From: an uncultured Clostridium sp. | GTDB lineage: Bacteria; Bacillota; Clostridia; Oscillospirales; Acutalibacteraceae | NCBI GenBank assembly: GCA_964386035.1 | Contig: CAYLQT010000010.1 | Span: forward strand, 14,963-78,962 | Length of the DNA stretch: 64,000 bases | Direction of reading: 5' to 3' | In this document: positions 1 through 64,000 of the stretch, one piece after another | Numbering within the stretch: the stretch's first letter is position 1 | Layout of the letters: the number at the start of each line of letters is the position of its first letter | Notes under the pieces: model-generated | Seen by the model: the letters and a program-made list of their open reading frames with translations, nothing else | Database searches by the model: none | What the model was told of the DNA's origin: nothing | Made by a program: the position numbers and the translations under genes

Positions 1-1146
1 AGAGGATACAGCCGTGCAGTCGGCACAATATTTTGATGCAAGAGCCGTTAAATCCTCGGGCATAAGGCTTCGGGGATTGTCGGGTGCGGTGAGATACATC
101 TTCTCAAAAAGCGGTGCCACGATGCGAAGATAGGTATCGCAATCCTTGTCCCCCATCAAAGCGCACACGCCGATTCGTCTACCGCCGACAAAGCGGTTTT
201 CAAAGGCGCAGAGGGCATTTGCACAGCCCTCATTATGTCCGCCGTCAAGGATTATATTGCCGCCGATAAACTCCATTCTCGCAGGCATAACGGCTGCTTT
301 AATCCCCTGCTCTATTTGACGGGCATCGATATTCAATCCGCTCTCGCACACGGCTGTGACTGCGGTGACGGCATTTTTTATCATGTGCTCACCGGCAAAC
401 GGAACATGAAGCTTCATCGAACCGAACAAAATATCAGTACCCGTTATGTCCTCACGAACCACACGGCAGTCGTCCATATTCGGCACAACCAGTCTGTTAT
501 GCTCACTCCTTGCGGTGTCGGTTATCACACGTATGACCTCGTCTGCCTGTTCCGGGTAGGCGACGGTCACGCCCTCGGACTTTATAATCCCGCATTTTTG
601 GGCGGCTATTTCCGAAAGTGTATTGCCTAAAACGGCGATATGATCCATTGAAATTGAGGTTATGACCGACACGAGCGGTGTTTTGATAATATTGGTCGAG
701 TCGAGCAGTCCGCCGAGACCGACCTCGAGCACCACCACATCACAGCGACGGCGGCGAAACCACAAAAAAGCGGCGGCGGTAAGAGTCTCAAACTCGGTGG
801 GAGAAACACCCTCACGGTCGAGCCGGTCGCAGACTGTTTTCACGTCACTGACAACCTCCGCAAGCTCCTCCGGCGGAATCATCTCACCGTCTATCTGCAT
901 ACGCTCACAAAAATCAATAACATACGGCGAGGTAAAAAGTCCCGTGCGAAGTCCTGCGTTGCTGAGAATCGACGCTATCATCGTGCTTGTCGAGCCTTTG
1001 CCGTTTGTTCCTGCTACATGGATAAAACGAAGTCCATCCTGCGGATTGCCGAGAGCGGCACACAGTGCGGAAATTCGCTCCATTCCGGGATTTATCCCAA
1101 AAGTCAAGCGAGAGTGAATATATTCGATTGCTTCAAAAGAGGTCAT
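1..1146 (-). CDS. folC: folylpolyglutamate synthase/dihydrofolate synthase (runs off left edge, 3' partial)
   Basis: Manual translation from ATG 1146 (RBS GGAG): MTSFEAIEYIHSRLTFGINPGMERI...IHVAGTNGKGST; later LDGGHNEG. Open frame where checked near base 1; directly downstream of valS. Confidence 0.93.
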   Translation of the reverse strand, partial: MTSFEAIEYIHSRLTFGINPGMERISALCAALGNPQDGLRFIHVAGTNGKGSTSTMIASILSNAGLRTGLFTSPYVIDFCERMQIDGEMIPPEELAEVVSDVKTVCDRLDREGVSPTEFETLTAAAFLWFRRRRCDVVVLEVGLGGLLDSTNIIKTPLVSVITSISMDHIAVLGNTLSEIAAQKCGIIKSEGVTVAYPEQADEVIRVITDTARSEHNRLVVPNMDDCRVVREDITGTDILFGSMKLHVPFAGEHMIKNAVTAVTAVCESGLNIDARQIEQGIKAAVMPARMEFIGGNIILDGGHNEGCANALCAFENRFVGGRRIGVCALMGDKDCDTYLRIVAPLFEKMYLTAPDNPRSLMPEDLTALASKYCADCTAVSS

Positions 1147-1180
1147 ACCATAGCTCCTTTCGGAGATTTTTTGTTGCGGT

Positions 1181-1441
1181 AAAATTACGCAGTCATCTAT
1201 ACTGTACCCTAAAAATTCGCCTCCCCTTTTCAGAGGAGGCTTTTTGTCATTTGCTTTTGCGGTTCTCACAACGCAGTATCACGCAAATTGTGCATTGGCG
1301 AGCCTCAAAGTCTCGAATGTGTAGCCAATAGTGGAATTTTGTGCGAGACAAGGCGTGGGGTTCTGCGGACGAGGGAGCATACTCTTGTATGTGACCGAAT
1401 ACGCAGGGTTCTCACAACGCAGTATCACGCAAAATTACGCA
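1181..1441. repeat. 250-bp intergenic insert bounded by 11-bp direct repeat AAAATTACGCA, containing a 43/44-bp direct repeat and a ~100-bp imperfect palindrome (REP/MITE-like)
   Basis: AAAATTACGCA at 1181-1191 and 1431-1441. GGTTCTCACAACGCAGTATCACGCAAA(A)TT..GCATTGGCGAGC at 1261-1303 and 1407-1450. Palindrome arms 1335-1349/1422-1436, inner CTGCG/CGCAG and CATAC/GTATG stems. Confidence 0.75.
1219..1245. terminator. intrinsic terminator-like hairpin between valS and folC
   Basis: GCCTCC-10 nt-GGAGGC with T-runs available on both strands. Confidence 0.5.
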
Positions 1442-4062
1442 TTGGCGAGCTTTGAAAGGCTGTCATTGAGCATCGCAATCTTCTCATTCAGCTTCCTTGC
1501 CGCTTCACGCTGTGCTTCGACAACGGCAGCAGGTGCTTTGGAGACAAAGTTTTCATTTGAAAGCTTGGCGTTGATACCGTCAAGCTGTTTTTGAGAGGAA
1601 GCAAGCTCCTTGTTGAGTCTTGCACGCTCTGCCTCGAAATCGACGAGATCGCCCATGGGAATATATATCTTTGCGGCATCGGTGACGATGCAAACTGCGC
1701 CATCTATCTCTATGCCTTCTTCAACCTCGACCTCGGATGCGCCTGCGAGTTTCTGCATAAACTCACACGAAAGCTTAAAGGTATCAACATAAGATGTGCT
1801 GAAATATACCTTCGCTCTCTTCGAATGAGGAACATTCATCTCGGCTCGGCGGTTTCTTATCGCCCTGACTGCCTCCATAATCATATCCATCTGCTTTTCC
1901 TCATCTTCAAAGGAAAGCTCAGACGAATACTGAGGCCACTCGGAGACCATTATACTCTCGCCCTCATGCGGAAGAGACTGCCAAATTTCCTCGGTAACAA
2001 AGGGCATAAACGGATGAAGGAGCTTCAAGATACCTATCATAACATGGATGAGCACACGCTTTGCACAGTGTGCAGGCTCGCCGCCCTTTTGCAGGCGAAT
2101 CTTTGCAAGCTCGATATACCAATCGCAGAAAACATCCCAGATGAAATCATAGAGCTTCTGAACGGCAACGCCGAGTTCGAATCTGTCAAGATTATCGGTG
2201 ACTTCCTTTACAAGGTCATTGTAAAGGCTGAGAACCCATTTATCCTCAAGTGAAAGCTCCTCGGGAAGTCCGGAGCTTTCGGAGCCGTCAAGATTCATCA
2301 AGATGAAACGGGCGGCGTTCCAAAGCTTATTGGCAAAGTTACGGCTGGCTTCAACCTTCTTGTCGGAATATCTCATATCGTTTCCGGGGCTGTTGCCGTT
2401 GGCAAGAGTGAAGCGAAGTGCATCCGCACCGTACTTGTCAATAACCTCAAGGGGATCGATGCCGTTGCCGAGAGACTTCGACATCTTTCTGCCCTGCTCA
2501 TCACGGACAAGACCGTGGATAAGCACGGTATCAAATGGAACCTGACCAGTCTGCTCTATGCCCGAGAACATCATTCTCATGACCCAGAACGGGATTATAT
2601 CGTAACCTGTAACAAGGGTGTTTGTGGGATAATAGCGTTTGAAGTCCTCGCTGTCCGTATTCGGCCAGCCGAGAGTTGAGAACGGCCAAAGTGCAGACGA
2701 GAACCAAGTATCGAGAGTATCGGGATCCTGATGAATGTGTGTACTGCCGCACTTTGAGCACTTATCGGGAGCGGTTCTTGCAACGGTTATCTCGCCGCAG
2801 TCATCGCAATACCACGCAGGGATTCTGTGACCCCACCAGAGCTGACGGGAAATACACCAGTCACGGATATTCTCAAGCCAATGGAAATAGACCTTCTCAA
2901 AACGCTTGGGGACAAACTTGGTTTCGTCATTCTTAACAGCATCAATCGCAGGGCCTGCAAGCGGCTTCATGCTGACGAACCACTGCTTTGAAACACGAGG
3001 TTCAACGGTGGTTGAGCAGCGGTAGCAGGTGCCGACATTGTGGCTGTAATCCTCAACCTTGACAAGTGCGCCCTCGGCTTCGAGATCCTTGACTATTGCC
3101 TTTCTCGCCTCGTATCTGTCCATACCGGCATACTTCGGATAGTCATCAACTATCTTGGCATCGTCGGTGAGAACATTTATGACAGGCAGGTTATGACGCA
3201 GACCGACCTCAAAGTCGTTCGGGTCATGTGCAGGGGTTATTTTAACAACGCCTGTACCGAAATCTATCTCAACATAATCGTCAGCAACAACGGGAATCTC
3301 ACGGTGGACAATAGGCAGAATGAGCGTCTTGCCGACTATATCCTTATATCTTTCATCGTTGGGGTTGACTGCAACGGCGGTATCACCGAGAAGTGTCTCG
3401 GGTCTTGTGGTTGCAAGCTCCAGATAACCACTGCCGTCCTTGAAGGGATAGCGCAGATGCCAGAAGTGACCTGCCTGATCCTCATACTCGACCTCCGCAT
3501 CGGAAATTGAGGTCAGGCAATGGGGGCACCAGTTGATTATTCTCTCGCCTCTATAGATAAGTCCCTTTTCATAGAGACTGCAAAACACTTCATTGACAGC
3601 CTGATTACAGCCCTCGTCCAATGTGAAGCGTTCACGCTCCCAGTCGCAGGACGAGCCCATTTTCTTGAGCTGTTCAATTATTCTGCCGCCGAACTTATCC
3701 TTCCATGCCCATGCACGCTCAAGAAAGCCGTCTCTGCCGACATCGTCCTTGGTAAGACCCTCTTTCGCCATAGCCTCGACTATCTTCGCCTCGGTTGCGA
3801 TAGAAGCGTGGTCTGTGCCGGGCAACCAGAGAGTATCATAGCCCTGCATACGATGATAGCGGATAAGAATATCCTGGAGAGTATTGTCAAGTGCATGACC
3901 CATATGGAGCTGTCCCGTGATGTTCGGAGGGGGGATAACTATTGTATAGGGCTTCTTTTCCGGATCGGGAACGGCATGAAAGTAATTGCCGTCGAGCCAG
4001 AATTTATAAGTTCTGTCCTCCACTTCCTTAGGATCATACTGCTTTGCGAGTTCCTTTGCCAT
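1435..4062 (-). CDS. valS: valine--tRNA ligase
   Basis: [13 protein letters not shown] (HIGH), [21 protein letters not shown]-terminal coiled coil; start could be 4074. Confidence 0.98.
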
Positions 4063-4143
4063 AACATAATCCATTTCTCCGGCGAATAAGATTTTATATA
4101 AACGCTTTTGCTCCGCGCCGGAGGAGCTGCGTCGGTTTTCAGA

Positions 4144-5076
4144 TTAAAGTCCGTTTGAGTTGAGGAAGTCTAAGGTAACTTCACAAAGCTCATCGGCACG
4201 GTTCTCATTGCACATATGACCGCCACCCTTGACTTCATAGGTCACGGCAGAGGTAAGTGCGGCGTTTACCTGAGTTTTCATCCACGGCATAAGCACAAGG
4301 TCGCACTCAGCCTGAACGAGCAAAACAGGCATTTCTATCTTCGATGCCGCATCGAGGTCGGTCGGTCTTGCATTGAACATCATGCTTATCATGCTCTCGC
4401 CTGTGTAATCCACGCCGAGCGGATCGGAAACCGCAGAGACATCGTAGCTCATGGCGAAATCCCAGTCAACAAAAGCGGCAAGCAGAACTACTCGCATAAG
4501 CGGAGTTACCATCGTGCCGTATTTCAGGAATGCGGACATAAACTTGCCCATAAACTCGCTACCGAATATTCCCTGCATAAATGACGGAAATTCACTCACG
4601 GGTGCAGGGCAATAGAGCATAAGTGCCTGAAGCTCGGGAGTTTCTGCGGCTATATTCATAGCAACGCCGCCGCCCATGGAATGGCCTGCCAATATCCACT
4701 CATCCATAGGAGCTATAGAGAGCATGAGCTGTTCTACAAGTATCTCACGGTCGATGTGTTCAACATCGGCGGTCTCACGAGTGGTATAGCCAAAGCCGGG
4801 GAGGTCTGCGAGAACGCACTCATAGCCGGACTGATTGAGAAGCTTTGCCATAGGCTCCCACGCATAGGTGGAACAGCCGAAGCCGTGGAGCATCATAACC
4901 CTGCCCTTCATATCGCCCTCTGCCTCAAAAACACGGTAATGCACGCTGTAATCACCGTATTCAAAAAACTCACTGTTTTCAAACGGCTTTTGGGTCTGAG
5001 CGAATACAGGTACGGAAATTGCGAGTAATATGACCGTTGCGAGCATAACTGCCGCAAGTCTTTTAAGCTTTTTCAT
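4144..5076 (-). CDS. secreted alpha/beta hydrolase (lipase/esterase-like)
   Basis: Signal-peptide-like N-terminus (MKKLKRLAAVMLA...VFA), HGFG oxyanion motif, GHSMGG nucleophile elbow, C-terminal GGHM. Confidence 0.85.
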   Translation of the reverse strand: MKKLKRLAAVMLATVILLAISVPVFAQTQKPFENSEFFEYGDYSVHYRVFEAEGDMKGRVMMLHGFGCSTYAWEPMAKLLNQSGYECVLADLPGFGYTTRETADVEHIDREILVEQLMLSIAPMDEWILAGHSMGGGVAMNIAAETPELQALMLYCPAPVSEFPSFMQGIFGSEFMGKFMSAFLKYGTMVTPLMRVVLLAAFVDWDFAMSYDVSAVSDPLGVDYTGESMISMMFNARPTDLDAASKIEMPVLLVQAECDLVLMPWMKTQVNAALTSAVTYEVKGGGHMCNENRADELCEVTLDFLNSNGL

Positions 5077-5109
5077 GCCAATCCCTCAACTTACAAAATA
5101 TTACTCTTT

Positions 5110-5138
5110 ATTATCACATTCTAAACCGCTTTTGTCAA
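5110..5138 (-). promoter_or_regulatory. sigmaA promoter for hydrolase-valS
   Basis: TTGACA-N17-GATAAT on minus strand. Confidence 0.6.
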
Positions 5139-5174
5139 GTGATTTAACGCTTTTTGACCGTTTCGGAGGTAAAA

Positions 5175-6758
5175 ATGAAGAACACAAAACGCCTGCTTGT
5201 AAACACCCTGACACTTGCCGCAACCTCGTTTCTGATGCGGACTGTGTCGGTGGCGTTCAATGTATATTTGACAGGGCGACTCGGAGCCGCCGGAATAGGT
5301 CTTTTTTCACTCGTGACCGATGTATATGCCATGGCACTGACCTTTGCATTTGCAGGTCTTCCTCTCGCCTCCACCCGTCTGACCGTGGAGGACTGCGGCA
5401 GGCAGACAGGGCAAGGGGCGTTTATTATGCGCCGCTGTATACTCTACGGACTGACCGTTGGGGTCATCATGATGTTCACAGTATGGTCGGGAGCAGACCT
5501 TATTGCTCGGCTCTGGCTCGGAGATATTCGCACCGCCTCATCGCTGAGAATCCTTGCAATCAGTCTGCCGGCGGCATCGGTGGAATGTGCTTTCAGCGGA
5601 TATTTTACGGCACGGCGAACAGTGCTGAAATTTGCGGCGGTGCAAATAACAGAGCAGGCAGTCAAAATCTCGGTCTCTATAATAATGCTTCACTTTTGGG
5701 CGAGCAGGGGCGCAGAATACGCCTGTGATGCGGTGGCACTCGGCATAACGGTATCTCAAGCAGTCTCGCTGATTTGTGCGGCAGGACTTTATAAATTAAC
5801 AAAGCATGAAAAGCCGAAGGAAAAGCTTCCCGGCGGAGTTCGTGCGCTTTTGCACATAGCCCTGCCCGATGCGGCAGGCTCCTGCGCCCGTTCGGTACTG
5901 CTGACGGTAGAGCACCTGCTCATTCCCGTAGGCTTTCGCCGTTCGGGGCAAAGTGCGGAAAACGCAATGACACTCTACGGCGTTATCCACGGCATGGCAC
6001 TGCCCGTCATCCTCTACCCTGCCGCAATTATGACGGCTCTGTCGAGTATGCTCGTGCCGGAATTTGCCGAATGTCTCGCAAGAGGAAACCGTGAGAGAAT
6101 AAACAGCATGGCGGCAAGAGCAATAAAAATAACCGTGCTATTTTCAGTTGGCACGGCAGGGATAATGTTTATTTTTTCACAGGGGCTGTCACTGAGTATT
6201 TACGGCGACACACAAAGTGCCGAATATCTGCGGGTACTCGCTCCGCTGTTGCCGATAATGTACACCGACACAACGGTTGACGGCATATTAAAGGGGCTTG
6301 ATCAGCAGGTATATTCCATGAGATACAACATCATCGACTCGGCAATGTGTGTGGTGCTCGTGTGCGTGCTGATACCGAAATACTCGGTGAAGGGATATGT
6401 TGCGATACTTTTCATCAGCGAAATCGTAAATTTCACCCTGAGTATACACAGGCTTTCAAAGGTATGCAGATTGGAGATAGATATAAAAAGCTCAATAATC
6501 AAGCCTGTCGTTTGCATAACCGCCTCGTTCTTGACGGGACTTTTGCTCGCCTCCGCTCAGAGCGGCTCAACGCCCGTTCTGGCATTGGCTATCACCGTCA
6601 ACTCCGCAGTTTATATTCTCCTGCTGATAATGACAGGCAGTATATCCTTTGAGGATGTCAAATGGTTTAAAGGCATATTCTCAAAAGGCTCAAGCAGTAA
6701 TAAACTGCGGACAAAATCGGGTCGGATAAACCACGACAAGCGTTCCGCGAGCCACTGA
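5175..6758 (+). CDS. SpoVB-like / MurJ-MOP family polysaccharide or lipid II flippase
   Basis: RBS GGAGGT before ATG 5175; ~12-14 TM segments; LTGRLGAAGIGLF and GILKGLDQQ resemble SpoVB. Confidence 0.8.
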   Translation: MKNTKRLLVNTLTLAATSFLMRTVSVAFNVYLTGRLGAAGIGLFSLVTDVYAMALTFAFAGLPLASTRLTVEDCGRQTGQGAFIMRRCILYGLTVGVIMMFTVWSGADLIARLWLGDIRTASSLRILAISLPAASVECAFSGYFTARRTVLKFAAVQITEQAVKISVSIIMLHFWASRGAEYACDAVALGITVSQAVSLICAAGLYKLTKHEKPKEKLPGGVRALLHIALPDAAGSCARSVLLTVEHLLIPVGFRRSGQSAENAMTLYGVIHGMALPVILYPAAIMTALSSMLVPEFAECLARGNRERINSMAARAIKITVLFSVGTAGIMFIFSQGLSLSIYGDTQSAEYLRVLAPLLPIMYTDTTVDGILKGLDQQVYSMRYNIIDSAMCVVLVCVLIPKYSVKGYVAILFISEIVNFTLSIHRLSKVCRLEIDIKSSIIKPVVCITASFLTGLLLASAQSGSTPVLALAITVNSAVYILLLIMTGSISFEDVKWFKGIFSKGSSSNKLRTKSGRINHDKRSASH

Positions 6759-7328
6759 AATCGAGCTTTCGACGCCCAAAAATTCATTGCTTGTGCCGAT
6801 AACGCTCGTGCTTTCAAGAGTATAGTCGTAAAGCGGATATTTGAGATTTTTGATATTCACGCCCGTTGAAGTTTCACCGTGAGAGAAAACCGACACATAG
6901 CCTGCGGCATTGGAGGGAAAACGCACCTCACCGTCGGTAATCATCAAAAAAGATGTCTCCCCTGCATCCATAGTCACGGCGGCACCCTGCTTTGAGAGCG
7001 ATGCCAAAAGTGCAAGATTTGAAAAAGTGTGGTCATATCTTCCGCCGGAGGCACCGTAAAGTCGAAAGTGCTTATATCCCCTCTCAAGGCCTACAGATGC
7101 GGCAAACGACATATCCGTTTCATCCTTTTCGCAAGGTAGAACTATGACATTGTCGCCACTTGGCACCCGTCCGAGGGAATCAAAATCACCGACGATAATA
7201 TCCGGTGCTATGCCGAGTTCTTCAAGATATTTCAGTCCGCCGTCTGCGGCTATAATGAGGTCGCCGTTTTTCGGCTCGTCCATACCGAAAAAATCACCTG
7301 CTCCAACTATATGACAAACACCATTCAA
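6690..7328 (-). CDS. thiN: thiamine diphosphokinase
   Basis: IAADGG, VGDFDS, EKDETD, GGRYDHTFSNL, SNEF motifs. Confidence 0.93.
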   Translation of the reverse strand: MNGVCHIVGAGDFFGMDEPKNGDLIIAADGGLKYLEELGIAPDIIVGDFDSLGRVPSGDNVIVLPCEKDETDMSFAASVGLERGYKHFRLYGASGGRYDHTFSNLALLASLSKQGAAVTMDAGETSFLMITDGEVRFPSNAAGYVSVFSHGETSTGVNIKNLKYPLYDYTLESTSVIGTSNEFLGVESSISVARGTLVVVYPTRFCPQFITA

Positions 7329-7394
7329 AATATCACCGCCCGAATCACTTTACTGTTTACTGAAATTATATAACATATCCTCATATTTTTCAAT

Positions 7395-7425
7395 TAAAAA
7401 ATCCGCCCGAGCGGGCTCGGACGGA
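7395..7425 (-). terminator. intrinsic terminator after LCP gene
   Basis: TCCG-CCGAGC/GCTCGG-CGGA stem followed by U-run on minus strand. Confidence 0.6.
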
Positions 7426-7433
7426 CAGCGGAT

Positions 7434-8822
7434 TTACGCCGCATTGTTATTGAATCTTGTTGTGGTGTAATCTTCCCAATTCGGAATAGTTATCGGGAAA
7501 CGGCTGCTCGAGCTTTCCTCCTCGGAAGTCACAGGCTCATCAACGACTGTCTCGCCCGTTGTTGAATCTGTTGCGGAAACCGTGCCCTCGCTGTTAGTCG
7601 GAGAAGTTTCTTTTATATTCGGTGTAACCGTGTTCGAGCCGCCCTGATTGCCGCCGCTCGGAACTGCACCGTTTTTGAGCAAATCAACAGCGGAAACGTG
7701 ATCGTCACCGATATTTATATTGGTGTTGCCGTAGAGAGCGAGCTGAAGCTCACGGGCAACAACGGGATAGTCGATGACCCAAACTGAAAGGCGCTGACCG
7801 ATTATCTTGCCGTACCAGGTGTAGAGCTGTGCCGATGTATAATTACCCTCGCTGGGCATAACAATCTGATTCATCTCATAATTCATCCAGCCCTGAGAGA
7901 GTGCCTGAGTGAGCAGCGAGAGGATTTCACTGCGCTTGAAGTTTGTTACAACATTCGGAAGTACTATATCCATAGCGTTGTTGAGCTGACCTGCGGAAGC
8001 GGTCTTGGCACTGTCAATGAGAGCCATGATGACTTTACGCTGTCTTGCGGTTCTGTTGACATCGCCTGCACTGTCAACATGGCGAATACGGCTGTAAACA
8101 AGCGCCTGAGCACCGTTGAGCTTGACCGCCTCGCCCGACTTGACCTTGGCAATCTTGGTGGTGGTGCGGTTGATATAATCGGCTTCATACTGCTCTATCG
8201 GAACGGTCACTCCGCCCAGAGAGTCTATAAGTTTCGGGAAGCTCTTGAAGTCAACGCTGATATAATTGTCGATTTCTATCTTATAATTGTTCTCGAGCAC
8301 CTCGATGAGAGCCGCAGGGCCGCCCCATGAATGAGCATGGTTCATCTTGCAGCAACGCTCTGAGCCACCGATATTCATATATGTGTAGCTGTCTCTGAAG
8401 AACGATACAAGGTTTATGGTCTTGGTCTTTTTATTGAGTGAAAGAAGTATAACGGCATCGGAACGACCGGATGCCTTACCGTCCTCACTGTCTGTGCCGA
8501 TAAGCAGAACATTTATAACATTCTTGCTCGAATATTTCTCGCCGCCGTTTTTAGCCCATGCGGTGAGAAGACCGTCAAGGTCAGAGGCATCGCTGACATC
8601 GTACATGGCATCAAACTGCTGTTCGGGAGCAAATGTCTCATCGGGATTGCCGTTGTCTCCCCTATCTATGGTAATAAGTCCGAGCTTTGTGCCGACAAAA
8701 ATGCCGACGGCTATTATTACGATTGCGAGTACAACGCAGACAACGGTAATAAGTATCTTGAGATTCTTCTTATTGTTGTCCATCAAAAACTGCTTAAACG
8801 ATCGTTTCTCTTTCTTCTCCAT
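7434..8822 (-). CDS. LytR-CpsA-Psr (LCP) family cell-wall glycopolymer ligase
   Basis: Single N-terminal TM, NVLLIGTD, GRSDAVIL, RDSY, KMNHAH, ALVYSRIR, RTARQRKVI; S/T/E-rich tail. Confidence 0.92.
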   Translation of the reverse strand: MEKKEKRSFKQFLMDNNKKNLKILITVVCVVLAIVIIAVGIFVGTKLGLITIDRGDNGNPDETFAPEQQFDAMYDVSDASDLDGLLTAWAKNGGEKYSSKNVINVLLIGTDSEDGKASGRSDAVILLSLNKKTKTINLVSFFRDSYTYMNIGGSERCCKMNHAHSWGGPAALIEVLENNYKIEIDNYISVDFKSFPKLIDSLGGVTVPIEQYEADYINRTTTKIAKVKSGEAVKLNGAQALVYSRIRHVDSAGDVNRTARQRKVIMALIDSAKTASAGQLNNAMDIVLPNVVTNFKRSEILSLLTQALSQGWMNYEMNQIVMPSEGNYTSAQLYTWYGKIIGQRLSVWVIDYPVVARELQLALYGNTNINIGDDHVSAVDLLKNGAVPSGGNQGGSNTVTPNIKETSPTNSEGTVSATDSTTGETVVDEPVTSEEESSSSRFPITIPNWEDYTTTRFNNNAA

Positions 8823-9022
8823 AAAACGGCATCCTTTCTCGGCAATATATGTCACATTATACCACTTTGCAGCTTGAATTTCTATGCAATAGAGAATATT
8901 TTATTATTTATTTATGTTTTATGTAATTTTAAATAAATTTAAATGCACACATCACCGTTATATGATTATATTGCCCAACAAACCAATCATTTTATTTAAC
9001 GAGTATAAGTACAAAAAATATC

Positions 9023-9056
9023 AAAGGCTTTCCGTTAATTTTCGGAAAGCCTTTTT
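9023..9056. terminator. intrinsic terminator (possibly bidirectional)
   Basis: AAAGGCTTTCCG-N8-CGGAAAGCCTTT perfect 12-bp stem. Confidence 0.75.
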
Positions 9057-9065
9057 GCTGATTTA

Positions 9066-9287
9066 TCATTCATCGAACAGGTCTTGTGTAAGTGCAAGTA
9101 TTTCACTGCGGCGGCGCTCCTCTTCGGCACAGTCGATAACGAAGCTGCCGTCCGACAGTCTGCGAAGGACATTGCCCTCTCTCACACCCTGCGGCAAAAT
9201 ATCAAGTGAAATGTTGATTGTCACTTCATCTTCCCGTTCACACACGGCATAACCGCCCTCAATGCGATCAACGGCGTAATATTCCAT
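9066..9287 (-). CDS. DUF3006-family small protein
   Basis: YAVDRIEGGYAVCE...LPQGVREGNVL pattern; usual partner of the ComEC-like MBL. Confidence 0.8.
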   Translation of the reverse strand: MEYYAVDRIEGGYAVCEREDEVTINISLDILPQGVREGNVLRRLSDGSFVIDCAEEERRRSEILALTQDLFDE

Positions 9288-9301
9288 AAATGTGCCTCCC
9301 G

Positions 9302-10264
9302 TCAAGCCGCATCGGACTTGCTGTCGGGGAAAGCGGTTGTGATGTTCTCGCCGTCTGAGCCGACAACTATTGTGCCCTTGAGATCTGTACGCTCATAGGG
9401 AATATTATTCTTCTCAAGCTTTTCTATCGTCTCCTTGTGCGGATGGCCGTAATCGTTATCCTTGCCGCAGGAGATAAGAGCAAGCGACGGAGAAACAACA
9501 CTCAGGAAGTCGTCACCTGTTGATGTGCTGCTGCCGTGATGACCGAGCTTCAAAACATCCGCCTTTATATCGGCACCGTTTGTGAGTATCTTCTTCTCGC
9601 TCTTTATCTCGGCATCACCTGTAAAGAGGAAGGAGTTTTTGCCGTAAACTATTTTCAGTACGACCGATGAATTGTTGAGATCCTCCGGAGTTCCCACAGG
9701 GCCGACTATTATTATCCTGGCATCACCGAGCGAATATTCGGCTCCGACCTTTGCCGAAATAGTCTTTGCACCCGATGCCTTTATCGCCTTTATCAGCTTC
9801 TTATATATCGAGGTTGTGGGGGTCATCGAGGACGGAAGCTTGGGCATAATGATATTCTCAACCTCAAACGCCTCTATCACGGGAGGCATACTGCCGATAT
9901 GATCGGAGTGTGCGTGGGTTGCAACGACATAATCAAGCTTCGTCACCGAATTTGCCTTGAGATAATTTATTATCGTCTCGTCATTGCCACGCTCTCCTGC
10001 ATCTATGAGCATAGCGTGCTCGCCGCTCTTTATCAGGATACTGTCGCCCTGACCGACATCGATCATATGTACTGTGAACGGCTGTGCGAGTGCATCGCCG
10101 TCCTCAACAGATGTGCTGTCACCTGCGAGCAGCTCGCTCCATGTCGGAACATCGAACGGCAAATTCATATACGGTGCAAAGGTGATTATAAGTGCTATCA
10201 CCGCAACAACCGCCAAAATGATTATTTTTTTACGCTTGCTTGCCGAAAGCTTTTGAGTTGCCAT
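9302..10264 (-). CDS. membrane-anchored ComEC/Rec2-like metallo-beta-lactamase-fold hydrolase
   Basis: IDVGQGDS, THAHSDHIG, NNSSVV, LFTGDAE, LKLGHHGS, YGHPH motifs. Confidence 0.9.
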   Translation of the reverse strand: MATQKLSASKRKKIIILAVVAVIALIITFAPYMNLPFDVPTWSELLAGDSTSVEDGDALAQPFTVHMIDVGQGDSILIKSGEHAMLIDAGERGNDETIINYLKANSVTKLDYVVATHAHSDHIGSMPPVIEAFEVENIIMPKLPSSMTPTTSIYKKLIKAIKASGAKTISAKVGAEYSLGDARIIIVGPVGTPEDLNNSSVVLKIVYGKNSFLFTGDAEIKSEKKILTNGADIKADVLKLGHHGSSTSTGDDFLSVVSPSLALISCGKDNDYGHPHKETIEKLEKNNIPYERTDLKGTIVVGSDGENITTAFPDSKSDAA

Positions 10265-10276
10265 AATTCCCTCCTG

Positions 10277-12991
10277 TTATATCTCGTCCTCAACCGCCGA
10301 ATTTGACGAAAGAGCACACTTTTCAAGCCATTGTTGCTCGGTTATGAGCACCTGACGGGGCTTACTCCCCTCAAAGGGGCCTATTATTCCGTTTTCCTCA
10401 AGCTCGTCCATGAGCCTTGCGGCACGGGCGTAGCCGAGCTTCAGCTTACGCTGAAGAAGAGTTGTAGACGCCATTTTCGCCTTGACAACGACCTCGACCG
10501 CATTTGGGAACATCTCATCCTTTGGCTCACCGCCGGATTCGCCGCCTTCTGCACCGGTGCCCTTCTTGGCGCTTCCGACTATGCTTGCCTGTCTGTTTAT
10601 CTCATCAATAATATCCTCGTCATATTCAGCCTCGGAATGGTGCTTGATGAAATCGACTACACTCTCAACCTCCTCGTCCGAAATAAAGCAGCCCTGAATA
10701 CGGGTGGGCTTTGACGAGCCGATTGGGTTAAAGAGCATATCGCCGTTGCCGATAAGCTTTTCCGCACCCTGCATATCGAGTATAATTCTCGAATCTATCG
10801 AGGATGAGACGGAGAGTGCGATTCGGCTCGGGATATTCGCCTTGATAATACCGGTGATAACATCGGTTGACGGGCGCTGTGTGGCAATGACAAGGTGCAT
10901 ACCTGCAGCACGTGCCATCTGAGCAAGTCGACAGATAGCGTCCTCGACCTCATTGGGTGCTACCATCATAAGGTCGGACAGCTCATCGATGAATATCACT
11001 ATCTGATGCATGGGCTTGAGCGACTTGTCGATTTGGCAAAGCTTGTTATAGCCCTTTATGTCACGGACATTCTTTTCGGAGAATATCTTATATCTGTTGT
11101 TCATCTCATTGACCGCCCAGGTCAGTGCGCCCGAAGCCTTTCTCGGGTCTGAAACAACGGGGACAGCGAGATGGGCAATGCCGTTATAGACAGTAAATTC
11201 AACCTGTTTGGGGTCGATCATCAGAAGCTTCACTTCATCGGGTGTGGCGTTATAAAGAAGGCTCACTATCATCGTGTTAATGCACACCGACTTACCCGAG
11301 CCGGTAGTACCTGCTATGAGCAGATGCGGCATCTTGGCAAGGTCGGCGCAGATGATATTACCTGCTATATCTTTGCCGAGTGCAACATTGAGCTTGCTCG
11401 AGGCATTTTGGAAATTCGGAGTTTCGATTATCTCACGCATATAGACCATCGAGCGCAGCTTATTGGGAACCTCTATGCCTATTGCCGCCTTGTTCGGAAT
11501 AGGTGCTTCTATTCTTATGCCCGAAGCGGCAAGGCGAAGCGCTATATCATCGGCAAGGTTTGTTATCTTGTTTATTCTGACACCGGCATCGGGTAAAAGC
11601 TCGTAACGAGTAACCGACGGGCCTCGGCTGATTTCGGTTATCTTTGCGTGAACATTGAAGCTCTCGAGCGTATCGAGCAGCTTTTGTGCATTTGCCTTGA
11701 GCTCACCCGAGTAATTCTCATTGCCATCCGACACAGGCTGTGTCAGGCAGCTTATGGGCGGCTTACGATATGTCACAGCAGGCTCTTCGGACAAAACATC
11801 ATCTTCATCGATTTCCTGCTCCGCAACCTTTTCCGGTTTTTCCGGCTCAATGGGCTCGGGAATCGGCTCCTCGCTTTTCGGCTCAAGCTTTGTTACCGGA
11901 GCGGACTTTTTCTTTGATTCTTTCTGCTCTTTCTTTGAAATATCAAGTATTTCAAGCTCGTCCTCTGCACTTTCAGTTGGCAGAGGCGGCACGAATGACG
12001 GACTTTTCGGCTCTCTGTGAACAGGCTTTATCGGCTCGCTCGGCACAGGCTGAGTCATACTGCTTATAACATCATCAATAGCCTTAGACTGTTCCTCGGC
12101 ATTTATCGGCTTGCGTGGGAACACAGTCGGCTCGGGGCCTTCCTCAACAGGCTGTTTTTTACGCTGCTTCGGGGACTCAACGGGAGAGTCGGTAGGCAGC
12201 TCCGGCACAGGGAACGGACGGGGGCTGACGTAGGGCTCCTCGACAACCGGCTTTTTGCGTGAATCTCTCGAAGGTGCCCTCTCCTGCTCACGCTTTTCTC
12301 TTGCACGCTGTGCGTTTCGCTCAAGGCGCTCGTTGGTGTCCTCACTCATACGCTTTAACGGCTTTGCTATACCCATACCGAGGCGAGAAAGTGTAAGTCC
12401 CGTCATAAACATAAGGCTGACAACGATTGCGATTATATTGATTATCGCCGCTCCTACCTTGCCGGCGAGCATTGACAGCGTTCCACCGAGAAGTGCGCCC
12501 AAAACGCCCTCATTCGGAAAAATATCGGCACTGTTCCATGCACTCTTTATCTGATCACCGAGAGAGACGGTTGAAAGATAGTCGGCAGGATTTGCGAAAA
12601 TATGTATCGCAGAGCAGACAAGCAAAATGAATATACCGCCGCCGATAAGGTTTGAGGTTATCGAACCGAGTGTCTTATCCATAGCGAGCTTGACGGAAAC
12701 ATATATAAGCATAAGCGGCCAGACATATGTACCCGTTCCAAACACGCCGAACATAAAATTATGCACGGCAAGCCATGCGCTCTCGCCCTCGATAAACGCC
12801 ATTGCCATGAGCAAAACCGCAAGAGCCATAAGCCCTATCGCCGTTTTCTGGCGGCGTGAGGTTATCTGCTCCTCGGTAAGCTCACGCTCGACAGGCTCGG
12901 GGGCAGTCTGCTTTTTGGCAGGTGATTTTTTAGTTGTTGTTGCTTTCTTCTTTGCGGCGGATGACTTTGCCGCAGTCTTTTTTGCAGCCAC
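10277..12991 (-). CDS. ftsK: FtsK/SpoIIIE DNA translocase
   Basis: N-terminal TMs, P/E-rich linker, [31 protein letters not shown], gamma domain [10 protein letters not shown]. Confidence 0.96.
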
Positions 12992-13030
12992 TTAAGGCCC
13001 TCCTTTAGTGCTTTTGACCTCCGAGAGATC

Positions 13031-13906
13031 TTACGAAATTGCATATTTTTGAAGTACATCGGCCACTATTACCAAAACGCCGAGAGCGAGGCAGTAATAG
13101 CCGAAAATTTTAAATTTATCGACTCTAACGAGCCATTCGAGCAGCTTTATTGCCGCAAATCCGACAACGGCGGCAGTGACAACGCCGAGCAAAACCGGCA
13201 CAATTTCTATCTGCTCACCGAGTGCGGCGGCATCCTTCAGCTCGAGGACATTTGCCGCAAGTATCGCCGGAATACCGAGAATAAAGGAATAGCGAACCAT
13301 ATATTCCTTGGACACTCCGCAAAGCATACCGACCGAAACCGTTGAACCTGAGCGTGATACGCCCGGAAAGCCTGCCGCAAAAAGCTGGGCAACGCCGACA
13401 CAAAACGCGGATTTTGTGTTGATCTGCGAGACGGCTCCTCCTTTTTCGGCACGACGAGAGCCTGCAAGCAAGAGCACTGCGGTGGCGACAAAGCAAACGC
13501 CCTCAACAAAAATATCGCCGTCACTGCAAAGTGAACCGAGGACATCGAAAAGCCGTCTGTCCTGCGAAACAGGAACTAGCAAAACGAGCAGCGGCAAACA
13601 GGATATGACAAACATAAAAAGCATCCGCCTGTTTTCGTTCATCTCTTTCCACTTGAAATACCCCGTGAAGATGTCACGAACGGTCTTAAAAAACTCTGAC
13701 GCAAGCTCTATGAGCGTATCGCAATATGCGGCAACGACCGCCGCCAAAGTACCTATATGTAACAGCACGGTGAACATTAGCGAATCCGTGCCGCCGACAC
13801 TGCCGAAAAAATGCTGAAACACCGAAAGATGTCCGCTCGACGATATAGGAAGAAATTCCGTAACGCCCTGCAAAAAGCCCAACAATACTGCCTTCAAAAG
13901 CTCCAT
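13031..13906 (-). CDS. uppP: undecaprenyl-diphosphate phosphatase
   Basis: GFLQGVTEFLPISSSGHL, PGVSRSGST; start reassigned to MELLKAV. Confidence 0.93.
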   Translation of the reverse strand: MELLKAVLLGFLQGVTEFLPISSSGHLSVFQHFFGSVGGTDSLMFTVLLHIGTLAAVVAAYCDTLIELASEFFKTVRDIFTGYFKWKEMNENRRMLFMFVISCLPLLVLLVPVSQDRRLFDVLGSLCSDGDIFVEGVCFVATAVLLLAGSRRAEKGGAVSQINTKSAFCVGVAQLFAAGFPGVSRSGSTVSVGMLCGVSKEYMVRYSFILGIPAILAANVLELKDAAALGEQIEIVPVLLGVVTAAVVGFAAIKLLEWLVRVDKFKIFGYYCLALGVLVIVADVLQKYAIS

Positions 13907-13919
13907 AGTTCTCCCCTTT

Positions 13920-14132
13920 TCACTGCGTCCTCCACGGCTCACTGTACGGTGCTCCGGGAAAGTAGCACGGCTTGAGATAATCAAACGGATCTGTGGAAAT
14001 GAGCCTTTCGACTTCTGTATTTTTGCCGTTTTTGCGGCAAATGACACTGCCGCAGGGGATTTTGTATTCTTGCATATTGCATGGAGGCTCGAGAAAAATC
14101 TCGGCCGGAGAGACGACTGTATAGAGCATCAC
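13920..14132 (-). CDS. ylzJ: YlzJ-like protein
   Basis: MLYTV.S...IF...VERLISTDPFDYL...PG pattern; 4-bp overlap with tepA as in conserved tepA-ylzJ-spoIIIE synteny. Confidence 0.75.
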   Translation of the reverse strand: MMLYTVVSPAEIFLEPPCNMQEYKIPCGSVICRKNGKNTEVERLISTDPFDYLKPCYFPGAPYSEPWRTQ

Positions 14133-14893
14133 CCGTCTGCCCCCTCTTTTTCCATCTCCCGTTGCTCTATCATATCGCAGAGCTTATCGAGAGCATCGGA
14201 AAGCGAACCGAGGGAATCTATAAGTCCCTCCTTGACCGCCGCCTCGCCGTCGAGCACGGTGCCGACATCCATCACGAGCTGACCGGTTGCAAGCATAAGC
14301 TCACGGAATCGGTCTGCGGAGATTCTCGAATTATCCGCAACAAAGCGAACTATTCTCTCCTGCATCTGCTCAAAATATGACATGGTCTGCGGCACGCCGA
14401 GGACAAGCCCTGTCATTCTCACGGGATGCACGGTCATAGTCGCACTCGGTGCAATAAACGAATAAGCCGACGATGCCGCAAGTGGCACACCTATCGAATG
14501 TCCGCCGCCGAGCACCAGCGACACGGTAGGCGTTTTCATTCCTGCTATCAGCTCGGCTATTGCGAGACCTGCCTCAATATCGCCGCCGACTGTGTTGAGA
14601 ATTATCAGCAATCCGTCGATATCACGGCTTTCCTCTATCGCCACGAGCTGCGGTATAACATGCTCATACTTGGTAGTCTTATTCTGTGCAGGCAGGACAT
14701 AATGCCCCTCTATCTGCCCTATCACAGTCAGGCAATGAATATAATGACCACGCTTATCAACGGTTATCGAACCTGTTTCGACTATCTGCCGAAGCTCCCT
14801 GTCGGTGCTGTCACTGCCGGAATCGTCCTCGCTCACGCTCGGTGTAGGCTCTATAGGTTCGAGGATGCTATCCTCTTTCTTTTTACCGCTCAT
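14129..14893 (-). CDS. tepA: ClpP-like protease TepA (translocation-enhancing protein)
   Basis: IGQIEGH..LP.QNKTTKYEHVIPQL, NTVGGDIEAGLAIAE, GGHSIGVPLA, TVHPVRM; RBS AAGGAG. Confidence 0.88.
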   Translation of the reverse strand: MSGKKKEDSILEPIEPTPSVSEDDSGSDSTDRELRQIVETGSITVDKRGHYIHCLTVIGQIEGHYVLPAQNKTTKYEHVIPQLVAIEESRDIDGLLIILNTVGGDIEAGLAIAELIAGMKTPTVSLVLGGGHSIGVPLAASSAYSFIAPSATMTVHPVRMTGLVLGVPQTMSYFEQMQERIVRFVADNSRISADRFRELMLATGQLVMDVGTVLDGEAAVKEGLIDSLGSLSDALDKLCDMIEQREMEKEGADG

Positions 14894-14968
14894 CAAAGTC
14901 ACTCCTTTGATAAACAGTATTTCCGAAAAGTCGTCGATGATTCGGCTTTTAATGCACAATACCACTTA

Positions 14969-14997
14969 ATTATAACACGACAAGTCGAAACGGGCAA
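14969..14997 (-). promoter_or_regulatory. sigmaA promoter for tepA operon
   Basis: TTGCCC-N17-TATAAT with TG extended -10. Confidence 0.55.
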
Positions 14998-15070
14998 TAA
15001 AAATTTACACATATATGAAAACAACCTATAAATATGTAGATATATACTAATATATTTGGCATACCGCACC

Positions 15071-15099
15071 TTGACAAAAAGGATAGATTGCAATAAAAT
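15071..15099 (+). promoter_or_regulatory. sigmaA promoter for aconitase-icd
   Basis: TTGACA-N17-TAAAAT. Confidence 0.7.
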
Positions 15100-15134
15100 T
15101 TATAGGTAATTTAATTTATAACGGAGGGATATAA

Positions 15135-17069
15135 GTGGGCAGCACTATTGCACAGAAGCTTATAAAAAGCCATCTGCTCAGCGGTGACATGACCGTTGGC
15201 AGCGAGATCGGTTTGAAAATCGATCAAACTCTTACACAGGATGCCACGGGAACCATGGCATACCTCGAATTTGAGGCTATGGGTGTCGAGCGTGTCAAGA
15301 CCGAGCTTTCGGTAGCTTACATTGACCACAACACATTGCAGACCGGCTTTGAAAACGCAGACGATCACAGATTCATCAGAAGCGCAGCAAAAAAGAGAGG
15401 ACTGCTTTTCTCTCGTCCCGGAAACGGCATCTGCCATCAGGTACACCTTGAGCGTTTCGGCATACCCGGTAAGACCCTTATCGGCTCCGACAGCCACACT
15501 CCGACAGGCGGCGGCATCGGTATGCTTTCGTTCGGCGCAGGCGGCCTTGATGTTGCGGTTGCTATGGGCGGCGGCGCATACTACATTACTATGCCTAAGA
15601 TGGTCAGAATAAACCTGCACGGCGCACTTTCTCCGTGGGTCAGTGCAAAGGATATTATCCTCGAGGTTCTCCGCATAATGTCCGTCAAGGGCGGTGTGGG
15701 CAAGATAATCGAATACGGCGGAGACGGCGTTAAGACTCTCTCCGTCCCCGAGCGTTCCACTATCACCAACATGGGCACAGAGCTCGGTGCAACCACCTCG
15801 GTATTCCCCTCCGATGAAATAACCAAAGCTTTCCTTGCCGCTCAGGGCAGAGAGCAGGATTGGGTTGAAGTAAAGGCAGACGACGATGCGGTTTACGACG
15901 AGGTTATCGACATTGATCTTGCCGCTCTCGAGCCGCTTGCCGCTATGCCCCATATGCCCGACAATGTTAAGAAGGTTTCAGAAATAGGAGAGATAAAGGT
16001 CGATCAGGTTTGCATCGGCTCCTGCACCAATTCTTCGCTTTACGATATGCTCAAGGTTGCCGCAATTCTCAAGGGCAAGCGTGTTGCTCCGAGCGTGAGT
16101 CTCACCATCTCCCCCGGCTCAATGCAGGTGTTGAGAATGCTCTCCGAGTGTGGCGCACTTTCCGACATTCTCGGCTCGGGTGCAAGACTGCTCGAGTGTG
16201 CCTGCGGCCCGTGCATTGGTATGGGTCAGTCGCCCAACTCCGGTGCTGTCTCCCTGCGTACCTTTAACCGTAACTTTGAGGGTCGCTCCGGCACTGCCGA
16301 TGCAGGCGTTTATCTTGTCAGCCCCGAGGTTGCCGCAGCTTCCGCTCTGACAGGCGTGCTGACAGACCCGAGAACTCTCGGTGCTGCTCCGAGCATTTTG
16401 ATGCCCGATCACTTTGAGATAAACGACAATCTCATTGACAAGCCCGCATCTCCCGAGGAGGCAAAGGAGCTTGAAATTGTATACGGCCCGAACATAAAGC
16501 CCGTCCCCAACGGCGATGCACTGCCCGAAAATATCGAGGCAGAGGTTGTGCTCAAGGTTGGAGACAACATCACCACCGACCACATCATGCCGGCAGGTGC
16601 AAAGATACTCCCCTACCGTTCAAATGTACCGTTCCTGTCAAACTTCTGTTTTAAGCAGTGCGACGAAAACTTTGCAGAGCACTGCAAAAAGGCAGGCAAG
16701 GGTATCATAATCGGCGGTACAAACTACGGTCAGGGCTCTTCCAGAGAGCACGCCGCTCTCGTTCCGCTCTACCTCGGCATAAAGAGCGTTATCACAAAGT
16801 CCTTCGCACGCATACATCAGGCAAACCTCATAAACGCAGGTATTATGCCGTTCACATTTGCAGATCCTGCCGACTATGACCGCATCGACACGGGCGACAA
16901 ACTCATGCTCGAGGATATCAGAAGCACGATAGAAAACGGCAGCGAGGCTGTTCTCAAGAACGAGACTAAGGGCGAGAGCTATAAGCTTTGCTACAGCTTC
17001 TCCGGCAGACAGAAGGACATCATCCTCGCCGGAGGACTGCTCAACTACACAAGAGAATCACATAAATAA
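15135..17069 (+). CDS. aconitate hydratase (compact single-chain type)
   Basis: GTG start with GGAGG RBS; DHNTLQ, GICHQVH, GSDSHT, IGSCTNSS, CGPCIGMG, NRNFEGRSG, ITTDHIMP, NYGQGSSREHAA. Confidence 0.92.
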   Translation: MGSTIAQKLIKSHLLSGDMTVGSEIGLKIDQTLTQDATGTMAYLEFEAMGVERVKTELSVAYIDHNTLQTGFENADDHRFIRSAAKKRGLLFSRPGNGICHQVHLERFGIPGKTLIGSDSHTPTGGGIGMLSFGAGGLDVAVAMGGGAYYITMPKMVRINLHGALSPWVSAKDIILEVLRIMSVKGGVGKIIEYGGDGVKTLSVPERSTITNMGTELGATTSVFPSDEITKAFLAAQGREQDWVEVKADDDAVYDEVIDIDLAALEPLAAMPHMPDNVKKVSEIGEIKVDQVCIGSCTNSSLYDMLKVAAILKGKRVAPSVSLTISPGSMQVLRMLSECGALSDILGSGARLLECACGPCIGMGQSPNSGAVSLRTFNRNFEGRSGTADAGVYLVSPEVAAASALTGVLTDPRTLGAAPSILMPDHFEINDNLIDKPASPEEAKELEIVYGPNIKPVPNGDALPENIEAEVVLKVGDNITTDHIMPAGAKILPYRSNVPFLSNFCFKQCDENFAEHCKKAGKGIIIGGTNYGQGSSREHAALVPLYLGIKSVITKSFARIHQANLINAGIMPFTFADPADYDRIDTGDKLMLEDIRSTIENGSEAVLKNETKGESYKLCYSFSGRQKDIILAGGLLNYTRESHK

Positions 17070-17083
17070 GAGAGGGAAAAAAC

Positions 17084-18253
17084 ATGACAGAAGCACAGGT
17101 TCAAAACGCTGTTGAAAAGTTTGAAGCACTTATCCGTGCTCAGAGCGAGCGTTCGGATAAGATAAAGGCACAGGGCGATTTCATCGACTTTGATTCGCTC
17201 GACAAGATAATAATCGGCGTATGCGGCGGCGACGGTATCGGCCCCGTTATCACCAAGGAATCCGCAAGAGTTCTTGAGTATCTGCTTGCCGACAAGGTAA
17301 AGGCGGGAAAAGTGGAATTCAAGGTCATTGACGGTCTTACCATTGAAAATCGAGTAAAGGCAAACAAAGCCATCCCCGACGATGTTCTTGAGGAGCTCAA
17401 GGGCTGCCATGTTATCCTCAAAGGCCCGACCACCACTCCCCAGGCAGGCGATCCGTGGCCGAACATTGAGAGTGCAAACGTTGCAATGAGAAAGGCTCTT
17501 GACCTGTTTGCAAACCTGCGCCCCGTCAAGGTTCCCGAGCAGGGCATTGACTGGACTTTCTTCCGTGAGAACACCGAAGGTGCTTACGCAGTAGGTTCAA
17601 TGGGTGTCAACGTAACAGACGATCTCGCACTTGACTTTGTTGTTACCACCACCGAGGGCTGTGACAGAATCGCTAGACTTGCCTACGACTACGCACGCCG
17701 CAACAACAAGGAGCGTGTTTCGATAATCACAAAGGCAAACGTCATCAAGACTACAGACGGCAAATTCCTCAACCTCTGCAAGAAGGTTGGTGAGGAATAT
17801 CCCGAGATAATCACGGACGAGTGGTACATTGACATCACCACCGCAAAGCTCATCGATGAGAAGCGCCGCCGTGACTTCAAGGTATTCATTCTCCCCAACC
17901 TCTACGGCGACATTATCACAGACGAGGCCGCTGAGTTCCAGGGCGGTGTCGGCACTGCCGGCAGTGCGAACATAGGCAAGCGTTACGCTATGTTCGAGGC
18001 TATCCACGGTTCTGCTCCGAGAATGGTTCGTGAGGGCAGAGCACAGTATGCAGACCCCTGCTCCATGCTCAGAGCAAGCGTTATGCTCCTCTCCCACATC
18101 GGTGAGCAGGAGAAGGCCGATCTGCTTGAGAGAGCACTTGACATCTGCATGTATGACGAGAAGAAGCTCAAGATAACCGGCCGTGATGACGGCTGCACTT
18201 GCAGCGAGTTCGGTGACTATGTTATGGAGACAGTCAAGAAGATAAGCGAATAA
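17084..18253 (+). CDS. icd: isocitrate dehydrogenase (isocitrate/isopropylmalate dehydrogenase family)
   Basis: GDGIGP, SANVAMRKALDLFANLRP, RENTEGAY, KANVIK, PNLYGDIITDEAA, FEAIHGSAP; operon with aconitase. Confidence 0.8.
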   Translation: MTEAQVQNAVEKFEALIRAQSERSDKIKAQGDFIDFDSLDKIIIGVCGGDGIGPVITKESARVLEYLLADKVKAGKVEFKVIDGLTIENRVKANKAIPDDVLEELKGCHVILKGPTTTPQAGDPWPNIESANVAMRKALDLFANLRPVKVPEQGIDWTFFRENTEGAYAVGSMGVNVTDDLALDFVVTTTEGCDRIARLAYDYARRNNKERVSIITKANVIKTTDGKFLNLCKKVGEEYPEIITDEWYIDITTAKLIDEKRRRDFKVFILPNLYGDIITDEAAEFQGGVGTAGSANIGKRYAMFEAIHGSAPRMVREGRAQYADPCSMLRASVMLLSHIGEQEKADLLERALDICMYDEKKLKITGRDDGCTCSEFGDYVMETVKKISE

Positions 18254-18262
18254 GTAAAAGGC

Positions 18263-18295
18263 AAAGCCCCCGTACCAGCATACGGGGGCTTTTTT
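18263..18295 (+). terminator. terminator of aconitase-icd
   Basis: AAAGCCCCCGTA-CCAGCA-TACGGGGGCTTTTTT. Confidence 0.85.
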
Positions 18296-18322
18296 ATCGC
18301 AACAATCGTTTGTGAGAAATGC

Positions 18323-18360
18323 AAAACCGCTCGAGGAGCCAAAACTCTTCGGGCGGTTTT
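18323..18360 (-). terminator. terminator of pcrA (possibly bidirectional)
   Basis: AAAACCGCTCGAGGAG-CCAAAA-CTCTTCGGGCGGTTTT stem. Confidence 0.7.
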
Positions 18361-18372
18361 ATTGATTTGTTA

Positions 18373-20814
18373 TTAGCTATCGATTTTTTCGAGCTTTGCG
18401 TAGTTAGCCATTATCTTCTTTGTACCGACCTTATCGAAAGCGATTTCAAGCATGGTATCGTTGGCCATCTTTTGCAGACTGAGTATAACACCTGTGCCGT
18501 ATGCCTTATGCTTGACACTCTCACCGACCGAATAGGTCTGTGCCGAGGCGGCGGGCTTCTTTGCGGTGCCGGATGAGAAGCCGCCCGAGAAGCCGGATTT
18601 TGACGAAAATCCGGTTGCTGATTTGGTGGGTATAGAACCCGAGGCTCTTGACGCCGACGGCTTTACAAAGCCCTTTTGAGCGTTATTTTGACGTTGCCCA
18701 ATACCGTAGGTTCTATAGGAATTAGCCCTCGCTCCCCTTACATCAAGCAGCTCATCGGGGATCTCCTCAACAAACCTTGACGGGCGGTTGCGGTTCGTCA
18801 TTCCGTAGAGCATACGGGTGGAGGCACAGGAGATACAAAGCTTTTTCTTCGCTCTCGTAATTGCAACATAGGCAAGTCTGCGTTCCTCCTCGATGTTCTC
18901 CGGCTCGTAGAGTATCGTCTGCATTCCCGGGAAAATTCCCTCCTCCATACCGACAATAAAGACATTCGGGAACTCAAGACCCTTGGCGGAATGTATAGTC
19001 ATCATAACGACCGCCTGCGTTTGGGAGTTGTAGTTATCAATATCCGTCAAAAGTGCAGTCTCCTGCAAAAATCCGTTGAGGTCGCCATCGGGATTCTCCT
19101 CGCAATAGCGTCTTATATTGTTACCGAGCTCGGCAAGGTTCGCCACTCGCTCCTGATAACTTTCCGGCTCGTTCGCAAGTGAAAGCGTATAGCCCGTTTC
19201 ATCGAGAATAACACCGAGCAGGTCATAGAGCGGCATGGTATCAAGTCTTTCACGGAACGAATCAATAAGCTTGCCGAAAGTCATAAGCTTTGACGAGGCT
19301 CTTGAAAGCTTGGCATACTGATCTGCCGAGCGGATAACCTCAAAAGGTTCAACTCCGAGGCCTGCGGAAATTTCAAAGAGGGCATTGAGCGATGTATCGC
19401 CTATTCCCCTCTTAGGCTCGTTGATTATTCTTCTGAGCCTTATCTCGTCTGCGGTGTTGTTGACGAGATAGAGATAAGCCATGGCATCCTTTATCTCTTT
19501 ACGGTCATAGAATCTGTGACCGCCTATCATTCTGTACGGCACGCCGCTTCTGATAAACGACTGCTCGAGCAAGTTCGACTGGGCATTCATTCTATAGAGA
19601 ATCGCATGGTCGTTCCAGCCGTCGCCCGCCGCAACATTTGACATTATCTTATCCGCAACATAGCGGCTCTCGCCCATTTCATCCTCGGCGGTGTAAAACT
19701 CTATTTTTGTGCCCTCTCCGTTATTCGTCCAGAGGTTTTTGCCCTTACGCTGTTCGTTGTGTGCGATAACCGCATTGGCGGCATCAAGGATAGTCTGAGT
19801 TGAGCGATAATTCTGCTCAAGGCGAATGACCTTGGCAGTCTTATACTGCTTTTCAAAGCTCAAAATATTCTCTATCGTTGCACCTCTGAAGCGGTAGATA
19901 CTCTGATCGTCATCACCGACAACACAGAGGTTTCCGTGGCTCTGAGCGAGCAGAGAGGTCAGCACATACTGTGCGTGGTTGGTATCCTGATACTCATCGA
20001 CCATTATGTATTTAAAGCGATTTTGATAATATTCACGGGTATCGGGGCAGGTTCTCAGGAGCTTTACCATATTGACTATCAAATCGTCAAAGTCCATGGC
20101 ATCGGCTTTTTTGAGGAATCTTTGATACTCCTCGTAGACCTCACCTATCTTTTTAAGGCGAATATCCGCCTGATTCTGAGCAATAAACTCAGAGGGTGAA
20201 ACAAGCTCATCCTTGGCACGGCTTATCTCGGAGAGCACCGACTTTACCGGAATCATCTTCTCGTCATAGCCGAGCTTCTTTATACACTCCTTGGCGGCTC
20301 GCTTGGAGTCGTCCGAATCATATATGGTGAAATTATGTGTATAGCCTATTTCATCGGCATGGCGGCGCAAAATCTTGGCACAGGTCGAGTGGAATGTGCT
20401 TGCCCACACATCGTTGCCGCTCTCACCGAGTGCCTTGCAGATACGCTCTTTAAGCTCGCCTGCCGCTTTATTTGTGAATGTTATGGCAAGAATCTGCCAC
20501 GGCTTTGCGGGGCGAACGCTCAGAAGATCCTCCGCCTCAAAAAAGCTCTCATCGCCGCCGAGATATGCCTCGAGCAGTTCCTCATCCCCTTCTCGCAGAG
20601 GACGGGAAAAATCGGAGGAATAGTATGCCTCACCGTATTTGACAAGATTTACAATACGGTTGACGAGCACTGTGGTTTTGCCGCTGCCGGCTCCTGCAAG
20701 TACCAAAAGCGGTCCTTTGGTAGCAAGGACCGCTTCAAGCTGCATATCATTCATCCGACTGAAGTCTTTTTTGATTATCTGCTGTCTTAAAGAAATCAGT
20801 TTTTCTAAATTCAT
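18373..20814 (-). CDS. pcrA: ATP-dependent DNA helicase PcrA (UvrD family)
   Basis: LAGAGSGKT, ITFTNKAA, VDEYQDTN, VGDDDQSIYRFRGA, LEQNYRS, MTIHSAKGLEF, EEERRLAYVAITRA, Tudor-like C-terminus. Confidence 0.96.
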   Translation of the reverse strand: MNLEKLISLRQQIIKKDFSRMNDMQLEAVLATKGPLLVLAGAGSGKTTVLVNRIVNLVKYGEAYYSSDFSRPLREGDEELLEAYLGGDESFFEAEDLLSVRPAKPWQILAITFTNKAAGELKERICKALGESGNDVWASTFHSTCAKILRRHADEIGYTHNFTIYDSDDSKRAAKECIKKLGYDEKMIPVKSVLSEISRAKDELVSPSEFIAQNQADIRLKKIGEVYEEYQRFLKKADAMDFDDLIVNMVKLLRTCPDTREYYQNRFKYIMVDEYQDTNHAQYVLTSLLAQSHGNLCVVGDDDQSIYRFRGATIENILSFEKQYKTAKVIRLEQNYRSTQTILDAANAVIAHNEQRKGKNLWTNNGEGTKIEFYTAEDEMGESRYVADKIMSNVAAGDGWNDHAILYRMNAQSNLLEQSFIRSGVPYRMIGGHRFYDRKEIKDAMAYLYLVNNTADEIRLRRIINEPKRGIGDTSLNALFEISAGLGVEPFEVIRSADQYAKLSRASSKLMTFGKLIDSFRERLDTMPLYDLLGVILDETGYTLSLANEPESYQERVANLAELGNNIRRYCEENPDGDLNGFLQETALLTDIDNYNSQTQAVVMMTIHSAKGLEFPNVFIVGMEEGIFPGMQTILYEPENIEEERRLAYVAITRAKKKLCISCASTRMLYGMTNRNRPSRFVEEIPDELLDVRGARANSYRTYGIGQRQNNAQKGFVKPSASRASGSIPTKSATGFSSKSGFSGGFSSGTAKKPAASAQTYSVGESVKHKAYGTGVILSLQKMANDTMLEIAFDKVGTKKIMANYAKLEKIDS

Positions 20815-20823
20815 ATTACACCT

Positions 20824-21786
20824 TTAGATAGATATTTCATGAGCAAGCTCATAATCCTTGATGTCGATACTCTTAGTCATCTTGAGAGCTTCAAAAATAT
20901 CGAAATCAACTATTTTGTTATCTCTTATTGCAATAACTCTGTTGCCGACACCCTGAGTGAGCAGGTCAACTGCACGGGAGCCCATCTGGCTTGCCATAAT
21001 CCTATCTCTCGCTGTGGGCGAGCCGCCACGCTGAACATGACCCAGAACAGTAGCTCTTGACTCAACGCCCGTCTCAGCCTCGATCTTCTTTGCAATGTCG
21101 CTTACTCCGCCGACACCCTCTGCTACCATTATGACAAAGTGCTTCTTACCAGTTTTCTGGAACTCACGGATGCGGGAAATAACATCACGGTCAATGTCAT
21201 ACTCAATCTCAGGCACGATTACCGAGGTTGCGCCGACTGCTATGCCTGCTTCAAGAGCAAGATAGCCTGCATTTCTGCCCATAACCTCTACGACTGTGCA
21301 ACGGTCGTGGGACTCTGATGTATCACGGATACGGTCAACCATCTCAACAATTGTGTTAAGGCAGGTATCGTAACCTATTGTATAATCGGTGCAGGAAATA
21401 TCATTATCGATAGTTCCGGGCAGACCGACGCAGGGAATCCCCTTCAGCGAAAGGTCTCTTGCACCTCTGAACGAGCCGTCGCCGCCGATTATTACCATAC
21501 CGTCAATACCGAGTCTTTTGCAAGCCTCAACCGCTTTCATCTGGCCCTCTTCGCTCTTGAATTCGGGGCATCTTGCGGAATAAAGTATTGTACCGCCTCT
21601 GTTAATTATATCAGACACAGAGCGAAGATTCATCTCAAAAACGTCACCGTTTATAAGTCCGGTATAGCCTCTGTTTACGCCGAAAACTTTAAAGCCTCTC
21701 TGGCAAGCCGTGCGGACAACTGCACGGACAGCGGCATTCATTCCGGGTGCGTCTCCGCCGCTTGTAAGCACTGCAATGCTTTTCAT
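20824..21786 (-). CDS. pfkA: ATP-dependent 6-phosphofructokinase
   Basis: LTSGGDAPGMNAA, GGDGSF, PGTIDND, VEVMGR, LGHVQRGG. Confidence 0.98.
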   Translation of the reverse strand: MKSIAVLTSGGDAPGMNAAVRAVVRTACQRGFKVFGVNRGYTGLINGDVFEMNLRSVSDIINRGGTILYSARCPEFKSEEGQMKAVEACKRLGIDGMVIIGGDGSFRGARDLSLKGIPCVGLPGTIDNDISCTDYTIGYDTCLNTIVEMVDRIRDTSESHDRCTVVEVMGRNAGYLALEAGIAVGATSVIVPEIEYDIDRDVISRIREFQKTGKKHFVIMVAEGVGGVSDIAKKIEAETGVESRATVLGHVQRGGSPTARDRIMASQMGSRAVDLLTQGVGNRVIAIRDNKIVDFDIFEALKMTKSIDIKDYELAHEISI

Positions 21787-21833
21787 TGTCTCATTCCTCC
21801 GTCACAAATATAGCTTAATTATGTCGTCATACT

Positions 21834-21862
21834 ATAATACACTGTAAGCCGATTAAAGTCAA
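21834..21862 (-). promoter_or_regulatory. sigmaA promoter for pfkA
   Basis: TTGACT-N17-TATTAT. Confidence 0.65.
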
Positions 21863-21920
21863 ATGAAAATGCAACTTTTCTGTAAATATAAGTCAAAAAA
21901 TCGGATTTTACGAATTATTT

Positions 21921-24900
21921 TCACTCGGTCGGGACATAGATAACATTTTCGTCACCGAGTATGCGCCGGAGCTCCTTGAGCATGGGTGCATTGACATCAA
22001 CGCTGTGCGAATACGGCTGACGAATATATTTTTTCGTGTCGCAATAGTAAAAATACACCGTGTTGCCGCCGTCAAAGAAATCGAGCACTCGCTGTGCAAG
22101 CTCGATTTCGGAGCAATCCTCTCTCGGAAACCGCAGGAACAGTCCCGGGGTCTTTTTCTTTTCCGCCTTTTGCACTTCGTTGCTGTTTGAGGTCTTCGCA
22201 CTGTGTTGCGGTGTCGTTGCTCTTGCTTGACGAGCCTGCTCTGTGTTCACCTTTCTCTCGGCATCCATCGGCGGACACGGCTCTGCAGATTCGCACACAA
22301 GCTTCGTATCCTCGTCCTCACGCACGCTCACTCTGCCGTGGAGAAGTACTATATTGCCCTCAGTAAAAAGCTGAGTCTGCCGTTCATAGAGATTCGAGAA
22401 AACTATTGCCTCAAGCGAGCCAAACATATCCTCAACCGTCAAAAACGCCATGGTGGTATTGTTCTTTGTCACCTTTTTTCTCACTGCGGTGATGATGCAA
22501 AGAACATCCGCTTTCGACTCATCCTTATATATGCCGCCGACCTCATCCGTGTCTCTGAGCTCTGCGGTGTTGGCACATCCAAGCCGTTCGGAAAGCTCTG
22601 CATACTCCGCCATTGGATGTCCCATAAGATAGATACCGGTTATCTCCTTTTCGAGGCGCAACAGCTCACGCTTGTCCATTTCCTCCAGCGTCGGCATTTT
22701 ATACTCGCCGTGAGCAGGTTCTGCGGAAACCGTATCAAAAAAGCCGAGCTGACCGTCAATATTTCTGCGGCGGTCACTGTCAAGCTGTGCCGATATTTCG
22801 GGGAAGGCATAGAGCATCTGACGGCGGTTAGCTCCGAGTCCGTCCAGAGCACCGCATTTAATAAGGTTCTCGACCGCTCTTTTGTTAAAATCCTTGTCCT
22901 GCATACGCTTACAGAATGAATAAAAAGATTTGAACTCACCGCCTGCCGCACGTTCACGCTCTATCTCACGGATAAAGCCTGCTCCGACATTCTTAACGGC
23001 AAGCAGACCGAAATATATCTTACCGTCCTTGGCAGTAAAGCGTTCCGAGCTTATGTTGACATGGGGCGGTACAACCTCGATTCCCAGGCGTGTACACTCT
23101 GCGATATATTCGGAAATTTTTGAAGTATCGTCAAGCACACTGCTCAGGAGTGCCGCCATAAATTCGCAGGGATAATGGCACTTGAGCCACGCCGTTGTAT
23201 ATGCAACAAACGCATATGCGGCGGCATGGGATTTATTGAAAGCATAGGAAGCAAAGGACGACATATCATTGAAAATGTCGTTAGCGGTATTTTCATCCAC
23301 TCCCCTTTTGACTGCACCCTCACATTCAACCGTGCCGTCCTCATTGACAAGGCCGTAAATGAAATTCTTGCGCTCACGCTCCATGACATCGTGCTTTTTC
23401 TTGGACATTGCACGACGTACTATATCCGCTCTGCCATAGGAATAGCCCGCAAGGGTTCTGAATATCTCCATGACCTGCTCCTGATAAACCATACAGCCGT
23501 ATGTCACCTTGAGTATTCCCTCGAGCATTGGTGTCTTATAGCGGACATTGTCGGGATTGTGGCGATTTGCGATATAAGTAGGAATAGAATCCATCGGGCC
23601 GGGACGATAGAGAGAAATAACGGCTATCAAGTCCTCTATGCTCTGCGGGCCGAGACCCATAAGAACGCTTCGCATGCCTGCGGATTCAAACTGAAACACG
23701 CCCTCCGTCTTGCCCGAGGAGAGCATTTTGAAAACTTCTTCGTCCTCATAATCTATCATTTCGTCGGAAAAATCGGTCACACGCTCTTTTATGCTGCGTT
23801 TGGCGTAGTCAATAACCGTGAGCGTGCGAAGTCCCAAAAAGTCTATCTTTAACAATCCCAGCTCCTCGAGAGTGGTCATGGTAAACTGTGTGACTATCGA
23901 CTCATCGTTGCGTGCAAGCGGCACATAGCTCTCAACCGTGTCACGGGTTATAACGACACCTGCGGCATGGGTGGAGGCATGGCGAGGCATACCCTCGACC
24001 TTGCGTGAAAGGTCAATAAGCCTGCGGACATTTTCATCATTGTCATAAAGTGCTTTAAGCTCTGCCGACTTCAACGCCTTATCTATTGTTATGCCGAGTT
24101 CTCTCGGGATAAGCTTTGCAACGGTATCGACATCGCCATAAGACATTCCGAGCACTCTGCCGACATCACGCACAGCAGCTCTTGCCGCCATAGTACCGAA
24201 GGTGACTATCTGTGCAACATGATCGGAGCCGTATTTCTCGATAACATAATCTATTACCTCGCTGCGGCGTTCATAGCAAAAGTCAACATCGAAGTCGGGC
24301 ATACTGACTCGCTCGGGATTGAGGAAACGCTCAAACAGCAAGCTGTATTTCATCGGGTCTATTCCTGTTATGCCGATGGCATATGCGGTGATACTGCCTG
24401 CACCCGAGCCTCTGCCGGGGCCGACAGGGATATTCCGACTGCGTGCGTGATTTATAAAATCGTGGACTATCAAATAATAATCGACATAGCCCATACGACT
24501 TATGACCGACAGCTCATATTCCAGACGCTTTTGATATTCCTCGGGGATATTCTCACCATATCGGCGGTGCATACCCTCCTGCGCCATATTTTTGAGATAC
24601 TCAAAGTGATCCTCGCCGTCCGGCACCTCAAAGTGCGGAAGCTTTGTTTTACCGAACTCAAATTCAACATTACAGCGTTCGGCTATCTCCGAGGTGCGGT
24701 GAACCGCATCGGTATAGTCCGGAAAAAGCTCGAGCATTTCCTGCTCGCTCTTCAAATAAAACTCCTGCGTTTCAAATTCCATACCCGTATCTTCACCGAG
24801 GGTATGGTTAGTCTGGATGCAGACAAGCACCTGCTGCATCTCCGAATCCTCTTTTGCTATATAATGCACATCGTTTGTTGCGACAAGAGGTATACCCGTC

Positions 24901-25484
24901 TCCTCGGACAGCTTTGCGAGCATGGGGATTATCCGTCTTTGCTCGGGCAGACCGTGGTCCTGAATCTCGAGAAAGAAGTTGCCCTCTCCCATAACAGAGC
25001 GATACCACAGTGCTGTTTTCTTTGCGCCGTCATAGTCTCCGCTCAAAAGTGCTCTCGGAATTTCGCCTGCAAGGCATGCCGAAAGTGCAATAAGCCCCTC
25101 GTGATATTTCTCGAGAAGCTCATGGTCTATTCTTGGTTTTGTGTAAAAGCCTGTGACAAAGCTCTCCGACACAAGCTTGATAAGGTTCTTATATCCCGTC
25201 TCGTTCTCACACAGCAGTATCAGATGATACCGCTCGGAATCGAGTGCGTGTACCTTGTCAAAGCGTGAACGTGCCGCAACATACACCTCACAACCGATAA
25301 CCGGCTTTATACCGTGCTTTTTTGCCGCACGGTAAAAGTCGATAACGCCGTACATAACGCCGTGGTCGGTTATTGCAACGCTTGTCTGACCCTGACGCTG
25401 TACCTCGTCCATCAGCTGCTCGATACGGCAAGCACCGTCAAGCAGGCTGTATTCGGTATGAAGATGAAGATGAGTAAACGACAT
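21921..25484 (-). CDS. dnaE: DNA polymerase III alpha subunit
   Basis: PHP HLHLHTEYSLLDG, GRGSGAGS, FERFLNPER, MPDFDVDF, YAFNKSHAAAY, OB fold. Confidence 0.98.
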   Translation of the reverse strand: MSFTHLHLHTEYSLLDGACRIEQLMDEVQRQGQTSVAITDHGVMYGVIDFYRAAKKHGIKPVIGCEVYVAARSRFDKVHALDSERYHLILLCENETGYKNLIKLVSESFVTGFYTKPRIDHELLEKYHEGLIALSACLAGEIPRALLSGDYDGAKKTALWYRSVMGEGNFFLEIQDHGLPEQRRIIPMLAKLSEETGIPLVATNDVHYIAKEDSEMQQVLVCIQTNHTLGEDTGMEFETQEFYLKSEQEMLELFPDYTDAVHRTSEIAERCNVEFEFGKTKLPHFEVPDGEDHFEYLKNMAQEGMHRRYGENIPEEYQKRLEYELSVISRMGYVDYYLIVHDFINHARSRNIPVGPGRGSGAGSITAYAIGITGIDPMKYSLLFERFLNPERVSMPDFDVDFCYERRSEVIDYVIEKYGSDHVAQIVTFGTMAARAAVRDVGRVLGMSYGDVDTVAKLIPRELGITIDKALKSAELKALYDNDENVRRLIDLSRKVEGMPRHASTHAAGVVITRDTVESYVPLARNDESIVTQFTMTTLEELGLLKIDFLGLRTLTVIDYAKRSIKERVTDFSDEMIDYEDEEVFKMLSSGKTEGVFQFESAGMRSVLMGLGPQSIEDLIAVISLYRPGPMDSIPTYIANRHNPDNVRYKTPMLEGILKVTYGCMVYQEQVMEIFRTLAGYSYGRADIVRRAMSKKKHDVMERERKNFIYGLVNEDGTVECEGAVKRGVDENTANDIFNDMSSFASYAFNKSHAAAYAFVAYTTAWLKCHYPCEFMAALLSSVLDDTSKISEYIAECTRLGIEVVPPHVNISSERFTAKDGKIYFGLLAVKNVGAGFIREIERERAAGGEFKSFYSFCKRMQDKDFNKRAVENLIKCGALDGLGANRRQMLYAFPEISAQLDSDRRRNIDGQLGFFDTVSAEPAHGEYKMPTLEEMDKRELLRLEKEITGIYLMGHPMAEYAELSERLGCANTAELRDTDEVGGIYKDESKADVLCIITAVRKKVTKNNTTMAFLTVEDMFGSLEAIVFSNLYERQTQLFTEGNIVLLHGRVSVREDEDTKLVCESAEPCPPMDAERKVNTEQARQARATTPQHSAKTSNSNEVQKAEKKKTPGLFLRFPREDCSEIELAQRVLDFFDGGNTVYFYYCDTKKYIRQPYSHSVDVNAPMLKELRRILGDENVIYVPTE

Positions 25485-25508
25485 ATCAATTCTCCGCTCA
25501 GGCAGAAA

Positions 25509-26402
25509 TTATCCGCCGATCTCGCCGGCTATCTCAACGATCCGCTTCAAGCGGTGGTTTACTCCCGAGCGTGTGAGCGGCGGCTCAACAAGCTGTGCCA
25601 ATTCGCTCAAGCTTTCCTCGGGGTTGTCCCTGCGAAGTATCGCCATCTCACGAAGAGGTGCCGGCAGGGAATCGATACCGACGGTTCTGTCTATCTTTTC
25701 TATTGCTTCAACCTGCACTATTGCCGCATCAACGGTACGGCTGAGGTTGGCATTCTCAAAATTAACACGCCTGTTAACATGGTTTATCATATTCTTGTGC
25801 ATCTTAACGCCCATAAGCTCGAGCGACGAGTTGGTAGCACCGACAAGAGTGAGAAAATCCTCTATTTTCTCGCTGACTTTAAAATACACGATATGACTTG
25901 ACTTTCTTTTGACATATTTAGGCTCGAAGCCAGTCTCATCAAGCAGCTGAATAAGGTCGTTACACAGCTTCTTATAGGAGACGGAAAACTCGAGATGATA
26001 GTTTTTCTCCGGTGAGCTTATTGTACCGCACGACAGGAAAACTCCTCGCAAAAAAGCGGCGAAGCAACAGTCGTTTGCCAAATTAGCACGGTTTATTCTC
26101 AAAGATATATCACGCTCACTGTGGCCGAAATGCTCAAGTATCTTCAGCCTGTCTTCACGACTTTCAACGCTTACGGTAAGCTTGGATATACCCGCCGAAA
26201 ACTCGGGCGTTATTCCGAAAATACGCTTGACTGTGTCACGGTAGAGCAGTGCCGCAGTCTCGTTTTCGGTAGCAAACGATATTTCGGTGACGGAAAACAT
26301 TCTGCCGAAGAGCAACATACCGTAAGCCTGAGCAAGATCACAGCAGTCCGAAATATTCGGTATCTCTATAAGCTCCTGCTTTACATCCGACGAGAACGAC
26401 AC
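25509..26402 (-). CDS. whiA: DNA-binding protein WhiA
   Basis: FLRGVFLSCGTISSPEKNYHLEF, NRRVNFENANLSRT, P.ESL.EL, SGVNHRLKRI. Confidence 0.93.
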   Translation of the reverse strand: MSFSSDVKQELIEIPNISDCCDLAQAYGMLLFGRMFSVTEISFATENETAALLYRDTVKRIFGITPEFSAGISKLTVSVESREDRLKILEHFGHSERDISLRINRANLANDCCFAAFLRGVFLSCGTISSPEKNYHLEFSVSYKKLCNDLIQLLDETGFEPKYVKRKSSHIVYFKVSEKIEDFLTLVGATNSSLELMGVKMHKNMINHVNRRVNFENANLSRTVDAAIVQVEAIEKIDRTVGIDSLPAPLREMAILRRDNPEESLSELAQLVEPPLTRSGVNHRLKRIVEIAGEIGG

Positions 26403-26413
26403 TTTGTTTCCTC

Positions 26414-27271
26414 CTATTTTTTCATATCACGATGCTGAACTGTAGCTATACAGCCTGCTTTTTCAAAATGTTCCTTCAAAAGCTCTGCAAAAACCACGGA
26501 ACGGTGCCTGCCACCCGTACAGCCGACAGAAATAACAAGCTGGCTCTTGCCCTCCTTGCGATAAAGCGGCACAAGGTAATCGATAAGGTCATAGAGCTTA
26601 TTTTCAAGCCCTCTCGCCTCATCCCATTTCAAAACATAATCCTTTACGGGTTCTTCAAGGCCGGTACGCTCTTTAAGCTCCGGAACATAAAAGGGATTCG
26701 GCAGACAACGCACATCAAACATCAGATCCGAATCATTCGGTATACCGTACTTGAAGCCGAAGGAAATACAGTGAACCTTAAGAGCGTTTCCGGGATTGTC
26801 GAGAAACATCTCACAGATACGGTTTTTGCAATCGGTCGGGGTCATATGCGAACTGTCTATAACATAATCCGCTATGCTCTTTGCCGGCTCAAGTATACTG
26901 CGTTCTGCCGAAAGTGCATCGGTTATTGAACCGTTATATTTATCAAGCAGAGGATGCTTACGCCTTGTCTCCTTATAGCGGCGGATAAGCACATCATCCG
27001 AGGCATCGATAAACAAAAGCTTTGCATTACAGTTACGTTCCTTTAGCTCGACTATTGCATTAAAAAGATCTCCGAAAGATGCACCGACACGAATATCGGT
27101 AACAACAGCCACTTTCTCACGCTTTTCACGGGAATTTAAAAGGAGCTGTGCAAAGGTCGGCATAAGCTTTGGCGGCATATTATCAACGCAAAAATAGCCG
27201 ATGTCCTCAAGTGCATCAACAACCCTCGATTTTCCTGCACCGGAAAGTCCGGTAACTATAATAAAAGTCAT
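26414..27271 (-). CDS. rapZ: RNase adapter RapZ (YvcJ family P-loop protein)
   Basis: VTGLSGAGKS, GYFCVDNMP, RRYKETRRKHPL, SFGFKYG, FDVRCLPNPFY, GCTGGRHRSV. Confidence 0.95.
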   Translation of the reverse strand: MTFIIVTGLSGAGKSRVVDALEDIGYFCVDNMPPKLMPTFAQLLLNSREKREKVAVVTDIRVGASFGDLFNAIVELKERNCNAKLLFIDASDDVLIRRYKETRRKHPLLDKYNGSITDALSAERSILEPAKSIADYVIDSSHMTPTDCKNRICEMFLDNPGNALKVHCISFGFKYGIPNDSDLMFDVRCLPNPFYVPELKERTGLEEPVKDYVLKWDEARGLENKLYDLIDYLVPLYRKEGKSQLVISVGCTGGRHRSVVFAELLKEHFEKAGCIATVQHRDMKK

Positions 27272-27284
27272 CTATGTTCTCCTG

Positions 27285-28187
27285 TTAAATGAGCTTTACC
27301 TCGGGCTCAAGCTGCACACCTGTCTGCGCCTTGACCTTGTCCTGAATAAATCTTATCAGGCTAATAACATCGGCAGCTGTGGCATTGCCGCAGTTTATAA
27401 CAAAGCCTGCGTGCTTTTCGCTGACCTGTGCGCCGCCGAAATGTGCTCCTTTAAGTCCGCACTGCTCAATAAGTGCACCTGCAAAATTGCCCTCGGGGCG
27501 CTTAAAGGTACTGCCTGCACTCGGAAACTCCAAAGGCTGTTTTTCCTTGCGGCGTGAAATAAAGTCGTGCATACGCTCCTTGATGCTTTCCTTATCGTCC
27601 TTTTTAAGGCGAACGGTCGCACCGGTTATTATAAATCCGTTTTCCTCATACGCACTGTGGCGATAGGAAAGCTTCATCTCATCTCCGGTGAGAGCTCCGC
27701 ACTCACCGTTTGCGGTCACATACTCACTGCTCACAAGCACATCCTTCATCTCGCCGCCGTATGCACCTGCGTTCATATACACCGCACCGCCGACAGAACC
27801 CGGTATACCGTAAGCAAATTCCAGACCCGAGAGCGAATTTTCAAGGGCAAAGTTACAAAGCTGTGCAAGGCTGACACCGCTTCCTGCGTGTATCGTACAC
27901 TCATCCACAAGGGTCAGCTCACACTGTCTGCCCATAAAAATTACCGCACCCTTTATACCTCTGTCATTGACAAGCAGATTGCTGCCCTTGCCTAAGACAA
28001 AGACGGGCACTGACTCCTTTTTGCAAAAAAGAGCGAGTTGAGCGGTCTGCTCAACATTCTCCGGTGAGAGAAAAAGTTCAGCAGGACCGCCTATTTTAAA
28101 GCTTGTATAATTTTTCATCGAAACGCCTCGCTCGGCAGGACAGTCGAGCGATAATGCGAATTTTTCAAGAGCTTCAATATTATTCAT
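27285..28187 (-). CDS. murB: UDP-N-acetylmuramate dehydrogenase
   Basis: TSFKIGGPA, GKGSNLL, GIPGSVGGAVYMNAGAYG, PSAGSTFKRP, SEKHAGF. Confidence 0.97.
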   Translation of the reverse strand: MNNIEALEKFALSLDCPAERGVSMKNYTSFKIGGPAELFLSPENVEQTAQLALFCKKESVPVFVLGKGSNLLVNDRGIKGAVIFMGRQCELTLVDECTIHAGSGVSLAQLCNFALENSLSGLEFAYGIPGSVGGAVYMNAGAYGGEMKDVLVSSEYVTANGECGALTGDEMKLSYRHSAYEENGFIITGATVRLKKDDKESIKERMHDFISRRKEKQPLEFPSAGSTFKRPEGNFAGALIEQCGLKGAHFGGAQVSEKHAGFVINCGNATAADVISLIRFIQDKVKAQTGVQLEPEVKLI

Positions 28188-28226
28188 ACTGTCTCCCCGA
28201 CATATACCGACAAAGTCGGATGAAAA

Positions 28227-29174
28227 TTATCTGTCAAGCAATGCAGCGCCGATAAGACCTGCATCATTGCCGAGCTTTGCGGAGAGAAGCTGAGTCTGCA
28301 CCTTTGCATGGATGCTGTATCTCTCACGCTCGACCATCTTGCGAAGCGGAACAAGAAGATTCTCCTTCTCGTGGCCTATGCCGCCGCCGATGCAGATGAC
28401 ATCGGGCTGAAGGGCATTGACGACATTTGTGATGCCTGCGGCAAGATAGAAAACATACTGATTGACAACCTTTTTGGCGGTCTCATCGCCTGCACGCATG
28501 GCATCAAACGAGGTTCTTCCGCTTACACGGCTGATATTGTTATCCACAAGATCCCACATTGCCGTGTTGGGATCGTGGCGCATAGCATCCTTGGTCTGAC
28601 GGATAAGGGCGGTTGCCGATGAATAGCTCTCCCAGCAGCCTCTGCGTCCGCAGGTGCAGGGCTCGCCGTCTGCGACTATTACCATATGACCCATCTCGCC
28701 TGCCGCATCGTTGACACCTGTGACGAGCTTTCCGTCTATAACGATGCCGCTGCCGACACCTGTGCCCAGAGTTATTGCAACAAAGCTGTTGACACCCTTG
28801 CCGACACCTGCCTTTGCCTCTCCGAGGGCAGCACAGTTAGCGTCATTGTCAATATAAACGGTCTTTTTAAGTCTTGACTCGAGAATATCACGGGCAGGAA
28901 CCTTATCAAAGCCGAGGTTATTGGCGTACTCAATAAGTCCCTCTTTCTTATTAACGGAGCCGGGAGTGCCGATACCGACGCTCACAACATCGTTCATGGT
29001 AATGCCGGCATCTATAACAGCCGCCTCAACAGCCTTTGCAACATCCTCAAGGATAGCCTCGGCAGGACGTGGGCAATTTGTCTTGAGCTTGCCTCTGCCG
29101 ATAATCTCCATTTTCTCATTGACTACACCGGCAACTATATTAGTACCGCCGAGATCAACACCAACTCTGTACAT
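28227..29174 (-). CDS. ROK family sugar kinase (glucokinase-like)
   Basis: GVDLGGTN, DNDANCAALGE, TLGTGVGSG, GEMGHM, CTCGRRGCWE, GNDAGLIGAA. Confidence 0.93.
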   Translation of the reverse strand: MYRVGVDLGGTNIVAGVVNEKMEIIGRGKLKTNCPRPAEAILEDVAKAVEAAVIDAGITMNDVVSVGIGTPGSVNKKEGLIEYANNLGFDKVPARDILESRLKKTVYIDNDANCAALGEAKAGVGKGVNSFVAITLGTGVGSGIVIDGKLVTGVNDAAGEMGHMVIVADGEPCTCGRRGCWESYSSATALIRQTKDAMRHDPNTAMWDLVDNNISRVSGRTSFDAMRAGDETAKKVVNQYVFYLAAGITNVVNALQPDVICIGGGIGHEKENLLVPLRKMVERERYSIHAKVQTQLLSAKLGNDAGLIGAALLDR

Positions 29175-29215
29175 AATTTTACCTCCAAAGAATCTTAACT
29201 GAATTTTTTAGCTGA

Positions 29216-30181
29216 TTAAAAATCGTGCCAGACTTCAAGCTCCTGCTTTTCGGGAACAATATCATCCGTCATACCGAGCGAATGAAGCAGTTCACGAGCG
29301 GCATTGTAGCCCATTTTCTTCTGCCTGTTATTCATAGCGGCGGCCTCGATTATTATCGAGAGGTTTCTGCCGGGCTTAACGGGTACAACAGTCAGCGGAA
29401 CCTTTATGCCGAGAATTTCGACATATTCATTCTCAAGTCCGAGACGGTCATAGACCTTTTCATTATCCCACAGCTCAAGCTGAACGACCATATCTATCTT
29501 CTCCGTCATCTTGACGGCACCCATACCGAATATTCTTCGAGCGTTGATAATGCCGACACCTCGAAGCTCGATAAAATGGCGTATATTATCGGGAGCACTG
29601 CCCACAAGAGTCTTTGACGATACCCTGCGTATCTCAACCGCATCGTCCGCAATAAGGCGATGTCCCCTCTTGATAAGCTCGAGAGCAGTCTCGCTCTTGC
29701 CGACTCCGCTGTCACCGAGTATGAGCACACCCTCACCGCTGACTTCGACAAGAACGCCGTGACGTGTTATACGCTTGGCAAGCTCGACACCCAGATACGA
29801 TATCAGCGTTGACATACAGCCCGAAGTCGAATCGGGGCTTGTGAGAATGGGCACCGAATACTTTTCGGCGGCCTCTCTGAGCATATCGGGACAGTCAAGT
29901 GAGCGTGTTATAATGACCGCAACCGGCTCTGTTTGCATAAACTGTTCTATACTCTGAGCCGCAGAAGCTTCATCAAGGCTCGAAATATAGTTCATCTCCG
30001 CAAGGCCGAGGAACTGTATACGCTCGGGGTCGAAATACTCACTGTAGCCCGCAAGCATAAGTCCGGGACGATTGACATCCTGCGAGACAACATATACATC
30101 CTCTATGGGCTTTGGAGCATACAAAACACCGAGTGAATTATCCTCCACCACTTTTCTCAACGAAACGGAATATTTGCTCAT
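29216..30181 (-). CDS. hprK: HPr kinase/phosphorylase
   Basis: HGVLVEV, GDSGVGKSETALEL, GHRLIADD, ELRGVGII, VKPGRNL. Confidence 0.98.
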   Translation of the reverse strand: MSKYSVSLRKVVEDNSLGVLYAPKPIEDVYVVSQDVNRPGLMLAGYSEYFDPERIQFLGLAEMNYISSLDEASAAQSIEQFMQTEPVAVIITRSLDCPDMLREAAEKYSVPILTSPDSTSGCMSTLISYLGVELAKRITRHGVLVEVSGEGVLILGDSGVGKSETALELIKRGHRLIADDAVEIRRVSSKTLVGSAPDNIRHFIELRGVGIINARRIFGMGAVKMTEKIDMVVQLELWDNEKVYDRLGLENEYVEILGIKVPLTVVPVKPGRNLSIIIEAAAMNNRQKKMGYNAARELLHSLGMTDDIVPEKQELEVWHDF

Positions 30182-30255
30182 ACTTATCCTCCGTAGTTAT
30201 CCCGTAAAAAAACACAAAAGGCGGCAACACATACCTGCCTATCTTACTGCCTACT

Positions 30256-30284
30256 ATTATAATAGATTTGACAGAAAGTTCCAA
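30256..30284 (-). promoter_or_regulatory. sigmaA promoter for hprK operon
   Basis: TTGGAA-N17-TATAAT. Confidence 0.55.
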
Positions 30285-30340
30285 TAGTTTTTGATGATTT
30301 TTTACACGGAAACTAAGAAAAATTAAAAGTATCCGCAAAT

Positions 30341-30376
30341 AAGCCGAGAGAGACCGCTTGTTCCCTCTCGGCTTTT
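30341..30376. terminator. terminator downstream of mazF
   Basis: AAGCCGAGAG...CTCTCGGCTT 10-bp stem. Confidence 0.65.
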
Positions 30377-30388
30377 GTCTGTTTTATG

Positions 30389-30745
30389 TTAGACTTCCGT
30401 CTCTCTGATTCCGAGGCTGACCGAAAGGGCTTCATCAACTCTGCCCATATCCGTTCCGCCGAGTGCGCCCATCTTTTCTTTCAGACGCTTTTTATCAAGC
30501 GTTCTCACCTGTTCGAGCAAAACTATAGAATCCTTGGCAAGTCCGCATCCGTCCGCATTGACTTTTATATGCGTGGGAAGGTCTGTTTTATACCGCTGAC
30601 TGGTTATCGCCGCCGCTATCACGGTGGGGCTGAATCTGTTGCCGACATCGTTTTGCACAATGAGCACAGGTCTTATGCCTCCCTGCTCCGAGCCGACAAC
30701 GGGGCTTAAATCGGCATAGTAAATGTCTCCCCGTTTAACTGTCAT
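30389..30745 (-). CDS. mazF: MazF/PemK family endoribonuclease (NdoA/EndoA-like), no adjacent antitoxin
   Basis: KRGDIYYADLSPVVGSEQGGIRPVLIVQNDVGNRFSPTVIAAAIT...DSIVLLEQVRTLDK, nearly collinear with B. subtilis NdoA. Confidence 0.96.
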   Translation of the reverse strand: MTVKRGDIYYADLSPVVGSEQGGIRPVLIVQNDVGNRFSPTVIAAAITSQRYKTDLPTHIKVNADGCGLAKDSIVLLEQVRTLDKKRLKEKMGALGGTDMGRVDEALSVSLGIRETEV

Positions 30746-30781
30746 TTTGATCACTCTCCGTTTTTTATTGTCCGGCAATAG

Positions 30782-30811
30782 TATTTTTGCCTGACAAATG
30801 CACGATTAAAC
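30782..30811 (-). promoter_or_regulatory. sigmaF-type (forespore) promoter candidate for mazF
   Basis: GTTTA-N15-GGCAAAAATA on minus strand, 36 nt upstream of ATG; matches GYWTA-N15-GGnnAnAnTA. Confidence 0.6.
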
Positions 30812-30865
30812 ATCGACTTTAAATCGGGGAGCAAAAATTTCAAGTCACTTTATTATATGTCCGTT

Positions 30866-31384
30866 TTATTTCAATGTGCAATCCCGAAACTCAACCTCAA
30901 GCTCCGCCTGCGGCACCTCAAGACGGGTAGGCAAGCCGGAGGCAGAACGCCTGAGCGTAAAGCTAACGCCGGATACCATACCCGTTGTCACAAAGCCGTT
31001 CAAATCCTTTTGAGTAACGGCAGTGGAGGTGTCCGACGCACCTCGAACCGAATCGGCAACGAGCTTGCCGACGCCGCTTTGCGGAAGTGACGAAAAATCG
31101 GCGGTGAACGAAACCGAGCCGAGACTCAGCTTACATTCCGTGCCGTCAACCTCTATTTTCATCCCCTTGACCGTGGCAGGGGCGGTAAACTCGAGCACCG
31201 CCTGCGCGAGCGACTGCTGAGTATACAGTGCCTCATACTCCCTCTCGCCATGAACAATATAAACCGTTGAGCTGAACGCCGTAGGTATATCGGGCGGTGA
31301 GGAGACGTTATTACCTTCGTTTTTGCCTTTACATCCGAAGAGAGTAAAAACAAGTGCCACAGCAAGGAGCAAAATGCGTTTCAA
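30866..31384 (-). CDS. lipoprotein, LolA-like; syntenic position of YdcC/GerS
   Basis: Lipobox LFGC; EFTAPATVKGMKIEVDG segment resembles clostridial LolA-like proteins; lies between nnr and mazF. Confidence 0.6.
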   Translation of the reverse strand: MKRILLLAVALVFTLFGCKGKNEGNNVSSPPDIPTAFSSTVYIVHGEREYEALYTQQSLAQAVLEFTAPATVKGMKIEVDGTECKLSLGSVSFTADFSSLPQSGVGKLVADSVRGASDTSTAVTQKDLNGFVTTGMVSGVSFTLRRSASGLPTRLEVPQAELEVEFRDCTLK

Positions 31385-31408
31385 ACAAATACCTCCAAAG
31401 AGGCTCGG

Positions 31409-32953
31409 TCATTCGAGAGTGCGAAGCACATCGGGCAGGGCGGCTATGGAATCCGAGGCGAGCAATGATGAGAGCGAGCCGTTCTTAGCCGCAGCATCCC
31501 CTGCCGCACCGTGGATATAAGCACCGAGGACTGCCGCATCAAAGGGATATACCTCCTGAGCGAGCAGGGAAAGGATGATACCGGAGAGCATATCGCCCAT
31601 TCCGCCCTTTGCCATACCCTGATTTCCTGTAATATTTATATAAGCCTCGCTTCTGCCTGCACCTGCAACAACGGTGCTTGCGCCCTTCAGGAGCACAACA
31701 ACGCCGTATTTTTCGGCAAACTCTCTTGCTGTACCCTCTCTGTTGCTCTCAATTTCCGCAATGCTCTTTCCGGTAAGACGAGACATTTCACCCGGATGCG
31801 GAGTGAGGATGACCGGAGCCTTGATATTTTTCAGTATATCTATATTGGCGGCAATGGCATTTATTCCGTCCGCATCGATAACAAGCGGCTTTTTGCAGTT
31901 TTCAACAACGGAATATACAAGCTCTTTTGTTGCGAGATTGACACCTAATCCGCATCCGATAAGTACAGCGGAAGCCTTTTCGATTTCATCCAAAAGTGTA
32001 GGTATTGCACCATTGGCAAACGTGCCCTGCATATTCGACGGCAGGGGCAAAAGCAATGCTTCGGTAACTTTCGGCGCTATGGCAGGATAGGCGGCATCGG
32101 GGAAAGCGGCGGTGACAAGTCCCGCGCCGCAACGAAGTGCCGCATTTGCGGCTATGGCAGCGGCACCCTGCATATTACGACTGCCACATATGCTCAACGC
32201 ATGGCCGAACGTCCCCTTGTGCGCCATTATCGGACGGCGTGGAAACAGCGTTTTTGCCTCGGATTTTGTCAACACAGCGAGAGTATTGCCCTCTACCTCG
32301 GATAACACATCATCCTCAATGCCGATTCCGACAGTCACCGTTTCACCGCAGAACGCACGGGCAGGCTTAATAACATGAACGGGCTTCAGGCAGGATATTG
32401 CAACAGTTATATCCGCCCTGACCGAGCAACCGAAAAGCTCGCCGTTATCGCTCTCAAGTCCACTCGGGACATCCACACTGACGACGCTTGCCGATGCGGA
32501 ATTTATTCTTTCAAACACCTCACGGACACGCCCATCCTCTCGGTACCTGTATCCCGTACCGAAAACAGCATCGACTATAACGGCGGCAGTATCGATAGCT
32601 TTGTTCGCCGCATCACTGCCCCAAAAATACTCTGGCACAAGTCCGGTTTCGACCGCTTTTTCACGCATGAGCACGGAATCCTCCGCCGTTGGCAAACCAA
32701 ATGCCTCTACTATAACCGCATTAAAGCCTGCCGCAGTGAGCTTGCGAGCAATAACAAAGCCGTCACCGCCGTTTTTGCCCTTTCCGCAGACAACGCAAAT
32801 AATCTTGCCGCTGTTTTCAAGAGCCGAAAAGCGTTCTCTTATCACCCTTGCACACGCACTGCCTGCATTCTCCATAAGGCGAGTAAAGCTAAGACCTCTC
32901 GCCGCCTGCGCCTGTTCGGCAGAAAACATCTGTGATGCGGTCAAAACCTTCAT
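31409..32953 (-). CDS. nnr: bifunctional NAD(P)H-hydrate epimerase/dehydratase
   Basis: LMENAG, GKGKNGGDG, VDAVFGTG, VDVPSG; HKGTFG, VIDADG, LTPHPGEMSRL, LLKGAST, GMGDMLSG. Confidence 0.95.
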   Translation of the reverse strand: MKVLTASQMFSAEQAQAARGLSFTRLMENAGSACARVIRERFSALENSGKIICVVCGKGKNGGDGFVIARKLTAAGFNAVIVEAFGLPTAEDSVLMREKAVETGLVPEYFWGSDAANKAIDTAAVIVDAVFGTGYRYREDGRVREVFERINSASASVVSVDVPSGLESDNGELFGCSVRADITVAISCLKPVHVIKPARAFCGETVTVGIGIEDDVLSEVEGNTLAVLTKSEAKTLFPRRPIMAHKGTFGHALSICGSRNMQGAAAIAANAALRCGAGLVTAAFPDAAYPAIAPKVTEALLLPLPSNMQGTFANGAIPTLLDEIEKASAVLIGCGLGVNLATKELVYSVVENCKKPLVIDADGINAIAANIDILKNIKAPVILTPHPGEMSRLTGKSIAEIESNREGTAREFAEKYGVVVLLKGASTVVAGAGRSEAYINITGNQGMAKGGMGDMLSGIILSLLAQEVYPFDAAVLGAYIHGAAGDAAAKNGSLSSLLASDSIAALPDVLRTLE

Positions 32954-32970
32954 AATTATCCTCCGTTTAA

Positions 32971-33000
32971 AAATCAAGGGACTGCCGCCGAGCAGTCCCC
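32971..33000 (-). terminator. terminator after Clp ATPase
   Basis: GGGACTGC-N6-GCAGTCCC followed by TTGATTTTT on minus strand. Confidence 0.65.
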
Positions 33001-33005
33001 TGTTA

Positions 33006-35339
33006 TCATTTTGCGTTTATTACTATATTTTCGTCCACAGTCTCAGCACGAACCTCGCTCAGCCCGGAGGCGGCACTGTCAACTATGGCATTGGCTATCT
33101 TATCCTCAACCTGACGCCTGATATTGTTACGCAGGTCACGGGCTCCTCTGAGACCGCCGTCGGACATTTCGGCTATAAGCTTGGGAACACCGTCATCCCA
33201 GCTAAACGCTATACCCTTATCCTTGAGCGGCTCAACAAGCTCTGAGAGCATGAGAGTTGCTATCTTCTCAAGATTCTCGGCTGTGAGGTCGTTGAACACG
33301 ACTATCTCATCAACTCTGCCCAAAAACTCGGGACGCAGGAATTCACGAAGAGCCTTGTGTGCCTTCTCCTTGTTGGCATCGCTCTGATTCTTCGCAAAGC
33401 CCAAAACGCTCTCACGGCGTTCACTGCCGGCATTGGAGGTCATGATGATGACTGTATTCTCAAAGCTGACGGTTCTGCCCTGTGCATCGGTTATTCTGCC
33501 CTCATCAAGTATCTGGAGCAGGATATTCATTACATCGGGATGAGCCTTCTCGATCTCGTCAAAGAGGATGACGGAATACGGCTTCCTGCGAACCTTTTCG
33601 GTGAGCTGGCCTGCCTCATCGTAGCCGACATATCCGGGCGGTGAGCCGATTATACGGGAGACTGAGTGCTTCTCCATAAATTCAGACATATCAAGTCTTA
33701 TAAGCGTCTCCGGCGTGTTGAAAAGCTCCTGAGAGAGCAGCTTTACAAGCTCCGTCTTGCCGACACCGGTAGGGCCGACAAAGATAAACGACGACGGGCG
33801 GCGGCGAGGATTTATCTGCACTCTGCCACGCTTTATAGCCGCACAGACAAGCTCCACAGCCTCATCCTGACCGATAAGCTTCGCTTTCAAATTCTGCTCC
33901 ATATCGGCAAGTCGAGTCAGGTCACTCTCCATTATCTTATTGGCAGGTATGCCTGTCCAAAGCTGGATAACTCTTGCAATATCCGCCTCTGTCACCGCAT
34001 TGTCAGCGGCTAATGGCTTGAGTGCCTCTATATCCTTTTCCTTGTCGGAAATACTGCGTTTCACATTGAGAAGCCCCTCATAATCGGGATTCTCCGTCTC
34101 CTCCATAAGCGACTGCTGACGGTCGTTGAGAAGCTTTAAATCGTCCTCTGCCGTCTCAAGGTCACTGATGCTCTTGTTGCGAAGATTTGCACAGGTGCAA
34201 GCTTCATCAAGCAGATCTATCGCCTTATCGGGCAGGAAGCGGTCATTGATATAACGCTCGGAAAGCACAACCGCTCTGTGAACAAGCGAATCGCTGATAG
34301 TAACCTTATGGAAATTCTCGTAGTAATCCTTGATGCCGACAAGCATCTGATAGGTCTCCTCTATCGACGGCTCCTCAACCTTTATCGGCTGAAGACGGCG
34401 TTCAAGTGCGGCATCCTTTTCGATATATTTTCTGTACTCGGTGAAAGTAGTTGCACCGATTATCTGTATCTCCCCTCTTGAGAGTGCAGGCTTGAGGATA
34501 TTAGCGGCATTCATCGAGCCTTCCGCATCGCCTGTTCCGACGAGATTGTGAACCTCATCGATAAAGAGGATTATATTACCCTCGTTCTTAACCTCATCGA
34601 TAAGACCCTTTATTCGACTCTCGAACTGTCCTCTGAACTGTGTGCCTGCCACAAGTGCGGTGAGGTCGAGAAGATGTATCTCTTTTTTGGCAAGCTTTGC
34701 CGGAACTTCGCCTTTTGCAATACGCAGTGCCAGTCCCTCGGCTATTGCCGTTTTACCTACACCGGGTTCACCAATAAGGCACGGATTATTCTTCGAGCGG
34801 CGGCAGAGAATCTGCACGGCACGGTAAATCTCGTTGTCACGGCCGATTATTCTGTCTATCCTACCGTCACGGGCTTTCTCGGTAAGGTCTGTGCAATAGA
34901 GAGAGAGAAACTTTCTGCCTTTTTTTCTGTTCTTTTTATCGCTTTTTTTGTCGTGAGACTTTGCGTTGATGATGGGGATTCCGAACGGACTTGTCTTGGG
35001 CTTACTCTCGTCATCCGAGGCCTCGTTTTCGTCGCCCTCGTCCTCTTCGTCCTCGTCCTCGTCCTCCTCGGACTGATTCATAAAGGGCAGAGTGCCGGCA
35101 CCACCGGGCATAAAACCTGTACCCTCCTCGCCGAAAAGCGTGTCGAACTGCTCGCTGACAGAATCGACCTCGTCCTCCGAGATGCCCATGCTCTCCATTA
35201 TCTGCTTTATCGGCCCGATATTCATCTCCATGGCGCACTTCATGCAAAGTCCTTCCTGCTTGGTCTCGCTACCCTCGACCTTGGTTATAAAGAACATCGC
35301 CGGACGCTTGCCGCACCTGGAACACATCATCTTTTTCAT
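33006..35339 (-). CDS. ATP-dependent Clp protease ATP-binding subunit (ClpE/ClpC-like) with N-terminal CxxC-CxxC
   Basis: Two AAA+ modules ([13 protein letters not shown]; [22 protein letters not shown]), YVGY pore loop, LGF ClpP-docking loop. Confidence 0.92.
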
Positions 35340-35357
35340 CTGAGTAATCTCCGAAAA

Positions 35358-35984
35358 TTAGTTTTTGCTGTCTTTAGATGACCACTTCTCTTTAAACTGC
35401 CTGTAGGTTGCAGGCATATAGCTGAGAAATGCCACTATTGTAAGTATTGCCGAAATAATCACAAGTGCCATAAGTACAGGGTCGGGCAGAGTCCAAAAAG
35501 CTCTGAATGCACCGATCTCGGGGCCGAAGCCGATTATAACGAGCATGACGAGATAGAACACAAAGGTTGCAACCTTGCCGTAAATCTCCGCAGCTCCGGG
35601 CTTAATACCGCAGGCAATCATTACCGCACCGCCGAGCACCATCAAAGCCTCTTTGCCGAGGAATACAAGGAACACCCAGCTAAACGCTCTCATAAGGCTG
35701 TCATTGCAGTTGTGGAACGAAATATAAAGCATTACCGCTATTGTTATCTGAGTAAGCTTATCGGCAACGGGATCAAGGATCTTGCCCAGCTCACTGACCT
35801 GATTGAAACGGCGTGCTATCTTGCCGTCAAGAAAATCGCTCAAGCCGGAGAGTGCAAGCATAAGCACTGCCCATCCGATATGTCCGTTATAATAGAGCAC
35901 AGCGAATGCCGGTATAAGAAAAATTCTTATCAGTGACAGCAGATTCGGGACTGTCAAACAGCCCTTAAATAAACCTTTGACCAT
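35358..35984 (-). CDS. CDP-alcohol phosphatidyltransferase (PgsA family)
   Basis: TVPNLLSLIR, SDFLDGKIARRFNQVSELGKILDPVADK. Confidence 0.92.
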   Translation of the reverse strand: MVKGLFKGCLTVPNLLSLIRIFLIPAFAVLYYNGHIGWAVLMLALSGLSDFLDGKIARRFNQVSELGKILDPVADKLTQITIAVMLYISFHNCNDSLMRAFSWVFLVFLGKEALMVLGGAVMIACGIKPGAAEIYGKVATFVFYLVMLVIIGFGPEIGAFRAFWTLPDPVLMALVIISAILTIVAFLSYMPATYRQFKEKWSSKDSKN

Positions 35985-36054
35985 TGTTATCCTCCTCATT
36001 CTTTCGTTCGTGGGATGAACGAATTCCCTTATTCAGTTAGAAAAAATGATACAA

Positions 36055-36762
36055 TCAAACCGTTATCAATCGAGAAAAAATATCGGTTGAAACGATAAAA
36101 TCGACTATTTTGGAGTCCCTGACCGCACTTGCAAGTTCATTGTCAGGCACGAGCGATGCAACCGCATCGAGCAAAAGGCAGAGCGACACGGTAACAAACA
36201 CACCCTTAGCTGCACCGAAAACACCGCCCAAGGTGCGGTTGACGGAGCGGATAACGGGCAAATCAAAAAGCTTGCACACGGCTTTTGAAACGAACTGAAG
36301 AACTATGTTGCACACGAAAAAGATCAACGCAAAGCAGATGACCTTGAGCACCGCAACCGCTATGGGCATGGCGATACTGTTGCAAATCTCAGCGGAAATA
36401 TTCGACGCACTCAGATCAATCTCGCCTGCCTGACGGGAAACGGCAGCTATATCAACGCCCATATTCTCGGCGGCTCTGACTATGGAATCGGGAAGTGAGG
36501 CTATTATCTCCTGCACATTCTGCACCGTAAGCTCGGCGGAAGAAATATCCGGAAGCTGTGCGGCGACCGCAGACTCTATACCGTTTTTGATGAAGATATT
36601 ATAAGCCGCCTGCGCCACAGGCTCACTGAGCCACACGGCAACTCCTGCCGACACGATAACGACAACAAGGCCTACAACCGAACGCACAAGACCGTTCTTG
36701 ACACCGTTTATCACAAACAGTGCAAAAACAGCGAGGATCAGTATATCAACTATAAACTCCAA
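36055..36762 (-). CDS. CvpA (colicin V production) family membrane protein
   Basis: D..IL......G.KNGLVRS N-terminus; VNRTLGGVFGAAKG C-terminal motif; TTG start after GGAGG. Confidence 0.8.
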   Translation of the reverse strand: MEFIVDILILAVFALFVINGVKNGLVRSVVGLVVVIVSAGVAVWLSEPVAQAAYNIFIKNGIESAVAAQLPDISSAELTVQNVQEIIASLPDSIVRAAENMGVDIAAVSRQAGEIDLSASNISAEICNSIAMPIAVAVLKVICFALIFFVCNIVLQFVSKAVCKLFDLPVIRSVNRTLGGVFGAAKGVFVTVSLCLLLDAVASLVPDNELASAVRDSKIVDFIVSTDIFSRLITV

Positions 36763-36791
36763 ATTGCCGCCTCCCGAAGTACATTTTTTTA

Positions 36792-36820
36792 ATTATATCA
36801 CACGCTATGTGTACTGGCAA
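36792..36820 (-). promoter_or_regulatory. sigmaA promoter for cvpA-pgsA
   Basis: TTGCCA-N17-TATAAT with TG extension. Confidence 0.65.
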
Positions 36821-36842
36821 ACATTTTATTATTAACCGATTA

Positions 36843-38045
36843 TTAATTTTTTGTTATGTTCGAGGCATATTGCACATAAACATCGCCGCCCGAAACAATG
36901 ACTCGCTTGCCGTTTTTGCCTGCCGAGACCGTTTTTGCCGTCTCGCCGCTGCTACCGATAAGCTCAACACCGTCCTCAAACAGGACTACCACATACTTAT
37001 CCGTGCAGCTCAGAGCGTATATTTTTTTATCAAAGCTACGCTCAAACAGAAGCTTTGAACGCTTATCAAACGCTACAACCTTCGGCTTCTCCTCGTTCGC
37101 ATACTCATAGAGCACCACAGCACTTCTACCCGAGTCCGAGAATGCCTCGTGTGCAAGGGTGTTGCTTCCAAAGGAATAGTCCTCAGTATGTCCAGACTTT
37201 GTAACCGTCGTCTTGAAATCTGTCGAATAAGCTATCACCTTGTTGTTCGACGGATAAATTACATCGAACAACAACGTGTTGTCATACTTAATATCCGTTA
37301 CAACAGGCTCATCCTTGCCAAACTCAATCACAACAAGGCGTGAATATGTCATCGCCTTCTCCGAGCCTATCAGCACAAGTGCTGCCTTTTTGCCGTTTGG
37401 CGAGACTGCTATATCAAATATTTTCTCCTTGGCACATTCCCACGCAAATATTTTTTCGAGCTTGTGGTTATAGACACGAAGCTCGCTCTGTGCGCCGGAG
37501 GTCTTGAGTGAAAAGGCAACCGTGCCGTCCTTGCCCATTGCGGCGGTATATATCGGCGTTTCCGTCTTGCCTTCTCCGAGTATTTTGCTTGAATTCATAA
37601 CGGTAAAATCGCCCGTCGTGCGGTCATAGACAAGTGCTCTGCCGTTATACACGAACATATCGGGGTCGGAATAATTATGCTCCAGACGGCCGATCTCCTT
37701 TGCCGTGGAATTGAGCACAACCACGGAATTTCTCGTAAGCAGTGCAATATTCGACTTAAACGGCTTCATATCAAGCACATCAGCGGCACCTATTTTATAC
37801 GGATAGCCGGCACCCGTTCCCGAATCGGAGACGAGCTGCTTTGCGGAATCCTCGACATCGCTGTACTGCATACCGCCAAAGGAACGTGCCGCAAAGAACA
37901 CAACCACGCCGACGGCTATGAGAGTAAGTATTATAACTATAAGCGTCTCACGAGTGAACTTGAATTTTTTGCGTTTTGACCTTCTGCGCTTCTTCTTCGA
38001 CTGCGTTTTTGCAGGTCGTTTGGTCGAGTTCATCTTCTCTGCCAA
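36843..38045 (-). CDS. membrane-anchored beta-propeller-like protein (DUF5711-like)
   Basis: Basic N-tail, one TM, repeated beta-strand segments; TTG start after GGAGGT just downstream of truA. Confidence 0.65.
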   Translation of the reverse strand: MAEKMNSTKRPAKTQSKKKRRRSKRKKFKFTRETLIVIILTLIAVGVVVFFAARSFGGMQYSDVEDSAKQLVSDSGTGAGYPYKIGAADVLDMKPFKSNIALLTRNSVVVLNSTAKEIGRLEHNYSDPDMFVYNGRALVYDRTTGDFTVMNSSKILGEGKTETPIYTAAMGKDGTVAFSLKTSGAQSELRVYNHKLEKIFAWECAKEKIFDIAVSPNGKKAALVLIGSEKAMTYSRLVVIEFGKDEPVVTDIKYDNTLLFDVIYPSNNKVIAYSTDFKTTVTKSGHTEDYSFGSNTLAHEAFSDSGRSAVVLYEYANEEKPKVVAFDKRSKLLFERSFDKKIYALSCTDKYVVVLFEDGVELIGSSGETAKTVSAGKNGKRVIVSGGDVYVQYASNITKN

Positions 38046-38061
38046 GGAATACACCTCCGTT

Positions 38062-38823
38062 TTATCCGAGCTTATCTTCTGCGTAAAATACACGTTCAAG
38101 ACAGAGTCCCTGTGCAGGTGCGGTTGCCCCCGCCCTGTCTCTGTCACACGAGAGAATAATACTGCCAATGGAATCCTTTTCTATTCTGCCCCGTGAAATA
38201 TCCAAAAGAGTTCCAACCATTATTCTGACCATATTGTAAAGAAATCCGTCCGCCTCAAAGTACATGAGCACCTCATCGCCTCGGCGCACGACCTCGGCAC
38301 GGGCGATGGTGCGGACATTATCAACAGTGCTCGCCCCCGCCGCACAAAATGCGGAAAAATTATGCTTGCCCACAAGCTGCTTTGCCTGAGAGTTCAAAAA
38401 ATCGGCATCGAGCGGATATTTGTAATGATAAGAATATCTGTTTATAAAAGGGTTTCGCTCATCGGCGTTCCAAATTCTGTAGACATAGCGTTTACCGACA
38501 GAGTCATAGCGTGCGTGAAATTCAAACGGCACCTCACGGCAATCGGTCACGGCTATATCAGCCGGTAAAACACCGTTCAACGCTTTTTTCCACTTCTCCG
38601 CAGAGAGCTTTGAGTCGGTACGCATATTACAGCAATACATATCGGCATGGACACCTGAATCGGTGCGTGAACAGCCTACGACATTCTCTCTGACACCGCA
38701 GATATGCTCCACGGCATCCTGAAATGCCTGCTGAACGGTAATTGCGTTTTCCTGCACCTGCCAGCCGTGATAATTCGTGCCGTCATAACGCAGGGTAAAA
38801 AGCAGATTTTTCAAAATCTTCAC
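38062..38823 (-). CDS. truA: tRNA pseudouridine(38-40) synthase
   Basis: YDGTNYHGWQ, GCSRTDSGVHA, FHARY, GKHNFSAF, FLYNMVRIMVG, TAPAQGL. Confidence 0.97.
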   Translation of the reverse strand: MKILKNLLFTLRYDGTNYHGWQVQENAITVQQAFQDAVEHICGVRENVVGCSRTDSGVHADMYCCNMRTDSKLSAEKWKKALNGVLPADIAVTDCREVPFEFHARYDSVGKRYVYRIWNADERNPFINRYSYHYKYPLDADFLNSQAKQLVGKHNFSAFCAAGASTVDNVRTIARAEVVRRGDEVLMYFEADGFLYNMVRIMVGTLLDISRGRIEKDSIGSIILSCDRDRAGATAPAQGLCLERVFYAEDKLG

Positions 38824-38828
38824 CCCGT

Positions 38829-39644
38829 TTAGATGAGATGTCCGAAATAGTGGTTGAGCAATATCACCGCCGTCAAAAACAGAGCGGTTACCCCGAGGGC
38901 GACAAAATCACGCAGAGAGAGCTTCATCTGCTTCATGCGTGTTCTGCCCTCTCCGCCCGTATAGCAACGGCACTCCATCGCAAACGCAAGCTCATACGCA
39001 CGGCGGAACGACGAAATGAACAGTGGAATGAGTATCGGCACAAGTGCCTTTGCACGCTTTATAAGTCCACCGGTCTCAAGGTCTGCGCCCCTCGCCTTCT
39101 GTGCGTTCATGATTCGCTCTATCTCTTCGATAAGAACGGGAATAAAGCGCAATGCGAGTGTCATTATCATGGCAAGCGTATGAACGGGTATCTTTATCAC
39201 CTTGAGCGGCGAGAGCAGGCGTTCAAGCGCATCAGTGAGCATGGTGGGTGTTGTTGTATAGGTCAAAAGTGAGCTTACGACAACAAGCAGAACTATACGC
39301 ACAGTCGTAAACACTGCCGTGTATACGCCGCCTGTGGTTACGGTTATCCTCCAAAACGAGAAAAGCTCATCACCCGTCCGGTTATAAAAGACATTTATGA
39401 CAGCGGTAAAGAGCATAATTATCATCAGCGGTCTTATACTGCGCCACATCATTTTCATCGGAACCTTTGAGAGCAAAAGAGTTGCCACAACAAACAAAAG
39501 TCCCAGTGCGAGCGAATAAAAATTCCTGCAAACAAAAAGTATTACTATCAGCGACAGCGTAAGCACAAGCTTTATTCTCGCATCGAGGCGGTGAATGACC
39601 GAGCTGCCCGAATAATACTGACCTATGGTTATATCACTTATCAT
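38829..39644 (-). CDS. ecfT: ECF transporter transmembrane component
   Basis: GQYY..SVIHRLDARIK, ALRFIP, AQKARG, AMECRCY. Confidence 0.95.
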   Translation of the reverse strand: MISDITIGQYYSGSSVIHRLDARIKLVLTLSLIVILFVCRNFYSLALGLLFVVATLLLSKVPMKMMWRSIRPLMIIMLFTAVINVFYNRTGDELFSFWRITVTTGGVYTAVFTTVRIVLLVVVSSLLTYTTTPTMLTDALERLLSPLKVIKIPVHTLAMIMTLALRFIPVLIEEIERIMNAQKARGADLETGGLIKRAKALVPILIPLFISSFRRAYELAFAMECRCYTGGEGRTRMKQMKLSLRDFVALGVTALFLTAVILLNHYFGHLI

Positions 39645-40504
39645 TCGCTCGCCCTCCCCTCAAAGTAGCGCATGAGCTCGTCCACACCGCCGTCAACAGT
39701 GAAAACTGAATCGGAGACATAGAAGCCCTTTGACTTGAGGAGCTTAAATATCTTCGTTATCTGCGGCACGGCAAGTCCCATTTCTTCAAGCTCGTCCGTG
39801 TGCGAATAGACCTCCGGCACTGTGCCGAACATGGCAACATGGGAATGGTTGAGCACGAGCACCCTGTCGGCTATTCTCGCAACATCCTCCATGCTGTGAG
39901 AAACGAGAATGACCGTACTGCCCGTCTTATCTCTATATGAACGGACAAGGGATAGGATGACCTCCCTGCCCTTTGGGTCAAGTCCTGCGGTAGGCTCATC
40001 GAGAATGAGCACCTCCGGCTCCATCGCCATAACACCGGCTATTGCGGCACGGCGCTTTTCGCCGCCCGAAAGGTCAAACGGAGACTTCTCAAGATGCTCC
40101 TCACTCAGCCCCACAAACTCTGCGGCACGGCGCACACGGCGGTCAACCTCATCACCGTCAAGTCCCATATTCTTAGGCCCGAAGGCAATGTCTTTATACA
40201 CAGTCTCTTCAAAGAGCTGATACTCGGGATATTGGAAGCACAGACCCACCTTAAACCTTGCGGCACGAAGGGTCTTTTTATCCTTGTTTATATCCTCACC
40301 GTCGAGAAGAACTCTGCCGCTGTCCGGCTTCAGCAGTCCGTTCAAATGCTGCAAAAGCGTGCTTTTGCCCGAACCCGTATGGCCTATCACGCCGACTATT
40401 TCACCGTGCTCTATCTCGATATTTATATTATCTATTGCGGCAACGGCTCCTGCCATACCGTTTTCATAGAGATGGGTGAGGTTCTCCGTCTTGAGTACAC
40501 TCAT
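39641..40504 (-). CDS. ecfA2: ECF transporter ATPase A2
   Basis: GHTGSGKST, FQYPEYQLFEETV, LSGGEKRRAAIAG, LDEPTAGLDP. Confidence 0.93.
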   Translation of the reverse strand: MSVLKTENLTHLYENGMAGAVAAIDNINIEIEHGEIVGVIGHTGSGKSTLLQHLNGLLKPDSGRVLLDGEDINKDKKTLRAARFKVGLCFQYPEYQLFEETVYKDIAFGPKNMGLDGDEVDRRVRRAAEFVGLSEEHLEKSPFDLSGGEKRRAAIAGVMAMEPEVLILDEPTAGLDPKGREVILSLVRSYRDKTGSTVILVSHSMEDVARIADRVLVLNHSHVAMFGTVPEVYSHTDELEEMGLAVPQITKIFKLLKSKGFYVSDSVFTVDGGVDELMRYFEGRASE

Positions 40505-41364
40505 CTGCTCACCTCCATAAGTGCCGAGAGTGCTTCAACGCACTCCTCGACATCGAGCACATCCTCCGGCAGGGCTATGCCCTTTTCTATCAGCCTGTGG
40601 CAAAGCTCGGTGCTCTGCGGCACATCAAGTCCGAACTCACGCAGCTTTTCAGTCTGCGAAAAGACCTCTCGGGGAGTTCCGTCAAGCCGAAGATGACCCG
40701 AATCTATAACTATGACCCTGTCCGCCTTGACCGCCTCATCCATAAAATGAGTGACGAACAGGACAGTTATTCCCATTTCACGGTTAAGTCTGCGTACAGT
40801 GTCAAAAACCTCACGGCGACCCTTGGGGTCGAGCATGGCAGTAGGTTCATCGAGGACAATACAGCCCGTCTGCATGGCGATTATACCTGCTATTGCGACA
40901 CGCTGCTTCTGACCACCCGAGAGTTTGTGCGGCTCACGCAGACGGTAATCATACATGCCAACGTTTTTGAGAGCTTCGTCCACCCTTTTGCGTATCTCCT
41001 TCGGCTCAACGCCGAGATTCTCGGGGCCAAATGCCACATCATCCTCAACTATCGTTGCGACTATCTGATTGTCGGGATTCTGAAACACCATTCCGACCTT
41101 GCGGCGAATGTCGGTAAGCTTTTCCTCGTCCGAGGTGTCGATACCGTCAACCGTAACAGTGCCGCTCTCGGGCACCAAAATGGCATTCGTCAGCTTGGCA
41201 AGTGTACTCTTGCCCGAGCCGTTGTGACCCAAAACCGCAACAAATTCGCCCTTTTTAATCTTGAGGTCTATATTGCAAAGTGCCGGAGAGGGATTGGGCA
41301 TACCCTCCTCCTCCGGCTCATAAGTATATGTTACATTTTTAAATTCGATAAAATTTTCGCTCAT
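40501..41364 (-). CDS. ecfA1: ECF transporter ATPase A1
   Basis: GHNGSGKST, FQNPDNQIV, LSGGQKQRVAIAG, LDEPTAMLDP. Confidence 0.93.
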   Translation of the reverse strand: MSENFIEFKNVTYTYEPEEEGMPNPSPALCNIDLKIKKGEFVAVLGHNGSGKSTLAKLTNAILVPESGTVTVDGIDTSDEEKLTDIRRKVGMVFQNPDNQIVATIVEDDVAFGPENLGVEPKEIRKRVDEALKNVGMYDYRLREPHKLSGGQKQRVAIAGIIAMQTGCIVLDEPTAMLDPKGRREVFDTVRRLNREMGITVLFVTHFMDEAVKADRVIVIDSGHLRLDGTPREVFSQTEKLREFGLDVPQSTELCHRLIEKGIALPEDVLDVEECVEALSALMEVSR

Positions 41365-41365
41365 A

Positions 41366-42229
41366 TTATTTTCTCCACACTGCACTTGCGCCGCAGGGCA
41401 GGACAAGCCCCGATGCCGTGACGGGCAAGCCTATCTCATCGGACGTTACCTTGCCGCCGAAAAGCGGCGAGACCGTGCTTGCAAGTATATACTGCATAAC
41501 GGATGCGGAAAGCCCCGTTGTGTAGGAATTTATCAGCACCATGACAGGATCATCCGAGAGAACGGCCGTGCAAAGAGATGCAAAATCATAGACCGCATCT
41601 TCTAATTTCCACACCTCGCCGCCGGGGCCTCTGCCGTATGACGGAGGATCCATGATAATTATATCATACTTATTTCCGCGGCGAATCTCTCGCTCAACAA
41701 ACTTCATGCAGTCATCGACGAGCCAACGCACCGGCTGTGCCGAAAGCCCGCTGACTGCTGCATTCTCTTTTGCCCACGCCACCATACCTTTGGACGCATC
41801 AACATGAGTCACATGAGCACCTGCGTTGAGCGCGGAAACGGTTGCGGCACCTGTGTAGGCAAAAAGGTTCAGCACCTTCAATTCTCTGCGCTCGTTTCTG
41901 ATAATATCGGCTGTCATATCCCAGTTTACAGCCTGCTCGGGGAAAACACCCGTATGCTTAAAGCCCATGGGCTTGACCATAAAGGAGAGATCTCCGTACT
42001 TTATCTTCCACGAATCGGGGATCTTCCTTCTTATGTCCCACTTGCCGCCGCCCGAGGAGGAACGGTTATAGACCGCATGTGCTTTATACCACAGCGGATG
42101 CTTCTTTTCGGTTTTCCAAATAACCTGGGGATCGGGTCTTATCAAAATAACCTCGCCCCAGCGTTCAAGACGCTGACCCGAAGAGCAATCGAGCAGTTCA
42201 TAATCCTTCCATTTGTCGGCAACACGCAT
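41366..42229 (-). CDS. class I SAM-dependent methyltransferase (RlmI/RlmK-like)
   Basis: FKHTGVFPEQ, VLNLFAYTG, VDASKG, DPPSYGRG. Confidence 0.88.
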   Translation of the reverse strand: MRVADKWKDYELLDCSSGQRLERWGEVILIRPDPQVIWKTEKKHPLWYKAHAVYNRSSSGGGKWDIRRKIPDSWKIKYGDLSFMVKPMGFKHTGVFPEQAVNWDMTADIIRNERRELKVLNLFAYTGAATVSALNAGAHVTHVDASKGMVAWAKENAAVSGLSAQPVRWLVDDCMKFVEREIRRGNKYDIIIMDPPSYGRGPGGEVWKLEDAVYDFASLCTAVLSDDPVMVLINSYTTGLSASVMQYILASTVSPLFGGKVTSDEIGLPVTASGLVLPCGASAVWRK

Positions 42230-42283
42230 TAAAGTTTTCCTCTTACAGCCGTGAGTATGCACGGCAGTCCTTTCGGGGTGAAT

Positions 42284-43633
42284 TTATATAAGTCGTTCTT
42301 TGACGACCTCGGCTATTTCATCGCAGAGCTTTTTTATAAGTGCCTCATCCTTGCCCTCGAGCATAACTCTGACAAGCGGCTCGGTACCCGAAACTCTGAC
42401 AAGCACACGGCCGTCATCACCGAGTTCGGACTCTGCCTTTGCAATAGCCTTCTTTATCTCTTCATCTGTGGCAAAGCGAACCTTGCCTATATTGGAAACT
42501 CGGACATTCTTGAGCACCTGGGGATAGACCTCCATGCACTTTGCAAGCTCGGAGAGCTTTTTGCCCGTTCTCTTCATCGTCTGGAGCACCTGTGCGGCTG
42601 TAACCTCGCCGTCACCGGTGGTGGAATGGCGAAGGAATATGACATGACCCGACTGCTCGCCGCCTATCATAAAGCCTTTTTCGAGCATACGCTCAAGCAC
42701 ATAGCGGTCTCCGACCTTGGTTATCTCGCATTTTATCCCGTTATCGGCACAGAAACGGTGGAAGCCCATGTTGCTCATAACGGTAACAACAGCCGTGTCG
42801 CCGTCAAGCTCGCCTCGCTCCTTCATATCCTTGGCACAGATGGCGATTATCTTATCGCCGTCCACTATATCGCCGTTTTCGTCAACGGCAAGCATACGGT
42901 CGGCATCGCCGTCAAATGCAAAGCCTGCCATGAGTCCGTTTTCAACGACATATTTTTGAAGATTCTCAAGATGCGTTGAACCGCAGTTATCATTGATATT
43001 GACACCGTTCGGCTCGTTTGAGAGCACATGGCACTCTGCGCCCATCTGCATGAAAAACTCGGGAGCGGTTATGCTCGAAGATCCGTTGGCACAATCGAGC
43101 GCTATCTTCATATTGTTGAATCTGAAATCAACGGTTGAGCAAAGATGCGTTATATAATCAAAAATCGGCATTTCCGAGGTGCTTACTCTGCCGACCTCAC
43201 CGCCTATTTTGACAGGCGGCACAACGGTCTCATCGAGAATTATCGCCTCTATCTCCTCCTCGAGTGCATCGGGGAGCTTATATCCGTCGGACTTGAAAAT
43301 CTTAATTCCGTTATATTCGCAGGGGTTATGAGATGCGGAAATCATAATTCCGGCATCATACTGATATTTGCCCACGAGATATGCAACCGCCGGAGTTGGC
43401 ACAACTCCGAGCAGAAGAACATCTGCTCCGACCGAACAAAGACCTGCGCTGATTGCGGACTCGAGCATCTCCGAAGATGCACGGGTGTCCATACCTATGA
43501 GCACACGGGGGCGCTTATGGGTGCTGTCCGTGAGTACCATTGCGGTGGCTCTGCCTATCTTCATCGCAAGCTCGCAGGTGAGTTCGCTGTTCGCCACGCC
43601 TCTCGCACCATCAGTTCCGAAAAGTCTTCCCAC
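42284..43633 (-). CDS. glmM: phosphoglucosamine mutase
   Basis: LFGTDGARG, ISASHNP, FDGDADR, GGEQSGH, RVSGTEP. Confidence 0.97.
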   Translation of the reverse strand: MGRLFGTDGARGVANSELTCELAMKIGRATAMVLTDSTHKRPRVLIGMDTRASSEMLESAISAGLCSVGADVLLLGVVPTPAVAYLVGKYQYDAGIMISASHNPCEYNGIKIFKSDGYKLPDALEEEIEAIILDETVVPPVKIGGEVGRVSTSEMPIFDYITHLCSTVDFRFNNMKIALDCANGSSSITAPEFFMQMGAECHVLSNEPNGVNINDNCGSTHLENLQKYVVENGLMAGFAFDGDADRMLAVDENGDIVDGDKIIAICAKDMKERGELDGDTAVVTVMSNMGFHRFCADNGIKCEITKVGDRYVLERMLEKGFMIGGEQSGHVIFLRHSTTGDGEVTAAQVLQTMKRTGKKLSELAKCMEVYPQVLKNVRVSNIGKVRFATDEEIKKAIAKAESELGDDGRVLVRVSGTEPLVRVMLEGKDEALIKKLCDEIAEVVKERLI

Positions 43634-43651
43634 TATAAAAACCTCCTGACA

Positions 43652-44680
43652 TCAAATATCGAATTGCTGCTGACCCGGCATCGGTATGCCGAGATGCCTA
43701 TAGCCTGCAGGCGTTACAGTACGCCCACGGGGAGTTCTGCTCAAAAAGCCTATCTGCATAAGATACGGCTCATAAACATCTTCAATCGTTATCGCTTCCT
43801 CACCAACTGCTGCGGCGATGGTTTCGAGTCCCACAGGGCCGCCGTTATAGTTTCTTATCATCGTGGTGAGCACAAGCCGGTCGATAGAATCGAGACCGAG
43901 GGCATCGACCTCCATTCTGTCAAGCGCCATGGAAGCAGTCTCACGGGTTATAACGCCGTTGCCCATGACCTGAGCAAAGTCTCTGACACGCTTTAAAAAT
44001 CTGTTGGCTATTCGGGGCGTTCCTCTCGAGCGTGAGGCAATCTCAGCCGCACCGCTCTGCTCCATCTCGATACCCAAAATTCCGGCAGAGCGTGTGACTA
44101 TCTGTGCGAGCTGCTCGGGGGTATACATTTCAAGTCGAAGTATAACGCCGAAACGGTCTCTCAAGGGTGCACTGAGCTGGCCTGCCCTTGTAGTGGCACC
44201 GACGAGTGTGAAATGCGGCAAATCAAGCCTTATAGACCGTGCCGAAGGGCCTTTGCCTATAATTATATCTATTGCGCTGTCCTCCATTGCGGGGTAGAGA
44301 ACCTCTTCGACCGCACGGGACAAGCGGTGAATTTCATCAACAAACAGAACATCGCCGTCATTGAGATTCGTAAGCAATGCGGCGAGATCACCGGGCTTTT
44401 CGATAGCAGGGCCGGAGGTGACACGAATATTGACGTTCATCTCGTTTGCTATTATTCCAGCAAGAGTTGTCTTTCCGAGACCGGGAGGACCATAGAGCAA
44501 AACATGATCAAGGCAATCGCCTCTCCGGCGAGCCGCTTCGATATAGACCGAAAGATTTTCCTTCGCCTTCTCCTGTCCTATATAATCAGTGAGCTGACGG
44601 GGACGCAGAGAAAACTCAAGATCCGAGTCCTCCGGCGAGAGATCGGGGGTAACTATGCGATTTTCCATATCCATATCCAT
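43652..44680 (-). CDS. ruvB: Holliday junction branch migration helicase RuvB
   Basis: [45 protein letters not shown]. Confidence 0.98.
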
Positions 44681-44702
44681 AATTTCGTCCTCCTTTCACC
44701 TT

Positions 44703-45308
44703 TTATATATTCTTTGAAATAAGGCGCAATGCCTGCTTGATAAGCTCCTCCGACGGGAGCGACTGATCGAGTCTGCCGACTGCCGCCGCCGCCTCGCTCT
44801 TTGAATAGCCGAGCATAACGAGGGCATCGACCGCTTCGGAACCGGAATCGGAGGCTTCTGCGGCATTTATTGCATCTATTTCCTCGCTGTTTTGCGAGGT
44901 GATATACGATTTCAATTTATCTTTAAGCTCGAGCACGACACGCTGTGCAATCTTTGCACCAACTCCCTGTGCGGCGGTTATGGACTTTGTATCGCCCGAT
45001 GCCACGCACACGGCAAGTCTGCCCGGAGTGAGCTGTGAGAGTATCGCAAGCGCCGCCTTGGGGCCTACGCCCGTAACATTTATCAGCAGCTTGAAACAGT
45101 CCAGCTCATCCTTGTCATAGAAGCCGAACATATCAAGTGCATCCTCTCGGACATTGAGATAAGCGTAAAGAGTGACAGTCTCACCGACAGCACCGATTCT
45201 TTTAAGTGTATTGGCAGTGGCACTGCAATTAAACGCCACGCCGCCGCAACTGACTGCAACAGACGAAACATCCGCATAGACTACCTTGCCTGTGATACTG
45301 TAAAACAT
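44703..45308 (-). CDS. ruvA: Holliday junction branch migration protein RuvA
   Basis: YLNVRED, VTGVGPKAAL, GVGAKIAQRVVLELKDK, ALVMLGY. Confidence 0.96.
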   Translation of the reverse strand: MFYSITGKVVYADVSSVAVSCGGVAFNCSATANTLKRIGAVGETVTLYAYLNVREDALDMFGFYDKDELDCFKLLINVTGVGPKAALAILSQLTPGRLAVCVASGDTKSITAAQGVGAKIAQRVVLELKDKLKSYITSQNSEEIDAINAAEASDSGSEAVDALVMLGYSKSEAAAAVGRLDQSLPSEELIKQALRLISKNI

Positions 45309-45319
45309 AACTTCACCTC

Positions 45320-45820
45320 TTATTTATAAAGTCCGAGCTTACCCATAACCGAGCCGCTGCAATGGCAATGACACACCGCCATGGCGAGTGCGTCTGCGGC
45401 ATCGTCGGGCTTCGGGATTTTATCGAGATTGAGGATTATCCTCGTCATCTCCTGCACCTGCTTTTTCTCCGCTCTGCCGTAACCGACAACGCTCTGCTTG
45501 ACTTGCAGGGGGGTGTACTCAAAAATCGGAATATTGTGCTTTTGTGCGGCTAAGACGAGCACTCCCCTCGCCTGACTGACATCGATAACCGTTTTTGCGT
45601 TGTTGTTATAAAACAGCTTTTCTATCGACATCGCTTCGGGATGATACTTATCCATTAAAGCGGAAACATCATCATATATACGCTCGAGACGCAGGTTAAA
45701 GGGCATACCGGCAGGGGTTGTGACAGCACCGTAATCAAGCATTTTAAAATGGTTGTTTTTGTACTCCACAACACCGCAGCCAACTATAGCATAGCCGGGG
45801 TCAATACCGAGAACTATCAT
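45320..45820 (-). CDS. ruvC: crossover junction endodeoxyribonuclease RuvC
   Basis: LGIDPG, IEKLF, EYTPLQVKQ, PDDAADALA. Confidence 0.97.
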   Translation of the reverse strand: MIVLGIDPGYAIVGCGVVEYKNNHFKMLDYGAVTTPAGMPFNLRLERIYDDVSALMDKYHPEAMSIEKLFYNNNAKTVIDVSQARGVLVLAAQKHNIPIFEYTPLQVKQSVVGYGRAEKKQVQEMTRIILNLDKIPKPDDAADALAMAVCHCHCSGSVMGKLGLYK

Positions 45821-47145
45821 TTCTTGCCCGATTCCCTTTCCCTGATTATCATTCGTGTAGGCGTACCCTCAAGACCGAACACCGAACGGATCTGATTGTC
45901 AATATAACGCTGATAGCTGTAATGGAACAGATCCTTGCGATTGACAAAGCAGACGAATGTCGGCGGACGGGTGGAAGCCTGAGTCATATAGAATATCTTG
46001 AGTCTCCTGCCCTTATCTGTGGGCGGCTGAACTCTCGCCGTGGCATCTGCCAAAAGGTCATTGAGTCTGCCCGTGGAGATACGCATGGCGTTCTGATCGT
46101 CAACATACTTGATAAGCTCGAAAAGTCTGTCAAGCCTCAAGCCTGTTTTAGCGGAGATGAAGATTATAGGTGCATAGGACATAAACGAGAAATCATTCAT
46201 CAGCTTCTTGCGGTAGGAATCCATGGTCTTGCCGTCCTTTTCGACAGCATCCCATTTGTTGACGGCTATTATGCAAGCCTTGCCGAGGTCGTGAGCAATG
46301 CCCGCAACCTTGGAATCCTGCTCGGTGAAGCCCTCCACTGCATCTATCATTATAACACATACCTGTGCGCGTTCAACAGCCATTCTCGCTCTGATGACGG
46401 AATATTTTTCGATTGCGTCATAGACACGGCTCTTTCTGCGAAGACCGGCAGTATCGATAAAGACGAACTTACCATAGGAATTTTCCACATAGGAGTCCGT
46501 TGCATCACGGGTAGTACCTGCGATGTTTGAGACTATCATTCTGTCCTCGCCCAAAATCGCATTGACGAGCGAGGATTTGCCGACATTCGGCTTGCCGATA
46601 ACGGCCACCTTTATGGTCTCATCCTCGTCCTCGGTCTCATCCTCGAACGGCAGATACTCGCACACACGCTCAAGCAGGTCACCTGTACCCATACCATGAA
46701 CCGACGACACGGGAACGGGATCACCCAAACCGAGATTATAGAACTCATAAAACTCCGCAGGCGGTTCACCAACGGTATCGCACTTGTTGACGCACAGAAC
46801 TATGGGCTTCCCGCTCTTTTGAAGCATGGATGCCACCTCACTGTCAGTCGAGACTACGCCGGAGCGCACATCTGTGACAAGGATTATAACATCCGCACTG
46901 TCTATTGCAAGCTGAGCCTGACGGCGCATCTGCTTTAAAATTATATCATCGGAATACGGCTCTATACCGCCCGTATCGACGAGCAGCATGGTTCTATTTC
47001 CCCACTCGCAGTCCCCGTATATTCTGTCACGGGTGACACCGGGCGTATCGTCAACTATGGACAGGCGTGCTCCGACGAGCTTATTGAACAAAGTTGATTT
47101 GCCGACATTGGGTCTGCCGACTATTGCCACTACCGGCTTTGACAT
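45817..47145 (-). CDS. der: ribosome biogenesis GTPase Der (EngA)
   Basis: Two G domains: GRPNVGKS/DTGG/NKCD and GKPNVGKS/DTAG/NKWD; C-terminal KH-like PPTF. Confidence 0.98.
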   Translation of the reverse strand: MSKPVVAIVGRPNVGKSTLFNKLVGARLSIVDDTPGVTRDRIYGDCEWGNRTMLLVDTGGIEPYSDDIILKQMRRQAQLAIDSADVIILVTDVRSGVVSTDSEVASMLQKSGKPIVLCVNKCDTVGEPPAEFYEFYNLGLGDPVPVSSVHGMGTGDLLERVCEYLPFEDETEDEDETIKVAVIGKPNVGKSSLVNAILGEDRMIVSNIAGTTRDATDSYVENSYGKFVFIDTAGLRRKSRVYDAIEKYSVIRARMAVERAQVCVIMIDAVEGFTEQDSKVAGIAHDLGKACIIAVNKWDAVEKDGKTMDSYRKKLMNDFSFMSYAPIIFISAKTGLRLDRLFELIKYVDDQNAMRISTGRLNDLLADATARVQPPTDKGRRLKIFYMTQASTRPPTFVCFVNRKDLFHYSYQRYIDNQIRSVFGLEGTPTRMIIRERESGKK

Positions 47146-47211
47146 ATCTATGACCGCACGATACCGGGAAATACCGATACCGCTTCCTTTCTGAATTTCT
47201 TAATAAAAATC

Positions 47212-47243
47212 AAAAAGGCAGAGAAGGCTCATCCTCCTCTACC
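47212..47243 (-). terminator. intrinsic terminator between rpmF and der
   Basis: GGTAGAGGAGG-ATGAG-CCTTCTCTGCC-TTTTT on minus strand. Confidence 0.7.
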
Positions 47244-47247
47244 TCTC

Positions 47248-47354
47248 CGCATTCATGACTTGTACGAAGCACAGCTGAAGCAATGCTTCAGCTTAACATT
47301 TAACGCTTTGAGCCGCCGGAACACGGCCGCTTTACGAGTCATATTTGACTTGCG
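47248..47354 (-). ncRNA. candidate structured RNA element (unassigned) downstream of rpmF
   Basis: Long-range complementary arms ATGACTCGTAAAGC / GCTTCGTACAAGTCAT enclose hairpins GCCG-TGTTC-CGGC and AGCTGAAGCA-T-TGCTTCAGCT. Confidence 0.35.
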
Positions 47355-47369
47355 TGTGTTTCAAAGGGC

Positions 47370-47552
47370 TCATGCGTCCTTCTTAATCACTTGCTTGCCT
47401 TTGTAATAGCCGCACTCGGGGCATATTCTGTGGGGTCTCTTGTACTCCCCGCACTGCGGGCACTTAACGAGCTCGGGAGCCTCCATCTTCCAAACGTTGG
47501 AACGTCTCTTGTCTCGTCTTGCGCTTGATACTCTTCTCTTGGGTACCGCCAT
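47370..47552 (-). CDS. rpmF: 50S ribosomal protein L32
   Basis: MAVPKRRVS...CPQCG...PHRICPECGYY (Zn-binding form). Confidence 0.98.
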   Translation of the reverse strand: MAVPKRRVSSARRDKRRSNVWKMEAPELVKCPQCGEYKRPHRICPECGYYKGKQVIKKDA

Positions 47553-47600
47553 GTTGAGCACCTCCTTAATACTAGTGCATTGAATGTGGAAAAAATCCTT

Positions 47601-48095
47601 TTAATTATCCAAAAGCTGTGCCAAAGCTTCAAGACGGGGGTCTATCGGCTTCTTGCAGCTGCATTGGCTGACATTGAGATCGGCGCCGCAGAACTGGCAA
47701 ACGCCCTTGCAGTCATCCTTACACAAAATCTTGCTCGGAAGTGAGAGGAAAACATCCTCTCTCACAAGAGGATCAAGCTCAAAGTGCATATCCTCAACAA
47801 GAAGCAGCTCATCGTTATCCTCATCATTGAGTGAGGTGACGAGAGTGTGTGAAACGGGGACTGTGAAAACACGGTCGATTGAAGCGGCACAACGGTTGCA
47901 ATCGGTAGCGACTTCAACTGTTGCTTCTGCATTGATGCAGACTATGCCGGCTCGGTTTGTAACCTCGCCTTTAATTTTGACAGGCGTTTTAAATGGCCTG
48001 TCCGCCCAGAACTCTTCATCGGAAAAATCCATTGTAAAATCAAACGCTTGGGACATCCCGATATTGTTGAAAAGCGGCTCTAATTCGATAAACAT
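47601..48095 (-). CDS. yceD: YceD/DUF177 family protein
   Basis: CNRC, LPSKILCKDDCKGVCQFCG, IDPRL..L; upstream of rpmF. Confidence 0.92.
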   Translation of the reverse strand: MFIELEPLFNNIGMSQAFDFTMDFSDEEFWADRPFKTPVKIKGEVTNRAGIVCINAEATVEVATDCNRCAASIDRVFTVPVSHTLVTSLNDEDNDELLLVEDMHFELDPLVREDVFLSLPSKILCKDDCKGVCQFCGADLNVSQCSCKKPIDPRLEALAQLLDN

Positions 48096-48166
48096 AGGTA
48101 TCACCTTGCCACGACGGTGGGTAATTGGCATAATTATACCGTCTACTTCAAATCCGCGCAGAAAGT

Positions 48167-48195
48167 ATTATAACTTCCTACGCGGGTTTTGTCAA
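48167..48195 (-). promoter_or_regulatory. consensus sigmaA promoter for yceD-rpmF
   Basis: TTGACA-N17-TATAAT. Confidence 0.8.
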
Positions 48196-48226
48196 TAAAA
48201 ACTTCGGTTTTTTGAATTTTTTTCTT

Positions 48227-48643
48227 TTACAGCTTCTGGCAGAAGTCGAAAATTCTCTCGGGAAGCTCACTCTCATCAGCAGAAATGGTGAAAATGAAGT
48301 TCTTCTCGGTTATATCGCTAAGCTCCTTGACCTTCTCAAGGAAAACAGCAAGCTCGTCATAATCTCTGCCGCCGATTCTCAGAGTAGCGTCAACAAGAAT
48401 ATCGGTGATGTCGTGGTCACCTGCACAGATTCCGCTGAGGAAGCCGTAAAACGCCTTGTATCCGCTGACCTTATAGAAATCGGTCTCCATAAGTCTTGCA
48501 CGATAATTGATGTCGTAGGTCAGAAGTCTTTCCTTCTCAACGCAGACAACGTTACCGCTGGAAGCCTCAACAGCCTTGTTTACCTGCTCGATGAGGCGCT
48601 TTGTTTTGCCTGAGCCTTTGCGTCCTGTGATCAAAGAAATCAT
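48227..48643 (-). CDS. small clostridial P-loop protein of unknown function
   Basis: MISLITGRKGSGKTK Walker A; DITDILVD Walker-B-like; 138 aa. Confidence 0.8.
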   Translation of the reverse strand: MISLITGRKGSGKTKRLIEQVNKAVEASSGNVVCVEKERLLTYDINYRARLMETDFYKVSGYKAFYGFLSGICAGDHDITDILVDATLRIGGRDYDELAVFLEKVKELSDITEKNFIFTISADESELPERIFDFCQKL

Positions 48644-48655
48644 TTAGAATTCCTC

Positions 48656-49996
48656 CTAAAAATTTATTCTGTTTTCAAGCTCCGCACGACGCTCCTCATA
48701 GCCGGGCTTACCCATGAGAGCGAACATATTGAGCTTATAACTTTCAACGCCGGGCTGGTCGAACGGATTAACTCCGAGGACATAGCCGGAAATTCCGCAG
48801 GCCTTCTCGAAGAAGTAGACGAGCTGACCGAGATTGTATTCATCCATGCTGTCAACCTCAATGAGGATGTTGGGCACGCCGCCGTCGGTATGTGCGAGGA
48901 CTGTACCCTCGAATGCCTTGCGGTTAACCTCGGACATCGCCTTGCCTGCGAGGAAATTGAGTCCGTCCTCATTATCAGCCGTAGCCTCTATGACAAGGTC
49001 ACGCTTGGGCTGATTGAATGTGACAACGGTCTCAAACAGAGATCTTTCACCCTGCTGAATATACTGACCGAGAGAATGGAGATCGGTGGAGAAAATCGCA
49101 GATGCTGGGAAGATACCCTTGTTCTCCTTGCCCTCGCTCTCACCGAAGAGCTGCTTGAACCACTCACACATCATTGTGTAATCCGGCTCATATGCCGCCA
49201 TCATCTCTATCTTCTTGCCGCTTCTGTAAAGAATATTGCGTATAGCAGCATAGCGATAGCAGTCATTCTTCATAATATCGGGATTGGCATACTGCTCTCT
49301 CGCATCTGCCGCACCCTTCATGAGCATATCAATATTGATACCTGCAACGGCTATCGGGAGCAGTCCGACTGCGGTGAGCACGGAATATCTGCCGCCGACA
49401 TCATCGGGAACCACAAAAGTCTCATACCCCTCTGCATCGGACATATTGCGAAGTGCACCCTTTGCCTTATCGGTGGTGGCATAAATTCTGCCCTTTGCGC
49501 CGTCCTTGCCGTACTTTTTGATGAGCAGGTCTCTGAAGATTCTGAAAGCGAGCGCCGGCTCGGTAGTGGTGCCCGACTTCGATATAACATTAACGGAAAA
49601 GTCCTTATCACGGCAGAGGTCAACGAGCTCTGCAAGGGACGATGAGCTGATGGTGTTGCCCGCAAAATATATCTGCGGAGTGCCTTTTGCGGTATCATTG
49701 TACTTCTGCGACTTGACAAACTCTATTGCAGCTCTTGCGCCGAGATAGGAGCCGCCGATACCGATGACAATCAGTATCTCGGAATCTTTCTTTATCTTCT
49801 CGGCCGCAGCCTTGATTCTTGAGAACTCATCCTTGTCATAATTCACGGGAAGATCTATCCAACCGAGGAACGCATTGCCTGCGCCCGTACCGTTGTGAAG
49901 CTTCTCATGTGCAGCGGTTATCTCCGCCTGAATAGCAGTAAGCTTATCGGTATTTGCCGCCTCGCCAACAAACGAGGTGTTAAGTCTGACTGACAT
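48656..49996 (-). CDS. pgi: glucose-6-phosphate isomerase
   Basis: [54 protein letters not shown]. Confidence 0.98.
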
Positions 49997-50070
49997 TCTC
50001 TTTTTCCCCCATATCTTGTTTGAGAGATCACATGACCTCCAGCTCACTTGAGCTCTTTTATGTTGAGAAT

Positions 50071-50099
50071 ATTTTAACTTATTTCGATAGGTATTTCAA
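50071..50099 (-). promoter_or_regulatory. sigmaA promoter for pgi
   Basis: TTGAAA-N17-TAAAAT. Confidence 0.6.
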
Positions 50100-50196
50100 G
50101 CATTAAACGCAATATTTAACGAAAAATTAAAACAGATTTTGCCAATAGGCTTTAATTTCGTCATTTTTCGGTATCGAAACACAGCTTTTGTTAAAA

Positions 50197-51291
50197 TCAG
50201 GCGTTTTGAGAGCTTCTGTACGCCTCTACTTCCCAGTTTGTAATGAAGTCGGTCAGCTCCTCTGTCATGTGTGAAGCACCACCGAACGAGCGTGCGTAAA
50301 CGGCAATGTCAGCCGCATCCTCAAAGAGCAGCTCGGCTGTCGCCGCCTGCTTTTCGCTGTCTCCGACGCAAAACACACCCTTGCCTTTGAGAAGAATAAC
50401 TCTCGGCAAAAAGCCGTGTTTTTTGCGATACAGTTCAACCTCACCGTTCGCACCGTCAAGGCTCTCAAGCCACAGCGGATATGCCTTGCAATAAACGATA
50501 TGGTCGGGAGTAAACGGTCTGAGAAGCTCCCATGCCGCAGTGCTGTCGGCAACGAAACTCTCGGAAATTCCGTGCGGCACTTCCTTTATTATCATGCCCT
50601 CGGGGAAGGCGCACAGCAACGCTTTTTTTGCTTCGCCGTCACAGGTGGGCGTTTTATCAAATGACGGGGACTCCTCGAGTGCGGAATCGATAGAGCCGAG
50701 CACAAAATCGAGCTTTTTGCCCAATTCAGCAACCGTGTCTGCGGCTATGAATATGCCGTGATTTTCAAGCAGGAGCATATCGCAGTCCATGCCGACATTC
50801 GCCTTATATTCAGCGAGCTTATCTCGGCAAAGCTTTGCGAGAATATAACCGGGGCGGCACTGCTCTATCCAGATAAAATCTCTGTCTATGACCTTTTTTG
50901 CCGCAGCTTCGCCACCCTTTGAGCAAGTCACACCGTTTATCTTCGAGGGGTGCAGATGAAGCACAAAGCGATGCGGAAAAAGTCCGTGCAGAGTGGTCTC
51001 AACGCTCGGTCGTCTCTCTTCGCCGGGGACTCTCGCCGCCATGAGGTCATCGAGTACAGCCGCCTCACGCTCGGCATCCGAGTCGGGATAGGAGTTGGAG
51101 AAAATCGAATTAAGCTTTTCAAGATCCATCTCAACAAATCCATGCGCCGTTATTGTGGCAAGTGCAGTGCCCGAGCCTTTGACCCACATTCTGCCGTTTT
51201 CCTTTGCCGAGGTGTTGCCGCCGCCGGCAAGCACGAGAGATGGGTTTGAGCCGTAACAGTTTGAAAATTCAACAAGTTCATCTATAAGCAT
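50197..51291 (-). CDS. class II aldolase/adducin-family protein (RhaD-like domain)
   Basis: LAGGGNTSAK, VKGSG, PSVETTLH, HLHP, LENHGIF, TPDHIVY. Confidence 0.85.
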   Translation of the reverse strand: MLIDELVEFSNCYGSNPSLVLAGGGNTSAKENGRMWVKGSGTALATITAHGFVEMDLEKLNSIFSNSYPDSDAEREAAVLDDLMAARVPGEERRPSVETTLHGLFPHRFVLHLHPSKINGVTCSKGGEAAAKKVIDRDFIWIEQCRPGYILAKLCRDKLAEYKANVGMDCDMLLLENHGIFIAADTVAELGKKLDFVLGSIDSALEESPSFDKTPTCDGEAKKALLCAFPEGMIIKEVPHGISESFVADSTAAWELLRPFTPDHIVYCKAYPLWLESLDGANGEVELYRKKHGFLPRVILLKGKGVFCVGDSEKQAATAELLFEDAADIAVYARSFGGASHMTEELTDFITNWEVEAYRSSQNA

Positions 51292-51346
51292 ATTATCACC
51301 TTTATAAAACTTTCGGGGCACGGAAAACCATGCCCCGATTTTTAAT

Positions 51347-52441
51347 TTATGACTTAATTTCTTTCCATGATGCGCTGTAATATGAATCGAGGTCTGCGCC
51401 GAGGTCATGGTAAACCTCACCCTTGTTTATGACATCAAGCGACGGGAAAATATCCTCATCCGACTTGACATCCGCATCAAGGGAATCAACAAGTGCCTGA
51501 TTGGGGGTTGAATAATAGATATACTCAAAATTCTTCCTTGCAGGCTCTACACCGCACAGATAGTTAATGAACGCTTCGGCATCCGCCTGATTTGAGCTGA
51601 AGGTCGGAACGACCCACGAATCTATCCAGAAGTTCGTGCCCTCCTCGGGGATGGTGAACTTGAGGTCGGGGTTGCCCATAATACTCTGCTCCTCATCGCC
51701 CTCTATAGCGAGATAAGCTTCGCCGTTATAGACAAGAGCCATTGCCGCTTCGCCGCTTATCATGGTGTCTCTTGCCTCAGTCTCAACAAGATACGCCTTG
51801 AGCAACGGCTTCTGCTTAATAAGCAGCTCCTTTGCGGCATCGATCTCTGCCCTGTCGGTGGTATTGAGCGAATAGCCGAGAGATTCAAGTGCAACAAGGA
51901 AAGAATCACGGATGCTGTTTGACATAATTATCTTGCCTGAATATTTCTCGTTAAAGAACATATTCCAGCTCTTTGCATCCTCCTCCGAGACCATCTTTGT
52001 GTTATAAATAACGCCGACGGTACCCCAGAAATGAGGAACGGAATACTTGTTATCGGGATCGAAGGAGCGTGACTTCTCGAGATAAACTTCACCGATATTC
52101 TTGAGATTCGGGATGTTGTCAAAATTCAGCTCTGCAAGTCTGTCCTCTTTTATAAAGCGCTCGATGATATAATCCGAAACGCAGATAAGATCATAGGACT
52201 GATCGCCGTTGACAGCCTTGTTATAAAGTTCCTCGGGCGTATCGCACTCATCTATGCTAACCTTAATGCCGCTCTCCTTCCTGAACTCGGAGATAACATC
52301 AAGGTCAAGGTACTGACCGTAAATGAGCACATTTATCTTGCGTGAATCATTTGAACAGCCTGCAAGTGCCACAAAAGAACACAGGCAGAGGACAAGTGCC
52401 ATAACGGCACAGATAATTCTGAAAAAAGCAGTCTTTTTCAT
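51347..52441 (-). CDS. potD: spermidine/putrescine ABC transporter substrate-binding lipoprotein
   Basis: Lipobox LAGC; YDLICVSDY, VPHFWGTVG, PEEGTNFWID. Confidence 0.88.
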   Translation of the reverse strand: MKKTAFFRIICAVMALVLCLCSFVALAGCSNDSRKINVLIYGQYLDLDVISEFRKESGIKVSIDECDTPEELYNKAVNGDQSYDLICVSDYIIERFIKEDRLAELNFDNIPNLKNIGEVYLEKSRSFDPDNKYSVPHFWGTVGVIYNTKMVSEEDAKSWNMFFNEKYSGKIIMSNSIRDSFLVALESLGYSLNTTDRAEIDAAKELLIKQKPLLKAYLVETEARDTMISGEAAMALVYNGEAYLAIEGDEEQSIMGNPDLKFTIPEEGTNFWIDSWVVPTFSSNQADAEAFINYLCGVEPARKNFEYIYYSTPNQALVDSLDADVKSDEDIFPSLDVINKGEVYHDLGADLDSYYSASWKEIKS

Positions 52442-52455
52442 TAGTTCGACCCCCA

Positions 52456-53256
52456 TCAATAGTTTTTATTTGCCCTATCGCTCTTCTCCTTGCTGGCACT
52501 GATACGGTTCACGGCAAAGAGGACAAGGAGCACGATAAGGAATATTATTGTTGACAGAGCGTAGAGCTCAGGCTGATTTCCGAGCTTTCGCTCGGTATAG
52601 ATGATTATCGAGAGTGTTTTGACTCCCGCACCCTTTGTAAAATAGGTAATTGTAAAATCGTCCAGAGACATGGTGAACGCCATAAGGAAGCCGGAAAGAA
52701 GTCCCGGGAAGATGTCCGGCACGATCACCTTGAAAAACGCCTGAATCGGCGTTGCTCCGAGATCGACCGCCGCCTCATAGGTGTTTTTATCTCTTTGGCG
52801 GAGCTTCGGAAGCACATTGAGCACAACATACGGTATATTGAAGCTTATATGTGCTATGAGCATCGTGGTAAAATTGAGATTACCGAACATACGCACAAAC
52901 AGCAGCATCAGTGCTATGCCCGTCACTATATCCGCATTGAGCAGAGGTATACTGTTAAGGCTCATCACGGCAGACTGTGTGCGTTTTTTCATATAGAGTA
53001 TGCCGACACAGGCAAGCGTACCGAGCACGGTCGCTATCAGTGCCGAAAGCAACGCAAGCAAGAGGGTGTTCCTCAGTGCCTCCATTATAGGCTCGCTCGT
53101 GAACAGGCTCTCATACCACTTGAGAGTGAAACCGCCCCAATTCATATAGCGTGAATTGTTAAAGGACAGTATTGTGAGCACGACTATTGGGAGATAGAGT
53201 AAAATGAAAATTATACCCACATAGAAACGCTCGAGGAAATGCTTGAACTTTACCAC
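52456..53256 (-). CDS. potC: spermidine/putrescine ABC transporter permease
   Basis: LYLPIVVL..SFN, FTLKWY, EAAVDLGA, FTMSLDDF. Confidence 0.92.
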   Translation of the reverse strand: MVKFKHFLERFYVGIIFILLYLPIVVLTILSFNNSRYMNWGGFTLKWYESLFTSEPIMEALRNTLLLALLSALIATVLGTLACVGILYMKKRTQSAVMSLNSIPLLNADIVTGIALMLLFVRMFGNLNFTTMLIAHISFNIPYVVLNVLPKLRQRDKNTYEAAVDLGATPIQAFFKVIVPDIFPGLLSGFLMAFTMSLDDFTITYFTKGAGVKTLSIIIYTERKLGNQPELYALSTIIFLIVLLVLFAVNRISASKEKSDRANKNY

Positions 53257-54062
53257 AGCGTTCCCTCCTCTCCCGAGCCTTTAAGCTCACCTATCATCAT
53301 ACTGACGAAGATGAATATCATAAGGACTATGGATATTCCCGAGCCGAGATGCCAGTTGTTACCCTGATTGAACTCCTGCTCGATAATATTGCCTATGAGC
53401 AAAATCTTGCCGCCGCCGAGAATATCGGCTATGACGAACTCGGAAATACTCGGGACAAAAACCATGGTTATTCCGCTGATAACTCCGGGAATGGAGAGCG
53501 GAAAGATTATCTTTTTGAAAGTCCTCGCCGGTGTTGCACCGAGGTCGCCTGCGGCATCGAGAAGATTATGGTCTATCTTTATCAAGGCGTTGTATATGGG
53601 CATGACCATAAACGGGAAATAGTCATAAACCATGCCTATCACTATTGCCGCCGGAGTGTAAAGTATGCTGAAATTCGGCAGGTTCAGCAAGGAGAGAAGC
53701 TGATTCAATATGCCGTTATCGGAGAGCAAAACTCTGATGGCGATTATCCTCAGAAGAAAGTTTATCCACATCGGCAGAATGAAGATAAATATAACAAAGC
53801 TTTTGCTCCGTGATGCACTTTTGCTGAGTATCAGCGCAAGCGGATAAGCAAGGAGCAAGCAAACAGCCGTTGTTATAAAAGCCAAAAGCAGGGACAGACC
53901 GAGTGCCTGAATATGAATCTTTTCAAATATAGCCGTTATGTTGGAAAAAGTGAACGAGCCGTCCGCATCGGTAAAACCGTAATAAAAAACGAACAGCAGC
54001 GGCACTACCGTAAAGACCAGCATCCACAGAAGATACGGCCCTGCCATAAGTTTTTTACGCAT
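53250..54062 (-). CDS. potB: spermidine/putrescine ABC transporter permease
   Basis: PY..W...[29 protein letters not shown]. Confidence 0.92.
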
Positions 54063-55131
54063 CGGCGTTGAACACCTCCTCATCCTCGGACTCGGGTTTG
54101 TTCATTATCTGAATATTCGAGGGTTCAACGCTGAGGCCCACCTCCGTACCTATAGGAGTGGAAACGGTACTGTGTACAAGCCACTCATAACCGTTGACCA
54201 TAACGTGCATCTCATAATGCACACCCTTGAAAATTATATCGGTAACTACGCCTTTAAGCTCACCCTGCGTGGGCGGAGTGAGTATTACATCCTCGGGTCT
54301 TATGACAACATCGACGGGCATATTCTCACCGAAGCCCTCATCAACGCAGACAAATTCCGCACCGAGAATACGAACAAGACGGTCCCTTATCATCACGCCG
54401 TCTATGATATTGCTCTCACCTATAAAGTCAGCAACAAAAGCATTGGTAGGCTCGTTATATATATCAACTGGAGTACCTATCTGCTGAATATAGCCCTGAT
54501 TGAGCACGACGACGGTATCCGACATCGTGAGTGCTTCCTCCTGGTCGTGGGTAACATATATAAAAGTAATACCCATCTGCTGCTGAATCTTTTTAAGCTC
54601 GACCTGCATCTCACGCCTGAGCTTCAAATCGAGTGCGCCCAACGGCTCATCGAGCAAAAGCACACGAGGCTTGACAGCAAGAGCACGAGCTATCGCCACC
54701 CTCTGCTGCTGACCGCCCGAGAGTGAATTTATATTACGCTTTTCAAAGCCGCTGAGATTGACTATCGAGAGCATTTCGCTGACGGTCTTTTCAATCTCGC
54801 TCTCCGGCGTTTTTCTTATCCTCAGACCGAACGCCACATTCTCATAAACATTCAGGTGCGGGAAAAGTGCGTAACGCTGAAAAATGGTGTTAACCTGCCT
54901 CTTGTGAGGCGGCACACCATTGATTTTTTTATCCTCAAATATGACATCTCCCTCATCGGGTTCGAGGAAACCGGCAATGACACGCAAAATAGTAGTTTTT
55001 CCGCAGCCTGACGGGCCGAGCAGAGTAATAAACTCCCTGTCACGGATATACAGACTTAAATCATCCAGAACCTGGTTATCACCCAATTTGACGGATATGT
55101 GTTTCAGGTCGATAATAACATTTTTTTTCAA
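54055..55131 (-). CDS. potA: spermidine/putrescine ABC transporter ATPase
   Basis: [48 protein letters not shown]. Confidence 0.95.
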
Positions 55132-55194
55132 TTATGCAGCCCCTCTCTCACAAAAATATGATGCAAACCGCACACCAAAAATATAAGTATAATA

Positions 55195-55223
55195 AATATA
55201 GAGCTAAACCGAAAAAAAGTCAA
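55195..55223 (-). promoter_or_regulatory. sigmaA promoter for pot operon
   Basis: TTGACT-N17-TATATT. Confidence 0.55.
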
Positions 55224-55261
55224 CAGATTTGACAAAAAAAACGCAAATGCCAAAAAAATTT

Positions 55262-55290
55262 AAGGCGTACCTCGGCTTTCGGCACGCCTT
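55262..55290 (-). terminator. terminator after spoIIR
   Basis: AAGGCGT...ACGCCTT stem then AAATTTTTTT on minus strand. Confidence 0.55.
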
Positions 55291-55300
55291 TATTTGGATA

Positions 55301-55930
55301 TTATGAATTATCACCGTTTTTTTCTCTGAGTCGCTCTATCAGTTCGACTATCTTAAACCTCGGTTCATATTTTGTGCTGCTACGAACCACCTTCAGCTCG
55401 TCATCATCGAGAAAAGCGTCTATATTTTCGTCTCGCTCTTGTGCGGCAGGCAGGCACAGCGGCGGAAACATAACGCACCACCAATTATGCCCTGCACCCT
55501 CGCCTATCACCACCTTGACTGCGGTATATCTACCGGCGGGCATAGTGAGGCTGCCGTAACTGCGAGTGGAAAAATATTCATTTGTAACGCTTACACTCAC
55601 GGGATAATCGTAGCCCTCCCGTTCGATCACCGCAAGTGCCGCCGCCTCAAGCTCGGCGGTTTTCGGCTCAATTCGGGTCTTTGCCTCGTCCGCCGTCACC
55701 GTGCCGTCAAACAGCTCTGCTCCGCACTCGAGCACGGCATCACGCACCTTTAATTTAAGTGCCTGATCCTCATCGGAATCCGAATTTGCGATAACGTGCA
55801 TCCTCAGCACGTCTCTCCTCACCCGAGAGCAGTCATAGGCAAACACAGCAACACTCAAACTGCCCAAAAGTATAGCAAGCGAAAGCAACACCGATTGAAG
55901 CTTTAAGATTTTTTTGAATTTAGATTTCAT
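55301..55930 (-). CDS. spoIIR: stage II sporulation protein R
   Basis: Signal peptide; LRMHVIANSDS..DQALKLKVRD, FSTRSYG, PAGRY, GEGAGHNWWCVMFPPLC. Confidence 0.96.
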   Translation of the reverse strand: MKSKFKKILKLQSVLLSLAILLGSLSVAVFAYDCSRVRRDVLRMHVIANSDSDEDQALKLKVRDAVLECGAELFDGTVTADEAKTRIEPKTAELEAAALAVIEREGYDYPVSVSVTNEYFSTRSYGSLTMPAGRYTAVKVVIGEGAGHNWWCVMFPPLCLPAAQERDENIDAFLDDDELKVVRSSTKYEPRFKIVELIERLREKNGDNS

Positions 55931-55958
55931 AAGTAATACCGTCCTTTCATCCGTGAGG

Positions 55959-55987
55959 ATTATGGACAGCATTTGCCGAGAATATTC
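55959..55987 (-). promoter_or_regulatory. sigmaF-type promoter candidate for spoIIR
   Basis: GAATA-N15-GTCCATAAT; spoIIR is a canonical sigmaF target. Confidence 0.45.
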
Positions 55988-56021
55988 ATCCGATTCGCTG
56001 TATTTTTGCATTTTTATCCAC

Positions 56022-56050
56022 AAAAAAATGCACCCCTTTTGGGGGTGCAT
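56022..56050 (-). terminator. terminator after secG
   Basis: TGCACCCC-loop-GGGGTGCA followed by 7 U on minus strand. Confidence 0.85.
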
Positions 56051-56073
56051 TCGGATTCACTTTAAATTTTGAA

Positions 56074-56322
56074 TTAAAGGAACAGGAGAAGGAGTGTTGC
56101 AAGAAGTGCAAGGACGAAGAAAGAGATTGCAACTATCTTCGTGATAAGCACAAGCTTTGACTCCATTGTTTTGCTCTTATTCTTGCCGAAGAAAGTCTCT
56201 GCGCCGCCGGCAATAGCACCGGAAAGACCGGCAGACTTACCCTCCTGAAGAAGGACAAGAGCGATGATTGCGATCGAAAGAAGAATGAGGATTATTCCCA
56301 ATATAATTTCATGTACTGCCAT
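56074..56322 (-). CDS. secG: preprotein translocase subunit SecG
   Basis: LVLLQEGKSAGLSGAIAGGAETFFGK..K motif, two TMs. Confidence 0.95.
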   Translation of the reverse strand: MAVHEIILGIILILLSIAIIALVLLQEGKSAGLSGAIAGGAETFFGKNKSKTMESKLVLITKIVAISFFVLALLATLLLLFL

Positions 56323-56354
56323 GAAGTAGACCTCCAAACACAAATTGCTAAGAT

Positions 56355-56383
56355 ATTTTAGCATATACTATTACGAATTTCAA
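56355..56383 (-). promoter_or_regulatory. sigmaA promoter for secG
   Basis: TTGAAA-N17-TAAAAT with TG extension. Confidence 0.6.
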
Positions 56384-56535
56384 TAGTTTTTTGCAAAACT
56401 TTTGCCAATACCGCCTATTACCCGACGGATAGCAACTTTTTATCCATTATTTTCAACGGATTTTCCGTTTGGTCTTGCACAAACTACTCTCAACGGCGAA
56501 AGCACTAACTCAAGCGTTTGCAGGGCTTTCCCGTT

Positions 56536-56573
56536 GACCGTTTCGCAGGGAAGCCTTGCAAACGGTCTTTTTT
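56536..56573. terminator. hairpin just after topoisomerase A-subunit stop
   Basis: GACCGTTT-CGCAGG/CCTTGC-AAACGGTC; U-run only on plus strand. Confidence 0.45.
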
Positions 56574-56576
56574 GTT

Positions 56577-58835
56577 TTATATTCCGAATTCGAGCTGTTC
56601 GCCCTTGTCCTCCGCACTGAGCAATGCGCCTGCCGCCGGAAGGTTCTTCGTCTTATATCTGTAAGCCTTGGCGAACTCGCCCTCCTTGTACGGACGAACG
56701 GTTGTGACCTTTTGACCCTTTTTAAGGCTCATTACACCTACGCCCTGCGTATCCTTGGTGGTTTTGGGCGATATAGCACCAGTGTTTATAAGCAGATGTC
56801 TGCCTGCCGAGGAAATAACAACCAGCTCGGTGTCGACATCGGTGTGAAGCATTGCCGCCGCCGGTGATTTGTCGGAATAGGCCTTGATAAGCTTTTTGCG
56901 GTTTGTCTTGGTCTGATAAGCAGAAAGTTCCACCTTTGCCGCCTTGCCGTTTTCAAAGAAGAAGAGCATATAACCCGAATAATCCGAGGTGACAACCATA
57001 TACACAGCCGTCTCGCCCTCATCCATACCGAGCTTTGATGCTACATAATCACCGAGTGCGCTCGCCTTGGTATCCTTAAAGTCGTTGACCCTCGCCTTAT
57101 AAACCTGACAACGGTTCGTGAAGAACAGCAGTTCCTTGGAGTTATCCGTAACAACGGTCTGGGCAAGCTCGTCGCCCTCCTTGAACTTCTGCTCACTGCT
57201 CATACGCAACGACTGCGGTGTTATCTTCTTGAAATAGCCCTCCTTGGAGAAGAAGAGAGTGACGGGATAATCCGGAATCACCTCCACTTCTTCCTCCTCC
57301 ACTATATCCGAGGCATAGATTATCTCGGTCTTTCTCGGCTTGCCGTATTTCTTGATGACATCCTCAAGCTCTTCGATGATTATCGCACCGACTCTGCCCT
57401 TCTTTGAGAGAATATCCTCGAGATCCGCAACAAGCTTTTCAAGCTCCTCAATATCCTGAGTACGCTTCAAAATATATTCACGGTTTAAATGACGAAGCTT
57501 AATTTCCGCAACATATTCCGCCTGTGTGCGATCGATTCCGAAGCCTATCATAAGGTTCGGGACAACCTCTGCCTCTTCCTCGGTGTTTCGGACTATCTTT
57601 ATAGCCTTATCAATATCAAGAAGTATCTTCTCAAGACCTCTGAGAAGATGCAGCTTGTCCTTTGCCTTCTTGAGATCAAAATAAGTTCTGCGTCTTACGC
57701 ACTCCATGCGGAATGCTATCCACTCATTGAGAAGCTCCTTGACACCCATAACCTTTGGAGTGCCGGCAATGAGAACATTGAAGTTGCACGCAAAGGAATC
57801 CGAGAGCGGTGTCATACGATAGAGCTTTTGCATAAGCTTATCGGGGTCAACTCCCCTTTTAAGGTCTATCGTTATTTTAAGTCCGCTCTTGTCCGTCTCA
57901 TCACGGATGTCGCTTATCTCTTTTACAGCTCCCGCTTTGACACGTTCAATGACCTTTTCGATTATCGATTCGCTCGTTGAGGTGGAGGTCATCGGTATCT
58001 CGGTTATATCAATGCAGTTGTTCGACTTATCATAAGTATACTTTGCATAAAGCTTGAAGGAGCCTCTGCCAGTACGGTATATCTCCTCTATCTTCGAGCG
58101 GTCATAGAGTATTTTTGCGCCGCCTGCGAAATCAGGTGCCTTGAGAGTATCCGCAACACAGTGATCGGGGTCTCTGATAAGCTCAATGGTAGTGCGGCAT
58201 ACCTCTTCAAGGTTGAACGAACAGATGGAGCTTGCCATACCGACGGCTATACCCGTATTATTGTTGACGAGCACGCTCGGAAATGTGACGGGAAGCAACG
58301 TCGGCTCTTTCATCGTGTTGTCATAGTTATCGACAAAATCGACCGTATCCTTATCAATATCCCTGAACAGCTCCGCACTGATTGGGTCGAGCTTCGCCTC
58401 GGTGTAACGGGATGCCGCCCACATCATATCACGGGAATACGCCTTGCCGAAGTTACCCTTTGAATCGACATACGGGTGCAAAAGTGCCTCATAGCCCTTT
58501 GAAAGGCGTACCATAGTGTCATATATAGCAGCATCGCCGTGGGGGTTCAACTGCATGGTTCGTCCGACTATATTTGCCGACTTTGAGCGTGCGCCCGTAA
58601 GCAGGCCCATTTTGTACATCATATAGAGTATCTTTCTGTGTGAGGGCTTAAAGCCGTCTATCTCCGGAATAGCTCTCGACATAATTACACTCATGGCGTA
58701 CGGGAAGTAGTTGGTTTCAATTGTATCGGTTATCGGCTGCTCGACAACCTCGCCTGCGCCGATAATATGAACGCCGTTCTTGAGAGGATCTATCTCCTGC
58801 TTCGGCGGTTCTTTTTTACCTCTTTTTCCTGCCAT
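56577..58835 (-). CDS. type IIA topoisomerase A subunit, divergent (ParC-like; no GyrA-box seen)
   Basis: IDGFKPSHR, PHGD, SKGNFG, AASRYTE (catalytic Tyr), GIAVGMA; short C-terminal domain. Confidence 0.9.
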   Translation of the reverse strand: MAGKRGKKEPPKQEIDPLKNGVHIIGAGEVVEQPITDTIETNYFPYAMSVIMSRAIPEIDGFKPSHRKILYMMYKMGLLTGARSKSANIVGRTMQLNPHGDAAIYDTMVRLSKGYEALLHPYVDSKGNFGKAYSRDMMWAASRYTEAKLDPISAELFRDIDKDTVDFVDNYDNTMKEPTLLPVTFPSVLVNNNTGIAVGMASSICSFNLEEVCRTTIELIRDPDHCVADTLKAPDFAGGAKILYDRSKIEEIYRTGRGSFKLYAKYTYDKSNNCIDITEIPMTSTSTSESIIEKVIERVKAGAVKEISDIRDETDKSGLKITIDLKRGVDPDKLMQKLYRMTPLSDSFACNFNVLIAGTPKVMGVKELLNEWIAFRMECVRRRTYFDLKKAKDKLHLLRGLEKILLDIDKAIKIVRNTEEEAEVVPNLMIGFGIDRTQAEYVAEIKLRHLNREYILKRTQDIEELEKLVADLEDILSKKGRVGAIIIEELEDVIKKYGKPRKTEIIYASDIVEEEEVEVIPDYPVTLFFSKEGYFKKITPQSLRMSSEQKFKEGDELAQTVVTDNSKELLFFTNRCQVYKARVNDFKDTKASALGDYVASKLGMDEGETAVYMVVTSDYSGYMLFFFENGKAAKVELSAYQTKTNRKKLIKAYSDKSPAAAMLHTDVDTELVVISSAGRHLLINTGAISPKTTKDTQGVGVMSLKKGQKVTTVRPYKEGEFAKAYRYKTKNLPAAGALLSAEDKGEQLEFGI

Positions 58836-58862
58836 TATATCAAATTCCTTTCAAAGCTTGCC

Positions 58863-60842
58863 TTACGAAACATCTGCCATATCGATGTAGGCATAGCCGT
58901 CCTTTGCTATATGCTCTTTTCTGCCAGCGAGATTGTCTCCGAGCCAGAGGTCGAATATATCGGCTGTCTGCTGTGCATCGGTGGGATCAACTCTTATAAG
59001 TCTGCGTGTTGAGGGGTTCATGGTGGTAAGCGACATCATATCGGCATCGTTTTCACCGAGTCCCTTTGAACGCTGAATCGTAAACTTGGCATTGCCTATC
59101 TCATCGAGTATTGCCTGCTTTTCCTGCTCATTGTAGGCAAACCACGTCTCATCCTTGGAATTTATCTCATAAAGCGGCGACTCGGCAATATAGACCTTGC
59201 CCGCTTCTATAAGAGTCGGCATGAGACGGTATATCATAGCGAGGATGAGCGTGCGTATCTGGAAGCCGTCAACATCGGCATCGGTACAGATTATGACCTT
59301 GCTCCAACGCAGTTGATTTAGATCAAATGCCACCATATCTTTCATCGACTTGCTCTTGACCTCAACTCCGCAACCGAGAACCTTTATAAGGTCTGTTATT
59401 ATCTCGTTTGCGAATATCTTGTTATACTCCGCCTTGAGACAGTTGAGTATCTTACCTCTGACGGGTATTATTGCCTGGAACGACGAGTCTCTCGCCTGCT
59501 TACAGGCACCGAGAGCCGAATCGCCCTCCACTATGAACAGCTCACGCTGCGAGACATCCTTGGAGCGGCAGTCAACAAACTTCTGCACTCGGTTTGACAT
59601 ATCGTTGCTCGACTGAAGCTTGCCCTTTATATTGAGCTTCGTGGTCTCCGCTCTGACACGGGCACGCATATTGACGAGCACCTGATCGCAGATCTTATCC
59701 GCATCAAGCTTATTTTCAATGAAATATATCTCAAGCTGATGCTTGAAGAACTCTGTCATTGCCTCTTGAATGAACTTATTTGTGATTGCCTTTTTCGTCT
59801 GGTTCTCATAAGAGGCTATCGTTGAGAATGACGAGACGACAAGTACGAGGCAGTCCTCGATATCCTGAAAGCTTATCTTCGAATCCGACTTCAAATATTT
59901 GCCGCTCTTTTTGATATAAGCGTCTATCTGCGACAAAAATGCCGAACGCACAGCCTTATCGGGCGAACCGCCATGCTCAAGGTAGCTCGAGTTGTGATAA
60001 AACTCCTTGAGCTGAACCTTGTTGGAGAAGCAGAGTGCGGCATTTATTTTGAGCTTGTAATCCGGCTGATCGGGTCTGTCTCTGCCGACACGGTCGCCGC
60101 TCCATGTGACTATCTGAGTCAGGGTATTATCTCCGACATTCTCGGCAATATGCTGCTCTATTCCCTTTTCATACAGATACTCGAATGTATCAAACTTCGA
60201 GCCGTTCTGATTCTTGAAGATAAACTTAACGCCCGCATTGACTATCGCCTGACGGCGCAGAACATCCTGAAAATACTCGGCAGGGATACTTATATCCGTG
60301 AAAACCTCAAGGTCGGGTCGCCACTTGATTCTGGTGCCCGTATCCTTTTTGCTGTACGGCTCCTTTATCATATCGGAGACAGGCTCGCCCTTCTTGAAAT
60401 TCAGATGGTAGCAAAAGCCGTTTGAATGTATCTCCGCCTCCATATAATCGGAGGCATACTGCGTGGCACAAAGGCCGAGTCCGTTTGTACCCAGCGAATA
60501 CTCATAGCTTCCGCCGTCGTTAGTCTTATATTTACCGCCGGCATACAGCTCGCAGAAAGTGAGCTTCCAGTTATACTCCTGCTCGGTCTGGTTAAATTCA
60601 ACAGGTATACCTCTGCCGAAGTCCTGAACCTCGATAGACTTGTCCTCAAAGCGTGTGACGATAACGGTATTACCGAAGCCCTCTCTCGCTTCATCGACCG
60701 AGTTTGAGATTATCTCGAACACCGAGTGCTCGCAGCCCTCTATACCGTCCGAGCCAAAAATGACCGCAGGCTTTTTACGCACACGGTCTGCACCTTTGAG
60801 CAGAATTATATCCTCATTACCATAGGATTGCTTTTTAGCCAT
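58863..60842 (-). CDS. type IIA topoisomerase B subunit, divergent (ParE-like)
   Basis: EIISNSVDE, DFGRGIP, GTNGLG, FIVEGDSA, PVRGKILN, TDADVDG, RSKGLGE. Confidence 0.92.
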   Translation of the reverse strand: MAKKQSYGNEDIILLKGADRVRKKPAVIFGSDGIEGCEHSVFEIISNSVDEAREGFGNTVIVTRFEDKSIEVQDFGRGIPVEFNQTEQEYNWKLTFCELYAGGKYKTNDGGSYEYSLGTNGLGLCATQYASDYMEAEIHSNGFCYHLNFKKGEPVSDMIKEPYSKKDTGTRIKWRPDLEVFTDISIPAEYFQDVLRRQAIVNAGVKFIFKNQNGSKFDTFEYLYEKGIEQHIAENVGDNTLTQIVTWSGDRVGRDRPDQPDYKLKINAALCFSNKVQLKEFYHNSSYLEHGGSPDKAVRSAFLSQIDAYIKKSGKYLKSDSKISFQDIEDCLVLVVSSFSTIASYENQTKKAITNKFIQEAMTEFFKHQLEIYFIENKLDADKICDQVLVNMRARVRAETTKLNIKGKLQSSNDMSNRVQKFVDCRSKDVSQRELFIVEGDSALGACKQARDSSFQAIIPVRGKILNCLKAEYNKIFANEIITDLIKVLGCGVEVKSKSMKDMVAFDLNQLRWSKVIICTDADVDGFQIRTLILAMIYRLMPTLIEAGKVYIAESPLYEINSKDETWFAYNEQEKQAILDEIGNAKFTIQRSKGLGENDADMMSLTTMNPSTRRLIRVDPTDAQQTADIFDLWLGDNLAGRKEHIAKDGYAYIDMADVS

Positions 60843-60889
60843 TAAGTAAACCTCCGTAAGTTTACATTATTTTGTATCATATACATTAT

Positions 60890-60919
60890 ATTATACACCA
60901 TATATTGGCGATTTGTCAA
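60890..60919 (-). promoter_or_regulatory. sigmaA promoter for topoisomerase operon
   Basis: TTGACA-N18-TATAAT. Confidence 0.65.
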
Positions 60920-61011
60920 CGATAGGAGCATTTGCAGCAAAAGCAGGTCGCTCCAAACAGCGAAAGATAATACTTCCCAACTGCCAATAAGCTAGGCTTT
61001 TTAAGAAGGAA

Positions 61012-61046
61012 TAAATACGCACCCACCGTTTTTTTGCGGCAGGTGC
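61012..61046 (-). terminator. terminator after hypothetical membrane protein
   Basis: GCACCTGCCG-loop-CGGTGGGTGC then GTATTTATT. Confidence 0.55.
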
Positions 61047-61053
61047 ATTTGAT

Positions 61054-61533
61054 TCACTTTGATATTTTGTTCAATACTCCTCCGACAGCGGCAGTCGCAT
61101 CCTTAACAAAATTTACCTTGGTGTCGAAGATAAGCCCGTTACCGTCGGATATTTCTATATGTGCGATGACGAAATCGTTGCCGTCCGTCTGCACGGTGTT
61201 TCCGTCAGCTGTCAACCATGTTATCTTAATATTGTTTAGTGCAATGTCGTTATCAATCGGCACTTCAAACTGTGCACCGTCAAAGAATGTCGCCTGCGAT
61301 TTGGCGTTGACAATCAGTCTGCCTCTTTGCTCATATATCTCAATCGAATTATATCCTTCTTTTTCTTTCACGATAAGCTCGTCCGAGCCGACCTGAATTT
61401 TGAAAATCTCGCCCGATTTTTCTTTTTGAACTCTGATAACGACCGTTGAAACGACGAGTAACACGACCACAAAGAGTGAAGAAACAATAAGAATTATCTT
61501 GTCCTTTTTAGTGTGCTGAATGCTATCCTCCAT
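61054..61533 (-). CDS. hypothetical single-pass membrane protein
   Basis: One N-terminal TM (IILIVSSLFVVVLLVVSTVVI) then beta-rich domain; own promoter- and terminator-like signals. Confidence 0.7.
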   Translation of the reverse strand: MEDSIQHTKKDKIILIVSSLFVVVLLVVSTVVIRVQKEKSGEIFKIQVGSDELIVKEKEGYNSIEIYEQRGRLIVNAKSQATFFDGAQFEVPIDNDIALNNIKITWLTADGNTVQTDGNDFVIAHIEISDGNGLIFDTKVNFVKDATAAVGGVLNKISK

Positions 61534-61573
61534 CCGTCTATCCTCTCTCATCACACAATATGATTTAGAGTTG

Positions 61574-61601
61574 ATTATATCACGAACACAGATATTTTCA
61601 A
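61574..61601 (-). promoter_or_regulatory. sigmaA promoter for the membrane protein gene
   Basis: TTGAAA-N16-TATAAT with TG extension. Confidence 0.5.
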
Positions 61602-61746
61602 GGGGTTTGAGGAAATATTAAAGGGCAATATCCGCCGCAAACAGAGGTGACCCATTTTCAGTAAAAAAACCAAGGTGTTGTATATCAAAACGCAGAACGG
61701 CGAAAGTGTTGCGCTGAACAAGGTACGGTTTAACAGACAGAAGCAT

Positions 61747-61776
61747 AAAAAAGCACCTGAATTTAATCAAGTGCTT
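61747..61776 (-). terminator. terminator overlapping HD-protein stop codon
   Basis: AAGCACTTGA-TTAAAT-TCAGGTGCTT-TTTT on minus strand. Confidence 0.75.
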
Positions 61777-62176
61777 CAAGACAGTGTTTATATTTTTCAA
61801 CTCTGGCCAAGTCTTTTTCTGTTACAACCTTGAGCCGAGTCAAATCCGAATTATGCCATAAGTCTTGAATCTTCACGACTTTGGCAAGCTCATTTGCTTT
61901 TACCCGTTCAATATATTCTTCATAGCTTTCATCCTTTCTATGAGTGATGGCATCGAGAGCCTCCACAATATTCGGACTAAATCCCAATGCCGAAAACCAG
62001 TCAAATGAATAACTATCGTTATCTTCAACAACATCATGCAAGAGTGCAACTATCTTTTGTTCTTCTGTCTCACAACAACTCGCCACATAAAACGGATGTA
62101 AATAATACGGTTTTCCGCCCTTGTCCACTTGCCCTTTGTGAGCTTCCATACAAATCTTTTCAGCTATCTTAAGCAT
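61763..62176 (-). CDS. HD-domain small alarmone hydrolase (Mesh1/SAH; Aph1-like)
   Basis: AH.GQ.DKGG.PY..HP..V, ALLHDVVED, VKIQDLWHN; standalone RelA/SpoT-type hydrolase domain, 137 aa. Confidence 0.88.
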   Translation of the reverse strand: MLKIAEKICMEAHKGQVDKGGKPYYLHPFYVASCCETEEQKIVALLHDVVEDNDSYSFDWFSALGFSPNIVEALDAITHRKDESYEEYIERVKANELAKVVKIQDLWHNSDLTRLKVVTEKDLARVEKYKHCLEALD

Positions 62177-62378
62177 ATCGTTTAATCACTTCTTTCGCTT
62201 CTTCCTCTGTAATTGTGTCAACATTAATATCACCTGTATAAATTTGTAGCATTTCGCTATCCTCGACCCAACGGTGAGAACCAAAGCTGTACCGCTCAAA
62301 ACGCGCACCATCTCTATGCCGAATCAGCACAGGTGGTCTTCCCGGCAGAGCGAAATCTTCCAAATAATATTTTGTCAT
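62169..62378 (-). CDS. 69-aa protein coupled to the HD hydrolase (possible toxin-immunity protein)
   Basis: MTKYYLED...RWVED...ITEEEAKEVI; its stop overlaps the hydrolase start by 8 nt. Confidence 0.7.
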   Translation of the reverse strand: MTKYYLEDFALPGRPPVLIRHRDGARFERYSFGSHRWVEDSEMLQIYTGDINVDTITEEEAKEVIKRYA

Positions 62379-62449
62379 TATCCAACCCCATTTTATAATA
62401 TACGCTAACGAAAATATGCAAATAAAACATTTTCGACAATTCAATTTAA

Positions 62450-62647
62450 TCAACCATTTAAAAATTCAGATGCCCGATGTGCATCTATCACAGCATCCTC
62501 ATCGCCTATCGCCTCCAGTCGTTCTGCGAAGCTACACTTGATTTCTTCATACATCTCTACAGGTACTTCCGCAGTCAAAAGCTTATTTTCTATGAGCTTC
62601 AAGCGATATTTACCATCTTCAATAATATTCCAAATGATTTTTACCAC
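62450..62647 (-). CDS. hypothetical 65-aa protein
   Basis: GTG start overlapping upstream stop by 7 nt; weak RBS; no recognised motif. Confidence 0.4.
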   Translation of the reverse strand: MVKIIWNIIEDGKYRLKLIENKLLTAEVPVEMYEEIKCSFAERLEAIGDEDAVIDAHRASEFLNG

Positions 62648-63222
62648 GTTTTATCTTCATACGGTGTATCTTTGACACCGTTATCATTAAGATGACGCAC
62701 CATATTATCCAACACGCCGTGCCACATTCTTTTAAACCATTCGGTCTCACCGAACCACTTCACTACCGTGGGACTTATCGCATAATATGTATGAATGAAC
62801 GCTCTACCGAGCATTGTCTCCGCCAGAGTATTGTCCCTGAAACGGCGCAGTGTCCACACCTGAGGGCAATCATAGGAGCCGTACACACAGGTTGCCACAT
62901 AACAACCCTGACTGTCGCTGTGATTGTACGATCCGAACATCCCCGGATTGCTGGAGCCGGTCTTATTACCGTTTGAATCTCGGTGTGTATAACCGCCGAA
63001 CAGTCCCGGGTCTGAATGTCCTGTTTTGCGACCTTGATTGTCATAATGATTATATCCGCCGAACAATCCCGGGTCGGAGCGACCGGTCTTATTGCCGTTG
63101 GCATCGTAATTGGTGTAACCTCCGAAAAGACCGGGTTCGCTACGCCCCACCTTCTTGCCATGCTCATCATAGTGATTGACGGTGCCGAATAAACCCTGTT
63201 CGCTTCTGCCTTTGTTTGCCAT
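62641..63222 (-). CDS. repeat protein with C-terminal CFI-box-CTERM domain
   Basis: Five 21-aa repeats then GCYVATCVYGSYDCPQVWTLRRFRD..L....GRAFI..YY..SP; RBS GGAGG. Confidence 0.85.
   Translation of the reverse strand: MANKGRSEQGLFGTVNHYDEHGKKVGRSEPGLFGGYTNYDANGNKTGRSDPGLFGGYNHYDNQGRKTGHSDPGLFGGYTHRDSNGNKTGSSNPGMFGSYNHSDSQGCYVATCVYGSYDCPQVWTLRRFRDNTLAETMLGRAFIHTYYAISPTVVKWFGETEWFKRMWHGVLDNMVRHLNDNGVKDTPYEDKTW
62905..63210 (-). repeat. in-frame 63-bp (21-aa) tandem repeat, ~4.9 copies
   Basis: GRSEQGLFGTVNHYDEHGKKV / GRSEPGLFGGYTNYDANGNKT / GRSDPGLFGGYNHYDNQGRKT / GHSDPGLFGGYTHRDSNGNKT / GSSNPGMFGSYNHSDSQG. Confidence 0.92.
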
Positions 63223-63475
63223 TGCCTTTTCCTCCGCTTTAGTTAGTTTTCTTTTGCTTCTGATACCATTTTACACGAAGCTATGTACAATAAAACGGAC
63301 TTTGTTAAATTAGGTTCCAGGTGCTTTGCCGTTTTCATCACGGTCACCAAGGTAAGCAGTTAATACTATCAACTAAATAATAACACAGTTTTTTCTTTCC
63401 GTCATTAGTTTTTCACCGATCGAAAAACAGCTATTGCCAATCCGCCACAGCCACCATACTTTCTTGTTAATCCGA

Positions 63476-63504
63476 TTGACTTCCGACCTGTTTCATGCTA
63501 TTCT
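63476..63504 (+). promoter_or_regulatory. sigmaA promoter for GH38 gene
   Basis: TTGACT-N17-TATTCT with TG extension. Confidence 0.55.
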
Positions 63505-63536
63505 AAAGATGATTCTTGAAAGGAAAGTATTATCTT

Positions 63537-64000
63537 ATGAAAGAAAAACACACTTACTATATGGTGGGCAATGCTCATATTGATCCGGTATGGCAATGGT
63601 GCTGGCAGGAGGGCAGCAGTGAAGCTAAGGCAACACTGCGGTCTGCGCTGGATCGAATGAATGAATTCCCCGATTTCGTGTTCATTTGCTCTGCCTCAGT
63701 TATATTTGAATGGGTGGAAGAGTTTGCTCCGGAAATGTTCGAGGAAATTCGTCAGCGGGTCGCTGAGGGACGGTTTATTATCGTTGGCGGTATGTATGTC
63801 CAGCCCGATTGTAACAATCCCTCCGGTGAGGGATTCGCACGGCAAACGCTGTATGCACAGCGGTACTTCCGAGAAAAATTCGGCGTCACCGCTCGGGTCG
63901 GATATAATGTTGACTCCTTCGGTCATAATTTGATGTTGCCGCAGATTCTGAGAAAGAGCGGCATGGACAGCTACATTTTTATGCGTCCCGGCGAACATGA
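63537..64000 (+). CDS. alpha-mannosidase, glycoside hydrolase family 38 (runs off right edge)
   Basis: Manual translation: MKEKHTYYMVGNAHIDPVWQWCWQEG...VGGMYVQPDCNNPSGEGFARQ...YNVDSFGH...QIL.KSG; absent from the ORF track, presumably because no stop lies in the window. Confidence 0.93.
   Translation, partial: MKEKHTYYMVGNAHIDPVWQWCWQEGSSEAKATLRSALDRMNEFPDFVFICSASVIFEWVEEFAPEMFEEIRQRVAEGRFIIVGGMYVQPDCNNPSGEGFARQTLYAQRYFREKFGVTARVGYNVDSFGHNLMLPQILRKSGMDSYIFMRPGEH

Follow-up and report, generated by a model that had tools for sequence, protein, structure and literature searches.

We analyzed a 64-kb stretch of a gut Clostridia chromosome (the window; all coordinates are positions within it), which carries two overlapping genes on its minus strand. 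The first, iapK-like (62169..62378), encodes a protein of 69 aa that is predicted to be an inhibitor, that is, an immunity protein, of MuF-Apk2 (p)ppApp-synthetase toxins. The second, aph1 (61763..62176), encodes a protein of 137 aa that by its sequence is an Aph1-family HD-domain (p)ppApp pyrophosphohydrolase. The first 8 nt of aph1 are also the last 8 nt of the iapK-like gene (62169-62176), an arrangement of coupled genes that the first-pass annotation of this DNA had already described. Because strong homologues of both proteins keep the same overlapping arrangement elsewhere, a chance pair of ORFs is excluded.

The ATG of the iapK-like gene is preceded by what reads as a ribosome-binding region, GGGGTTGGATA (62379..62389, minus strand), and 5' of this region the DNA no longer resembles that of the phage-borne copies or of the other orphans. 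A consensus scan predicted a site with 9/12 matches (TTTGCA, 16-nt spacer, TATTAT; 62395..62422, minus strand) located 17 nt 5' of the iapK-like start codon, in host-specific sequence outside the block shared with phages. We regard this weak consensus match as a candidate promoter for the two-gene unit. The downstream edge of the cassette is marked by a predicted intrinsic terminator on the minus strand (61750..61777, read from 61777 to 61750), which consists of an 11-bp stem followed by a T-run and holds the TAA stop codon of aph1 in its loop; the annotation had noticed that a terminator overlaps this stop. The hairpin folds at -15 kcal/mol (z = -4.4), and 0/200 shuffles folded as well. On the RNA side, the evidence is limited to two 151-nt pieces from a run only guessed to be RNA.

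The cassette is located between the gene of a CFI-box repeat protein (193 aa) and a membrane-protein gene that adjoins type IIA topoisomerase genes. Also nearby are a GH38 gene and a 65-aa ORF, which has a 7-nt overlap with the stop of the 193-aa gene and stands upstream of iapK at a distance of 71 nt; another terminator-like hairpin is found between these upstream genes and the pair. Neither a recombinase nor an additional immunity gene was seen among the neighbours in the window, and no tRNA or Rfam element was found flanking the cassette.

Family membership of the two proteins

The 137-aa protein matched PDB entry 7SMG, a '(p)ppApp hydrolase', at E 1.5e-32, with residues 2-131 aligned to residues 8-136 of the 149-residue chain; it is a short single-domain protein that aligns with Aph1 end to end. 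It also matched phrog_990 at 3e-45, the TIGR00691 hydrolase region at 6e-10 and, weakly, Pfam HD_4. The HD and KxxDxxHN motifs, which had been reported as intact, were found at H47-D48, the catalytic dyad that aligns to the HD of Aph1, and at K102-x-x-D105-x-x-H108-N109. The specificity signature of Aph1 comprises D24, R96, D116, R119, K133 and Y134 in Aph1 numbering (PMC10083569). All six residues are kept in the window hydrolase (D18, R91, D111, R114, K128 and Y129), as is N114 of Aph1 (N109 in the window). As far as sequence can assign it, the protein belongs to the Aph1 (p)ppApp-hydrolase family, which upholds this part of the earlier reading.

The 69-aa protein matched nothing in Pfam, NCBIfam, PADLOC or PHROGs, and no PDB sequence. 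Its close homologues are 68-97% identical, and an exhaustive search of the family yielded 59 representatives at 50% identity. No close relatives were found among 185,579 species-representative genomes, and tblastn of the protein against 50,697 phage genomes gave no match at E<=1. A link to Streptococcus pneumoniae came by way of aph1. The family profile A2 matched the 69-aa protein whose gene takes the iapK position in S. pneumoniae phage IPP37 (hhalign probability 92.5%, E 4.8e-7). In hmmsearch this protein was the sole match from outside the family (E 3.8e-6), with no false match among 2115 six-frame ORFs. Judging from gene order, the IPP37 protein (IPP37_00043) is presumably the experimentally studied SPNA45_00318.

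From the 59-sequence alignment, AF2 gave a confident model of the 69-aa protein (pLDDT 90.3), which 7 close sequences had not sufficed to give (pLDDT 51). Foldseek searches of the confident model against PDB and BFVD gave nothing significant. Tis1 (PDB 6OX6), the immunity protein of the T6SS toxin Tas1/Apk1, was not found by sequence or profile searches of PDB with the 69-aa protein, and no 6OX6 chain was among the best 50 matches of Foldseek, which is weak for proteins of 69 residues and could miss a distant relationship to Tis1. A match to Kelch repeats in the PDB profile search (E about 1e-10) was rejected as an artefact: one short beta-hairpin motif (ERYDxxxxxW) fits each of six blades, and no stretch of the alignment is significant on its own. 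A weak tblastn match of a phage IapK at 20515-20625 (E 0.017) was dismissed as chance because the family HMM sees no second copy in the window.

The profile match to the S. pneumoniae protein, together with the position of homologues between MuF-Apk2 genes and aph1, upholds the assignment made in the first-pass annotation: the 69-aa protein belongs with IapK, and its binding to Apk2 is predicted. A previously un-annotated IapK-like family is now delimited, which has no Pfam entry and has a confident predicted fold without a PDB match.

Phage modules, toxin-less copies and variation within the species

In at least five phage lineages, the gene for a member of the 69-aa family is the one that immediately follows a MuF-Apk2 toxin gene, mostly with aph1 behind it. 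Loci L001-L009, L026, L028 and L029 read portal, MuF (517-527 aa), small gene, aph1, scaffold and capsid, and L025 shows this order without aph1. Phage IPP37 likewise carries genes for 69 and 137 aa in matching order, with overlapping stop and start. The C-termini of the MuF proteins of the phage relatives match alarmone synthetase structures (8VX3 at 3e-13, Tas1 weakly) and bear the Apk2-type motifs RYT, GxN and F/YH (compared with PMC12226406), and MuF aligns end to end with S. pneumoniae MuF-Apk2 (2e-39). The gene order toxin, iapK, aph1, on which the earlier reading was built, is thus seen in prophage head modules of the homologues. The homologues do adjoin MuF-Apk2 genes; a consistent lack of alarmone synthetases among their neighbours had been named in advance as evidence against that reading. 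Experiments on such modules have shown that Aph1 proteins cross-protect against non-cognate Apk toxins and that IapK proteins are mostly specific for the cognate toxin (PMC10083569; PMC12226406).

When the whole 64-kb window was searched by tblastn with two MuF-Apk2 proteins and with phage portal, scaffold and capsid proteins, nothing was returned beyond the two genes themselves. The ORFs upstream of the pair match no RelA/SpoT or MuF family, in agreement with the earlier remark that no synthetase lies upstream. The block 61746..62389 is common to phage MuF-Apk2 modules and to the other orphan copies (blastn, 73-86% nucleotide identity), and outside it blastn found nothing in common with either. 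At the 5' edge, every blastn alignment to relatives ends at 62389; homology therefore stops 11 nt before the start codon, and no toxin remnant was found upstream of iapK. At the 3' edge, similarity to the phage modules ends at 61746-61775. The toxin-less state that had been proposed was thus borne out across the window and at both edges of the two genes. Given these similarities, it is very likely that the window pair is of phage origin and that its genes are iapK and aph1.

Toxin-less iapK-aph1 pairs also occur at 3-4 chromosomal sites in other bacteria, and aph1 alone occurs at one more. The edges of these orphan sites are clean, and no other phage gene is kept. The pairs at L019/L020 retain the last 61 codons of the toxin gene at 80% identity. 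At L016-18, only the final 8 nt of that gene are left; these pairs share 97.4% identity with phage L028 and lie about 70 nt after a tRNA gene. The L021-24 pairs are inside a variable island, and L014/15 carry aph1 with a 66-nt remnant of iapK. Read from these remnants, the orphan loci form a decay series: a 61-aa toxin stub, the clean pair, and aph1 alone.

The pair is not present throughout its own species. In a sister lineage with ~97% identity to the window, the segment 61884..62616 is absent and replaced by 91 unrelated bases. The missing segment comprises the 5' 293 nt of aph1, the whole iapK-like gene and 238 nt upstream. Metagenome contigs from three runs, belonging to three studies, skip 61884..62616, and L111 and L116 have the same deletion joint with a translatable 3' stub of aph1. 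The sister lineage thus keeps a decaying aph1 stub, and since it is without most of the cassette, the pair is dispensable. Related species also lack the pair at this locus. Synteny with them breaks off near 60925, a short way upstream of the topoisomerase B gene, so no clean empty site can be defined from other species. In a conspecific contig (L010), a truncated phage scaffold-like ORF and a disrupted acetyltransferase-like gene were observed a few kb past the window end.

We also compared the window with conspecific contigs for coding changes. The pair has 3 nonsynonymous and 0 synonymous differences, against 0 nonsynonymous and 7 synonymous in secG and two topoisomerase genes (Fisher p = 0.008). 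The three changes, IapK P11L, IapK I27F and Aph1 R107W, the last of which adjoins the HN motif, are derived in the window, and all 3 positions are conserved among close relatives. This 3:0 pattern looks like relaxed constraint; diversifying selection would give the same pattern. Pairwise dN/dS was 0.05-0.16 for both genes, orphan-versus-orphan comparisons included, and these low values may largely reflect time spent inside phages.

Comparison with known systems

Orphan immunity genes of polymorphic toxin systems are known from T6SS acquired interbacterial defence islands and from CDI/Rhs orphan modules. They, too, are without a cognate toxin, sometimes have truncated toxin 3' ends upstream, as L019/L020 do, and are polymorphic in presence and absence among strains, as is the case here. 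The source of the window unit differs, being a phage capsid-associated (MuF) toxin and not a secretion-system effector, and the unit adds an enzymatic, toxin-independent immunity to the binding one. Bacteroidales AID systems are recombinase-associated clusters of multiple immunity genes, whereas the window has neither an immunity array nor an adjacent recombinase. In gene content, the window pair is a derivative of a toxin-immunity module without the cognate toxin, as expected of orphan immunity; with no (p)ppApp synthetase gene adjacent in the window, it is not a complete Apk2 toxin-immunity locus.

The apk2-iapK-aph1 module of S. pneumoniae (SPNA45_00317-00319; Paulet et al. 2025, PMC12226406) has immunity genes of the same order and sizes. 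Its Aph1 is 52% identical to that of the window, and its IapK is homologous to the window protein at the profile level but too diverged for BLAST detection. Unlike that module, the window pair is found without apk2/MuF and without a prophage, and its host belongs to uncultured gut Clostridia. The Apk2-BcTis1-Aph1 module of a Bacteroides caccae prophage (Ahmad et al. 2023, PMC10083569; 7SMG) follows the same logic of a protein inhibitor plus a (p)ppApp hydrolase, and its Aph1 is 41% identical to that of the window, with all specificity residues common to both. In IMG/VR phages whose Aph1 is 100% identical to 7SMG, and which may correspond to the B. caccae locus, the small protein encoded before aph1 is cysteine-rich, has 86 aa and gave an hhalign probability of 0.1% against the window family. 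The Firmicute and Bacteroides systems therefore probably use structural immunity proteins that are not homologous. As a separate observation, the MuF C-terminus of the Bacteroides Aph1-encoding phages matches no PDB entry and no Firmicute toxin domain.

Stand-alone Aph1 homologues (Ahmad et al. 2023, PMC10083569) likewise have no adjacent toxin, MuF or portal gene. The window aph1 differs from them in that it is still coupled to a toxin-specific inhibitor gene and that its recent phage origin is traceable in the DNA. In the toxSAS system FaRel-ATfaRel (cited in PMC10083569), an HD hydrolase likewise detoxifies the product of a RelA/SpoT-like toxin, but such systems are two-gene toxin-antitoxin modules that include the toxin, which the window lacks.

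Proposed function and its alternatives

We propose that these two phage-derived genes make up an immunity cassette that works as orphan immunity, a reading that we consider probable. In temperate phages of gut Clostridia and streptococci, the head-morphogenesis protein MuF ends in an Apk2 toxin domain, which uses ATP to make (p)ppApp. Behind the gene of this toxin come iapK, whose small product blocks the toxin by binding, and then aph1, whose HD enzyme turns (p)ppApp back into ATP/ADP/AMP. In the window, iapK-aph1 alone remains and would form its own transcription unit, in which the two coupled genes stand between a promoter-like site of host origin and a terminator. If an Apk2-type toxin came in, say together with the DNA that an infecting MuF-Apk2 phage injects, IapK would specifically neutralise closely related toxins, and Aph1 would degrade the product of any (p)ppApp synthetase. 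We infer from these data a protective role, which may be waning, along with expression, binding, hydrolysis and a fitness benefit of the pair. The chances that the window pair protects its host at present are about even. The benefit seems conditional because one lineage lost the cassette and the window copy shows relaxed or altered constraint.

The pair could instead be inert prophage debris, a remnant of a decayed MuF-Apk2 module that is not yet erased and has no current function; we hold this to be possible but rather unlikely. Debris would account for the stub left when the sister lineage deleted the pair, for the 3:0 derived changes of the window copy against 0:7 in housekeeping neighbours, for the presence of every decay stage at related loci, for the scaffold-like and acetyltransferase-like remnants in L010 and for the absence of solid RNA support. 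It fits less well with two ORFs that are intact, translationally coupled and terminated, with a dN/dS of about 0.1 between orphan copies, and with the repeated keeping of the same two genes with clean edges, as erosion by chance should not spare the same 640 bp time after time. Of the first-pass interpretation, the gene identities and the absence of the toxin were upheld, while the retention of the pair as a defence stays hypothetical in view of the sister deletion and the 3:0 against 0:7 changes. Prophage debris, or immunity of conditional or fading value, explains the data no less well than a defence under active selection.

Two further explanations appear far less probable. Aph1 might be the cell's own hydrolase of (p)ppApp (or of ppGpp/NADPH) that balances endogenous synthesis, with the small protein as an accessory or regulator. 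Such a housekeeping role would suit the size of the HD family (909 proteins at E<=1e-10), the majority of database Aph1 homologues that are without toxin or phage neighbours (Ahmad et al. 2023, PMC10083569) and the physiological role proposed for (p)ppApp (PMC10083569). However, the window Aph1 is 72-83% identical in protein sequence to phage-borne copies and was gained with iapK as a phage block, and the small-protein family otherwise stands directly after MuF-Apk2 genes. Moreover, neither the sister lineage nor related species have the pair at this locus, which makes it accessory, not core. It is just as hard to credit that the pair belongs to a complete system whose toxin went unrecognised. 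The 193-aa protein does have weak RHS/YD-repeat-like matches, and the 65-aa ORF that overlaps its gene is close to iapK, but neither protein matches an alarmone synthetase or any toxin family, the terminator-like hairpin separates them from the pair, and no relative of the window pair is linked to either gene. Furthermore, the sister lineage retains the 193-aa gene though it is without iapK and most of aph1.

Temperate phages of gut and pathogenic Firmicutes commonly encode MuF-fused toxins. The purpose of these toxins and their reach beyond the producer cell are discussed as unsettled (PMC5576092, PMC10083569), and according to the discussion of PMC10083569 no experiment has yet shown a MuF toxin being delivered into a cell. 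A pair found without toxin or phage at several independent sites is sensible as a selected trait only if the toxin arrives from outside. It is conceivable, if doubtful, that the orphan pairs were selected because MuF-Apk2 toxins travel in the capsid and enter, along with the phage DNA, cells that lack the toxin gene, and that the IapK changes reflect an arms race, not decay. If this were true, the orphan loci would amount to genomic evidence, indirect and the first of its kind, that MuF toxins are delivered in trans. Should the pair turn out to be mere debris, it would be a tidy example of the erosion of a prophage module, in which the antidote genes are the last to go. Our analysis suggests that bacteria can retain phage antidotes without the toxin or the phage.

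The gene pair and its family assignments

We read the pair as an iapK-like ORF of 69 aa (62169..62378) and an aph1 ORF of 137 aa (61763..62176), both on the minus strand, with the aph1 start codon lying 8 nt within the 3' end of the iapK-like gene. A promoter-like site, TTTGCA-16-TATTAT (62422..62395, minus strand), is found 17 nt 5' of the iapK-like ATG, and a terminator-like hairpin upstream of it (62487..62467) bounds the two-gene unit. At the other end, a terminator-like hairpin of 11 bp with a T-run (61777..61750, minus strand) carries the aph1 TAA stop in its loop; its predicted energy is -15 kcal/mol (z = -4.4), and 0 of 200 shuffled sequences folded equally well. Given these signals, and a strong promoter-like site of its own for the downstream 166-aa gene (61601..61574), the pair looks like a self-contained transcription unit. 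The first-pass annotation had described the ORFs, the 8-nt overlap and the terminator over the stop, and was accurate throughout. Two 151-nt pieces identical (100%) to window 61629-61913 were present in a run of presumed RNA type; one of them spans the aph1 terminator into the spacer beyond, which is insufficient to indicate transcription or read-through.

Among solved structures, the 137-aa protein matched 7SMG best, the (p)ppApp hydrolase Aph1 of Bacteroides caccae (E = 1.5e-32, residues 2-131), with RelA/SpoT hydrolase domains ranking below it at 1e-8 or weaker; the protein also matched phrog_990, a metal-dependent phosphohydrolase family, at 3e-45. Ahmad et al. (PMC10083569) named D24, R96, D116, R119, K133 and Y134 as the residues that set enzymes of the Aph1 type, acting on (p)ppApp, apart from (p)ppGpp hydrolases. 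Alignment with Aph1 showed that all six are kept in the window protein, as D18, R91, D111, R114, K128 and Y129, together with the HD dyad H47-D48 and N109. With B. caccae Aph1 the protein shares 41% identity, and with the S. pneumoniae prophage enzyme 52%. Judged by its sequence, the 137-aa protein is a member of the Aph1 family.

Searches of Pfam, NCBIfam, PADLOC, PHROGs and the PDB gave no match for the 69-aa protein. A word-indexed search returned six close clusters only (68-97% identity). Scanning 1.84 billion representatives exhaustively with a profile yielded 59 members; almost all have 60-100 aa, and none of those aligned has a Pfam family. The 69-aa protein of the S. pneumoniae phage IPP37 matched the family profile (hhalign probability 92.5%, E 4.8e-7). 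In six-frame translations of the window and five loci (2115 ORFs), hmmsearch matches were limited to the small genes after MuF, the pneumococcal one scoring E 3.8e-6. Because of these pneumococcal profile matches and the genomic context, we filed the protein as IapK-like; by gene order, IPP37_00043 would correspond to SPNA45_00318, the assayed pneumococcal IapK. An AlphaFold2 model built from the 59-sequence alignment (pLDDT 90.3) predicted four beta-strands, a short helix, a fifth strand and a C-terminal helix. Foldseek with this model gave no significant match in the PDB, with Tis1 (6OX6) outside the best 50, and only weak matches in BFVD, to uncharacterised small phage proteins. The most conserved motif in the family alignment is ERYDxxxxxW (residues 28-37 of the window protein). 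The family profile scored Kelch propellers at E of about 1e-10, a value summed from six weak repeat matches; a single hairpin motif was matching every Kelch blade, and we rejected the relation. This likeness is a pitfall for automated annotation.

MuF-Apk2 modules in phages

On phage contigs bearing two homologues of the 69-aa protein (P0006 and P0005), the head module runs terminase, portal, MuF (518 aa), small gene, HD gene, scaffold and capsid, and the same gene order occurred in two IMG/VR viral contigs. Distant IapK-like members (26-35% identity) hold the same slot in two further phage lineages, L026, where an HD gene follows, and L025, which has no aph1. A C-terminal domain of roughly 180 aa is common to the MuF proteins of these phages; it matched the alarmone synthetase structure 8VX3 at 3e-13 and Tas1 weakly, and aligned full-length with the IPP37 MuF protein at 2e-39. 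It has the RYT, GxN and F/YH variants of syn2, syn3 and syn4 described for Apk2 (Paulet et al., PMC12226406). The IPP37 locus has the MuF gene, the 69-aa gene and a 137-aa HD gene in succession, the same order as apk2-iapK-aph1 of S. pneumoniae SPNA45 (PMC12226406).

In a prophage of MAG GCA_002298685.1 (L005, 3627-3956), aph1 is disrupted, aligning over residues 1-110 only with no gene called; it is intact in L006 and L009, which are near-identical to that phage, so aph1 is being lost within phages too. Both L005 and L025 fit the published comment that the presence of aph genes varies (PMC10083569). Read by eye, the spacer between toxin stop and iapK start (phage L028, 5934-6000; orphan copy L016, 134-200) contains a promoter-like TTTACA ... 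TATAAT pair and a strong ribosome-binding site, GGAGG. Such a spacer, which the window copy does not have, suggests that the immunity genes of the phage can be expressed separately from the late operon.

Aph1 100% identical to 7SMG is encoded by Bacteroides phages (IMG/VR contigs L121-L200). There, the order is a 550-aa MuF protein, an 86-aa cysteine-rich protein and then Aph1 (L121, 1542-3911). The C-terminus of this MuF type had no PDB match and no similarity to Firmicute Apk2 domains; with the 86-aa protein it may be a very diverged form of the published Apk2-BcTis1 pair. The 86-aa protein shows no relation to the IapK-like proteins. The hydrolases of the Firmicute and Bacteroides systems are homologous, but their binding-type immunity proteins thus probably are not.

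Origin and variation at the chromosomal site

The window host is an uncultured gut Clostridia member, Oscillospiraceae/Acutalibacteraceae-like, and the closest species-representative genome is 88% identical over the neighbouring topoisomerase genes; synteny with relatives ends near 60925. Searching the whole window by tblastn with two MuF-Apk2 proteins and with portal, scaffold, capsid and 378-aa phage proteins matched only the two immunity genes. Similarity at the DNA level, 73-86% identity with copies in phages and elsewhere, is limited to 61746-62389, a block that starts 11 nt 5' of the iapK-like ATG and ends just beyond the terminator; the promoter region is host-specific sequence. The pair very probably represents the two immunity genes, iapK and aph1, of a MuF-Apk2 phage module, left behind in the chromosome.

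Other orphan copies are at various stages of loss. The nearest relatives outside the species (L019/L020; protein identity 86% and 83%) keep the toxin's last 61 codons at 80% identity directly 5' of the pair, and an IS element follows the pair in one of them. Copies L016-18 share 97.4% identity with phage L028 over a stretch that runs from the toxin gene's last 8 nt to 73 nt beyond aph1; this copy starts about 70 nt 3' of a tRNA gene, with host genes after. In L021-24, a pair of 71 aa and 143 aa lies in a variable island, among IS elements and fragments of other polymorphic-toxin genes, and in L014/15 aph1 is kept and the small gene is cut to 66 nt. Pairwise dN/dS between copies from different sites was 0.05-0.16, values that may mostly reflect evolution within phages.

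Three metagenome runs (three studies) and loci L111 and L116 contain a lineage that shares about 97% identity with the window. This sister lineage has 91 unrelated bases in place of 61884-62616 and retains a translatable 3' stub of aph1, KVVKIQDLRHNLDLTRLKVVIGKDLAGVEKYKHCLEALD, 89.5% identical in DNA to the window and markedly more diverged than the flanks. It follows that aph1 was already present at this site in the common ancestor, and that the pair was lost later in one of the two lineages. L111/L116 (about 1000-4740) represent a third allele, in which the cassette deletion is combined with a ~3.7-kb insertion. The insert encodes a UDP-glucose dehydrogenase and an NAD-dependent epimerase and contains a further gene of 264 aa; duplicated sequence from around the 166-aa gene flanks it. 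Variation is concentrated at this site 5' of the topoisomerase genes, a hotspot. Against conspecific contigs of the pair-bearing lineage, the window pair shows three amino-acid changes and no silent ones (IapK P11L and I27F; Aph1 R107W), all derived in the window at sites conserved among close relatives, versus 0 nonsynonymous and 7 synonymous changes in secG and the two topoisomerase genes (Fisher p = 0.008).

Just 3' of the cassette, the 166-aa membrane-anchored protein (61054-61554, minus strand) matched the phage family phrog_35626 at 1e-12, and L111 holds a partial, diverged duplicate of its gene (73% DNA identity). A 193-aa protein (62641-63222, minus strand), whose gene is kept by the sister lineage that lacks the pair, has five tandem ~21-aa repeats (G-R/H-S-E/D-P-G-L-F-G-G-Y-x-x-Y-D-x-x-G-x-K-T) with a cysteine-rich CFI-box-CTERM domain after them (NCBIfam NF041770, 3e-22), and weak RHS/YD-repeat matches; the literature searched held no mention of "CFI-box". 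The stop of its gene overlaps by 7 nt a GTG-started acidic ORF of 65 aa (62450-62647, minus strand), which had no family match, is mostly removed by the sister-lineage deletion, and is called differently in conspecific contigs, as a 72-aa ORF on the opposite strand or as a 42-aa ORF. Past the window end, a conspecific contig (L010, 594-998 and 2473-3014) carries a truncated phage scaffold-like ORF, good at its N-terminus and garbled at its C-terminus, and a gene split in two, labelled acetyltransferase-like from reading translations. Both remnants lie 4-6 kb upstream of the pair, beyond a GH38 alpha-mannosidase gene, and may be further prophage debris, though they are not collinear with the phage module.

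Function or debris

Aph1 proteins protect against non-cognate (p)ppApp synthetases and IapK proteins work mainly on their own toxin (PMC10083569; PMC12226406). Because of this difference, the pair, if expressed, would give broad, partial enzymatic protection and specific protection against closely related Apk2 toxins. That the same 640 bp persists at several independent sites, and that the toxin was lost first and the hydrolase last, argue that the pair was favoured over the remaining prophage. Three points speak for a conditional benefit, if any, and for possible drift of the window copy: the sister lineage deleted the pair, every change in the window allele is nonsynonymous, and solid RNA support is missing. 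We give a present-day function of the pair roughly even chances, and consider it rather doubtful that the pair is plain debris.

Orphan immunity genes are a familiar theme among secretion-system toxins. Aph1 homologues without a toxin are already known to be common (PMC10083569); in the searchable literature, we found no description of toxin-less iapK-aph1 pairs from MuF-Apk2 phages and no definition of the IapK-like family. The toxin-less pair provides a way to approach the question whether MuF toxins enter other cells.

Follow-up and report, generated by a model that had tools for sequence, protein, structure and literature searches.

What might a protein do that consists only of five short repeats and a C-terminal domain, and does it work alone or with the genes that follow it? 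The question is raised by a 64,000-nucleotide stretch of an uncultured Clostridium sp. genome (hereafter the window), where such a protein is encoded by the first of four open reading frames (ORFs) whose start and stop codons overlap along the whole run. The other three specify proteins of 65 and 94 residues and an HD protein, and the original prediction was that the four together form a new conflict module. We find that the first gene encodes a genuine, strongly conserved 193-residue protein of gut Clostridia, here called repeat-CFI, with homologues in more than 5,200 90% clusters. The gene is present in a single copy in the source genome, and both the head and the tail of its product are under strong purifying selection (dN/dS of ~0.11 and ~0.07, respectively, with dS saturated). 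The features of the locus are listed in Table 1.

Table 1. Features of the repeat-CFI gene, its upstream signals and the adjoining ORF, in window coordinates.
Feature	Position	Strand	Basis or remark
Complete CDS (five-repeat head, linker and CFI-box tail)	62641..63222	(-)	193 aa + stop, ATG start; ORF list
Shine-Dalgarno GGAGGA	63230..63235	(-)	7 nt upstream of ATG; read off sequence
Promoter-like site upstream of the gene: ATGACG, 17 nt spacer, TG-extended TATTAT	63377..63405	(-)	consensus match only
Repeat unit 1, residues 5-25, GRSEQGLFGTVNHYDEHGKKV	63148..63210	(-)	self-identity; AlphaFold strands 6-9, 15-18
Repeat unit 2, residues 26-46	63085..63147	(-)	self-identity; AlphaFold strands 24-30, 36-40
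Repeat unit 3, residues 47-67	63022..63084	(-)	self-identity; AlphaFold strands 45-51, 57-61
Repeat unit 4, residues 68-88	62959..63021	(-)	self-identity; AlphaFold strands 66-72, 78-82
Shortened repeat unit 5, residues 89-106	62905..62958	(-)	self-identity
Low-confidence flexible linker to tail, residues 95-104, within unit 5	62911-62940	(-)	pLDDT <50 (AlphaFold)
CFI-box-CTERM domain, residues 107-175	62698..62904	(-)	NF041770, model positions 1-69 of 69, 78.1 bits vs cut-off 40
Clade-conserved C-terminal extension, residues 176-193 (end of helix 161-180, then ...NDNGVKDTPYEDKTW)	62644..62697	(-)	beyond NCBIfam model
65-aa ORF (orf65), 3' remnant of a CpXC-family gene and deletion scar, not a partner	62450..62650	(-)	abuts repeat-CFI stop codon

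The predicted anatomy of 21-residue repeats, about five in number, and a CFI-box-CTERM domain, with no signal peptide, was confirmed by period-21 identity, the NF041770 match and hydropathy; the CFI-box-CTERM domain is complete, and a short flexible linker separates it from the repeats. Self-identity at period 21 reaches 53 of 85 positions, compared with 7.3 ± 2.5 (maximum 18) in 10,000 shuffles, and never exceeds 9 at the other periods from 15 to 29. The units share 48-76% pairwise protein identity and the consensus G-x-S-[DE]-P-G-[LF]-F-G-G-Y-x-[HN]-Y-D-x-x-G-x-K-x, within which the Y-x-[HN]-Y-D-x-x-G motif is found in units 1-3. Tandem Repeats Finder detected no DNA-level array in the gene; the repeats are therefore old and have been maintained at the protein level. 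Neither a signal peptide nor a membrane helix was found in the protein, the highest 19-residue Kyte-Doolittle mean being 0.75. AlphaFold models the head as ten strands, namely five hairpins with one per unit, in agreement with the beta-hairpin module that had been expected. The full-length model (ten strands and four helices; pLDDT, 78.9) has a pTM of only 0.48 and a disordered linker, so the head and tail are oriented independently of each other. A variable repeat number, also anticipated, did not hold up: nearly all of ~180 sampled relatives (191-200 aa, down to ~45% identity) have five units, with rare exceptions of three or six, as counted by inspection by eye together with a unit HMM that undercounts diverged units. 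This five-hairpin head type is borne by ~594 clusters.

No Pfam, NCBIfam, PHROG or PADLOC model matches the head above threshold. Pfam RHS_repeat (PF05593) scores 16 bits (E 0.016) against repeat-CFI, below its gathering score of 22, and TIGR01643 gives no match at E<=0.1. Yet PF05593 is the sole Pfam family that recurs among the aligned members, in 14 of 70 at E<=0.1 (best, 2.4e-5). The proposed likeness to YD repeats thus survives in weakened form, below the Pfam threshold though recurrent across the family, and we regard the head repeats as probably distant relatives of RHS/YD repeats. Searched against the PDB by sequence, the family profile yields a chance-level match only (E 0.097). Foldseek searches with the full-length model return nothing below E 0.005, the matches being generic hairpin-repeat or propeller proteins with TM<0.25.

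The tail is better defined. A search of the genome with NF041770 (80.5 bits) recovers the same coordinates as the protein search. The domain starts at an invariant Gly106-Cys107 junction (G106-C107-Y-V-A-T) and leaves 18 residues between its end and the stop; across 70 sequences, C107, Y108, A110 and T111 do not vary, and the tail belongs to the cytoplasmic 'CYVAT' clade of CFI-box domains. In the extension beyond the NCBIfam model, G182, Y188 and D190 are nearly invariant (in alignment A2, G80, Y86 and D88 are invariant). The predicted CFI-box helices comprise residues 108-114, 120-131, 137-157 and most of 161-180, the last being amphipathic (muH 0.55). Modelled alone by AlphaFold, the tail is compact and helical (pLDDT, 92.7; pTM, 0.82). 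Foldseek found no PDB match to this model at E<=10 and no meaningful one in BFVD; hence, no activity can be transferred to it from any fold. Our literature searches on the CFI-box domain retrieved no paper.

Tails of this kind are attached to very different proteins. Matches number 14,581 representatives at E<=1e-3 and 1,368 at E<=1e-30, which places the CFI-box tail among the more widespread catalogued C-terminal domains without a known function. Residues 100-193 are 70-80% identical to the tails of proteins of 104-1,061 aa, and more than 1,000 protein clusters carry a near-identical tail behind unrelated heads, including TFIIB-like zinc ribbons with helical repeats, ankyrin, LRR, L7/L12-CTD-like, cold-shock and TPR types. 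A 5.2-kb Acinetobacter plasmid carries a TPR-CFI-box protein as its sole cargo. In 17 tail-only loci, the zinc-ribbon relatives follow an SPFH (Band_7_1) gene and a gene for a membrane protein. Neither neighbour was found at the repeat-type loci, and the two Band_7_1 genes of the source genome, at C1:223421-224089 and C17:25483-26151, sit on other contigs. SPFH (PF13421) is present in 54 of 61 genomes of the genus, and its co-occurrence with repeat-CFI is therefore uninformative. The converse combination also exists: a natural variant, P0296, joins the five-hairpin head type to another tail, one with a membrane anchor at its C-terminal end, and its predicted topology puts the head in the cytoplasm. 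When we sought a family of such head-plus-anchor variants, the P0296 tail proved to be a singleton.

Repeat-CFI is a stand-alone, single-copy, patchily distributed accessory gene without fixed neighbours. NF041770 is detected in 13 of 61 congeners, and a census of 150 neighbours at 26 loci, covering 173 Pfam families, found no family more than three times.

Our best reading, plausible and held with slightly less than even confidence, is that repeat-CFI acts as an adaptor in the cytoplasm, its binding head being exchangeable and its tail a constant part for docking or assembly. We infer this role, including a tail that docks and a head that binds, because a near-constant segment of ~90 residues is shared by so many clusters with unrelated binding heads. 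The soluble protein consists of two modules, an N-terminal ribbon of five beta-hairpins, fixed in number, and the compact helical CFI-box domain, joined by a flexible linker of ~10 residues ending in Gly-Cys. The tail would dock or self-assemble at a conserved cellular site, our best guess being the inner membrane face or a conserved partner located at it, and the ribbon would offer a ligand or protein a repeated aromatic/His/Asp binding surface. In this regard, the amphipathic helix 161-180, the anchor of P0296 and the SPFH-linked zinc-ribbon relatives indirectly suggest a possible membrane link. A catalytic or metal site is an equally possible meaning of the tail's invariant Cys, Arg, Arg, Asp, Tyr and Ser.

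Among the alternatives, the one that survives best, itself unlikely, is a single-gene defence or abortive-infection function, in which the head would sense an invader component and the tail would be the effector, acting as a membrane-perturbing element or a small Cys/Arg/Asp-dependent enzyme. Swappable heads on a constant tail are reminiscent of sensor-effector immune proteins, and the patchy distribution, the invariant polar residues of the tail and the Acinetobacter plasmid with its single cargo gene are consistent with such a function. So are some neighbourhoods: members of the same 90% cluster adjoin McrBC, LexA/UmuC-like genes and TnpV, or lie within an ICE-like stretch with sortase and CHAP genes; another relative has Dnd-associated genes on one side and GmrSD genes on the other; and serine recombinases or integrases are close by in several loci. 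However, housekeeping genes make up most neighbourhoods, repeat-CFI has no match in PHROG or PADLOC, and the tail, which is small, soluble and without a recognisable fold, is found in only 1 of 50,697 phage records, as a distant match.

Somewhat less likely is that the gene belongs to a two- or three-gene cassette with a gene for a 271-aa protein (which bears a SWIM-like Cys/His motif) and, in some cases, a CpXC gene; the window copy would then be a deletion orphan whose function may have been lost. In several loci (L007, L008, L009, L014, L016, L021, L022 and L095-L102), the 271-aa gene follows on the same strand after 10-180 nt, and CpXC comes next in L099-L101 and L014, giving the order CFI gene, 271-aa gene, CpXC. 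The window itself retains a 3' remnant of a CpXC gene. Directly after the stop codon of the repeat-CFI gene, orf65 aligns to residues 147-210 of 212-aa CpXC-family proteins (38% identity, E 1e-10) and has no match in phage records; it is the remnant in question, a deletion scar. Since the 271-aa gene is often directly 3' in the closest relatives, a facultative partner exists in some lineages. As an obligatory partner it was rejected: it is adjacent in only 9 of ~41 species loci and is absent from the source genome as well as from 13 of 17 other genomes with an intact repeat-CFI gene. Moreover, the window gene does not look like an orphan in decay, being intact here and in diverged strains, preceded by a strong ribosome-binding site and part of a family under strong purifying selection.

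We consider it improbable that repeat-CFI is an exported or wall-associated ligand binder, reaching the surface by non-classical export and binding a cell-wall polymer through its hairpins in the manner of choline- or glucan-binding repeats. YD-type repeats are typical of surface proteins, and the weak Foldseek neighbours of the head include the choline-binding repeats of LytA, the glucan-binding repeats of alternansucrase, OspA and RhsA; however, every one of these matches has E>0.005 and TM<0.25. The lack of a signal peptide, the cytoplasmic types of the sister heads on the matching tail (zinc ribbon, cold-shock and L7/L12-like) and the placement of the P0296 head inside the cell also argue against export.

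The remaining three ORFs of the apparent operon do not recur with the first. In 80 species-level loci, the ±5 kb around the repeat-CFI gene contains none of the 65-aa, 94-aa, HD or membrane proteins, and the DNA of the downstream genes is absent from 60 congeneric genomes. Related strains (~96% identical) retain the intact repeat-CFI gene and both outer flanks and lack the 733-bp segment 61884-62616, in which the downstream genes lie. The most likely start of the 94-aa ORF is Met26 (62378), downstream of a promoter-like site of its own (62422-62395), which would serve the immunity-like pair. The match of the HD protein to PHROG 990 (E 3e-45) marks it as a small hydrolase of the RelA/SpoT type, a kind that serves as immunity to alarmone-synthetase toxins (PMC10083569, PMC12226406). 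The downstream genes are unrelated debris and cargo, namely the CpXC-family remnant and a strain-variable orphan immunity pair. A four-gene toxin-immunity-like module headed by the repeat-CFI gene, as originally envisaged, would be in keeping with the overlapping codons, the immunity-type hydrolase and the lack of a strong terminator before 61777-61750; it is contradicted by the lack of recurrence, the strain indel, the CpXC remnant and the separate promoter-like site, and we give it almost no credence. The apparent operon is a false lead, in which a deletion scar is combined with a strain-variable cassette, and overlapping start and stop codons can result from decay.

A broader proposal concerns the tail and is speculative and in our view rather unlikely. 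The 'CYVAT' CFI-box clade would serve gut Firmicutes as a universal handle for docking or assembly in a modular system that has gone unrecognised. Exchangeable heads for recognition (YD-like ribbon, zinc ribbon/TPR, ankyrin and LRR) would be mounted on a near-invariant 90-residue orphan-fold domain, which would take them to a conserved site close to the membrane, such as SPFH scaffolds, in the surveillance of stress or invaders. In such a system, the 193-aa repeat protein would be the minimal stand-alone sensor or decoy and the most tractable model of the CFI-box, including the possible chemistry of its Gly-Cys junction. Being small, soluble, cytoplasmic and confidently modelled, with a simple head of fixed size and an orphan-fold tail with defined invariant residues, repeat-CFI is a convenient protein for probing what the tail binds and whether its Gly-Cys is modified.

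How does repeat-CFI relate to known systems? The head shares with RHS/YD repeats (Rhs and WapA polymorphic toxins, teneurins) a period of ~20-21 residues, a Y-x-x-Y-D-x-x-G turn and one predicted beta-hairpin per unit, and RhsA is among its weak structural neighbours. In contrast, it has only five units, far short of the closed shell of long Rhs arrays, and each carries an extra conserved PGLFGG loop; the protein also lacks an Rhs core, self-cleavage motif, toxin tip and export signal. Where Rhs proteins end in a variable toxin with an adjacent immunity gene, repeat-CFI ends in the conserved CFI-box, and its neighbours are not conserved. Polymorphic toxin-immunity systems combine a toxin domain with a co-occurring cognate immunity gene; no such combination recurs at the repeat-CFI loci, and the protein has no PADLOC match. 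With the choline- and glucan-binding repeats of the LytA C-terminal domain and glucansucrases, the head shares short, aromatic-rich hairpins of ~20 residues arranged in an open ribbon or superhelix, a likeness seen as weak structural neighbourhood with no sequence-family match. In contrast to those exported binders of wall polymers, repeat-CFI has no export signal.

The tail has closer counterparts. The zinc-ribbon/TPR-CFI-box proteins of the SPFH (YdjI-like) operons of Clostridia are, like repeat-CFI, cytoplasmic, and their C-terminal 90 residues are 75-80% identical to its own; they differ in their head, which is a TFIIB-like zinc ribbon with helical repeats. With the CFI-box-CTERM family as a whole (NF041770), a name that NCBI already gives to the plasmid-borne relatives, repeat-CFI shares the entire 69-position model, a Gly-rich junction followed by the invariant Cys of the C-[FY]-[IV]-A-T box, and the C-terminal position of the domain. 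Its clade is set apart by a second conserved Cys (C119), the amphipathic last helix, the 18-residue extension and the lack of a signal peptide or membrane helix. Because the curated model requires neither an export signal nor a membrane anchor, their lack marks a difference of the clade within NF041770 rather than an exclusion from it.

Residues 5 to 106 of the repeat-CFI protein consist of four full units of 21 residues and a shortened fifth. At a period of 21, self-identity of this head (residues 1 to 106) covers 53 of 85 positions; 10,000 shuffles gave 7.3 ± 2.5 (maximum, 18), and each of the other periods from 15 to 29 gives at most 9. The NCBIfam model NF041770 (CFI_box_CTERM) covers residues 107 to 175 over its whole length, with 78.1 bits against a cutoff of 40. 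No signal peptide or membrane helix was found in the protein, the highest Kyte-Doolittle mean over 19 residues (KD19) being 0.75. These results confirm the original prediction of repeats joined to a CFI-box tail without a signal peptide. The nucleotide sequences of the units are only 48 to 68% alike, and Tandem Repeats Finder reported no array in the gene. The array is therefore old, is conserved as protein sequence, and is not prone to slippage. The G+C content of positions 60920 to 63500 is about 0.38 to 0.40, against about 0.47 to 0.51 in the flanks, and the repeats within the CFI gene are at 0.53. This low-G+C segment sits between a type IIA topoisomerase pair and a GH38 gene.

Features of the repeat-CFI gene and its downstream ORFs, with the repeat units of the encoded protein
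Feature	Position	Strand	Source	Sequence
repeat-CFI ORF, ATG start, 193 codons	62641-63222	-	ORF list	
Ribosome-binding site, 7 nt 5' of the ATG	63230-63235	-	read from sequence	GGAGGA
Promoter-like site upstream of the repeat-CFI gene	63405-63377	-	promoter-like match	
Repeat unit 1				GRSEQGLFGTVNHYDEHGKKV
Repeat unit 2				GRSEPGLFGGYTNYDANGNKT
Repeat unit 3				GRSDPGLFGGYNHYDNQGRKT
Repeat unit 4				GHSDPGLFGGYTHRDSNGNKT
Repeat unit 5, shortened				GSSNPGMFGSYNHSDSQG
orf65 (65 aa), overlapping the CFI stop codon by 7 nt	62450-62650	-	CpXC-family alignment	
94-aa ORF	62169-62453	-		

The same build recurs among the roughly 180 head-type proteins that we sampled from relatives, whose lengths cluster at 192 to 195 aa (21 at 192, 74 at 193, 27 at 194, and 13 at 195). 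An HMM of the unit counted five copies in 159 proteins; it undercounts diverged members, which by eye also have five. True exceptions are rare: L044 and P0147 have three units, and P0088 has six. The suggestion that the array varies in length is thus not supported. Repeat-CFI is a real, constrained protein. Its matches span more than 5,200 clusters of 90% identity, the close ones mostly 191 to 200 aa long, and its own cluster has 569 members. A set of 18 gap-free orthologues gives a dN/dS of about 0.11 in the repeats and about 0.07 in the tail, with synonymous sites saturated even at 85 to 88% protein identity. The relatives belong to Clostridia of the gut and rumen (Faecousia, Oscillospiraceae, Acutalibacteraceae, Ruminococcaceae, and a few others), and 431 stretches from species-representative genomes encode one. 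Within the genus, 13 of 61 genomes carry a CFI-box, in one or two copies; the source genome has one.

We modeled the full protein with AlphaFold2 from a 70-sequence alignment (mean pLDDT, 78.9; pTM, 0.48). Ten beta-strands, two per unit, give the head five hairpins; a disordered linker (residues 95 to 104; pLDDT, <50) leads to four tail helices (108 to 114, 120 to 131, 137 to 157, and 161 to 180), the last of which is amphipathic and rich in Trp and Lys (muH, 0.55). Since pTM is only 0.48, head and tail are predicted to lack a fixed mutual orientation. The tail alone, with its own alignment, reached a pLDDT of 92.7 and a pTM of 0.82. A Foldseek search of the PDB with the whole model found no significant neighbor; the weak matches (E > 0.005; TM < 0.25) were open hairpin-repeat proteins, namely, OspA, the choline-binding repeats of LytA, the glucan-binding repeats of alternansucrase, and RhsA. 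With the tail alone, Foldseek returned no PDB match at E ≤ 10 and no meaningful viral model, and a profile search of PDB sequences with the repeat-CFI family was empty. On present evidence, the CFI-box tail is an orphan fold. Judged by sequence, it is a bona fide member of CFI-box-CTERM, a family that is catalogued but unstudied: our literature search found no paper on it.

We searched 1.84 billion representatives exhaustively with phmmer, which gave 14,581 matches at E ≤ 1e-3, of which 1,368 reached E ≤ 1e-30. Past about rank 20, only residues 100 to 193 align, with 65 to 81% identity, in proteins of 104 to 1,061 aa. In translated loci, the heads on this tail include TFIIB-like zinc ribbons with helical or TPR-like regions, ankyrin repeats, BspA-type LRR, and L7/L12-CTD-like segments; more distant tails on plasmids are fused to cold-shock, TPR, CAP, and calcium-binding proteins. 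A cold-shock domain with a CFI-box tail is encoded on a Burkholderia plasmid (L088:3653-4234), and such annotation recurs on several others from that genus. In 17 loci (L048:1542-5285 and 16 others), an SPFH gene (Band_7_1 plus zinc ribbon, YdjI-like) is followed by a gene for a 234-aa membrane protein, sometimes by one for a small zinc-ribbon membrane protein, and then by one for a zinc-ribbon/helical protein ending in the same tail. Conversely, a search scored on residues 1 to 106 alone gave 594 clusters, the best 120 all of the same overall size, and 178 of 180 head-type proteins end in the CFI tail, one of the others being frameshifted. The remaining one, P0296 (L103:5001-5669; found on two contigs), is a single natural tail swap: its five-repeat head continues into an unrelated acidic, Tyr-rich segment and a C-terminal membrane anchor (KD19, 2.77), a tail without relatives in 5.8 billion proteins. 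Its gene is monocistronic among housekeeping genes, adjoining tilS and dnaB, and its topology places the head inside the cell, with a tether to the membrane. Proteins that combine this head with the CFI tail make up a distinct and sizeable subfamily, about 600 clusters in all, of a known kind.

Repeat-CFI is a two-module cytoplasmic protein with a five-hairpin head and no obligatory neighbor, and its nearly invariant orphan-fold tail is common to many binding-type heads. We propose that it acts as an adaptor, in which the tail would provide a constant docking or self-assembly function and the head a repeated, putative binding surface, each hairpin of which carries conserved Phe, Tyr, His, and Asp. 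We favor docking of the tail at a membrane-proximal site, as suggested by the amphipathic helix, by the head being membrane-tethered instead in P0296, and by the zinc-ribbon sisters with the same tail in SPFH operons. This membrane link is indirect: SPFH genes are near-universal in the genus (54 of 61 genomes), so that co-occurrence cannot test it.

In the main rival reading, the protein would be a defence device made of one gene, with the tail acting as its effector. Some relatives do lie in mobile, defence-flavored contexts: near McrBC, LexA-like, UmuC-like, and TnpV genes, in an ICE-like stretch with sortase, CHAP, and RNase_T genes, and, in one case, amid Dnd-associated and GmrSD genes. 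Moreover, a 283-aa TPR-CFI-box protein (L087:1333-2184) is the only non-backbone gene product of the Acinetobacter lwoffii plasmid pZS-8 (5,246 bp; backbone rep, mobC, a relaxase gene, and copG). However, repeat-CFI matches no defence model, and many contexts are ordinary, some relatives adjoining housekeeping genes; we consider this alternative unlikely. The repeat-CFI gene is an accessory one that moves between contexts. Around 26 repeat-type loci, the 150 neighbors lying no more than 3.5 kb away represent 173 Pfam families, each seen at most three times. The sole recurrent neighbor is a protein of 271 to 274 aa (the 271-aa protein; e.g., L099:5015-5830, L095:5684-6499, and L008:5659-6483) with no Pfam match, a SWIM-like CxCx5CxH motif noted by eye (CSCFCSYNCKH), and a weakly KOW/HAS-barrel-like N-terminal region. 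Its gene directly follows that of repeat-CFI in the closest relatives (9 of about 41 species loci and several metagenome contigs) and is absent from the source genome and from 13 of 17 other genomes holding repeat-CFI. It is at most a facultative partner.

The proposal that repeat-CFI heads a four-gene cluster forming a new conflict module is scarcely credible, and as such a module the finding falls. Four lines of evidence show that the gene is independent of those downstream of it. When the 65-aa, 94-aa, HD (137-aa), and membrane (166-aa) proteins were searched by tblastn against 80 related loci with 5 kb on either side, only the window itself matched. CFI-gene DNA matches nine of 60 congeneric genomes, and its flanking DNA none. 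A strain about 96% identical, seen in contigs from three metagenome runs, keeps 61000-61883 and 62617-63500, with 61884-62616 (733 bp) replaced by 91 other bases. The lost segment spans the entire 94-aa ORF, almost all of orf65, and 70% of the HD gene from its 5' end, and the last ~40 codons of the HD gene are retained; the 94-aa/HD pair is thus broken or absent there, and the CFI gene is free of indels. The only relatives of orf65 in 300 family-level genomes lie within ORFs of 234 to 262 aa, which belong to the CpXC family, judged by the 80% (L107) and 51% (L108) identity to the Pfam-annotated CpXC of L099. It aligns with the last 64 residues (147 to 210 of 212) of CpXC-family proteins (38% identity; E, 1e-10), and close relatives carry the CFI gene, the 271-aa gene, and CpXC in that order. 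Hence orf65 is the 3' remnant of a CpXC-family gene and not a partner gene, and the window looks like this cassette after a deletion of the 271-aa gene and most of CpXC, ending at the CFI stop codon. We rejected translational coupling of orf65 and CFI, as the 7-nt overlap is a deletion scar. The probable start of the 94-aa ORF is Met26 (62378). The ORF has a promoter-like site of its own ahead of this start (62422-62395), inside the annotated 5' extension, and its first 25 codons look noncoding (hydrophobic and Cys-rich). Together with the HD protein, a RelA/SpoT-type small HD hydrolase (PHROG 990; E, 3e-45), it is a unit separate from repeat-CFI.

As the smallest soluble carrier of a CFI-box, repeat-CFI offers a practical handle on what this domain does. 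Its head, which no family model covers, had been called YD-like, and this description stands in part. It resembles YD repeats in its period, in the Y-x-x-Y-D-x-x-G turn, and in its predicted hairpins, all of which fit a distant relationship; PF05593 (RHS_repeat) is also the sole recurring family among 70 aligned members (14 at E ≤ 0.1; best, 2.4e-5). Yet RHS_repeat scores only 16 bits on the head itself (E, 0.016), below the threshold of 22, and TIGR01643 did not match the protein in the NCBIfam search. Long Rhs arrays build a closed shell, which five units cannot, and repeat-CFI has neither the Rhs core nor the toxin tip of RHS proteins. Given this distant likeness, the head would work like a short YD-type ribbon, in a protein that stands outside the RHS family.
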